This document shows, one piece after another, positions 1 through 64,000 of a stretch of 64,000 nucleotides of DNA. The number at the start of each line of letters is the position of its first letter. The stretch's first letter is position 1. Below the pieces are notes generated by a model. The model was not told where the DNA came from and made no database searches. It saw only the letters and a list, made by a program, of their open reading frames with translations. Origin of the DNA: Syncephalis fuscata S228 (lineage: Eukaryota; Fungi; Zoopagomycota); the NCBI GenBank assembly GCA_025786725.1, contig JAHLTZ010000001.1, positions 372,001 to 436,000 of the forward strand, written 5' to 3'. The translations under genes were made by a program, and so were the position numbers.

Positions 1-2248
1 GACTTGGTAGTGATAATGACATTGGATCCATATCGGATTTACGAAATCGTGACAAAGAGGAAGCTGAACTTGATGCTTGATGTAAGGATAAGCGACGAAT
101 ACGTCGTTGACTATCCAATAACGATGAAACAGATGGTGTAGGTCCAGTTATTGTATACTGAGCTGCTGTGTCTTCATTCTCGTTTAGGATTGTATCAACT
201 GTGTCATCGATCGAGTCATCAAACGGATGTGATCGCTGTTGATCCAGCGATGAACGTGCCGATGAATTAATATGAATTGAATTAGTACGCGATGATTGTT
301 CACGCCGTAAAGAGGTGCTTCTATCGATGGACGTTGAGTATCGTTGACTCATTGCTGAATTTACTCGCATATTTGCACTTTCTTCCTCCATAATAGTTGC
401 ATTGGCCAACGTACTCGAAGCAATTGAACTCGACGATGTACGTCGCATCATATTAACACTTGGTATACCGTGATTCATTATGACATTTGTATTGCCGATT
501 GACGATGCTGAAACTGATGATATTGAAGTTGATGACGGTGTTGCAGTAACAACATTTTTGAGATTTGATTTTAATGTTTGTTCCATAACTTCTTCTTCTA
601 TCTCTTCGTCTTCCGTAACACTGGCTGTTCTAGTATCATCAGCAGAAAAGTATTTTCATCTAATAAAGACGAGTGGCGTCTATGATGTTGTTGTACTGCC
701 AGTGTTGTTTCAGCTGCATCTACTGTACTGCCACCACGTGCGCGAGCACGAGCAAGCCAATCTGCTCGTATAATACGTGTATTTGGATCAGGACTTTGTG
801 TTTGTTCTGTTGCAATTGCTTCTTCTCTTCTTCTACATCTGCTGTAGCTATTGCCATCATTGATATATCAGCGTCTTCATCCATTAAATTCACTGGCTCT
901 AATGGGGGTGTTTTTAAATCTTTAATAACACCAAGTAGTGATTGATATGTGTTTTGTTGATCTAAACCAAGTAATCGATCGGGATTATTGCCAGTAATTG
1001 AATGGCCATCAACAATTCGTGGTGAACGTATAGGTGGCTGTGTAAATGACGCATGATTTGATATAAGCGATGGACGACGATTACTATTGATATGTTTAGT
1101 AGTAGTTGGTGGCGATGGTCATTACTACTACTTGGAGAGAGAGTAGGCACTGATTCATCACTATTACCGCGTCGTTGATGGCCGCGTGGTATCCGCTGGC
1201 TGTCTAAAGACATGGCTGTTAACGATTGTTGTTGTTGTTGTTGTTGTTGCTGCTGCTGCCGCTGCTGTTTTGATGATGCATTATTTTGTCGACTAGTTAT
1301 ACTGACTGGTGTACCTGATCGAGAGGCATGGTGCTCTTCAAAAGAACCTGATGCAGAGCGAGCGCCATTACGCTCAAAAGTAGAAGATTTTGCTGTTGTT
1401 ATTGCTGTTGCATTAGGATCGTTTGTACTGGCTGCACGAAGACGGGCACGTTCTAATGCAGCCGATGCAGCTGCTGACCATCCAGCACGAACATCACCGG
1501 CAATCGATGCAGATCCCATTAACGAGTGGTGTCTGCGATGGCGCGCCATTTCCTTTACACTGTTATTTGCTGATTCATTGCGTACTTCTTGTCGTAGACC
1601 ATCCACCAAACGATCGACGTCAAAATCATCATCAGTATCAATGGTGTCAATAGCGTTTTTAGACAATGTAGTTGGCTTTTTACTATTAGTTGATATAGGT
1701 GGCGATGATTGTTTAGAACTAGAACTAGAGCCAGAGCCAAAGCCAAATCTGCTTCTAACTTCTTTGCTTTGAGGTAATGGTGCAGATGCAGGTCCGCTAT
1801 CGGCCACAGATTGAGTTCGTCGGTGCGAACTTAGTCCAGCATTTTCGGTAACACGCAATCCTGACTTTTGACCAACTGGTGGTGGACGACCGAATCGAGA
1901 GACTTGCGATGACAATGCTTGTAATTTGTTGGTGTCAAGTGGTTCTATCGCTGGCCTTGTAGAAGTAGTACTAGCACGATCCGTATTTTTCGATTCAGCA
2001 TCAGCCTTTGGCTTTGCACGTTCTGAAGTAGAACTGCGTGGTGTGGATATTTTCGATGGTGAATTTGTTGATTTATTTAAACCAAAAGTTCGTTTAATGC
2101 GCGAGCCAAGTTCTGTAGAAGTGCTATTTGTAGAAGACGAGGCGCTTTTAGTGCTGCCTGCCGTACGAGCACGTCCAAATACTGGTGGCTGTTCATAATT
2201 GCTACCTGGTCGCAAGATAGATCGCGGACGAATTTCACCCGACGCCAT
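1..2248 (-). CDS. Ser/Thr/Arg-rich, probably disordered protein with a polyQ tract; 5' part only, runs off the window start
   Basis: ORF 962..2254 with ATG at 2248 (MASGEIRPRS...). Similar low-complexity coding-like sequence continues to position 1 in shifted frames. No recognisable domain. Confidence 0.6.
1226..1268 (-). repeat. CAA/CAG trinucleotide repeat encoding polyQ
   Basis: tgttgttgt...tgctgctgc on the + strand; translates to KQQRQQQQQQQQQQQ. Confidence 0.9.
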
Positions 2249-3831
2249 GGCCAAGTTAACTAAGCCCGTTATGAACAGTGATGGAGTATATGCAGTTAGA
2301 TGCTAAATGGCGTTGTCTGTCGTATGTCGTGTGCACCAGGCATGCGCCGCACGTTACTATACAATCCTAAGAAAAAGCTATATGCGTTCAATATAAAAAG
2401 AATAAGTGAATCAATATAACAAGCTGACGTTAATGAAACACTACGTAGAAGAAAATTCCGTAAAATCACAAATACTGAGCAAAAAGTGGAACGTGAAACA
2501 GAGTAGAAACATGCAATAATCCAAAGCAACACAGATAGAGAACAATACAACAAGATGTAATCGCAAACGAAACGAATAACACGTCAAAAGTAGCGCACCT
2601 GTAACAGTGTCAAAAAGCTACTGTTGCTGTTGCTGTTGCTACCGTCTCGTTGCTATTGTAAGCAATGAGATAAAAAAGACTGGCTATGGCTGTCTTTTAA
2701 GGAAAGTAATAATAAAGATTCCAACAAAAAGTAAACGCACAGTTATACCGACAATAACGTATCGACAAGGAGGCGCGACAGAGAGATGACGGAAGAAAGA
2801 TACGAATACACGCGGTTGCGCGGAGAAAGAAGGTGTAGAGAAGAGGAAAGGTGGTTGGTTGCGGCGGAGATAAAGAAGTAACGCTTGAATATAGGGAAAT
2901 AAGGGGGTGGAGGTGTATAGAAAGGTAGAGGTAGAGAGAGAGAGAGAGTTAGAGAGCAAATAGAAAAGGCGTTGTCAGTGCGACTTCCTCTATACAGGAA
3001 TAAAATGAACCAACTAGTCAAGGTAAGTAGTACGCAGAATGTTGTTTGTATCTTAATAAAGGCCAGTTGCTTATGAGGCTGTTGATAGGTGCTATGTCCA
3101 CACACCACGCATACATATATCTCCTCTATTATTGTGTTCGCGCAGTCATACATGCATATCGGCGTACTAGTTTAACCAGACGGATATGCAGCTCCAGGAG
3201 CTGCGACTCAGCAACAACAACACCTGGAACTGCCCTTATAACAACAATAATAGCAGTGGCAATGATAATAACAGCATTCCGGCTCAACCAGAACAAGCGC
3301 AATTGCGAGGGGTATGTGGAACCTAGCATCTGTGATGTTATGCCTATTGGTGGTGTTACACGTGTGGTGTAAACACCTATCAGAAGTGCATATACAAATA
3401 TAGGAAGGAGCGTAATAAACGGAGTGAAAAACGAGCATGCATGTTGCATAGCATGTAGAATTAACACAACCTAAATACAGGCCCAATAAAGAGCTGAAAA
3501 AGCTCCTATCCACTCATTTGATCAATTGATCGTTGGTAGATGGACGCAAGTGTATGTGTATGCGTGTGTATGAGAGCGAAAGTAGAGGACGCGATAAGGA
3601 TGACGTTATCCAGCCGGTATTAAGAGGCGTATGCCAAGAGCAGCCGGTTATCTGAGGAATAGTAGCTTACCTTGTCACAAGTAGAATAAACACAGCAGAT
3701 TAGTGTCAAGCCTATGCGGAATAGTGGCAATTGAGACGTGGCTAACAAGAATTAATAAAAACAATGTAAATGAATGTTAGAATAAGTGAATGGTAGTGAA
3801 CACGATAAGTAGGAAAGTGGAGTATATAGAT

Positions 3832-3834
<3 letters not shown>

Positions 3835-3865
<31 letters not shown>
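3835..3865. repeat. (GA)n microsatellite
   Basis: Run of about 15 AG units visible directly. Confidence 0.95.
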
Positions 3866-3870
<5 letters not shown>

Positions 3871-6595
3871 GCAATAGAAGAGAGACAATAGAAAAGAAAT
3901 AAGAGAGAGAAGAGATTGAAAGTAAGTAACAAGTTACAGGACGTATTACTTAGTAGAAGCTAGTAACAGAGAGAAAAAGAAAAGTAAGTATATGACGGCG
4001 AATATATTGGATGGGCAATAGTTGACCGCTGTCTATACACGGTGTATGTGTAAGTTGTGTGGGAGTAAACCAATCGACGGAGATTAAATTATTGCCACAC
4101 TATGTAAATGGTAAAGGCAAGAGAACAAAGGCAGTTGCGCTGTAAATGGATCAATGAATGGATAGACAGGTATATTAGATGTAAACCAGCAATGGTGATT
4201 ATTGTAATAAACAAACTATAAAGTGGCAAGTGACAAACAAGATGCGATAAGCTAATACACACCATGCAATGAATATAACTGAATAAAGATAAATTACTAA
4301 AGATTTAAACAGGTCGGTAATATATACTGTTTTACGACGATCACAACATGTATATATATATATCACGTGGAGAGTACAATAATAGACGGGATTAGGAAAG
4401 CGCAAAGATCGTCATAATGGTAAGATTGTACTTGGACTTACCTGTAGCATAGGACGAGTAAAATCAAAGATAAGTACAATGGATAGCAGTAAAAGAATAA
4501 AAAGAATGAACAACAAGCAAGTTATACTAAATAATAGATCAAATAGAATAAATAGTTTGATTTATCTTGGTCAGTGGTGGCAATATCGTCGTCATAGTCT
4601 TTGTCGTCAACGTCACCGTCACCGTCACCGTCACTTTTATCCTAATGGCTCTTATGAACCAGGAATAGCCAAGATATTGCCGTCTGTGAGCAATAATAAA
4701 AGGGGCAAAGGTGGTGGCGGTAATAGTGCAATAGGAATGGCACTAAGTGCAAGGATGATAGTGTCAATAGTAGTAACAGTGGCAGTGGCAGTGGCAGTGT
4801 AATGATCCCTTTACCAAAGGAGACCTGTCATGCCAGTGTGATCATGAGTGTCATAGACAATGAGGTTGCTGTTGTTCTAGGATGCACAACAGCACTACTC
4901 AGCTGACTTCAAGCATGCATTTGCAATGAAAGGGGAGTTGCCTGTGAAATGATCGGTCTATCAACCGCACTACACTACACCAACAACATGCTATGGGTTG
5001 GATGTGAATTGGCGTGTTTAATGGTTATAATAAGTAAAATAGTAATAACTAGCCTTGTTACTATATTAATACTAAAGAAATGCACATGTAATGCAATAAA
5101 CAGTCATAAACAGCATAACAATGCATATGGCTGTGCAATAACAGCGTAAATATGCACTGACCCATCACAGGAAAGAGGAAATAAACCTGTAACCATGGTG
5201 TTTATAGTTGTTTATAATCACTCCATTACTCTTTATAATGTCATCAATATTTATATTATTATTTTCATTATTATTATTATTATTGTCATTATTATTACTT
5301 ATCATGAAGTGGCTGTTAAGCAATAAATACTATGATATAGACCATAGTATGATTTATTGCAATAATATATCATAGTATAATATATATATCATTTATACAG
5401 GCCTCACGTATTCAAAAAAAATAGTGTTCATGTGATTAATCATGCATAAAATTCGTTGCAAAGGTATCGTCAACAATAATATCATAGTGTAACTCAATAA
5501 TGTGTTTATCATCAAAGGTGGGGAGGGGGAGAATGGAGTACTTATAAAAAACCTACCTTGTATTTTGCTTGATTTATAACTAATTAAAATGATTGTGTAT
5601 ATTGGTAAAGGTAGTTTGAATAGTGCAAATCAATAGTTTGTCAAAGTTTTGTGTAAAGTTCAAAAGTACGCAATGTCAATAACGCACTTTTACAGATGTA
5701 AAAATTAGCGGGAGATATTGTCACAAAAATGGACAACGGACCAGCCAATAAAAATTAGAAAGTATAACGATGAATTTCAGTTAATAAAAGAATGGGTTTA
5801 AATAAGCTGTTGCTTAAATATTCAAAAGAGACGAATGCAGATAGAGGGAAAGAAATAGGAAAGACAAGAATGTATTTGAAAAGATGGCAGCCTAAAGAAT
5901 AGATGAATATCAAACAAGGGTGCAGTTACCGCTTGAAGATGTAATTAAACAATAAGCTTAAACTGACCGGATATTCAATGGAAGGAAAGATGGCAATGGA
6001 AGGGACTTAATGGAAGAATAACAGTGTGAACAACTTGCCGAAATTCATAAACTTGTTTGTCTAAACACACTACACGTGAAATTGATTAATGTTAAAATCA
6101 TGTGGCTGGATGAAGTGACAAGTGCTGCCAATACACTGTTAAATACTATGTAATATTCAATACATTTACACTAGTCTGCGATGGCAACGTAATGAGCTAT
6201 TGCAAATGCTGCAATATCATTATTGCAGATATAATACTACTGCTTGACAACGACCGCAGCGACGACGATTGCACCGGTCGGTGACCAAGTAGTGTTTGAA
6301 TAAAATGGTAAATACAATGACACATGCTAATCATGCGGTTGCATGGTCGCGTGGAAAGCGCAGTAATCTTAATTATAGTTCATGTGGAGACAGTAATTAA
6401 TTGCAATGCCAATATTAATTGCGAGGATTTAGTGACAATAAAAATATGTCGTCTCAAATGGCTTGAATAATAAACAGTGATGGAAACAAGAAATTACACA
6501 TAATAAACAGTATTATCATTAAATGGGTTATTAATCAGGAATAATATATATTTATGCTTTGCTATGTGTATCTAATTACTAGGCCGAAGTGGCAA

Positions 6596-9500
6596 CTACA
6601 TAATGACAGCTTGTTGGCTATTTGCTTCACCAAGCAAAGTAGGATTATTTTGACTGGCAAATGAAGCGGCACCCGTTTGACTAAAATCAAACTGAGCTGT
6701 ATTGATTACGGTAATTACGGGCGAGACCCATTCGTCGTAGCTTGTCTCGCTTCTCATATCAGAGAAAATACTACAAACGAGCAATCGGATATAGTATTTT
6801 CCTGGCAATGCCTGTTTTACAGGACCATCAACCTGGCCAAATGCTGATGCCATTTGAATGTTGCCGTCCCAGAAGCCAACATTATTGCCTTCTATACCTG
6901 CGCCGCTTTGCTCGACTTGTTTATAGTCAAAGTTGGGCATGTAACCAAGCACCTTTTTTGTATTGGCATCGAGGATTTGGGCCAAGACACGCATGCTAGG
7001 ATGTGCCAAACGGAACACAAACATAGGTCTCTTATCAACATCAATAGCAAGACTGTCGCCACTCCAATCGATAGAGTTGACTCCTTTTACTAATTGCCCA
7101 ACTTTGGGTGCAAATTTACCGCTTTGAATCATTGGAATGGCATTCATATCGCCGAAATAAGACTGGTAAACCATTTGACGAATGATCTTTCGTCCATTAA
7201 GTTTATCTACAATCGTACAGCGAATATAGCCGCTATACACGTAGAATTCATTTGGATTAAGACCTCGTGGCGGTGACACGGTCACGTCAATTTCTTTATA
7301 CATTGAGGGAGGACTTGATGAATCGTCGCTCGACTGGGTCATTTGATTCTCCTTAATAGTGAATGATGATTCGGACAGTTTGACTTTTGCTTTAGCATTG
7401 CTATAATATGGCTCCACTTCCTTGTGATTCTTCCACTTGGAGACAGTCACGGCACCAAAGTGTTCTAAACTGGCCCGTCCAGTGACATTGCTGATTCGAA
7501 TATTAAACTTGAAACTATTAACCGTACTTTCATCGTTGGTGAGGGGGAAAGTTCGAACTGGATTGGTAATAATAGCATCGCGATAGTTGATATAATTTGA
7601 ATCCCTGGCTCTTACTCGGCCTACACCTTGTCGAATGGTCGGGATAATAGCATTTTCGTCAAGTATCCCGTCCATCCATTTGGGTGCCTTTACCATGGTG
7701 CCAGTCTGCAAGATAGCATCTCTGAAGGCAGCAACCGTTTCGTTTGGCGATAGGCCGGCAAACGTGGATGCAATCATACCAGCAGCTAGACCACTAATGT
7801 GTGGTGCAGCCATACTTGTACCACTGAGTGTTTTCCAGCTACCGAGTGCCACAGGATAAGTGCTAATAATGAATCCGCCAGTAGCAGTAACTTCTGGTTT
7901 TACTTGTCTAAGATCAATTGATGGACCCCAAGACGAATATTGATAGATAGAATCCGAATTGGGATTGTCTAGACGAACTCGCTCGCGTTGCCATATTATG
8001 GTTGGTGGAGATGATTTTCTCTTTTTAAGATATCTTCGCAGATTATTGCCAGTATCGATATCGACCGCAATAACTGGAATATTTATTCCGGTGGAGTTGG
8101 TATCCAATTTGTCCATAGAGCCAACTGTATCGTGGATAATAACACCAGCTGCGCCGGTTTTTTGTGCATTAAGAATCTATCAATACAGTATTAATATAAT
8201 GTAAAGTTTCACGCCATTCGACCGCTTACCTTTACCGAAAATTCACATTCACCTCGATCTAGAATAACAAATGAGTTGGTATAGTTTCCAGTGAAGCTAC
8301 TACAGCCATTTTGCATATCTGGATCATCATTGGCTATATCAATAACCTTCCATCTGTCGTTCTCGCGTACTTTTACAAAATTCGAGGCCGAATATGCTGA
8401 ATGAACAATAAATGATTAGAACACTGTCTTGCATTAACTAAAGTTACTTACGGAATTGCATTTTGTTTTGATTACCAGAAAGCATAAATATATTGGCTGA
8501 AATTCGATTAGAATCGACTGCAGCAACGGCAATTACACCTGCTGCCGTTGCTGGAGAACTAATACCAAACATGCCATTCATACCATCATTGCCCGCAGAT
8601 GCTACAATAATAATACCTCGCTCGACTAGAAATTGCGCCATACGTGATTCCGGAGAGCTGGGCCAATTCTTCTTGAAACCCAACGATAGATTAATCACTT
8701 GCATGCCATCCTGGGCGGCCTTTTCCATAGCAGCTAAAAAGACCTGAACACCACCAACACCTTGACAGCCTAATACACGATAGGCACCAATACGAGCCTT
8801 AGGTGCCAGTCCAGTAAAATTTGATGCTTCACCGGCAATAATACCGGCCACATGTGTACCGTGGCCATAGCACGTATCCATTGGGTCAGGACGTGGCTGT
8901 GGCTTATTCCTACCGTTGTAATTATTGCCAACAAAGTCGTATCCCCATCCAATTTTGCAATCACCACCAAAACAACCACCAAGTGCTGGATGATTATAAT
9001 CGACACCCGTATCAACGATACCGATCTTTACACCTTCCCCTTGTGAGCCGGTGTTATAGACTTGTGGCTTTAGACCTTTGAGGTCTCCACCGTTACTAAG
9101 GATACTTTTTTCTTTTTTTGCTCGACGTTCCAGTAGCGGCCTCTTTGCCCGACCACCCGTATTGCCAATGCCACCATTCGCATCTTCTTCTACAACAATA
9201 GATGGTGCTTGAATTAATCCCTAATAATAACAATAACAACAATTGTTAAATTATAATTTACATTTTGACTACCAATAGTAATTACCGTGGGCCAAATGTT
9301 TTTGACAATGTCCAAAGAAGCCAGTCCTTGGACATTTTGGCAATTGTCATCAAACTCAACAGACAGTCCATTCATACCAATAGCGTACGTGTGTTGTACA
9401 GTTACACCGCTGATCTTTTTGGCTTGAACTAGAAACGCATCACGCTGCATTTGTGCCTCAGTAGTTTCTGGCTTCGCCATTAACTCAACAATATATGCAC

Positions 9501-9654
9501 AAGGAACTGATTCGCGGTTGCGTAAATTAGTGCCGACATTAACGGACAACATCTTGGTTGACTCAAAAAGTTTAGGTGGACTATGAAATTGACCAGCATA
9601 AACAACTGAGCCAAAAATGGCCAAAACGCCGATCATACACTTTGATCCAACCAT
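6596..9654 (-). CDS. Secreted subtilisin-like S8 serine protease (signal peptide, I9-like prodomain, PA insertion, C-terminal Fn3-like region); about 4 exons
   Basis: Hydrophobic N-terminus; catalytic triad motifs IVDTG (~9010), HGTHVAG (~8855) and GTSMAAP (~7810); YNHPALGGCFG, SAGNDG and SSWGP; GT-AG introns near 9284-9221, 8449-8397 and 8229-8177. Confidence 0.93.
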
Positions 9655-10325
9655 GATATTTGCATAGATTATAACTCAAATAATGAAAGTTGCTGTTGCA
9701 CTAAAATATAAATGTTACTAGTAAAATAAACTATGCCATTAACCGCACAGCGATTAAGTAGATGCAATAAAGACGAGGAAAAGATAATTAGGAATGGAGC
9801 GTAGTACTCAGCTGTTACCAAGTTTAAATATATGTTTATTGTAAATAACCGGAATAAAAAAACACGTTTGTGTTGTCTATGCCGTGTTTCATGGCTTCAT
9901 TTGGTAATTGATATGAGCCATTGCTGAAATATCGACAGAGTATACTTGATTATCAAGTCAGTAATTGGCATTGAAATACGAGATTTATTGATATAAATAG
10001 GCATGCATATGATTTACGGAGTTGGTGTTTTGATACAAGTCCTCCAACCTGGCCAATCTAACATACAAATTAGCCATTATCTGGCAATGGCTGGTTTCAG
10101 TAGTGGTTTCATCAGTAGTTGGTTAATCATTGCCAACCAATCGAGACTTAGTGGATAACATTTGAAATTGTTTATATCAGTAAGAATGTTGCTTTAATTG
10201 TTAATTATTAATCATTCCATACAAATGATGCCAAACCATAGGAATAGGCCAAGAAAGATATGTACCAGTGCTAAGGCACAATCCAGCTTGACCGTTACTT
10301 ATGTTTACATCCCTCTCACCGGCAT

Positions 10326-11191
10326 TTAAACCGGCAACTTGAACCGCTGTCCCTTAAGCACACTGTAAATAAATAGTGTTAGTTGGTTAGACAAAGCATT
10401 CTCACTACAGTAATTATAATGATACATACCGTGTAAAGTAGATATAGAAAAAGTCGCAATAAAGTCCTGTTTGCACGATACCTGCCACCACTGAGATACC
10501 ATCAACGTGGCCCTCTGTTTGATAGCGATAAATCCAGTTGACAATATATAACGCACGATAAGCTCCCAGAGCAAATAAATAGTGCGTTGTAATGGTTTCT
10601 GCCTCGCCAGTACGTTGTAGCTGCAAAAGCTGTGGCAAAATCGCTACCATTTCAAGATAAATCGAATAGGTCCATAGTGTCTAAATTGTTTCATACATAA
10701 AACCAGTCCTTAGCATTAGCCTATCTGCTCGCTATACATGCCAGTCATAGATATGCCCACATGGCATAGCCGCTATCTACGTTGCTATTGTCTAAAGGCT
10801 TGGCTGACTGTCATTCGGCTGATCTGACATGATTACGTACCTCAATAACTGTATATTTGTGAGTGAAGACAAGTGCCAATACAGCAGCACCACCTAATAG
10901 GAATTCCCAGCGAAAAGCGTCCAAATGCTTATTGTACGTTTCTTTCAGTGGACCTAGCATCATGTAGAGAATATAGGCTGCCGAAGCAATAAAGAATAGC
11001 TTCATAAACGTATTGTATATTGACACGAAATGCGTAAATAAATCCAAATAGCGTGTAACAAATACGATCAGATACAACGCCTGCGTCTTGAAGGATATAC
11101 CAGCACATGAACGTGAGGTAAACATTTTCAGCAACAGGATCAAAATAGACCCAAGATGCATAAGGTCTGCTACAAGACGAAAAATGTTCAT
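10326..11191 (-). CDS. ERD2: ER lumen protein-retaining (HDEL/KDEL) receptor, 3 exons
   Basis: [45 protein letters not shown] and [13 protein letters not shown]; C-terminus [11 protein letters not shown]. Confidence 0.97.
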
Positions 11192-11538
11192 GGTGACTAA
11201 ATCAAAAAGTGCTACTTGTTAAATGCAAAAAAACAGAGTCCTTTCTGGACTGGCTGCTAGCTGTTAGTTGATGGAGGATAGAAGACGGTAATTCAGTAAG
11301 AAACGGCCAGTTCTGGAAGGAATACGCAATGGTGAAAGGCGTGCCAGCTAACAAACTAACTTAAAGGAATAACAACAATTTATTTATCGCAGTGTTGTGT
11401 GTCGTGTTAACACGATCAACCATCAAGCCAGTTGGCATGTTTTGATTGGACCAATTTAGATAGGAACCCGCATAAACATATTGGATCTAGCCAATTTGTA
11501 ACAGATTTATTTTATATAAATAAGCTAGACATAATGGT

Positions 11539-13838
11539 CTAAACATGACTCGATGGTGATGGCGATAATAGTGATAAATGATACTCGGCTGAGTGTTCTT
11601 GCCCGTGAGTTGTTGGTGAGGTGTTGCTGGGTGAGTTGACGACACATGATGGCGATGAGGTGCGAAAATTACGTTTCAAACCGAACTTTAGACTAGACAC
11701 GCTGGTGTTAGGTGTGGTGGTGACAGCTACGAAACCAACAGCAGTTGAAGAGAACGATGGAAACATCATTTTTGTAATGGTAGTCTGGCTTGAAGGCGAA
11801 TTGGACCAACGTTTTGAACTTGATGGATTGGATTGCCGTAATTCCAATAAACGCACTTCGTTTTCAACATATCTACTGCCGCAGCTCTTATCTTCTTCTT
11901 GCTTTGATAATTCTATCTGAATACGAAGTGTTTGTGAATTGTTATTTAGGCCAATTGAGGTTTTTTTTCGTTTACTGCTCTTGTGACGGACTTTGAACCA
12001 GATTCGTGGCGACTTGATCTGTCGTCTTCAAACATGTCATGCTCTGCCGATTGCCTATTGTGATGTGAAATAAAGTTAAATTCTCCAGCAGTACTATTGC
12101 TATTGCAATATTCTTTTGGCTCTTCATTTAATAGATTTGAAATTGGAAGCTCAGTAGAACTTGGCTTTAGCGATGGTAAAGAATAGGCTATAATGGATAT
12201 TGGAGATGATGCCGATAATGACGACAACGATGACGACGACGAATGTCGGTTATTGATATCGCTATTGTTCCATTTCCTTGAAAGAAGTGCTTGAGATACT
12301 ACGCGACCATTGATACATTCAGTACTATCGTATATTGTAGTACTTGTCATCATAGGCATTGTATGTGCATTTGGCGGCATAATATAACTTGGCCGATTTT
12401 GTCGTACATTCCGTGTAATATTTTGTTGCTGTTGTTGTTGGCTGTCTTTTTGTCCAGCACGTTTAAGCTGAAGATCAATTAAATACGATCCAATTGGCCC
12501 TACATTTAAACATTAGTATAAAGCGTAATAATAATAATCAAGATGGACTGCTTTACTTACATGCAATGATAAACGCCAAAGATGATAAATCACCCCACAG
12601 TTCCCAGTAGACAACGGCAGCGCAATAAAGATTTGCTACATTAACGAAAAAAGCATAAAACGCACCATCTTGCACCAATTGATCGTAAATACGATCAGGT
12701 TCCATTGGTAGAGCATTAATTTTGACAGATAGCCGAGGCGCCTGTGCCATTACATATTGGGAATGATAACGCGTCGCCGAGGATAAACGGTTGTTTTCAG
12801 GAGCAAACCTTACTGTAGGTGCTAGATATCGACTGGCTTCGACTGCATTACTACTGTATCGCCGTGATGTATCCAGTACACGACTATGCCTATGAGATGA
12901 AGATAGTGATAGGTGGGATATGTTATTAGTATTAGAATAAATGGTGCCAATGTCATTCTTGTTTTCATGGCTAGTGGAATTATCGCTACTGTGATGTTAG
13001 TGATATCATCATTGCTCATTTCACTGGACAAAGAGAGTGATATTCTGGATGCTACGCTGGAACCGGGTTGTTGCGACGGTTGTAATTGTAATGTCGCCGC
13101 TTTTTTAGGTGCAGGATAGGTGATACACTGTAAATGGATCGACGATTGGATTGTGGGCTATGGGGCGGTGAAACTTCTATAAGGCGTGGTGGAATGTTGT
13201 GATTTGAGACACGCTGAGCATCAGACCAAAGTTTGCTTTGTTGCAAAACTGGAAGAATAAAACAAAAAGATAAAAAGATATTTTGACTATATATAGATAT
13301 GTAGGTTAATCAGTGTGTATTTTGTAAAAATTAAATCTTACATTACATCAGCACAGACACGCAAAATTAAAGCGAATGAGCTAACAGATGAGGTGATACA
13401 TGTGTTCCATGGGGAAACGGCCACCGTATTGGTGACAGTAGTAAGTGCAAATGCCAATAGTCGAAATAATTCAAGTGCAGCGCCGATGGCTAACATGGGA
13501 CGCCAGCGTCGATTTGCATAGTATGCCTTAAGCAATAGAACACCATCAAGACAAGCGGTACCAAGAAATGAGCCTATCATATATATACCAATAACGAGCT
13601 CGCATTCTTTTGGAATGTATAACTGTGCAAGTAAAAGACAGAATATACAGAATCCAATAATGGCCTGGGCCGCATGGAATACATTGGTAAGTCGCCGACG
13701 TACCCATGCTCGTGGTAGGGCATTTTGAATGTTAGATAGAAAGATAATTACAATTAGCGTAGTAATAATAGACGAAAGCATGCTTTGATTCCAGAATCCA
13801 CGTGTAAAAGAGTATTCCTTGGGCAGACTTGAAAACAT
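11539..13838 (-). CDS. Putative seven-transmembrane GPCR-like protein with a long third intracellular loop and Ser-rich C-tail; 2 introns and some frameshifts
   Basis: Joining the ORF pieces across GT-AG introns (~13341-13287 and ~12560-12500) gives 7 hydrophobic segments, with Cys before TM3 (KECE) and in ECL2 (NTCIT). TM6-7 read GAFYAFFVNVANLYCAAVVYW...LAFIIAWPIGSYLI. Confidence 0.6.
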
Positions 13839-14923
13839 AATTAATGATGCTATGTTATAGATGGTGTAGACGGTCAACGGCAACACAGCAAGAATGCAAA
13901 AATACTAATTTAAATACTTGTAGGAATGTTAATGGCAGCAAAGAATGTAGAATATTAAAAGGAATCAAAGTAATAATAAAGTGTATTTGGTTTTATTATT
14001 GTGGTGACTGTGCTTTATAAACGCTTTTGCATCATTTAGACATGTCGAGCAAGGTAAGTTCAAGGAATCTTTGTCTTTGTAGGAGTGGGAATAAATGAAT
14101 AGTTGCCGAGTTTCACTGTTCTATTTCTTAATGGCATAGAATATCAGCTGAAGGGAATATATGCAAGCGTATGTACAATCGATTACTAGTGCTTGGATAG
14201 ATAGTTGACCATGTTACAAAACCTAGTGACCTTGTGCAAGTCGTGAGAAATAAACTATTGATAGTGCATGAAACAGGTACATTTGTCGTATAGAATAGTC
14301 CGGTAATGACTATTCACTATTACGATTGTAATTAGAATTAAAAGATTTGTTTTATTTACAATTAATTGTTACGATGGTACATACTACTGTTGCAAGCGTA
14401 TATTAGTTCAACTAATGCGTTGCATTTTCGTAAGTTGGTGTTATTTGCTAATTTGGGTTATTATCAATATACTATAAATTTCACAACATTTTATTTATAC
14501 AAATATGGTTATATTTAGTACAAGCATAAAACAACTGTTAAGAAAAGACTATTAGTACACGTATTGATTGAATAAGTAAAAATCAAAATACCACAACTAA
14601 TCAGTGATTAGCAGAGCTCAGTTAAAGACGATCAAGCAGTTTGTAAACCAGCCAACAGCTATTACATAATAATAATAAATTATTGACGGGCATCTAGTGC
14701 ATCAAACTAATGCATACGATTTTGTCGCTTTATAACAACCTTTATAATTTATTATTATATATCTATTATTATTTCAATTAATTATAAACGCTAATTTGCT
14801 GTTTAATATTAACTTATCATTACTAAACAATGCTATAGTTTACTATTTCTATTTCTACTGATCTGCTGTTAAACAGCTATCAGCGTGATTTATTAAATAA
14901 AATACATGCTAAGTAATGCCATG

Positions 14924-17268
14924 TTATATATCAGGCATATAAAGATCGCTGTCACAGATAACTTCACGACCGTCCCATGTAAACGAGACCCATTCTTTGG
15001 CCTCTAGCCATAGCCACATCTTTAGAAACAATTCGTCGGTTGCGCCCATTTCACGCAATCCAACAAATACATGCTTGCCGGCCTGTTGGCGTCCAAAATC
15101 ACGCAGCGTAGCCAGAGATACACTGGCCAAATCTAACCCTGGATCCAATTGACGTCCAATACCCTCGAGAATCAACAATGACAAAACAACGTTGGCAAAG
15201 TCACCCTCAAGACGTACGTGATGCTCACGCACCATCCGCATAACATTCATTAAAATATCGCCCATCGACACTTTGCCTAAAGAAAAGGTGATTTCTCGTA
15301 ATTGAAGAATTAAATTGCGCATTTTATGTGCAAACAACTCAGGCTCAACCACGAGTTCAGGAGATTTGCAACGCTCCACCATAAGACATCCCGCCGTGTA
15401 TCTAGTTCAATATAAGCTTGTTTGTACTAGCCATGCATGCCTATCGGTACATACCCATCAAAAGAAACCACTGCCTTAAATAAATCGACAAAATTCTGGC
15501 GATTTTGATCATCCAGTTCAGCAATTAGCCCTGCATCAAGGAACACTAGACGTGGTCTAAAGCCTTCTGCAAACAAATTAGCCAATTCCTGTTTCCACGC
15601 TTCTTCATCGTGCTCCAAGGCTTCTAGTCGACGTATAACCGATGGATCGGGCCGATGTGGTGGTGGTGTACCCTGAGTTAGTGAAGACCATATACGTTTA
15701 AGCATATCCCGTGTTGTTGGACGGGCAAATCGAACCAGTATATTGCCTGGATGTAAATCCGCATGAATAAAGTTGTCTAGAATAAGCATATGCTATATAA
15801 TATATCAATTATTTGTTAATGCATCTATTAATCTAGCAGCGGTTGTAATATATTCATAACTACTACATACCAGGAATGCATCAATGCCTATCTTATACAT
15901 TAGCACCAATGTTATTAATCCATTAGATATAACTTACCAATACCAGACATAATCTTATCATAAACAGTGCCATGTGCAGATAAGAAACGCCTCATTGGTA
16001 TCGCGTGAATATACTCTTCTACTAGAACATCTTTCGATCCATGAAATATAGGCCGTGGAAAAGCAATAGTATAGCAATAGCGAAAGCCGTATTTAAACCG
16101 TTCCAAGTTATTAGCTTCGTGGCGTAAATCAAGCTGTGAATTCATCATTTCACCAAATACGCGCACTTCATCCGGCAGTGAAAGCCATTCCATACTGGGC
16201 AGTAAATTAATAAGTTTAGCAAATGATTTCATGATTTTAAGATCACGGGCTATTTTCTGAGCAATGCCTGGATGCACCACTTTAATGGCCACCATATCAG
16301 GTGGAAACGGCACTGTTTCATCTAAATCAGATGGACGAGCAAGTAAATTGGCACGAAGTTTACCACGATATACTTGAGCAATCGCCCCTACACCCACAGG
16401 CGTTTCTTCAAGCCATTCGAATATTGATTCAAGTGAACGGCCACCAAATGCTTTTTCAATAGTTTTACGTGTATGACGAAACGCATGTGATCGATTATTG
16501 GCGTGAAGACGACCCAGACTATGACATAGCTCTACGGGAAATATATCAACACGTGTAGCAGCCCATTGAGCCAACTAGTAAACAAATAGATTCATTGGTT
16601 ATCTGTTTTAATAGCTATAATGAACATTGCATTGCACTTACTTTAATAAAAGATGGGCCAGCACGTTCCATTTGTCGAGCTAGTAAATCATACCACCATA
16701 CCTTCCATTTACTTTCAGCTGTTGTATCCGTTAATGAATTAGTACATATAAGTAACGGAATAGTGACAATACAGGGCAGAAATATAACAACGAGTTGTAA
16801 AAATCGCCAACTTGTCATTATGGGTTCAATTAATAGAGCATCTAATTGGTGGCCTACTTTGCTTAACAATGAATTATTAGGCTTATCGATTTCATCATTA
16901 TTCGCACTATTAAGTGATGGTACTATCGGGACTATATCAGTTGATTTCTGGTCTGATTCTAGTGCAATAGTGCCTAATACCATGCCTAGTATTAGATATC
17001 GACCAGCTGGATAATGTCGCCGTCCCATTTGACTAGCTATTGATGAAAGCGGTACTTTCCACTGAACAGATGGACGTGCCAGCTGGACAGGCCGCTGACT
17101 ACTATGTACAGCATCACCAGCTATTGGCCATTGCGCCTGGCGTAATTGATTGCTAGGCCAAGTTGTTGTTTTGCTATAGCAACGGCACATTGTTCTATGC
17201 CGGACTGCCCCGACCGTGCCTTTCAACTGTCCCCAATATACTCGTTGGCGCAGGACTGTAGAAAGCAT
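14924..17268 (-). CDS. ABC1/UbiB-family atypical kinase, mitochondrial (ADCK2/Cqd1-like)
   Basis: AGPSFIKLAQW, GVGAIAQVY, VAIKV, HADLHPGNI and FLDAGL motifs; Arg-rich N-terminal targeting peptide; 17-nt micro-exon (GIDAFL) near 15871-15887. Confidence 0.92.
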
Positions 17269-17880
17269 TGGAATCGGTCGGAATTCACGAATAGCCAAAA
17301 CAACGATGTTGTATACGTAGAACGTCAAATTATCAAAAAATGTTTTTGGTACATTTGTTGGAGAGGCTTTTTTGATCTATGTTGTTAAAGTCATTCAAAA
17401 ACTACTATAATAAAATGATGACTGACACAACTTTTACTAGATCATCATCAATGTTTAATAGCAACGTGTCATTCTAATTAATATAAATAGATCAAATACC
17501 TCATTGTTATTAATAGGCATTTCATCATAGCATTCAGATTAGAAAGATTAATTTACGTATCCAATAATATAGCGATCTAAAATAAACACCTATCAAATAT
17601 AAATAAATCATCTATTGGCCTAATATTACATAACACTAGTGCATCATTTGTGATCGTGTCAATGTTGTTCCACGCCCTATAACAGTCTATATGATAGACA
17701 AGCATGGCAAATAAATCAATAAATAAATAATAGACTGGTCCATGACTGGTTGCTAGCGTAGATTAGCAAAACTCCCTATCACTCCTGCTACCCCTTAATC
17801 ATTTAGAAGGTGTTTATAGCGCCATCGCTTCTACTTGCGCGCATTCCTCTTTAAATTCCATTTGTACAGCTATTAACTCG

Positions 17881-19189
17881 ATGTTGGAGCAAAACGATAG
17901 CGATATAAACGTTACTTGCCCGGAATCGGCCTATAGTCAGTCTACGGCGGCCAACGCTCTTCCATCGGATATTGTTCCTCCCCAATTGCCACAAAAGCAA
18001 CCATTATTAACTGCGAATAGTACATCTGACGGTGTCATTATTAAAACATCAAAGATCATGCCCGATCCACCACCACCAGTTCACCAAAAAGCGTCACGGC
18101 GACCAGCCGTAGAACCTATTAACACTGGTGATTATCCGCAACGCCATATTGGATTTGATAAATCACCAGTGAATACACTTGCATTACCAGGTAATGAATC
18201 ATCGCCTAATGCTCAACCACCTGTATCTGAGGGCCATCACCATCAACATCCTCACCATCCACTTCCAAGAGACCAAAAAGCTACCAACGCTTACCATCGG
18301 TTGAACAAGTGGGACCTATAGGCTATGTGCGTAGTTTAGCATTGGCCGCCAAAGATGCTATGAGTGATGCATGGCTACGTGTTCGTGCCCGTACCAATCC
18401 TCGATCAGGCAAATCATCTCCTTCTGTAGCCGCTGAATCGACACCTAAAGATGAAGCCAGCAATGAAGCGACTCCAGTCAATCCACCTTCGAATGAATCT
18501 ACTAGCCAGAAGATAGCTCATGATCATTCATTAAAAGACTTGCCTGCATTATTTCCTTTACATGCGGCGAGTGAAAAGAATGAACACGATACAGCTAAAG
18601 AAGTTGATAATGAAACAAAAGACATATCAATGGCCCCTCCAACTGGTGAAGCACGTATTGTACAAGCAGTTACTCTACCCAATCCTATAAGTGTTACTAC
18701 AGCTAATGCTGAAGACAAGACTGCTACTTCATCGGCATCCACTAAAGAAAGAGATCCTTTGGCCAATCAAGTTGTTGCAGAAGCTGAATCTACTTCAAAG
18801 AAACACGCAGAATGGCAACCTTTACATGTTGGTAGTCAAACACTTAACCTACCAGAGGAAGAAGCAGTAGATGTATCAACTCCATCAGTCGCTGATAAAG
18901 AAAACCCTTTAGAGGATAAATCGATTCAAAAGATGCCATCTACAGATAATACTACTGCCATGAAATCATCAAATGCACCATTAATCGAAGTGCCTCTTCA
19001 GTATCATTAGAACAAGTTGCATCGTCGAAGGATGCTGATATTAACCAAGAAGAAGACGAAGACGAAGAAGAGGTTGATAGTAAGAATCAAACCGAATCAG
19101 TAGAATCGACACAAGCATCAAAATCAACTGCCAGCCATAAGACTAAGCGCAGTAACCGACGTAAAAACAAAAAACATACAAAACATTAA
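17881..19189 (+). CDS. Low-complexity Pro/Ser/Glu-rich hypothetical protein with a basic C-terminus; two apparent frameshifts
   Basis: Overlapping ORFs 17881..18321 and 18309..19010, then a third frame ending KRSNRRKNKKHTKH*. Confidence 0.6.
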
Positions 19190-19250
19190 TCTATCCATCT
19201 CTATTTCTACTTCATCGATGACATATAAGCATATAAATAAATGGTTTATT

Positions 19251-19832
19251 CTACCTTTGCTGCTCAAGACAAGATAGACAAATGAATCGCTCATGAGCTG
19301 CATCATAACTAAATAATAGCGTTAATTAATCTATTAATAAAATAGATAAACTTACTTAATAGTAGAACAAATAGAACAAAATGACTGTTGACACACAAAA
19401 CACACTACAAGACAGGCTGTACAGAATGGCTGTTCACAAAATGTACACTTTTGATCAGTAAAGCGATTTGTTGAATTGGCTGATGGACAAATATTTTTAG
19501 ATTGTTTACATTCTTGTTGAGACTTATTTTCAATAGACATACTATTGATAGATCGATGATATAGACTATGTTGACTATTAGTATGAGTATGCGTGACATG
19601 TTGTTGTCCAGCTCTTAATTTCATCCATGTATAAGCTATTTTATAATACTTTTAGTTAATATTAATAGAAATGGCTATTTAATATTCAACTACCTTCACT
19701 CTGTTGAGCAGTAGCGTTTAAGGAAGTGTTTACATAACCACGCTGTGACTTATACAGCGGTAAAGGTACGTTCTCTACTGGATCAATGTCCATACAGTCC
19801 ATGTCATTCATTGTTCGCTTTCTTACAAACAT
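19251..19832 (-). CDS. Siva-like Cys-rich zinc-finger protein, 3 exons
   Basis: Exon 1 MFVRKRTMND...QQSE; exon 2 ...CTFCEQPFCTACLVVCFVCQQSFCSICSTI; exon 3 YDAAHERFICLSCLEQQR*. The CxxC spacing resembles the Siva C-terminal zinc fingers. Confidence 0.7.
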
Positions 19833-20027
19833 AACCAGAATAAAGCAAGCGAAGGAAAAGGCCGTGTGTTAATAGAGGTGAAAAGAAAAAGACGCGGTAA
19901 TAAACACGTTTATTTGTGGATTATTTTCTATTCAACTGTTACGTGATTCTTTTCTTTATTACACTACCATTTTATCTTTTCTATTTACGGTTCCTATTAG
20001 CTGATAGTAGTGGTAATAATAATAGTT

Positions 20028-23000
20028 ATGAATAGTTCAGATAATATAAATAAGCGAGATAGTATAATGGCCACCAATTCTAGTCCTCTCTATTAAATGA
20101 CCACCAGTCTAAGAAGCGACGTACCAATGAAGCGACACGACAAGCCAGTCGAAGTCAATCGCTTGGTCCTTCGTCATTTGAACTTGATCTAGCCAATGAG
20201 CCCAGCGATATTCCAGGTAGGTATAGTATTAGTATACCACAGTGTCATATAACTATTCTAATCTATTGTCTATCTATCTATCTATTATATTATATTGTAA
20301 TAGTGAATAGTCGTAGTTTATGGGCTCGTGCTCCTGTTCCAACACTTGATACAAATACTGATGCTTTAAGTAAGTTAAATAACTTGTAGATATTACTATA
20401 GATATCTAATAAATTACATATCATAAATATACATGTTACTATTTAGTATTTCAACAACTTGAAGTAGATGATGTACTCGACATGGCATCTGGTCAACCGG
20501 TTGTTCGTCTTTATGGTATTACTATGGTAATGATACTCAATCTATATAGATATAGATACATATATACTAATAGTGTATCAATTAGAATGGTAATAGTGTA
20601 TTATGTCATGTTACTGGATATCTTCCCTACTTTTACATGCCGGCACCAATTGGTATAACTCATAATGACTACCAGGATTTGAAAAAGCATTAGAGGTGAG
20701 TAGTTGTGTATTTGTAGTAAAGTATATTAAAACTATGACTATTACACCATAGATTGCTTTAGGAGAACGACAAAAGAGTATTGAAAAACTTGAACTTGTA
20801 CTTAAAGAAAATATCATGGGATTTCACAATAATGAAAAGACTACATTTCTTTGTATTACAGTACGTCAACCAAAGATGATTGCTCCATTACGTCATATCC
20901 TTGTTATTATTACATTATAGCCTATAGATTATAAATATAAATATAGATATAATCCTTAATTGTTATTGAAATACGTATTTTAGAAGCTGGATTTGTTTAT
21001 GAAGGATTCCGTGTATTTGCCGGTCATAGTTTTGAAAGCAATTTAGAATATACACTACGATTTATGGTGGATACTCAGGTAAGTCCATTATTATGTAGGC
21101 TATAATGGATTATTAATATTTGCTATAGATGATGGGGGCTAGTTGGATTGAACTGCCAGCTGGACACTATCAATTATGCTCCAATCTATCATCCAGTTGT
21201 CAGATTGAAGTAAAAATAGCGTATGTATAATAATAGTAATATAGCATAACATATAATAGTGTAATAACTTTATTATTAGATTTGAGAGTATTAAAAGTCA
21301 TGCTCCTGAAGGAAAATGGCAGGATATTGCACCATTACGTATTCTCAGTTTCGATATTGAATGTGCTGGTCGTAAAGGTGTATTTCCTGAACCGAAAATA
21401 GATCCAGTTATTCAAATTGCCAATGTTATATCTATCCATGGTAAATAGCATTCTGTGTAAATGTTGTACCTTGATATATAACAGTGATTTATAGGGAAAA
21501 CCAAGCCATTAATACGAAATGTATTTACACTTAATTCATGTGCCAGTATTGCCGGTGCAGATATTCTATCTTATACAGATGAAGCAGTGCTACTTGAAGC
21601 ATGGAAAGATTTTGTAACAGAGGTATATTTACATGACAATAGATAATAGTATACTCTATATTGACAACGTGACTAATAGGTGGATCCAGATGTGGTCATC
21701 GGTTATAATACTACCAACTTCGATTTCCCTTATTTGTTGGATCGTGCTGCTCACTTAAACATAGCACGATTCCCATTTCTTGGTCGTATTCAAACAGTGC
21801 GCACTAAGGCCAAAGATACAATATTTGCTTCTAAAGCATTTGGAACACGCGAAAACAAAGCTATCAGTATCCTTTTTATATTATAATGCAACATAACAGC
21901 AGTGATATCCGATACAAATGACTGCACTATTATAGACTTGGATGGCCGTATTCAATTGGATATTCTTCAAGTTATGCAACGCGACTACAAGTTAAGATCT
22001 TACACGCTTAATTCTGTTTGTTCTCAATTCCTTGGTAAGTTATAGATTGTACTAATTAACACGATTAATACTTTAATTACTGCTATATAGGAGAACAAAA
22101 GGAGGATGTACATCATTCGATTATTACCGATCTACAAAATGGCAATGATGAGACACGTCGGCGTTTAGCCGTCTACTGTTTAAAGGTTTGTATTAATAGC
22201 TATATTATAATTTACGTTAATAATTTACATGAATCATTAGGATGCTTATTTGCCACAACGTCTTATGGATAAACTGATGTGCTTGATCAATTATATTGAA
22301 ATGGCTCGTGTTACGGGCGTTCCATTCAACTATTTGTTGACTCGTGGACAACAAATTAAGGTTATTTCTCAACTGTATCGAGAGGCTCATAAAGAGAATT
22401 TAGTTATACCAGCGATGAAATCAGAAGGTAGTTAATCAATAGTTTTATAACAGTTTTTATACATATATATATATATATGTATACTAATTGATATATTATA
22501 CTAGGTGGGGATGAACAATATGAAGGTGCTACGGTTATTGAGCCAAATAAAGGCTACTACGATGTTCCAATTGCCACTCTCGATTTCAGTTCTTTGTATC
22601 CATCGATTATGATGGCCCATAATCTTTGTTATACAACACTGTTGGCCCCTAATAAAGTGGAACAATATGGACTTGTTTTGGACGAAGACTATGCGCGAAC
22701 ACCGAATGGCGGTAGGCTATATATTGCAAAAATGGCATGAAATAGACTATAACTATTTAATATGTAGATTTATTTGTTAAGACAAAACAGCGAAAAGGAT
22801 TATTGCCAACCATTTTGGAGAATTTATTGGCTGCTCGTAAACGAGCCAAGTCTGACTTGAAGAATGAAACAGATCCATTTAAACGAGCTGTATTAGATGG
22901 ACGACAATTTGCTTTAAAGGTAAGCAGTTAGCTGATTAAACAATAAGGCTTGGAGCATCTGCTACAATAGTAGCTAATTGATCATATTATTTGAATAATA

Positions 23001-24825
23001 GATTAGTGCCAATTCAGTATATGGCTTTACTGGTGCCACTATAGGCAAATTGCCCTGTTTGCAAATATCCTCCAGTGTTACAGCATACGGACGAGAGATG
23101 ATCAATGCAACAAAGGAGGCAGGTTATAAAAGTATAATGTCTAATAAATATTAATGTAAATTATAGGAAGTAGAAGCACAGTTTAATATCAAGAATGGTT
23201 ATGCACACGATGCACGAGTCATTTACGGCGATACTGATTCAGTTATGGTAAATTTTGGAGTTAAGACACTACCAGAGCTATGAAATTAGGCAAGTGTTCG
23301 TTGTAATGAATATAATAAATAGATATGTTAAACAAATCGTTATGCTATTAGGCCAAGAGGCAGCCGAATTCGTCACACATAAATTCATTCGACCAATCAA
23401 CTTAGAATTGAAAAAGTCTACTTTCCCTACTTGTTAATTAATAAGAAGCGATATGCCGGGCTTTATTGGACACGTCCTGATAAATATGATAGGATGGATA
23501 CAAAGGGCATTGAGGTAAGCTATACGATAGTATTTATTGTCTAGTTAACTAATGTGCATAACTATATAGACAGTACGACGTGATAATTGTCAATTAGTTC
23601 AAATTGTCATTGATACATGTCTACGCAAAATTCTTATTGATCGTGATGTATCAGGAGCAGAAGCGTAAGCGTTAAGCATTTACAAATATAAGTACTAAAT
23701 AATAATAATAAAACTAAATAATGTTATATAGATATACAAAGCAAATTATCGCAGATTTATTACAAAATAAGATTGATATGTCGCAATTAGTAATTACGAA
23801 GGCATTAAGTAAAACGGGTAAGTATATAATTAATATGAGCAATACATAATTAATACTTGTATACTATTTGTAATAGAATATGCGGGTAAACAAGCACATG
23901 TCGAATTGGCTGAACGAATGCGCAAAAGAGATGCTGGTAAGCTATAAACTAGCAATTGTTGTCATTTATCAAGTGTTGTAATAATGTATGAATAGGTTCT
24001 GCACCGAATTTGGGTGATCGAGTTGCCTATGTTATTATAAAGGGTGGCAAAGGTAGTTATATTAATTAAATGATAGAAGTAAAGAATACAACAACTAAAT
24101 ATTAATGATATAGGCGCGGCAGCTTATGAAAAGTCGAAGATCCACTTTATGTACTGGATAATAATGTTCCTATTGATACCAAGTATTATTTGGAAAATCA
24201 ATTAGCCAAACCATTATTGCGTATATTTGAACCAATTCTTGGTGATAAGGCTGAATCATTATGTAGGATCATTGTAGTAGTTTATGATATACTACAATTA
24301 ATACTAATAATTACTACTAATAGTGAATGGTGAACACACAAGAACAATATCAGTGGCAGCACCTTCTATTGGTGGTTTAATGAAGTTTGCCGTACGCACC
24401 GCTACTTGTCTAGGCTGCAAGACACCACTGCGTAATAATGGTAATGAAATACACTTGATCAACCAAATAGACCAATCTAATCTGTACTGCTATTATTACT
24501 AGCATCGGCTGTATGTGACCATTGTGCACCACGTCTATCAGAAATATACCAAAGACAGGCAAGTAACATGTATACATATATGTAGTATTTATTAATGCTT
24601 ATTAACTAACTAATCAATACAATCATAGTTGGACAAATGAACGATTTAGAAATGCGATTTGCCCGATTATGGACACAATGCCAACGCTGTCAAGGTAGTT
24701 TACATCAAGATGTTCTTTGTACAAGTCGTGATTGTCCCATCTTTTATATGAGAAAGAAGTCACAGAAAGATGTTGAAGACATTCAAAGACACTTACTCGA
24801 TTTACACATGAATGGTAGACTTTAA
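20028..24825 (+). CDS. POL3: DNA polymerase delta catalytic subunit, highly intron-rich
   Basis: [47 protein letters not shown] and KKRYAG; C-terminal CysA/CysB motifs (CLGC, CDHC, CQRCQG...CTSRDC). Confidence 0.98.
20895..20974 (+). other. U12-type (minor spliceosome) AT-AC intron in POL3
   Basis: Donor ATATCCTTG, branch point TCCTTAAT at 20953-20960, acceptor ...AATAC. Removal gives the in-frame sequence MIAPLR-R-ILEAGF. Confidence 0.92.
21867..21935 (+). other. GT-AG intron with a U12-type 5' splice site in POL3
   Basis: Donor GTATCCTTTT. Removal gives ENKAI-N-LDGR. No clean U12 branch point is visible. Confidence 0.65.
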
Positions 24826-24898
24826 TAGTTGCCATCAACCTGGCTATTACTATCCGTATCGTCATTAAATAAAATAAAATATATAGGTCAGCTATTTA

Positions 24899-26288
24899 TT
24901 ATGCATCTGATACGGTTTGAATAATTTCAGAGTGACGGAATTGCCAGTAACGTTCACGAATACGATCGTGTTTCTCGGCCAATTCGTTACAAGCCTATCG
25001 TTTAATGGTTAACTATTAGTATACCCTTTAAATAGCTGCATTGCATCTACTTGCCCAAATAGCTTTGTCATAGCGCTCTTGTGGGCTATTCTCCGAGTAA
25101 TCTTGATAGATTTGAACAAAGAATGAAAGAAGTGGTACAGATATACACGGTCTTTCAAGTAGATTATAAACTACCGGTTCTATTTGTGGTAAAAGTAATT
25201 CAGGTCGATGACGAATGGTTCTAATAAATGAATTAATACAAAAATTATTATAATATTCATTATAAACGTACCCAATTAAATAATTCCATGAGCTTTCATT
25301 ACTAGGTGCCAATTCAATCTTTTTCAATGTAAAACTATAATGTATGTTAATAATAGTGTTACCAACAATAGTACTATCTACTTACTCCACCTCTTCTTCC
25401 AATTGAGCATCGGTCACTGTGCCTGGTTTAAAGTGTATACAGAAATAGCGCTGATTCCATGCTGAATTATTACGAATATCATCGTCGATTAACCGTGTAA
25501 CAAATGCCACTTCATTCTCCCATAAATCAAATGTTTTAATGATCCATTGACTAAATAGAATATTAGTAAGTTACTATGGTTATTATTATTATTATTATTG
25601 TCATTACTTACCGATATGACCAAGCATGAAAGTTCTTTGCATCTTTTTCAAGAGCATCTTCAATAAATGTCAATTCACCACTTGCATCCCCCATATGATC
25701 AATAATGACTTGACGATGATGCCTATTAATAATTAACACACTATTTATAAATAATTATAATTGATTTTACCATAATTGATAACATTTTGGATTTTCATCG
25801 GCCATTTCTTTTAAATAAGCCAATTCCTTTTGTAAGTCGCATTGATGCCTAGTAGAATATCTTTACGATAAAGCCTATTAATTAATTAATCAATTAATAA
25901 TATTTATTAATTATCGGTATATAAAAACCTTTAACCAACCAGCACTTACCATATAGTATAATGACCAGGATTCATAGAAATAATATCCTCGGTAAGAGCA
26001 AGTGTCCGGTCACTTAGTTCCCTCTTGGCTGATACAGCCCGGAAATAGTCCATGCGCTTTTATCTGTGTATATAGTATTAGAAAACACTATTTAATAGAC
26101 TATTATACTATAGTAAACTTACATTCTTGCGAATAAGCAATAGGACAAACGGGATCAATTCCGTCATCTTGGGCTATAGGAGTAACATCGCTCCATTCTT
26201 CTCGTTCACTATAAGGAATCCACGCTTCTGTAGACTAGATGTACAAGATATTTAGTAGATATCTATTGCTGTGCTATTTACCTACCAT
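24899..26288 (-). CDS. RAM2: Protein farnesyltransferase/geranylgeranyltransferase-I alpha subunit
   Basis: WSDVTPIAQDDG, PIAYS, MDYFRA, KNFHAWSYR, DIRNNSAWNQR and APSNESSWNYL; ends HDRIRERYWQFR...DA*. The first coding exon appears to be the ATG alone. Confidence 0.95.
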
Positions 26289-26563
26289 TGTGTTGTTATT
26301 GTTATAAATAATAGTGAATAAAATTGAAGTACCGATGAGAATCGACTAAAACAATAAAGGTCTCAACCATTTGATGACGTGTGTGTATAAATAGATCACA
26401 CCATTAATATTAATAGTAATGACTAGTATAGTATTATTGATCATCAGTGATCTGATCTTAATGGTCTCAAGTGTTACATGCATGGTAACAAAAAAACAAT
26501 CATAACCGAAGAAAGTTATTTTTTATTTATTTTTGCTCTTTTTCTTCTATTACGCTTGCTATT

Positions 26564-28979
<2,416 letters not shown>

Positions 28980-29232
28980 AGATTAGATAGACCATATATG
29001 TAAAAAACGAGAGAAAGAGAAGATAGGCAATCTATTAGAGAATGTATATATGAAATGACCTATATTAATGCATATGGATCGTATAATAGAATACAGTATA
29101 GTAGGGAACAAGTTGTGTATGTATGTGATATCATTACAATTTTAATTTGTAGAAAGGTGTCATTTTTACCAAACAACCATAGCAATAACAATAACAATAA
29201 TAATAATAGTAATAAAATACCAATTATAAAAA

Positions 29233-32200
29233 CTAAATAATAAAGCCTCGAATTACTACAGCTGGTTCCAATGACTGTTTTGACTGCGTGGCACCACTAG
29301 ATGTACTTGATACCCGTCTATCGTTGTAGCGTGCACTAGGTGGTGTGCCTGCTTGACGTAGTTCAGGCGAACCCACCAATGGTGCCCGCGATATAATCCT
29401 ACCATCTTCATTTGTGGCCAATTGAGACCGTCTTACTCTACGTCTAGCTTGTCGTTTCTCTTCATCGTCGCCGTTATCATCGTCAATGTCATCGTTGTCG
29501 CCATCGATGGTATAGCTTATATCATCATTGAATTCGGCAATTCCATCGTTATCATGGCCAATCTCCTCGTATGGACTGTTATACTTTGAGAAAAAGGCCA
29601 ATGCACGGCGTTCTTGTAACTGCCCCGTAAGCTGATCCAATTCAGTTAATGCATCGGTATCAAAGGTTACATCAAATAGATCGAGAATAAATCGACGAGC
29701 AGACAATCGAAAGTGTGATCGTTCCATAGTGCCAAGTACTTCAAGATAAAGAGTAAGATCTTTAAACTTTTCTGGATGTTGTCCTTTAAGTCTATAATAT
29801 AAATATAGATATTAAATGCTTTATATTAATGATAGCTGCATTGTATAAGTCTTACCTTGATAATGCTTTAGAACCGGCATTAGCTAGAATATGATTTGTC
29901 AAATTACTGATTGAAGTAAGAATTTCTTTGGTAATGGCATCAGGCGGTGATGTATACAATGAAATGTAAATTGTATAAGATGGTTGGGTGAATCGCCATT
30001 TTGGTACCTAATAATTAGTAATTGTATAGTTAGTAATTGTATGGTAATAGTAATAGACTACTTACTAAAAAGAATTGATCTGGATGTGTTGGTAAACAGA
30101 CACCAAGAGAGCGGCCATAAGATGTTGTACAGCATAACCAGCCCAATTCTTCAAGTAACTCGGCACCAATCTGTGTTTTGTTTAATAGACCCAAAACATA
30201 GAAACAAGTGCTATCAATGACATATTAATACTGATACTGCCATTATTAATAACAATATTCTAATTACTTACCCACGAACAGAAAGTACTTCTGATGCACT
30301 TGCCATATAAACAATATCTTGTACAATGGCTTCGTTCAACAAAGTAAATCCTTGTTCACTTGCCCAATATTGCCCTATAATTACAATTGTATTAATTAAT
30401 TTAATATTAATAACTGTTTGTCATACATACAATAGCCCATAATGCAGCCTTTAGCTTCAATATACCATTCTCTTCTACTTCTAGCATATCAGGCCATCCA
30501 TGGATTGTACTAGCTAGAACGTCCAAGTGTTCTTTTCTTTGTAATAGTTCACAACCTGCAGGTGTCTGAACTAGCGAACCATAAAGATGGGGCGGTGCTA
30601 GTCCATAGGCTCTAAATCTATAATAGATACTGATTAGATGGATATGGCAATATTCCTATCAACTTACTTTGTCATATGACAGCGACGCTCAAATCGCACA
30701 TTAGTGTCGGTAGGTAATACGGCATCGGCTGCATGTTGTTGGTGTTGTAAATGAACATTATAGGCATTTGATAGCGTCATTTCAACTTCAGCTACATATT
30801 CAATATTATTACGCTATTGTATACATTATAATAGATGTCAGTATAATTATCTAATCTATTATAGCTATATGTCTAACCTCTAGCCAGAAATCCATTTCCT
30901 TTGATATCTGCTCCATATCAAGTATATGATGAATACCATGCGTTGATGCCAGAAATCTAATATATCAATTTGACAATTCATTAGAACCAAATGTAGATAT
31001 ATCCATATCAATATATATATATATATCTTACCGGAAGAATAAAGGCCGGCCTAATTCACCAAGATGATCTAGCATTGGACAAAGACGAACAAGCATTTCT
31101 AAATGGCCTGGATATTCACATGCTTCATCGAGAGCAGTGACGGCTAGTTGACATATCTTACATCAGGATCGTATAGCTGGTCAACTAGCATTCGAACACC
31201 CCATTCGTGAAAGTTTGGCAGCTTTTCATGAACAAGATTACGTAACTGACAAGTGGCAAGCCAACGAGCCGACTAGATAATAGATACATATATTAGTATA
31301 AATTACTTTAAAGCAATTAATAATAATAATAATAATACAACTTACCGTAGCTTCAGATGTCAACATCTTCACAAGAATAGCCCGTGGAAATCCATCGCTG
31401 ATTCATTATATATTAAATTAATGTTATATCAAATGATAAATACAACTTACTGAACATAACTCATACTTGTAAGAATCTCTCGGTAAACATCTTCTCGATT
31501 AGCAATTTGACTTAGACAGTAGATGGTATCAAATACGTTTGCTCGTTCCAATGCTCTAGATCAACAGTGTTATTCATTTATTCATTCATTCTAGGCACTA
31601 TGCGTATTGATTCGTACCTTATACCTTCTTTTGTACGAGATAGTGACATTAATAGCCAAATATAGGCCCAAGTTAGTGTTTTGTTCACTTCAATACGTGT
31701 CAATACTGAAACATCTGCTCCCGGTGTCTATTTAACCAAATGGCCGTTAATAATAGTTATTTATAAAGGCTAACAACATACCGGAATCATTTGTGATAGG
31801 TATAAAGCAATTTCACGTAATAGTTCACTTTCTTTTAAAAATCGCTGACCATCACTACTTAGCAATAATGTCTCAAGTATATCATGACCAATTTTAATAT
31901 ATTTCATATTTTCCTATATAACTTATGAATTAATAAACATTAATTAAGCTTTCATAATATACTTGCCAGGGTCATTGGTAATTGAGGAAATCCACTTGCT
32001 GGATGATAAAAGCCAAGTAAACGCTTCATAAAATGAGCACCTCTTAGTGCATCATCCAGATATTTCGGTACTTTTAAGGTAGTAGCAAATAATTCAGCAA
32101 TTAAATCCCAGTCCCATTTTGTACCATCCTTGACTGTTAACACCTATAATTGATTATAATTGTATTAGGCTATATAATAAGTGCTGTATAATTACTATCT

Positions 32201-35200
32201 TACCCGTGTTTCTTGTAGTGCATTACGAAAGACGGCATCGTCATTCACTACTGTAGTGGCATCAAATACAGCCTGGCTTAATTTATTTAAGCTATAACAA
32301 CAACAACAACAACAACAATATCCACTATTAATATCAATTTAAATACTTTTCATAATGGTATACCTTTCATAAGTTACATAACTTTTTCGTCGTCGTTCAT
32401 CATCTTCAACGAATAAATTGATTGATTGAAGGGCAGATGTTGCAAGTGCCCGTTTGTTATCATTAAAAACGACCGCTAGATTTACAAGCTGTGGTAAAGA
32501 CTAATTACATATTAATCATTCATTAATACCATGTTCTATTATATTAGTGTATCTACTTACTTGCATACGAGCGGCATGTCTCGAGGGTAGAATCTGTCGT
32601 CCTAGTTTTAATACATCTGTTAATAGTGCTAACGCTTGAGCTACAATCGCTTTATTAGATTGAGTGATTAAATTGCATAATTGCTAGTATAGAATAGATT
32701 AGAAATGATAATGACTATAAAGTGTATTTACCTCGATAAGGCCAGATTCAAGAAATACAAGTAAAACGGCACTCAAATGATGTTGTACAAGATCAACTCG
32801 ATTTACAAATGAAGGTCGAATAGTTCGACTACGAAATGCATATTGTCGTAACATGTGCATATGAGTATCTCGAGGATCAGGTGGTGTATTTAATGGATTA
32901 TCTAAATCCAATAATTCACGTATTAATCCCATTAAAGTAACCTATATGTAATATTAACTATTATTATTGTTATTGTTGTTGTTAAATACTAACCCGTGTC
33001 TCTTCTAATGGAGAACTTAATGCGGCCACAACCGAACGTACAGTACCCATATCATTAGCACATACATATAATAGACCTATCACATTTGTATTATTAATCA
33101 CCATCCTACTACTTTTATGTTAACATTAACATCTTACCAGGCCATGATCTAATCAAGTGTTTAAGCGTGGTCGATGAGTTCTTCATACGTTCAATGGCCG
33201 TTTGACCTCGACTGAACCCATCAGTAAAACAAGATATAGACATCTAAATATCGCAATTATTATAATTATTAATGGTTTTAAAGTACTTGCAATTGGTCAA
33301 TTACCTCTACATCCACACCTGGTCGAAGGAAATGTCGAGTCTGTGGCGAATCGAGTAAATAAAGTAGTGTCAATACCAGCGATTCCGATAAACTATGATG
33401 ACCATCCAATAGAGCATTTAATACCACACGAATACCGCCACAGCGCACAGCTGATTCAACACAGCGCACCGCTATTAGATTGTACATAATATATTAGTAA
33501 TTAACATATTATACTTAAATAGTAGATATTTACCAAGTTCACATATTGTCTCCAGACATAGATTACGATAGGTATCCTCAACCTGTTCGGCAATCGCCAC
33601 CATAGCTCGTAATATACTCTCAGGTATCACTTCAGCACCGCGTGGTATTTCCAAACATGTTCGAATCAATTTAATGGCTTGTTCACGCTCCCATTCATAA
33701 CGCTGATCACGTGTTAATGATCTAGTAACAGTTAAATAAATGAGATAAACTATCAACGTGACACTTACTGTACAACAAAAATATCGATTTGCAAGTCTTT
33801 TAACAATTGAATTGCTTCACGATTAACCATGGCACATTTAACAGTACGAAGTGCACTGGCTCGCAATTCACTAACTCGATCATTCAAAAAAGGTCTCACA
33901 CTACTCATCATTAGTAAGCATTACACATATTATATTTATATACACTATTAATTACCCTTTTAATATTGCATCTATGGGCACTGTCTCTTTATGTTCTTGC
34001 ATGGTAGCAATTAATTTGGTTAAAGTAGCAAATAACACAGCCCGTTCTTTTCCTCCTTTACACTCATGCTCTAATTTATGTAGAACGCGCTCACTTTCTA
34101 TTAAATACATTGGTATTAGTCTCTATTGCTATTACATATCGGTGTCATTTAGTTAGCACCCATCAACTTGCCTTCTCGAGCATTTTTACCGGCTAAATCT
34201 AAATCAGATATATCGATCTTCTGTACGTGTACCATAGCATTACGCACTGCTTCGTCACGTTGCTTTCGAGCCGGACCCTTTTCCGGTAACTTTGATCGTG
34301 ATATTCTAGATGTTGATGCTGATACTGATGGTACGGCAGCAGATGCCATGGTAGCATTATTAGCGGCCTTTGTTCTACCCGCACTTGATTCACGCGATAT
34401 AGGTAGTGATGTACTGCGATGTGGCAATGGTCGTTCAAGCGGTGCTGGTGCCGATTCAATAGACTTTGGAAATAGTGCAACAACTTCCAACTCTTGTGGA
34501 CGGGCTCGATCCGATGTTGATAACCGTGCCTCCAAATCAGCATTCTCTTGTAATGGAGACATCATAATGATTGACGGTTTCTCCTGGTGATCACCGTCTT
34601 CTTCCAATACCGGTGGCATAATATCATGCGACGAGTTTAAATAGTAGCCCATAGCAAAATCACTGGCATCATCCATCCCACTATCGTCATCATACATATC
34701 ATCTGTGTCCTCACCTCCATACGTTAAATCAGTACGACTGACCTCTAATCATCCCATATTTATCAATTAATTATTATTAATACATATAGTTATGTCTTCT
34801 CCCTCTCTCCTCTATCACATACCACCACTATGATCTACATTGTATAAACCATCCAACTCCTCATCTACATCGTCTACGTCGTCGTCGTCGTCGTCATCGT
34901 CATCATGTATACTATGTGTAAGTTTTCGCAATAAATCTGCTTCTCGTTTTAATAATGTAATACGCTGTGCTGCCGTGCCAGCTTGTTGACGCAGCTGATT
35001 ACGATTCACCGATCCGGATGGTAATTGAGAATAATTAACATTTTGCCATGAATCATTGACGGTTGTATCTATTGTCCATTGATTTGTCGTATAAGGTGCA
35101 TTATAAAATAGATCATTTTTAATATTTGATTGATTAAATGTCTTTTGTTTCCGTATATTCTGCTGACCTTCATTTAATAGATTGGTGTGACGGTAACTGT

Positions 35201-35497
35201 GTTCACTCTCGTTGTTTCTTTGTACCTTCCTGTTTATTATATCCTCCTCCTCCTCCTCCTCTTCATCCACTTCCTCTACGTCGCCAAGAACCGCCAAGGC
35301 ACTTTCGGCTGCGGATTTTATTCTTTCTTCATAGTCAATTTGTCGATAAATATCTTCCAGCTATATGTTTTGGTTAAGATTCCACCTCTTAGTCTTGTAC
35401 TCTATCTTACCTCTGCCGTACTAATATCATAGGAACTGACTATGTCCTCAAGGTGATCACCACTGTCAATATCTATATCACTTGATCCGGGATCCAT
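29233..35497 (-). CDS. TSC11: TORC2 subunit RICTOR (Avo3/Ste20/Tsc11), many introns
   Basis: EREQAIKLIR, CLETICEL, LYLLDSPQTRHFLRPGVDVE, WDWDLI, PPHLYGSL, LKAALWA and HFRLSARRFILDLF; N-terminal HR1-like helix (EERIKSAAESAL). Confidence 0.93.
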
Positions 35498-36772
35498 ATT
35501 TTGGACAAACAAACACGATACAGCGTGTTTTGTCGACTAGTGTTTAGATGAGATACTAATAGTCAATGTTTCGTCCTTCTAGTCACAGTGGCTTGATAAC
35601 AAGGATGACTATAACAATACTACAGATAATTAAAAAACAAAAGGTAAAGATGACGACGCACAAATGCGATGTTAATAAAGAGGAAGAGCAGTATCAAATA
35701 TGATGAGTTTAGCGTAAACGAAAGAAAGACGAAAGGCTCTTGATGATTGGGTGACCGTGAGGCACACAATGGATACATCACCTTTTAGTAGTACGTTTAT
35801 ATAGTGATTTGTTAATTAAGAATGTTTATTTCACACAATAGGATAGATAAACGGTAGTTATATGTTGGTTTTGTTAATAAAGAACATTTCGATATGTTTA
35901 TCTATTATAATGGCAATTATTTAATAAATTAAACATTATAAATAGTTGCTGAACACTGGAAAAGTGATTTATTGTACGTATGCTGTTCTAAAAATACCAA
36001 GGACAGAGTTGGCAATAAATTTAACTAATTTAACAAGTTCAGTTTTCCAAGTCAAAGTATGTGATATAAATATGAATAATAACAATAATAATACCTCATA
36101 TTAAGATTTATATACTATGGCAGTAACAAGAGTAGTAGTTTAAATAAATAACAAGTAATTTAAGGTAACAAGTAAAAATTTATTAAATGGCAATTCTAGT
36201 CACACGCACTAACAATATAGTGTTACTTGTTGGTACCAGTGTCGAGCAATTGATAATAGAGATGCTCATAGGCATTTGTCTTATATTGTTGTTGTTTGCA
36301 AAATACGCAATTCAATAAATTCTAGTATTACCTACTAATCTCGAGAAACGGTTTGTACTAGCATGTATACAGTGTTGGTTTAGAACGCGTAATGTAATAA
36401 TAAAAACAACTGTGACACTGTTCAGTTACTACTGGCCACACATCAAATACAAGAATAATTATGTTGCGATCACACTTTCAATGTGACCTCTGCACATGTT
36501 TTTAGCCTATACTATGTGGTTTGCTACTTCATAAAATATCTTTACTGTTAGCCAATAGTAATATAAATATACTTTAATTATTATTTAAAAATCCTAGTTT
36601 AAAAGCTAATGATAACAATATAGCAAGCATCAAAAACAGAAATTAATATCGCTTATATGATATTATTGTTAACATAATAACACATAATCGGTGATTACCA
36701 ATACATTCAAATAAGACATTTTGCTATTTATTAATATTAAATATTAATATAAATATTTAACAAATGCAGTGT

Positions 36773-38206
36773 TTATTTCTGCATACCAATTGTGTCCAAA
36801 TGACTACCAGTTGTTGCCGCTGCTTCATGCAGTAACATACGTGCCGCAATATAAGTGTCTGGTCGAATAAGATATACGGCGTGTTCGTTTAAACTTGTGC
36901 ATTGATACATGTCTGCCATTGTCGTGTTGTCGTATCGTTTGCCTTGATTTATGTCGACATACACTGGCGCATCGTTGAACTTTTTGTTTAACTGTGCTAT
37001 TAGCAATGTTGTTTGTGCAGATAATTCTGCTGCATTGCTGCTACTTTGTGTACCATGAATCACAAATGCCGGTAATACTGCCGACTTGTATGCTTTGAAT
37101 GTAGTCATCAAGTTTTTTAGTTGATTCACAGTGTCTAGTGGCAGTTGGCATGCGTTTGCTTCTACAGCGTTGTTATCAATAGTAGCCTTGCGGCCATCAA
37201 TAAATATGATGGCTTTGTATGATCCATTATTCTGTGCATAAAAGTGACGAGTACGCGTATTGGTGCAGTTGGCTGGATCGATGACTGACAGTCAATGGCG
37301 CGCGAACCTGGTACGCAGACAGGATCCGAAAACAAGTTAAACGGAAACCAATTAAACGAAATCCATGATGAGGCGGCCTTCGACCATGCTGGGGTATCGG
37401 CAAATATACCGCCATAACTAGATAGCGGGTATTTGATGCGAAGTTGTGCTGTTTTTTCCATCCGCGAGCGTAGAATAAATGAAGGTAAATATTGCATTAG
37501 CTGCATTATTCGTAAAAATATATTTGATTTTTTAGGATCTCTAATAAGCGAAAGATTGCTCCCTGAAAATTGTATAACGTCGTCAGCAACAGGAATTCGT
37601 TCTGTTGCGTATGACTTTAACAAATCCATTTGGCATACCCGTGATAGACCATGCCTATCTTCCATGCAATGTTTTCTGCATCTTGTAAGCCAGTATTCAT
37701 GCCTTGACCACCAGTTGGGCTGTGTACATGTGCAGCATCACCACAAATAAATACACGACTATCGTCTGATATAAACTTTGAAGCACGGCGCTCATTTATA
37801 TTAAATATCGAAAATGATAGTATACGTGGCTTTCCCAGATCGAATGGTAGAAAGCGGCGTTTAATGACACCGATAAGATTTTCAATTGCTAAGTCAGATG
37901 ACTCAGTATCCCAGCCCGTAAACATACGATATTTGTTTCCAATATGTGCACGGATACTGCCTATAAATCCATCTGGGCTCATAGAAAAGCTAAAATGACT
38001 TAACAATATTATATTACGTAGTTATTACACCCACCATGCTACCGGCAACCAATTCACATCAACTTCAACATCAAACACGGCCATACGATAGTCAGCAAGC
38101 TGTCCGTTAAATTGAGCGCCTATAGCCTTGCGTATATTACTGTGTCCGCCGTCACATCCAACCATATAAGGTGTCTGGCACGTTATAACTTCATTTGAAT
38201 CGACTT
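36773..38206 (-). pseudogene. 5'-truncated inverted copy of the neighbouring FAD monooxygenase
   Basis: Reverse complement of ~39192-40627. Lacks the start codon and GxGxxG exon, has two 1-bp deletions (~37627 and ~37288) and three amino-acid substitutions near the C-terminus, and keeps the intron. Confidence 0.8.
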
Positions 38207-38691
38207 AAACTTAGCATTGAGATTTATTTTATGCTATTAATAATCACTATAGACTGGTATGCACAATATGCTTTTTAATCATCGCATGCGTTGTTATGTT
38301 ACACGTATGCCTTTGGCGCCATGCTATTCTACTCTCACGAGTTGAACCGAAAGTCTGACCAGTCACTGAGCCTTAAAAGGTATGCGATATTCTCATTTTT
38401 GAAATACACGGATAACATACGTCCAATATAAATACGCACATTCCTACCTATCTTTCAATAAAATCGGGTTTTCGCTAACATTATTCTGTTGTTACTTGTT
38501 CAAAATTTGGCATACTATCTTGCATTTTGAATAACCGATTTACATTGATATTAAATTTTATTCAATTAAATATCCGACGTTTGTTACATATACACTTATT
38601 TATTTTGTAGTCGTTGGTCTGGATCCAATCAATAGCTAGCTTATTTAAACTATATCTATAGTATTCATCAAATACGCATTTGTATAAACGT

Positions 38692-40627
38692 ATGCACAAA
38701 ATGAATAAAAAACAACCTGTCATTATTGTTGGTGCCGGACCTGTCGGTCTTATGACCGCTCTAGTACTTGCTGAAGCTGATGTTCCAGTAGAAATTTATG
38801 GTTAGTTATTCGAGTCAAATATACATATCAGTTAATTTGGATATCCATTTATTAGAGCGTAATTATAAGCAAACCACTGAATGGCGTGCGACTGCCATAC
38901 ATTCTCGTACTATTGAACTGCTTGCCCGTTATGGGCTCACAGAAAAGCTATTAGGGGTTGGTAACCCATTTAATGGATTTCGTTTTCTTAAAGATGGCGA
39001 ATACTGGCCAGGCATGTCTATTGAGTTTATTCGTAGCGAATATCCTATGATGCTGGGATGTGGTCAAGACAGTACAGAAAATATTCTTCATCAGCGGCTA
39101 AAAGATTTAGATGTACATGTAAAATGGGGATGGGAATACATTTCGCACGAATTAGTCGACGATAATAAGCAAGTCAGTATTAAATTTAAACAAGTCGATT
39201 CAAATGAAGTTATAACGTGCCAGACACCTTATATGGTTGGATGTGACGGCGGACACAGTAATATACGCAAGGCTATAGGCGCTCAATTTAACGGACAGCT
39301 TGCTGACTATCGTATGGCCGTGTTTGATGTTGAAGTTGATGTGAATTGGTTGCCGGTAGCATGGTGGGTGTAATAACTACGTAATATAATATTGTTAAGT
39401 CATTTTAGCTTTTCTATGAGCCCAGATGGATTTATAGGCAGTATCCGTGCACATATTGGAAACAAATATCGTATGTTTACGGGCTGGGATACTGAGTCAT
39501 CTGACTTAGCAATTGAAAATCTTATCGGTGTCATTAAACGCCGCTTTCTACCATTCGATCTGGGAAAGCCACGTATACTATCATTTTCGATATTTAATAT
39601 AAATGAGCGCCGTGCTTCAAAGTTTATATCAGACGATAGTCGTGTATTTATTTGTGGTGATGCTGCACATGTACACAGCCCAACTGGTGGTCAAGGCATG
39701 AATACTGGCTTACAAGATGCAGAAAACATTGCATGGAAGATAGGCATGGTCTATCACGGGTATGCCAAATCGGATTTGTTAAAGTCATACGCAACAGAAC
39801 GAATTCCTGTTGCTGACGACGTTATACAATTTTCAGGGAGCAATCTTTCGCTTATTAGAGATCCTAAAAAATCAAATATATTTTTACGAATAATGCAGCT
39901 AATGCAATATTTACCTTCATTTATTCTACGCTCGCGGATGGAAAAAACAGCACAACTTCGCATCAAATACCCGCTATCTAGTTATGGCGGTATATTTGCC
40001 GATACCCCAGCATGGTCGAAGGCCGCCTCATCATGGATTTCGTTTAATTGGTTTCCGTTTAACTTGTTTTCGGATCCTGTCTGCGTACCAGGTTCGCGCG
40101 CCATTGACTGTCAGGTCATCGATCCAGCCAACTGCACCAATACGCGTACTCGTCACTTTTATGCACAGAATAATGGATCATACAAAGCCATCATATTTAT
40201 TGATGGCCGCAAGGCTACTATTGATAACAACGCTGTAGAAGCAAACGCATGCCAACTGCCACTAGACACTGTGAATCAACTAAAAAACTTGATGACTACA
40301 TTCAAAGCATACAAGTCGGCAGTATTACCGGCATTTGTGATTCATGGTACACAAAGTAGCAGCAATGCAGCAGAATTATCTGCACAAACAACATTGCTAA
40401 TAGCACAGTTAAACAAAAAGTTCAACGATGCGCCAGTGTATGTCGACATAAATCAAGGCAAACGATACGACAACACGACAATGGCAGACATGTATCATTG
40501 CACAAGTTTAAACGAACACGCCGTATATCTTATTCGACCAGACGCTTATATTGCGGCACGTATGTTACTGCATGAAGCAGCGGTAACAACTGGTAGTCAT
40601 TTGGACACAATTGGTATGCAGAAATAA
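38692..40627 (+). CDS. Group A FAD-dependent monooxygenase (aromatic/phenol hydroxylase type), 3 exons
   Basis: IVGAGPVGL, GCDGGHS, GDAAHVHSPTGGQGMNTGLQDA and C-terminal LIRPDAY. Confidence 0.95.
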
Positions 40628-41171
40628 ACACTGCATTTGTTAAAATTATAAATATTAATATTAATAATAGCAAAAAAATAATAATATTTGTCAGCAATAC
40701 CCAGTTGTAAACAAATGCTAAAGTACATTAATTAAGAAACTTAGTTTATTCATACACTTTAAGACAGGTATACTGGCCAAATTATAAATTAACTTGCATT
40801 AAGGTATAATGCTATTTGCTTGCTCTTATTAATACTTATTATTATAAAAACAAATAACTACGTTTCTTACTTGTAATACTAAGTGTGCAACTGTTTTAGG
40901 CCATTTAGCAGAAATAAACATTTATTACTTGCATTAGAAGGAAAGGTAATAGTTTACTGTCGTTAAATCTGATAAATCCTACTAGTATATTGTACCTTAA
41001 TGTAATGTTGCTAGTAGTATTTATTACACTGTAAAGATACGCCATAATGGAATTTTATGATTGCGCACAGTCTGTATTATAATTTAATCAAAAAGGGTGC
41101 AATGTTCAGTGATTTACTCTACAATTTCAATCTACCAAAAACTAAGTAATATAATTAATTATTAAATTATC

Positions 41172-41309
41172 AAACAATATGAATAAAATATCTATTTAAG
41201 GCATAGTGCCATGGGAATGTTGTATAATTTATAATTACTAAATATAGTACTATAAATTATTTAAATTTTCCCATGGCCTTGCACCTTAAATAAATACAAT
41301 TTATTGTTT
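41172..41309. repeat. Imperfect ~140 bp fold-back palindrome
   Basis: gccatgggaa (41208-41217) pairs with ttcccatggc (41268-41277). Flanking pairs: tatttaagg/ccttaaata and aaacaata/tattgttt. Inner pair: ataatttata/tataaattat. Confidence 0.8.
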
Positions 41310-41687
41310 TCCGATGTTACTTTTGTTCAAAATAAATATATAGCGAATTAGTTTTATTATTAATAAATTCTAGTAAAGTTCATTTAACTTAGACTTTTAT
41401 GCAATTGCATGTTTATAATTACTACTCTATTATCATAGTAACGCTATAATTCATTACAAATTCATTGCTTATTTGTTTCAGCCAATCTAACAAATTAATG
41501 CGTGTTGTAATCGGTAACCAATCGCAGATTCAATATTCATTTCACCCAAGCTATTTAACAAACAGCATGAAATTCCTTCTCGTTTAATATAAATCTCTAC
41601 TTGCATTGTATGACTTTTAAAAACTACAATAATAGTATATAGTTTGGAAAACTGAGTAAAAATTGTTGCTTTATTTCAAGTCAGGAA

Positions 41688-44600
41688 ATGGCCTCGTTGG
41701 AAGAAAGCACTTCTAGACTTGAAAGCCAAAACGATAGTCAACAATACTCTAATAATCCAAGTTCACAAAATCCCCCGGCCGTTAATTTTGGAGAGCCATC
41801 CAATATTGACACAGAGGAGGCTAAGGTTAAATATGCCGCGTTAAGTAAAAGCTTTAGCCATGCCCCTCCCGATTCTTCACCAGCACAAGCTGAGGAGGGA
41901 GAAACCACTGGAAAAATTGATTTAGAAGCCTATCTTAACAATCGTCGAGATGAAGCTCTACGTCTTGGTATTCGCAGAAAAAAACTTGGTGTTAGTTTTC
42001 GTGATTTAGTTGTTATTGGCGACTCGGCTACGCGTGAACATATCCAAACCTTTTGGTCACCCTTCTATCATGCAGCCCGATCATTGGGAGCCATGCTTCA
42101 TATTGTTTCCAAGCCACCTCCTGGTGAGCCGTGGAAATTTTACACGGAATCACTGGGTTGTGTGCCGACGGTGAAATGCTTTTGGTGCTAGGAAAGCCAG
42201 GATCTGGATGTTCAACGTTTTTACGCGTGCTGGCCAACCAGCAGCGTATTTACAAAGACATTCGTGGGTCTATCTCTTATAGCGGCATTCCTGCAAAAGA
42301 AATGGACCAATATAAGGGAGAATTGCTTATAATCAAGAAGATGACGTCCATTATCCTAAGGTGGGTTTGATTATAATATTTAATATTAGATATCCAACTA
42401 ATGAACATCTTCAACAGCTGACAGTGAAGAATACACTTGAATTTGCTTGCAAATGTCGCACTCCAGATAAGAAGATAGCTAATACATCGAAAGAATTTGT
42501 AAACGAAATGGTCAATACTGCGTGCGAGGTTTTTGGCTTAACTCATTGTAAAGATACACAAGTTGGTAATGAAATGATTCGTGGTGTATCTGGCGGTGAG
42601 CGCAAACGTCTCTCGATTGCAGAGCAAATTGTCTCGATGTCAACTATTGGTATTTGGGATGGAAGTACAAAAGGTTTAGATGCTTCCACTGCATTGGACT
42701 TTGTTCGATCGTTACGAATTGCAACAGATACGCTTAACCGTACTACGATTGGAACATTTTATCAAGCAAGTGAAAACATATATGAAGTATTCGATAAAGT
42801 CTTGGTGCTTGATCAAGGTTACTGTCTTTATTTTGGCCCACAAAGCAAGCAAAAGCATATTTTGAAGAGCTTGGTCTTGAATGTCCTAAACGCATGACTA
42901 CGCCAGACTTTCTTACGGGAGTAACACAGCCACGGGAACGTCATGTAAAAAATGGATTTGAAGACACGGTTCCTAAAACAGCCGAGGAATTTGCAAATAG
43001 TTTTCGGAACAGTTCTAATTATACAGTAATTCTTAATGAGCTAGCCGAATTCAGCGAAAATCTGGAGCAGGAACGACCCGATGTGGAGTTTAGAGAAGCA
43101 GTCGTGCAAGCGCAGCATAAAGGTGTTAAGCGCCGATCACCTTATGTAACGCCATATAAGTATCAGTTAGCGGCCTGCCTGGTGCGAGAATTTCATTTAA
43201 TGTATGGAAACCGCTTTGAAATCATATCGCATTTTGTGTTTAATGCTGTCATGGCCGTCATTGTTGGATCTCTTTTCTACAAGTTACCTTTGAATGGGTC
43301 CGGCACTTTTACTCGTGGTGGTGCACTGTTTGTGTCGGTTCTTTTTAATGCACTTTCATCTCAATCGGAATTATCAAAGACATTTTATGGTCGCGGCGTT
43401 CTTTACAAGCACAAAGCACTTGCGCTGTATCATCCATCAGCATTTTATATTGCCCAAGTAATTGCAGACATTCCACGTATCTTGCTATCAGTTATTATTT
43501 ACGCTGTTCTTATTTATTGGATGTCAGAATTCTACTCGAGTGCAGCTGCATTCTTCACATTTGTTTTTGGTCTTTTTGTCATGGCTATGACTATGACTGC
43601 GCTATTTCGTATGTTTGGCGCTATTTCTCCAAACATTCAAGTAGCAAATATCATATCTGGTATTTTTCTACTAAGTTTTCTACTCTACACTGGCTACATT
43701 ATTCCATTAAGCAGTATGAAAGGATGGTTTATTTGGATTCGCTACATTAATCCGCTGGCCTGGGGCTTTGAAGCATTGCTCCTTAATGAGTATAAAAACT
43801 TGATTTTCAGATGTACGCCGCCTTACCTGGTTCCATTTGGTGCAGGCTATGATGACCTGCGCTTTAAAGCTTGCACTATTGCAGGTGCACGTCCAGCAAG
43901 CGACACAGTGTCTGGACCAGCCTATCTGAGTGCATATTTAGATGCCCACGTACCTATGCTTTGGCCAGACATTGTTATTACCATTGGATTCTGGTGTCTG
44001 TATGTCGGGGCAACAATGTTTTTTATTGAAGTGCTCGAGTTTGGCAAAGGTGGATACACAACCAATGTGTATAAATCAAATACGTCTCATAGAAACCGTT
44101 TTGGATATACTGTTGTTTCTCCCGAAGAGACACAGTCCATCGGCTCGGAGCAATCTACCGACATCAAGTCCAACTCGTCTCGAGGAAAACAAGCAGCGCT
44201 AAGTCATGACGAAATACCTATATTTTTTTGGAACAGAATTAATTATGTTGTTCCAGTCAAGACAGATCCTAATGGTAAACGGCGACTTCTTAATGGCGTT
44301 TCAGGCTGGGTACGCACTGGCGAGCTGATTGCATTAATGGGAAGTAGCGGTGCGGGAAAAACCACATTGCTTGATGTATTGGCACAGCGTAAATCGGAAG
44401 GCTCAGTAAGTGGTGACATTCGATTGCAAAAACATGTACCAAGTACCGATTTTCGGCTACTTACCGGCTATTGTGAGCAAATGGATGTACACAATCCGTA
44501 TTCTACCGTGCGGGAAGCACTTCACTTTTCCGCTAATTTACGTCGGCCATCAAGTGTGACCCAGAGAGAAAAGAATGACGATGTACAGACTATAATTCGA

Positions 44601-46423
44601 CTGTTGGAACTCGAGAACATTGAAAATGCCATGATTGGCCATCCTGAAACAGGCAAAGGCATTTCTGTTGAGGAGCGCAAACGAGTCACCATTGCTATGG
44701 AGCTGATTGCCAAACCAACCATTCTGTTCTTGGACGAGCCAACATCTGGCCTTGGTATGTTATCTATGTTGCACTATTAACCAAATAATTTATACATTTG
44801 CCATTTGCTACAGATGCACAAGCATCATTCACTATCATATCGCTTATTCGGAAATTGGCTGATCATGGACAAGCTATCGTGTGTACCATCCATCAGCCAT
44901 CAGCTATTTTGTTCGAGCACTTTGACAAGCTATTGCTACTGGCACGTGGTGGTAATACTGTTTATTTTGGCAAGCTGGGCAAAGACTCTCACGAACTTAT
45001 TTCGTACTTTGAACGCAACGGTGCGCCTGAGTGTCCTCGCACTGCCAATCCAGCTGAATACATTCTCGATGCTGTGGGTGCCGGTGTTTCAGCGACAGCC
45101 TCTCAGGACTGGCCAGCCATATGGCGTCAATCTCCGGAGGCACAAGAAGTACAAGAATCTTGTAGTCGTTACACTGCCGATTGCGAACAAGCAATAGCTG
45201 ATGAGGAGGCATCTGCAGAACACCATGATCGACATAGAGATAGTAAAGCAGCCTACTATACAAACAGTTACATGCAATGCAAAATTGTTACTAAACGAAT
45301 GATTCTCAACTATTGGCGCCAGCCAGACTACAACTTTGGTCGTTTACTCAACCAAATTATTGTAGCCTTAATTCTAGGCTTTACCTTTTATCGACTAGGC
45401 TACGATAAATCCGATTTAATGAATCGGTCGTTTGCTTTGTTCAAACAACCGTGCTTGGTGTTTTAGTCATTAACGATGTGATGCCGCAGTTCTTTCAGCA
45501 ACGAATTCTATTTGTACGTGAAACATCAGCAGGCTACTATTCATGGTGGGTGTTTACCACCGCCATGATAATAGCTGAATTACCGTATCTTTTGTTAAAT
45601 GCTACAATGTTTTTTGTTATCAACTACTACTTGACCAATTACAATCCTAAGGGATCGCGAGCTATATATTTTTATTTAATGTACGTTGTCTTTATATTTT
45701 TCGCAGGTACACTTGGCCAAGCATTGCCGCTATGACACCTAATCTTCAAGTAGCCATGTTGGCGGCACCTTTTTCTCTGCAATGATGGGTATTTTTAGCG
45801 GTGTTATTATACCCAATGCGGCAATGGTAACATTCTGGCGTCGATGGATGTATTGGGTTGATCCATACCATTATGTAATTGAGGTAAGTTTTATACTTGT
45901 AATGTAGGCATATTTAACAACCAGATTTTAGGGACTTTTGACTAATGACTTACACGAAAAACGGCTTTATTGCTACAACAACCAATTCAACATACTTCAA
46001 CCACCACCAGGCCAGACATGTGGCGCATATATGGCCAGATTTCTGGCTGCCAACACTGGGTACATCGACAATCCATCGGCTCGTTCGGATTGCCGTTATT
46101 GCCAGTACCGAGTTGGCGATGAATTCTATGCGGCATACGACTGGAGTTTCGTGCATCGCTGGCGTAACTTTTGCATCATTATCGGCTTTATTGTCGCCAA
46201 CATAGTAATAATGTTTGTAGCCATGAGTCGTTTTAAAACCAAAAAGCAAAAGTAAGTTGGTACAGGTTACAAATGTATTTACTAATGATATATTCTACAG
46301 AATTTCAAAAATATCGTCTACTGAAGAAGAGGCATATCAAGAGGTTGGCCCGGATATACATCCAAATGAAGATAGAGAAATGACAAATACAGAGATGTAT
46401 TATCAAAGAAAATTTATTCCTTA
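41688..46423 (+). CDS. Full-size ABCG/PDR-type ABC transporter, (NBD-TMD)2 topology
   Basis: LGKPGSGCST, VSGGERKRLSIAE, WDGSTKGLD, GSSGAGKTTLL, SVEERKRVTI, LDEPTSGLD and CTIHQPS; two TM blocks; several frameshifts. Confidence 0.96.
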
Positions 46424-47029
46424 ACTATTGGATTTAGTTAATAAATGCGTACAATAAACATATGTTAGTGCTTTAAATAATATAGAATTTAGCCAAATTA
46501 GATGTATATTGGCTATTAATCGTATAGACAATTTTGTAATGCTGTATCATGTTGCTATATTTTTTTTACTTTGAGTATGTACAAGTAAATTATAAAGTTA
46601 CATTAAAAATAAGACGACAATTACAAACATAAATAAGTGCGCAAAAATCTAGGCTAAGTGAACTTGGTTAGGCTTTATTATTACTAAAAACCATCAGCTA
46701 TATATTTATTTTCTTTGTATATTTTAATAATCACTCATCTACACGCTTAAAACGATTATCAGTACTATGCTGTGTAATTGATGATTTCATATTTATTGAA
46801 TAACTTTGATAGTTATTATTATTATTTATAGATCCAACTATAGCTACCTGGCTATCTTGCCAGTAGTTGTATTGAAGCAATATGTTTATTATCAGTTTTA
46901 ACTCTTGGCACTAAGTATTACGCCAAGCCTTAATTTACAATACACACATGCATATATATAGCTTTAAACTACTCGTATTTATTCAAGTGTTTAAAAATTG
47001 CCAGTAAAACTTTGAACAAACGCCATTAG

Positions 47030-47342
47030 TTAGTCAATGCGTTCTTCTGGGTGTTTTTTCTCCGACTTAGGCGACTTTGACATTTCTGGATTGATAGGGC
47101 GTATACGAAAACGAATAACGGTATACCATGCATGTGCGATGCCTTTATAGCGTTTACATATCAGTGTAAGATGTATAGTAATTATATAAACAACTGTATT
47201 ACTTACCTGGAACTGCTCCACAAAATGTCAAGCCAATATTTAAAATGAATGGGAATCCAAGTCCGCGTTTAATAAAAACAGCAAGCGGAGGCATAAAAAA
47301 CCCAACGACCAGCAGGCCAATATCACGCTTTGCAATATGCAT
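47030..47342 (-). CDS. Pmp3/UPF0057 family small membrane proteolipid, 2 exons
   Basis: MHIAKRDIGLLVVGFFMPPLAVFIKRGLGFPFILNIGLTFCGAVPG|IAHAWY; PPLAV and PG..HA.Y signature. Confidence 0.9.
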
Positions 47343-47718
47343 GTTTAGTTCAAGAATAATATCACAAACCACAATGAAGAAAGAAAGACAACTACAAAGG
47401 TTGGATGACGTAGGCTGTTATCAGTTATAATAGTAAAAATAAATTGTTCTTATGATTTATTTTTATTCAGTAAATCTTGATATATATATTGACTTTATTC
47501 ATACACAAATAACTTACAATTAAACAATAAATAAACGTATTAATAAGCAACTGATGTCGTAGCTGCTTCAACGTATACACTTGTCTAGGTGGTGGCACCT
47601 TTGCTTAATACCAGTGTGGCATTAATAATCATTCTATTTTAAAATAAAAAATATTTTTCTTTTTTATCATTATTTTATCAACACACACTTTCTTCAAACT
47701 ACTATACAAACAACATTC

Positions 47719-50357
47719 ATGGGGAAAGGCAGTAAGAACAGCAGTAATGGCCTTGGAAGAGCCATTATGCGGGCTCGATTCAACGGACGGTCCGTGATTC
47801 CGCCAATCCTTCAGTTAGAGTAAGTACTAGACCACGATTGGTATTATTTACTGACCATAATGCTTAGCACACGACCGAGGTTGAGGATGGGCCGAACTGG
47901 GTCAAGATGCAGTCTATAACACAGGAAAATGATCTTGACGAGTTTCTACGAACGGCACAGCTTGCAGGCACTGAATTTACAGCTGGTAAGTATACTTTTA
48001 ATAGCAATTAACTATTGACTATTTGACTGACTGGCTGGTTGTGTGTGCGTGCCATAGAACGACTTAATGTTAAAGTCGTCTCAAACGCTTATAACAATCC
48101 TTTCCTACTTACAAAGCAACAAGAGAAAGAAGCGCTTGAGAAGCAGGAAGAGCATCGTGACAATCTAACGGTACCTCGACGGTAATTATACTTACGATAT
48201 GCAAATTGATACTTATAAATAAAATAGACCACGCTGGGACAAAACAACCACGGCAGAAGAATTGCAACAAGCTGAACGAGAAAGCTTTGTAGACTGGCGT
48301 CGTGGACTTGCACAGTAAGTAAATAATTGATATTGTGAATGAATAGGATGTTTACATGTAGTATATAGACTGGAAGAGGAACATGGACTGATACTTACAC
48401 CATTTGAAAAGAATCTTGAAGTCTGGCGTCAATTATGGCGTGTTATTGAACGATCCGACTTGATAGTACAAATTGTAGATGCACGTAATCCACTATTTTT
48501 CCGCTCTACCGATCTTGAAACCTATGTTAATGAAATTGATCCACGAAAACGCTGTTTACTTTTAGTTAACAAGGCAGATATGTTAACCAGTAATCAACGG
48601 TAATTAATATTAATTTTAAATATTTAATTTATACTAATTTAATTATTAGACGTATCTGGGCAGATCATTTTGAAAGTGCCGGTATTGAATATTTATATTT
48701 TTCTGCATTAAAAGCTGGAACAGCCAACAAAGACGAAGATGAAGACGAAGACAAGAAGATGAAGACGAAGACGAAGACAGAAGAAGAAGAAGAAGAAGAA
48801 GAAGAAGAAGAAGAAACTGTAGAAAAAGTAAGTATTTATTAATTATTCTATATTTTGTTATTACTTATATAAATGAACATTAGATAACAGATCAATTAAA
48901 AGAATCAGAATTAAAAGATAAAGATGAATCAGATCAAGAGTCAGAGTCAGAATCAGAATTATTAGATAATATTCTGTTAAAGTAAATAATAAAGTATATG
49001 AAAAAGAGTAGAAGAGGAAGAGGAAGAAGAGGCAATCCGTGTTCTTTCAGCAGAAGAACTAGCTGATCGTTACTTTTAGAGTGTCCATCTATGGAAGGTA
49101 ATATAATATAATATAATATAATATACAAAATACATATTGTTAATCAACAATAATATATGTAGGTCAATTGGATGCATCAGGCCAACAGCGTAAAGCCAAT
49201 ATTGGATTAGTTGGATATCCAAATGTAGGCAAGAGTTCAACGATTAACGCATTGGTGGGTGCCAAATGTGTAGCCGTTGGATCTACTCCAGGTAAAACAA
49301 AACACTTTCAAGTAAGTTACTAGTCAATTAGTACTCATTTAGTTAATTCATATCATCACCATAATAATAGACCATTCACTTGACCGATCAAATTCTGTTA
49401 TGTGATTGTCCGGGTCTGGTATTCCCTACATTTGCCACTACCAAGGCGGCCATGGTGTGTGATGGTGTATTGCCTATTGATCAATTACGTGAATACACCG
49501 GTCCAATGGGTCTAGTCTCTCAGCGCATACCTAAATGGTTTATCGAAGCCACTTATGGTATCAAAGTTGTTATGCGCAGTGAAGAAGAAGGTGGCACGGG
49601 TATTCCTACAGCTGAAGAAGTGCTTATTGCCTATGCCAGTAAGTATACCAATAAATATAATATATTGTCAATACATTTACTAATAGATGAATAATAGCGG
49701 CTCGTGGTTTCATGAAGTCTGGTATGGGTAATCCTGACGAGTCTCGTGCTGCACGACACATCCTTAAAGACTATGTCAATGTAGGATCATATATTACATT
49801 TACTAATGTTCCTATTAATATTAACTACATTCATTGTATTTAGGGCAAACTATTATTTTGTCATTCGCCACCAGCACTTAATGCCCTTGAATTCAACAAA
49901 GAAACGCACGATCCAGCTTTGTTTGAACAAAAGTTTGAACGTAAAAAGCTAGTAGGCCTTGCTCGACAGGTAATCATAACACTCTAACTATTTAGTGTAG
50001 CCTATTATTAATACTACTGTTGATATATAGCTTAAAGAAGTTACAAGAAATACTGGCCCTTCTACCGACATCGCTCAGACTAAACCAAGTGGCTCCAGTC
50101 GAGTTAACGCACTGGATAATGCTTTCTTTAATGTTCAACACTCAACACCACGTGTTATGGGCAAATATGCATCCCATGGATTTAATCGAGTACAAATGTT
50201 TCCACATCAAATACGCACACGAAATGATGGCACAATTGATACAAGTGAAGCAGTAGGTGGTGGAGGTGCACCGATACTTGTACAAGACAAAGGAAAGAAG
50301 CACATGAAAGGAAAGAAACACGTAAAGCATCGCCATCGTACAGGCTATGACATTTAG
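47719..50357 (+). CDS. LSG1: Large subunit GTPase 1 (circularly permuted GTPase, 60S export)
   Basis: GLGRAI, TPFEKNLEVWRQLWRVIERSD, DARNP, NKAD, GYPNVGKSST, TPGKTKHFQ, DCPGLVFP and PDESRAAR. Confidence 0.97.
48731..48815 (+). repeat. GAA/GAC repeat encoding an acidic Asp/Glu tract in LSG1
   Basis: (gaa)n and gacgaagat units. Confidence 0.9.
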
Positions 50358-51913
50358 TCAGTTTGTGGTAATCGTTTCTCTATAAGATTGCATAAAACAT
50401 TTGGAAGATCATTCTGATCGCGAAATGCTATTCATTATTAATATAATAACAATTATTATTAGTAAATATTCGTATGATAAACATAATGACTACTTACCTG
50501 GAAAGTAATTGACATCTACCACGTAATAATCATTATTGCTAGATGCTATAATAACATCAAATCCAAATAGTGTAATTGACTAGTGTATTGTGGATAGATG
50601 AGCAAGGGCTATAGAGATTATGCACTATAATTACCAGTAATTTACTCAGAACATTAGCTATACGGCGAATACGTTCTTGATCCACTGATTGTAATCTTTG
50701 TTGCCATATCTGTTCTGGCATAATATGATTAATACCAGGATAAACAGGAGGATTAATAGTAGGTGAGTATTGTCAGAAGGTGAAATGAACTTTTTGGGTA
50801 ATTCTTGACTATCAAATTTAAGCATATCTAATTTAATTATTAGTATACGATCAATATGATTTATATTTATATTTATATTATTTACTTTGTGATGCAGAAT
50901 AGCTACTTGCATCCATCATCGATGGACGAGCATTAATATTTAACCAGTCATCGGCTACATATACTTTGAATATAATACCACCATGATCAATAAACTCTTG
51001 AATAATCATTGGTTCTTGTATAATTAGACGGGTAGATTGATTAGATGACTCGGTATTACTGGTTGTTGATCCTATCTGTATATCATCGGGTGACCATACT
51101 AAACTCATATAATGTGATTCAGGTGACTCTGATGCCAATACTGTTTTACATATAACCTATAATATAAAGATAATTTGAATTGTTATGTAAATAAAGCTAG
51201 TACTATTACTACTTACTGGAAAGCGTAGACGAGCCAGATGATCGTTTAATGTGTGTTCATTATTACAGTTGATAGGATTTATGACTTTATAAGGTGGTAC
51301 TTTAAAATCTATTAAATTATTGGTCAAATTAACAATGTTATGCATAATATTGCTATTACCTAGTGCTGATCCTGATTGTTGCTGTTGTTGTTGTTGTTGA
51401 CATTCAATGAGCGCATTTAATGTTGATTCACGGCTTAAAATGGTAATTAAGCTACTTGGCGGATCAATCCATACAATTGTTGGATAATCTCGTACCAAGT
51501 TCTATGAGAATACAATACATATAAAACGTTATTATGTTATTATGTTACTAGAATTGTAGGACAAGAATCAGTGTGCGTGTATAGACATCCCTACACACCT
51601 CAATTGTTTGCCAATATTGTTTTGCTTTACTTTCACCACGATTAGCTGACAGTAAAATATGCGTTGCTTTGTGTAGAATAGCTACAAAGGGCCTTGCTCC
51701 TCGAATGGTCTATCCAAGTCAAGCGGTACAAACTCAAAGCCGCGTTCTCTGTTGTAATTACGCTTAGACCCACTGTATAACGTCATTGCTTGTTGACACT
51801 TACTGGCTTACACGGTTTATTTTATCAAATTTAATGTTAACGGTCTTTTTCGGCGATAGAATATAGCCAACCCGCCGTCTGGGCACTAGTGGCAATGAGT
51901 GGTTATTAGTCAT
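50354..51913 (-). CDS. ITPK1: Inositol-tetrakisphosphate 1-kinase / inositol 1,3,4-trisphosphate 5/6-kinase (ATP-grasp)
   Basis: RVGYILSPKK, LDLDRPFEEQGP..AILHKAT, WIDPP, LRFPVICK...SHYMSLV, QEFIDHGGIIFKVYV, RPS, LFGFDVI and VDVNYFP all match the ITPK1 motif order. Confidence 0.92.
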
Positions 51914-52247
51914 ATTGTTGCTGATAAGACACAATAAAGCCAGATATCATTAAAGATAGGCCTAGATAATCGATGGATCGTGTGAATGGGAATCTTTTAA
52001 TGGGCGAATTGGATCGCTTTAGGAGTGATATAAAATGGGAGACAAGGAATGAAAATTTGCTATAGAAATATATTTACTCAGCGATATCAGTTACTATGAA
52101 CAACACGAAAACTATTTTTGAACAATGGCTAATATAAATAAATAGATAATTTTTTTATAATTTAATAAAATATACGATTCAATTACTTTTCACTAGTGTT
52201 TATATACTTTTACTTTCTGGTTCAATCAATATAACAACACCAACACT

Positions 52248-52816
52248 ATGGCTAGCAATACACAAGCATCGTCTATTACGGTGATTAAAACGAATACGGC
52301 ACAGGAATTGGCTGATGCTTATTCTGTACGGATCGATGTATTTGTTCATGAACAAGGTGTTGATCCTAGCTCGGAAATTGAACCGTAAGTTATTATTACT
52401 TTATGTATTATTAAACAATAGATAGATATTTATACGAAAATAAGCTACTAATGATTGATAATAGAGAAGATGATCTGGCCTACCATTGGGTGGCTTATAA
52501 ATCAACATCGACCACTGATGCCAACAACGATAAAGTACCAGTTGGCACGGTGCGTTTATTGCCATCATCGTCATCGCCATCATCGGCTAAACTTGGCCGT
52601 TTTGCTGTTTTAGCCTCGTGTCGCGGTCAAGGCATTGGCCGTCTACTTATGAATCAGTTGCATGACTATGCCAAATCGATTGGATTACAAAGAATTTACA
52701 TGCATGCACAAAGCGATAAAACTCGGTTTTATGAATTGTTTGGCTATACCGTCTACGATGCTACTATTTTCTATGAGGAGAATATTCCACATGTTAAAAT
52801 GGAGCGTTTACTTTGA
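52248..52816 (+). CDS. GNAT family N-acetyltransferase (ElaA/YjcF-like), 2 exons
   Basis: VRIDVFVHEQG, GTVRL, LGRFAVLASCRGQGIG, HAQ, FYELFGY and EENIPHVKM. Confidence 0.92.
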
Positions 52817-52893
52817 AATAAAGACAATGCTAATTGTTACAGCATTTTTTGGCTTTATTAGATTAAATCAAGCAGCTATCCCGTCACCGTCTA

Positions 52894-53679
52894 TTACTCT
52901 CGACTAAATAGCATGACAACAAAGAGGACACCCAAAAGAACGTAGCGCAATTGTGGATAGTCGTTAATCAAAATAGTGACCATACCAATATATGGCAAGT
53001 GACTAATTAGATAAAATATTAATTAGATTAGGCTATTATGTTATAGTGGCTCATTAAAACCTACCCTTTAACACGACCTACAACGTCTTGCTTTCTGATC
53101 CAGTCTTGGTCAGCATTATAAAGACCGCGATCATTTGGAATATTGTTATCGCCCTTAGTTAATAAATACTGTTCTCCTGTCTTTCGGCTGAATTGCTCGG
53201 AGTTAGATTGACTTGTCTCAGCAATAAACAATAATATGCCACTGCTTACTTGTTATGTACGCGTAATACTCGATGCACAATAGGAATATCACGACCTTCA
53301 ATCTTAAATACGCAAATATCATTGATAGCAACTGGCTTTTCATCTAAAGATAGGAAAAGAAGATCGCCGCGTTGGAATGCTGGCTCCATACTTCCACTAT
53401 AATGGAACAGAGATGAGTTATAGCTGTATATACATTGCTATAATTGCCACCTACCTAAGCACTACAACAATAGGACTTTCACTATTGCTATAGACGGCCA
53501 TTCCTTTCCATATCATCAAAGCAGAAGAAATGATGAGAAGGAAATTGAGACATTGCGAAGCTAGCTGTATTGCATATTCCGTGTCAATCGTTATTGAATA
53601 AGCGCACGTAAGCAGCGGTAGGACAGCTTCTACTTACCTGTCGTATACTCATTTGTCGAATTGATTGTAGTCCCTCCAT
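52894..53679 (-). CDS. SEC11: Signal peptidase complex catalytic subunit, 5 exons
   Basis: [42 protein letters not shown] and PYIGMVTI. Confidence 0.97.
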
Positions 53680-54439
53680 AGTATGATAATGATTGCACTG
53701 TAAACTAGTAATAGCGATGAAAACAGAAAACAGAAAGTGGAAATAAAGGTATAATTATGTTGATGGGTTAATTAACTATTGGTCCAAATAATAACATTTT
53801 TATTTAGTTATTAATATATAAGCTTTTTTATGCTATTAAACAGAATTAAAAGTAAAAAATAAATAACACTTGAATAAACAGATATTACTCTCTATCTGTG
53901 GAGTATGCTATAATGAGCGTAAAAACGATAGCAGAGAGAGAAAATTTAATAACATCCAATCTAATGAATATGGTGATGGGTGGTGAGTGACATCAAAGTT
54001 TAAAATACTCATCATTGTAGATTTATTATCCAGTATGCATATATTCTATATTTATTTATATCATTTTTATGATTTCTTATCGTACATTTGTTATTTTGTA
54101 TATTATTTTATACTCGCATAATCTTTCTCTATCCAGTGCTATTTTATTTTTTGTTTGAGCGTTATTATTAATAAAGTTTAATTTAAAAGTGTAAATATTA
54201 TTAGATACAGTTATTTGATCACCAAAACAATAGCAAACGTTTAGTAATTGTTTATAAAATTATAAATAACATTAATATTAACTTATTACAAGTATATCCA
54301 TTTATATAATTAAAACATGAACTGATTAAAGTTTAGTATTATGATTAAAAAAGAGTCTGCATTAATAAATGTATCTATTTATTATAGCATTAACAGCAAT
54401 AGTAATAATCGGCTTATTTACTTATATGATTAAATGTTT

Positions 54440-55581
54440 CTATTGCAATTCTGTCCATGCTCGGCCTGGATCGGATACGGTCACTTTATCAACGCAGCCA
54501 ACGGTGATGCTGCTGTCGGCTGGAAGTGGACATGGACTGACAATAAACAGAGTCTTACCATTGGGCCACCCAATTCGAGGTTTCGTGGATGATTAAATGT
54601 TGTTTCAATACGAGCCAATAACTCGCCACTGGGCGATAATTTAACCACTTCGTTACGTGTGGCGCGTGTTACATACAGTGCTCCAGTGACATCAGTGCGC
54701 ATACCATCAACCTCAACGTCGCCTGTATTGTCGAGTTTAGTAAAGTCTACGAGTAGGCCAATTCGCTCGACCACACGACCCGTCCCCGGTTCAAGACGAT
54801 AGCGCCAAATACGACTGGCTGTAGGTGTCCAGCCGCCAAGCGATTCGGATACGTACAACGTCTCACCGTCCGGAGAAACTTCGATGCCGTTGGTGCGACC
54901 CATACCATCGGCAGAAAAGCGGGCCGCTGTGCCATCGGCCCTGCAATGCCATAAGTCGCCAATACTTACGTCTCCGGTAACTTTCATACCGGTTAGATAA
55001 ATGTTTTGGCCATCTGGTGTAACTGCCAGGTCGTTTGGCTGTATCATTGATGGATCAGCACACACAGTACGCATCTTGAGCCCACCATCTTCTGATTCAT
55101 CCTTGGGTGGCACACGGTTGCCTGACCATGAAAGCTCAATTACGCGATGGTTATTGACATCACCAACTAGCATACGACCGCCGTCGTCACTACCATCTAG
55201 CGGCTTCTTTATCCGTGCTCCATTGAACCAACTGTTGGGTGAGGGGTCGGTGTACCATATATTTGCTTTGCTAGTGCTTGCCTCTAGTCGGCCTATTGTA
55301 TTAAATGGTGTTTGTGGTGAGGTATTATTTTCAGCGCGAAAGTCGGTTGCATACATATTTCCATCCGCGTCTACGGTTACGCCTTCGACGTTATCAGAAA
55401 ACCAATTGGCTGGTGTAGACGGCATAGGGACACGCTCTGCTTTGAGAATTTCGACAGCTTGTCGACGTGTCAGCCCATCGTTACATGTAACGTGCAACAC
55501 TTCCAGTAATATTACAGCAATGCATAGTCTTCCTCGAGACACTGGCTTAAAGCTACGAATCAGTTTTGCAATCGGCTTCAT
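54440..55581 (-). CDS. SMP-30/gluconolactonase family six-bladed beta-propeller, possibly secreted, intronless
   Basis: VEGVTVDADGN, QPNDLAV, TNGIEVSPDG, DGMRTDVTGALYV and NLELGG; a frameshift near 54565 restores the ending ...PGRAWTELQ*. Confidence 0.9.
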
Positions 55582-56111
55582 TGTGTAGGCAAAAATCGCT
55601 TATTTCAGTAAATAGCTTAAGCTTCTTATGGTGTGTGGAGTGATGGGAAAGAGTAGTAGAAGAGCGTGTAATGATGGGATATAATATCGACAAAAAGATA
55701 CCGAGGTTTTATAGTCAGGCTGAGTAATACAGCATGTTGCACAGTATGGTTGTTATGGTGTGTGTCATATGTTTTATTATCGAGTAAACAATCAGCAATG
55801 TTTTGCCTGATAAGAATGCTCAAATAAGGAGTGGACATTCGACTAAACAATGATTTAGCACATTAATAAATAAGGATATGTTTATAAACAGTAATAGTTT
55901 AAAGTTAAATCTGACATTTTTGATATTTCTTATGATTGCTCACAGAACTACTTTGTTGTAAGTTCAATATAATTTACATAGCAATCAATTGATTGTAATT
56001 AGATGTTGTACAAACTATCGCAGTCTACTGATTATTGATCACAGAAATGATCAATACTGTAAATTTTAAATAAAAATTGCTATAGAATGCTATAGAAGGA
56101 TAATATCAGCA

Positions 56112-56301
56112 TTGTTAATTGTGGTTTAACGTCATCAAATGGAACATGTTGGAAATGTAATGGTAGCACAAAGGTTGGTCATCATGATTTAGCACCATCA
56201 GACGAATATGTTGGAAATGCAATGGTGGTACTAATATTGCCCATTGTAACTTGGCGCCATCAAATGGAACTTGCTGGAAATGGAACATGGCAGATATTTA
56301 A
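56112..56301 (+). repeat. Degenerate 63-bp tandem repeat (about 3 units) with Cys-rich coding potential
   Basis: catca(a/g)...ggaaatg recurs at 56133, 56196 and 56258; translates to SNGTCWKCNG-type units. Confidence 0.8.
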
Positions 56302-57140
56302 TCTCTACATAATTAATTATATAAATTGCTATTATTTGTACTAAATAAATGTTCTATTAAATAAATTACCGGTTTGGTGAGCAGGTATTACTTGTTTATT
56401 TTTAAACAGCAAATTGTACCACGTTACTGATTGTTTACCCACGAATACATTACACATGTTTAGTTTGAATGAAAAAGAATAGAAAATAAAAGATAATTAA
56501 TATTGCGTTATTAATATTTTAGCAAATATAAAGTTATGTATTTTTAATGTGATTTAATTATAGCTAATAATGGGTATAGTTTTATAAGTAGGTTTAATCA
56601 TTTGAAAAACCATCAAAGCAATACATTAATTTATATATATATATATTACAATCGTAGTTTATTTGAATAAACAATAAAATCTTATACTCAAATCTCCAGC
56701 CATACTGAATCAACTTTGAACAGCATATAATTATTTTAAACTAGACAAGTCACTGATACATTTGAAGAGTTATACATAACTCCGTGTATACTTGGTTTGA
56801 AACAGTAATTGCTGCATTTAGGACATCATGTGGCTTTGATACATTTTTAAACTGTGCCACACGTGATTAGCTATTATGGATAGGCAATGTTTTGTAAAGG
56901 TGATTTATGGTGTACGCTTATGAGCTTCTCAAACTCAGAAGCGAAAATGAGCACACTGAAAACTGTAACTGGATTTTTTTAGTCGTTGTGGCTAAAAAGG
57001 TATTTGATACTGTATTCTAAAAAGAACAGCAAGCCTACATATTCGGCTTTTATTTAAACATGTGTGAATTAACAATAATCCAGTATAATCCAACTCGTCA
57101 CGACTATTTTTCTGCTATCCACCCATGCCACACACGCATT

Positions 57141-58402
57141 ATGGCTCTTAAACGTACACTTGTTATTGCGGCCTATGCCATCGTTAGCTTGAGTTGGAAT
57201 ATAGCTCTATGCAATGCTGGTACTACACAGAGTCGAGCAGACTTGGATAGCGGAATTCCCAACCTTGAAGCTATTACTGAGTTAATTATCGATAAATGGG
57301 AATATGGTGGAGACAAAACAACATATATCGCCAAAGCAACATACATTAACAAAGCAACCCAAGACAAGCTTCCAGCTTTTGTTAAGTGTGATAGCAATAA
57401 GCGACGCCACAGCATTGAACGTCATACATTTGAGGTAAGACGATTTGTGACAGTTTAAGCAATATAATAATTTGGCATTAGGTCCTTCACTCAAGCAACA
57501 TCGATATAAAGTCGTGTGGATTGCTGCCAAGCGCAAAAGCGCTTATTGTAAAGGCGTATCTTCTTACCGAGTCTTCCAATGGTCACGGGTGCATTGTCAT
57601 GGAGAGCAGTAAAAATGCTGTGGATCTTTTTAGTTATATTGTCGATGACCTATCGAAACGCGCCATAAATTTGCAATGAGAGTATTGCATCAAATGCTAG
57701 TTGGTATGTACTACTATGTGCAATGATCTTTCTAACAATAGTTTCAGGTGTTTCTTATCTTCAATGTTTGAAAATTGCTCACATTGACATCAAGCCTGAA
57801 AGTAAGTTTTATTTAATAAATTTTAATTCTAAAAGCACGCTGACCATAATTAATAACCAGATATTCTGATTTATAAAGATACCAATGGTCTTCCTAACCT
57901 TAGGATTATTGATTTTGGTATTGTGGAATATTTGGATCATGGTGAAGATCTGCCATTGCACTGCGCAACAGCTGGCTACTGTGCGCCAGAACTCTTTAAG
58001 GGAAACAATCCCATAGATCACGGAAAGAACACAAGAGTGGTAAATATACCTAAAGCTATTTCTTGGTCAATTGGATCAACTATGTATACATATCTCAATG
58101 GTTTTAAAGCGTATTCCGAAATAAATATTAGGACTGGCAAAGAAATGCTGTATGCAGAATACGGAAAATGGCTGCAGCCCGTTTACAATCTCAACAAGCA
58201 CTTTTGTAGACCAATTGAGATTTTTACAAGTTTACTTAGCCAAAATGAGCTAACTTTGCTTAAAAGTGTAAAGGCATTGGTCGAACAACTTATGGTCCCA
58301 CGTCCTGAAAATCGTCCCAAGCCACATGATATACTTAAAAATTTGGTCGAGCCATATTTGAAAGAAGTAGCAGCAGCACAAGCGTCAAACTCTAAACAAT
58401 AA
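57141..58402 (+). CDS. Ser/Thr protein kinase-like protein with an N-terminal signal peptide, 4 exons
   Basis: MALKRTLVIAAYAIVSLSWNIALCNAG; AFVKC, HIDIKPEN, IIDFG, GYCAPE, SWSIG and PENRP; one frameshift near 57660. Confidence 0.85.
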
Positions 58403-60603
58403 ACATAAACCTGTGCATAATAAAGCTATTTAGAGTTAAAACATTTAAACTAATTAGTTCATTGTTTTAGTTTTAATTGTTTATTAGTATACACGCTATT
58501 GTTACACGATAATAAATTAATATTTGGCGCATTGTAATATCAGAAATTTATTAATAGCACAAAATATGTCTAGCTGGCTGCGAATGTTCCAAATACACAG
58601 TACAGTTTGACAGAATAGCTAAAAATATTTTACTACCCAGCAGAAAAGGAGAACGTAGCAAACACAAATAGAGCGTGACTTCATCGTGTGCTCTTTTACT
58701 GTTAGAAGGTTCCGCCGCCAATAATAGGCACTTTCATTCTAATCGCCATTTTAAGCTGTTGAGTTTTCTTTCCCCTTTGTTGTTGACTTTTGTCCTTTTG
58801 TCTCGTCTGCAGAGACATCATAGCCGCATTTCTCTACTTGTTTCTACCATATAGTAGTAGCCGACCTTTCGAATTGCATTTATTGTCCAAATAACTTGCC
58901 GCAAAGCACAACCCCTTGGCACCATTCAATTTGATTGTGTGGGGTAGCAGCAGCAGCAACAACAATAGCAATAGTGGCTGTTGTGTTAACCTATTAAAAA
59001 TCGTCTCCATCCCTCATGTAAGTGTTTATTCGATAAACCTTGGCTAGACAGGCCTCCGTGGCTATTGTGGCAAGCACAAGAGCTGTTTATGTGCTGGCGG
59101 CGTTTGAAACACAAACAACACGTATGCTGGCTATTATGCTGGCTGCCCTTTTATGCGACAGGCACATTGCGTGCCACGCCATCTACTTACATTCTTGCCC
59201 TTTTTTGTTCTGTTTGGTATTTTACTTTCTTTTACTCCCTCGTACTCATACTGCTAATTCTCATCTTTGTCAACTGCCGCCACTATCTCCGCCCCTTTTT
59301 ACGGCGTTGGCACGTCACATAAACACAAGTGAATTGCGTCAACAGATAGTGCACTATTGGCAGCTGCTATTTCTGTCAAAGTCTAGCTATTGCGCGTGCA
59401 CAGACTTTTAAGACTATATATTGTATTGTATTATATTATTTAACAATATAGTATATACATATATTGAATTGCCTGAAACTAGCGTCGACTATCAAACTAT
59501 TTATATTTATATTGATTCTATTAATTTAATCTAGTAATTGATCATTTATCAAGCGAAGGCATTATTAGTTAAAGTGCTTACCAACGGTAAGTAGCTCATC
59601 TTAAACGGTATTCATATTTCTTTGCTTTTATACTATTCTACGAGCGATGAATAGTGCTAGTGACGTTGCTTTGATACTATATGTTTATTAGTACATCATA
59701 TCGATAGTCGTACTGTACTTGGTGGTTTGTATCGTAGTATGTAATCATTATAACGAACGAACGATACAATATTTGTGAATGACAATTTGCGCTAATTGAG
59801 AAAAAACACATACAATTACCTCCTTGTTTCATCTAATCTAAACTTCATTAGATGATGTTAATTAAAAAGTGTTTGTTTAAATTAATAACAACAACGCTTA
59901 AAACGTCTCCCTTTCACCATATCATCAACTTTAATGACCTTTTGCTGTATATCTTTTTCTCTTTTCTCTCTCTCTCTGTGTGTGTATGTATCTGCGTTAA
60001 TGAATATGAGTTTGAATCTTATTGGTGTTTAACTTTGATTTGTTTAAATTCCTTCCACACTCACAAATTTCATTGGTTTTTTTGGACCACCAACTTCTTG
60101 TTATCTTTCTTGGTACTGCTACTTTTCTACACAGCGTAGTAGCATCTACAACTTCACCTACCTTTTCATCTCATCTTCATTTCTTTGTTGGTGCTTTTCT
60201 ATTGCCTGTAAAAGCCCGCTACTGCTGCTACGCTCCGCCAGCGGCCATAGTATTTCCCACAGCATACGATCGGACATCTACCGGTTTACAACTTACTATT
60301 GCTGTGTCTGTGTGCTTGCTTTCATCACTACCATCGCATTCCTTCCCTATTCGTCTTGCAGCTCTACACCTGCATAACGGCTTTACTTTTTATTTACTGT
60401 CATTCTCTTTACGTCTCATCAATAGTAATAGTGGAACACTTTGACTCATTAGTGATCCACCTTTTCAAAAGGTTGTCAAGTGTCCCTTTTCGCTATCGAC
60501 TACAGTATCGCGCCCTTACTACTTTTGATACTTGCGCATATTTTTGTTGCTTTACGAGCATATTTCTTTAGCGCCTATAAGGCAACGATAAACATTTTTC
60601 ACG

Positions 60604-63600
60604 CTGGCGTCTCGTAATCCATACGACCCTTATGGGCAGCCTTCTTCGCGTCGTACCGATCAAGATCGCTTAGTGGATTTTGATGACGACTTTGGCGACT
60701 TTACATCGCAAGATAGAGATCCATTCTATCGCGGCGACCATAATGGCACTGGTGGTGGCCAGGGCCGTGTTTCGCCCGACGATTTCGTCGATCTAGGCAA
60801 TGAAACTGGTCTATCATATAGCCACCAAGGCAATACTAATCAACAGCATCAGTCCCAAGACCCCTTTGGGTTTAACTCGGCTGTACCATCATCGCATCTT
60901 GCTAACTCTACCTTTGACTCTCCTAATGAACCATTTGCTGCTACGCTTAGTGCACATTACCCAACTCAACCGCGTCAGTATCTGCATTTAAACGACAAAG
61001 ACGAAGACGACGACGACGACGACGACGATCGGGCCGGTACGGAACGCTATCCACACCGAGGAGCTTATAACGACGAGCTTGACGAAGCAGCGGCCGCTGC
61101 CAAAAGCCGCTTAAACTTTCGCGAACAGCAATCAGCCATGGGCGCATCCGAGGCCGCTGGCGCTGGTAACAGTGGCGCAGCTGTAAATCAATTCGTACGT
61201 TCTATATAAATGACCCGACCAAGAATCTACCGTTTAAGTTTTTACATAACCGTGTTTCAACGGCCAAGTATAATATCGTTACTTTTCTTCCAAAGTTTTT
61301 ATACGAGCAATTTTCTAAATATGCAAATTTATTCTTTTTATTCACTTCGTGCATCCAGGTAAGTTATTAAAGCATTGAAAAGGACAAATACAGTTTAACT
61401 TATTTATTTACACACCCACTATAGCAAGTTAAAGATGTATCGCCAACAAATCGTTGGAGTACAGCCATTCCCCTTGCTGTTGTGCTAATAGCCACTGCAT
61501 TTAAAGAGATTATGGAGGACCGAGTAAGCCATTTAATTGTTTGTTTATTTATTTACTTACTTTTTACAATCAATTTAATACAATAGAAACGCCATCTTTC
61601 TGATGCTGAAACTAATGCACGATACACAAAAACACTTAGTGGCGACGTATTTGTTGATGCCAAATGGCGTGATGTCCATGTTGGCGACATTGTTCGTGTT
61701 GAAGGCGGCGAGGCTTTCCCTGCCGATCTTATACTGATAAGTAGTAGCGAACCGGAAGGTTTATGCTACATCGAAACAAGCAATCTTGATGGTGAAACCA
61801 ATCTTAAGATTAAACAAGCCTTAACCGAGACTGTAACAATGATTACGCCACAGGATGTTGCACGTCTAGAAGGTTATATCGAATGTGAACAGCCTAATAA
61901 CAGTCTTTATACCTTTGACGGAACACTTATATTACAAAAAGCATATGGCGGTGAACGACAACAAATACCACTTGATCCAACACAGCAATTATTGCGTGGT
62001 GCCATTCTACGTAATACACGCTGGATCTACGGTGTTGTTGTATTTACTGGGCACGAGACAAAACTGATGCGTAATGCCAGGTAATTGCTACATATTAATT
62101 GCACAAATTACCTATTACTAATCATCATTATTGCTATAAACAGTGCCACTCCAATCAAACGTACTAGTGTTGAAAAGATGACCAATGTTCAAATTCTCTT
62201 TTTGTTTGGTTTGTTGATCGTACTAAGTGTTGCCTGTGCATTAGGTACATTTATCACGGATTTAAAATACTCTAATACAATGTCCTATGTTCCGCGTGAA
62301 AGTTCTGTTAAGGATTTTTTTTATAATATCCTTACTTCCTTATTCTATTTAACAATCTTATTCCATCAGGTAAGATGGCAAAAGCGATTTAATTATCATT
62401 TACCTGTTATACTAATACAAATATGACAATAGTTTGATTGTAACGATGGAAATGGTCAAGTTTATCAATCAACGCTTATTAACTCGGATCTTGACATGTA
62501 CTATGAACCAACTGATACGCCCGCATTGGCTCGTACGAGTAGTTTGGTCGAAGAACTTGGACAGATCGAGTATATCTTTTCGGATAAAACTGGCACTTTA
62601 ACCTGTAATATGATGGAGTTTCGACAGAGTAGTATCGCTGGTCTTATGTATTCAGACGCTGTGGATCCATCACAACGAGCCAAAGTGATTGATGGTGAAG
62701 TGGTCGGTCTACATGACTTTGATCAACTACGTGAACATACTAAAACGCACGAAAATCGCAATACTATGGTTGAATTTCTTACCTTACTTTCTGCTTGTCA
62801 TACGGTTATTCCTGAGGTTAATAATGGTGGTAAGTATATATATATATATATATATAAGTTAATGATAATGAACTGTTTATTAATAATTACAATGATTAGT
62901 CATTACATATCAAGCATCGTCGCCAGATGAGGCTGCTCTTGTAGCAGGTGCACAACAACTTGGCTACGTATTTACCGTCCGTCGTCCAAAGTCGATCACT
63001 ATCGAGATTAATGGAGAGCCATCCGAATTTGAAATCCTAAACATTTGTGAATTCAACAGTACACGAAAGAGGATGTCAGCCGTTGTTCGTGGACCCGATG
63101 GCCGTATTAAACTCTATACCAAAGGTGCAGATACAGTCATTTTAGAACGACTTGCTCCAAACAATCCATTCGTTGAACCAACGCTTGAACATCTTGAGGT
63201 AAGTGTAGTACAGTTTAATCGTTCAATTAATACGGTAATTATTAACAAATGGCCATCTACTATTAGGAATATGCCACTGAAGGTCTGCGCACACTTTGTC
63301 TGGCTATGCGTGAAATCCCCGAAGAAGAATATCGCCAATGGTCTGTCATCTATGACAAGGCAGCTACTACACTTGTGAACCGTAGTGATGAGCTTGACAA
63401 AGCAGCCGAATTGATTGAAAAGGATTTGTTTTTACTTGGTGCCACAGCCATTGAAGACAAGCTGCAAGATGGCGTACCTGAAACCATCTACACTTTGGCA
63501 CAAGCTGGTATTAAGATCTGGGTCTTGACAGGTGATCGTCAGGAAACAGCGATTAATATTGGCTATAGCTGTAAATTAATTCAAGAAGATATGTCATTGA

Positions 63601-64000
63601 TCATTTGTAATGAAGAGACCCATTGGGAAACAAAAGAGTTCCTTGAAAAGAAACTAAATGCCATTCGCTCTGCACGTAGTGGATTTGAGAATGAACCATT
63701 GGCTTTGGTTATCGATGGCCATTCGCTTAAGTTTGCGCTAGAGAAAGACATTGAGCTTACACTACTTGAGTTGGCTTGTATGTGCAAGGCCGTCATCTGT
63801 TGTCGTGTATCGCCATTGCAAAAGGCATTAGTGGTTAAGCTTGTTAAAAAGCACAAAAAGGCCATTCTTCTAGCCATTGGTGATGGTGCTAACGATGTTA
63901 GTATGATCCAGGCGGCTCATGTAGGTGTTGGCATCAACGGTTTAGAAGGTATGCAAGCAGCACGTAGTTCCGACTTTGCCATTTCTCAATTCCGCTTTTT
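60604..64000 (+). CDS. DRS2: P4-type ATPase phospholipid flippase (Drs2/ATP8A-like); partial, runs off the window end, start codon uncertain
   Basis: VSTAKYN, LDGETNLK, LVEELGQIEYIFSDKTGTLT, ASSPDE, EFNSTRKRMS, VLTGDRQET, CCRVSPLQK and IGDGANDV. Confidence 0.95.

Follow-up and report, generated by a model that had tools for sequence, protein, structure and literature searches.

A probable AT-AC intron of the U12 type in the Pol delta gene of a zoopagalean fungus, Syncephalis fuscata

The DNA polymerase delta gene and its surroundings

The stretch of Syncephalis fuscata DNA analysed here, 64 kb in length and referred to as the window throughout, carries the gene for the catalytic subunit of DNA polymerase delta (Table 1). 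S. fuscata is a parasite of moulds and belongs to the Zoopagales within the Zoopagomycota. The exons of the gene were translated and searched singly, with the residues at each junction judged by eye, and the identity of the gene was confirmed exon by exon. Pfam matches to POL3_N, DNA_pol_B_exo1, DNA_pol_B and zf-C4pol were obtained across the gene, and the solved structures closest to the exons were those of yeast and human Pol delta, with E values of ~1e-28 versus 1e-10 for other B-family polymerases. The exons are collinear with the orthologue from a close relative, Thamnocephalis sphaerospora (P0287), and almost all Pol delta intron positions are common to the two species. Identity to the Thamnocephalis protein is 77–100% for most pieces from position 21281 on and ~50–63% for the N-terminal pieces. 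One intron of the gene, at 23290–23351 of the window, is of the GC-AG kind (donor GCAAGT), and its removal is required for a Thamnocephalis-like reading of an 11-residue stretch. Judging from ORF translations only, the neighbouring minus-strand sequence at 25028–26053 resembles a protein prenyltransferase alpha subunit. The neighbour of the Thamnocephalis gene is likewise prenyltransferase alpha-like (L001 1–365; Pfam PPTA in the locus table), which suggests local synteny.

Several features of the window bear on the quality of the assembly. Apparent −1 frameshifts were found in the Pol delta exons at ~20682–20687, 23277–23278, 23408–23409 and 24136–24137. One lies in a run of five A, and the others fall at a lone G or TT where the frame needs one more base, as in contracted doublets or triplets. 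The Thamnocephalis protein reads straight across all four sites, and from the sequence they look like indel errors of the assembly. A PDR-type ABC transporter is represented by two overlapping ORFs (42361–42897 and 42894–44780), apparently one exon split by a one-base shift at ~42850–42897. An inverted repeat of ~1.46 kb, with arms at 36747–38206 and 39192–40653 that are 99–100% identical and separated by a 985-nt spacer, duplicates part of a FAD-monooxygenase gene; its arms can be divided into three blocks, two of which are separated on the right arm by a gap of one base. The palindromic duplication may be real or may be an artefact of the assembly. A deposited protein marked as partial, P0011, terminates inside the repeat, and the large ORF at 39392–40624 is identical at 142 of 142 residues to a Syncephalis fuscata protein.

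Table 1. Features of the Pol delta locus in S. fuscata, in window coordinates
Feature	Position	Strand	Remarks
DNA polymerase delta catalytic subunit gene (POLD1/Pol3 orthologue)	20067–24825	+	~26 short exons; start approximate; stop codon 24823–24825
Exon upstream of the AT-AC interval	20753–20894	+	ends ..IAPLR + C (first base of the split Arg codon); weak POL3_N match
Probable U12-type AT-AC intron, 80 nt, phase 1	20895–20974	+	motifs, spacing, frame; orthologous introns at L001 2409–2499 and L002 2312–2381
Predicted 5' splice site ATATCCTT (U11 / U6atac recognition)	20895–20902	+	8/8 match to the extended donor consensus; ATATCC invariant in three species
Predicted branch-site motif TCCTTAAT (U12 recognition)	20953–20960	+	likely branch A at 20958 or 20959
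3' terminal AC	20973–20974	+	AC then G invariant in three species
Exon downstream of the AT-AC interval	20975–21078	+	starts GT, the last two bases of the split Arg codon, followed by ILEAGF
Rival in-frame GT..AG pair, 92 nt	20892–20983	+	would yield IAPL-Q-AGF
Second intron, probably U12-type; GT donor GTATCCTTT, AG end, 69 nt, phase 1	21867–21935	+	donor perfect; branch degenerate in S. fuscata

Splice signals and reading frame of the 80-nt interval

Non-consensus AT-AC introns were the first described members of the U12-type AT-AC class, and introns of this class depend on the U11, U12, U4atac and U6atac snRNAs for their removal. The original prediction placed such an intron in the Pol delta gene, describing an 80-nt interval with the U12 donor ATATCCTT, the branch motif TCCTTAAT 14 nt from the 3' end and an AC acceptor, and each of these elements was confirmed by reading the DNA directly. 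A U12-type branch site was taken as TCCTTRAY lying ~10–20 nt from the 3' end. The 14 bases that separate TCCTTAAT from the end of the intron are half purine and contain no long polypyrimidine tract, and the motif itself terminates in T, a position at which C is commoner. As the gene carries apparent one-base deletions in the assembly, single bases of the AT-AC intron may be wrong too. Continued into the interval, the upstream reading frame reaches a stop after 27 nt, indicating that the interval is not coding, while its excision joins the exons in phase 1 (C/GT; ..CGT C + GT ATT..) to give ..IAPLR-R-ILEAGF.

Taken singly, the two motifs occur in the window at random frequency: the donor motif has 6 matches versus 5.7 expected from shuffles, and the branch motif has 8 versus 7.9. 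When donor, branch site, a spacer of 6–16 nt and AC are required in that order, the composite occurs once, against an expectation of 0.03 per window from 300 first-order Markov randomisations, and this sole occurrence coincides exactly with the exon junction that homology demands. Three plus-strand matches to RTATCCTT are present in the window, two of them inside the Pol delta gene. Matches to RTATCCTT at 9098, 11091 and 62326, which lie in coding sequence, and at 55872, which is intergenic, were rejected as chance.

To place the junction on orthologous proteins, full-length Pol delta sequences from many lineages were gathered by single-exon and profile searches. The peptides of the flanking exons abut on these orthologues with exactly one residue, that of the split codon, between the exon ends. 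With the AT-AC interval removed, 24 residues separate two conserved anchors, which is the modal length in ~35 orthologues and leaves the alignment gapless and collinear, and the junction pattern ..AP.[KR]R.LE.GF agrees with these same ~35 sequences. In an AlphaFold2 model of a slice of the Actinia orthologue (pLDDT 90.8), the matching residues lie in a helix at 100–112 (slice numbering) and the exon junction maps to the middle of that helix. Both the length and pattern of the orthologue block and the modelled helix agree with the earlier claim that removal of the interval restores a conserved APxRRxLE helix.

The same site in other lineages and the competing readings

Comparing the intron position across POLD1 orthologues, which had been proposed as a check and was done at loci reached via deposited proteins, revealed AT-AC introns at the same codon and in the same phase in two other genera of Zoopagomycota. 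The intron of T. sphaerospora (L001 2409–2499) begins with ATATCCTTT, with CTTGAC lying 20 nt from its end, and that of Basidiobolus meristosporus (L002 2312–2381) opens with ATATCCAT, with CCTTCAC lying 9 nt from its end. The ATATCC donor start and the terminal AC are thus retained in Syncephalis, Thamnocephalis and Basidiobolus. When the three introns are aligned, invariance is seen at the C/ATATC donor, at the AC/G end, at a CTT within the branch region and in scattered single columns, with little beyond that; the remainder cannot be aligned, and GC content varies between the introns. For both relatives, the deposited proteins, P0287 for Thamnocephalis and P0303 for Basidiobolus, translate part of the AT-AC intron (L001 2405–2471 and L002 2332–2389, respectively), and their junction blocks measure 33 and 28 residues instead of 24. 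These spurious residues result from fitting GT-AG boundaries onto the AT-AC intron, which bears out the expectation that predictors restricted to GT-AG introns would mis-model this exon.

Outside these three genera, the site looks different. No intron was present there in 11 other lineages, including Spiromyces, Bifiguratus, Actinomortierella, Paraphysoderma, Piromyces, Phlyctochytrium, Sphaeroforma, Actinia and a cichlid. Among 80 Pol delta loci on metagenome contigs, ~55 of which had usable anchors, no intron was found at the site, and two of these loci (L031 and L034) have ordinary introns near it. The land plant Rhododendron has a 478-nt GT-AG intron (L012 3015–3492) at the identical codon. 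This intron shares with that of S. fuscata its position, phase 1 and its placement directly before I-L-[DE], but differs in its donor (GTAAGA), acceptor (CAG) and length, and is of the major (U2) type. The presence of a plant intron at the same codon and in the same phase indicates that the site is probably old.

The original prediction also held that the interval has no usable GT-AG boundaries, and this was overstated. A GT at 20892 keeps the frame when paired with an AG at 20982–20983 (92 nt) or at 20985–20986 (95 nt), and an ordinary U2-type intron with these boundaries would make the U12-like motifs coincidental. In a scoring matrix derived from the gene's 19 U2-type donors, the GT at 20892 reaches −1.0 bit versus a median of 6.0; U2 donors are nevertheless degenerate here, with 2 of the 19 accepted ones scoring as low, and boundaries of the same sort were adopted in the annotation of the orthologous Thamnocephalis junction. 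Against this, the GT-AG model deletes four conserved residues, reducing to 20 a block of 24 that is constant in ~35 orthologues, and would shorten a helix that is confidently modelled. Basidiobolus has no GT immediately upstream of its AT-AC donor and yet has ATATCC, so conservation of the GT alternative does not extend to that genus, and coincidence would have to supply a composite motif of which merely 0.03 are expected per window. We therefore consider a GT-AG intron at this junction quite improbable.

Two further readings are both very improbable in our estimation. The AT-AC intron could be excised by the major, U2-dependent spliceosome, as rare U2-type AT-AC introns do occur in other eukaryotes; such introns, however, have U1-compatible donors and lack a TCCTT branch motif near the 3' end, whereas the interval in S. 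fuscata has both U12 signals at the correct spacing and a donor, ATATCC, that is common to three genera. Alternatively, the interval could be non-functional, belonging to a decaying pseudogene or arising as an assembly artefact. The assembled Pol delta gene does have at least four apparent −1 frameshifts, and a full-length S. fuscata Pol delta protein was absent from the best 120 matches of a profile biased towards the S. fuscata sequence, probably because of these assembly frameshifts. All of the frameshifts, however, amount to the loss of one base in a short run of identical nucleotides or in what seems a contracted doublet, and none introduces a stop within the exon frame. Decay is also at odds with the 77–100% identity to Thamnocephalis of most exons from 21281 on and with the nearly complete sharing of intron positions; no second Pol delta copy was found, and the AT-AC intron itself is retained in other genera.

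We conclude, with a probability of roughly nine in ten, that 20895–20974 is a U12-dependent AT-AC intron in the Pol delta catalytic-subunit gene of S. fuscata. This reading is supported by the motifs and their spacing, the AC end, the restored frame and conserved helix, and the recurrence of these signals at the corresponding codon in two further genera of Zoopagomycota. The central claim of the original prediction accordingly stands: motifs, spacing, frame, collinearity and these two genera all support an AT-AC intron of the U12 type in Pol delta of an early-diverging fungus. Removal of a U12-dependent intron at this position would be expected to begin with joint binding of the U11/U12 di-snRNP, U11 at the donor and U12 at the branch motif, a step for which a polypyrimidine tract would be unneeded. 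The U4atac/U6atac.U5 particle would join next, and at the donor U6atac would take the place of U11. The branch A at ~20958–20959 would then attack the 5' junction, and ligation of the exons would produce CGT C/GT ATT, read as R-R-I.

A second U12-like intron and minor splicing in the Zoopagales

The Pol delta gene contains a second intron with U12-like signals, and its donor matches the U12 donor GTATCCTT at 9 of 9 positions. The best branch candidates in S. fuscata are TCCGATAC, which matches at 5 of 8 positions and lies 20 nt before the end, and a TGAC 13 nt before the end; this region is degenerate, so that the S. fuscata copy taken on its own ranks as a candidate U12-type intron. The Thamnocephalis intron at the same codon and in the same phase (L001 3506–3589) combines the donor GTATCCTTT with a perfect TTCCTTAAC branch site that lies 21 nt ahead of its AG, and on these sequence features the second intron is probably U12-type. 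The heptamer TATCCGA is found inside both the S. fuscata and the Thamnocephalis copies. No insertion was seen at the corresponding residues in Basidiobolus, the plant, Spiromyces, Bifiguratus, Creolimax, Actinia or the cichlid, and the contiguity of the DNA at this site was verified for Basidiobolus and the plant.

The AT-AC intron of S. fuscata resembles the U12 AT-AC introns of animals and plants in its donor ATATCCTT, in a TCCTTAA near the 3' end, in its AC terminus and lack of a long polypyrimidine tract, and in its location in an old informational gene. It differs from them in being very short (80 nt) and AT-rich, in a branch motif that ends in T, and in its zoopagalean fungal host. Dikarya lack minor introns, which are present in several early fungal lineages. 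In Basidiobolus they number 237–249 (PMC10639083; bioRxiv 10.1101/2022.10.12.511939), and minor snRNAs have been reported in Zoopagomycota (bioRxiv 10.1101/2022.10.12.511939). Like S. fuscata, Basidiobolus meristosporus and Rhizophagus irregularis are early-diverging fungi, and they carry tens to hundreds of minor introns (PMC10639083); the Basidiobolus Pol delta gene shares the orthologous AT-AC intron with S. fuscata. Basidiobolus is the only member of the Zoopagomycota named for minor introns in PMC10639083 and bioRxiv 10.1101/2022.10.12.511939, and no statement on minor introns in Syncephalis, Thamnocephalis or other Zoopagales was found in these two sources. A limited literature search with POLD1 and "minor intron" did not turn up Pol delta as a known minor-intron gene. 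Since Zoopagomycota were already known to keep minor introns, the finding in S. fuscata is sound but fairly ordinary.

From the conservation of the intron and the phylum-level literature only, we infer that S. fuscata has a working minor spliceosome. Within the 64-kb window, Rfam searches at the gathering threshold and at E ≤ 1 gave 0 snRNA matches, and no minor-spliceosome protein was found there. Given that Pol delta is essential and that its gene has another U12-like intron, a functional minor spliceosome is presumably required for its expression; this dependence would follow for a gene that is both single-copy and essential, which Pol delta is likely to be. It had further been suggested that the AT-AC intron could gate Pol delta expression, which we regard as speculation; a study of Rhizophagus reported no cell-cycle-regulated minor splicing in fungi (PMC10639083).

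A broader evolutionary scenario can be put forward tentatively, and we think it rather less likely to be right than wrong. The site of the AT-AC intron may be an ancient one that is shared with land plants and was ancestrally U12-type, with the AT-AC form kept only in Zoopagomycota, conversion to the major type in plants and loss elsewhere. Combined with a second intron, probably U12-type and specific to the Zoopagales, it might tie the replicative polymerase of these mycoparasites to the minor spliceosome twice over, which could help to explain why the machinery has been kept.

The Pol delta gene of S. fuscata adds a clear case of predicted minor splicing for the Zoopagales. It also has a practical consequence, in that the public Pol delta protein models of two related fungi contain spurious residues. 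With one U12-type intron that is very probable and a second that is probable, this essential replication gene would offer a convenient marker, both for RT-PCR assays of minor splicing in parasites that are hard to culture and for tracing the loss or conversion of minor introns across the early fungi.
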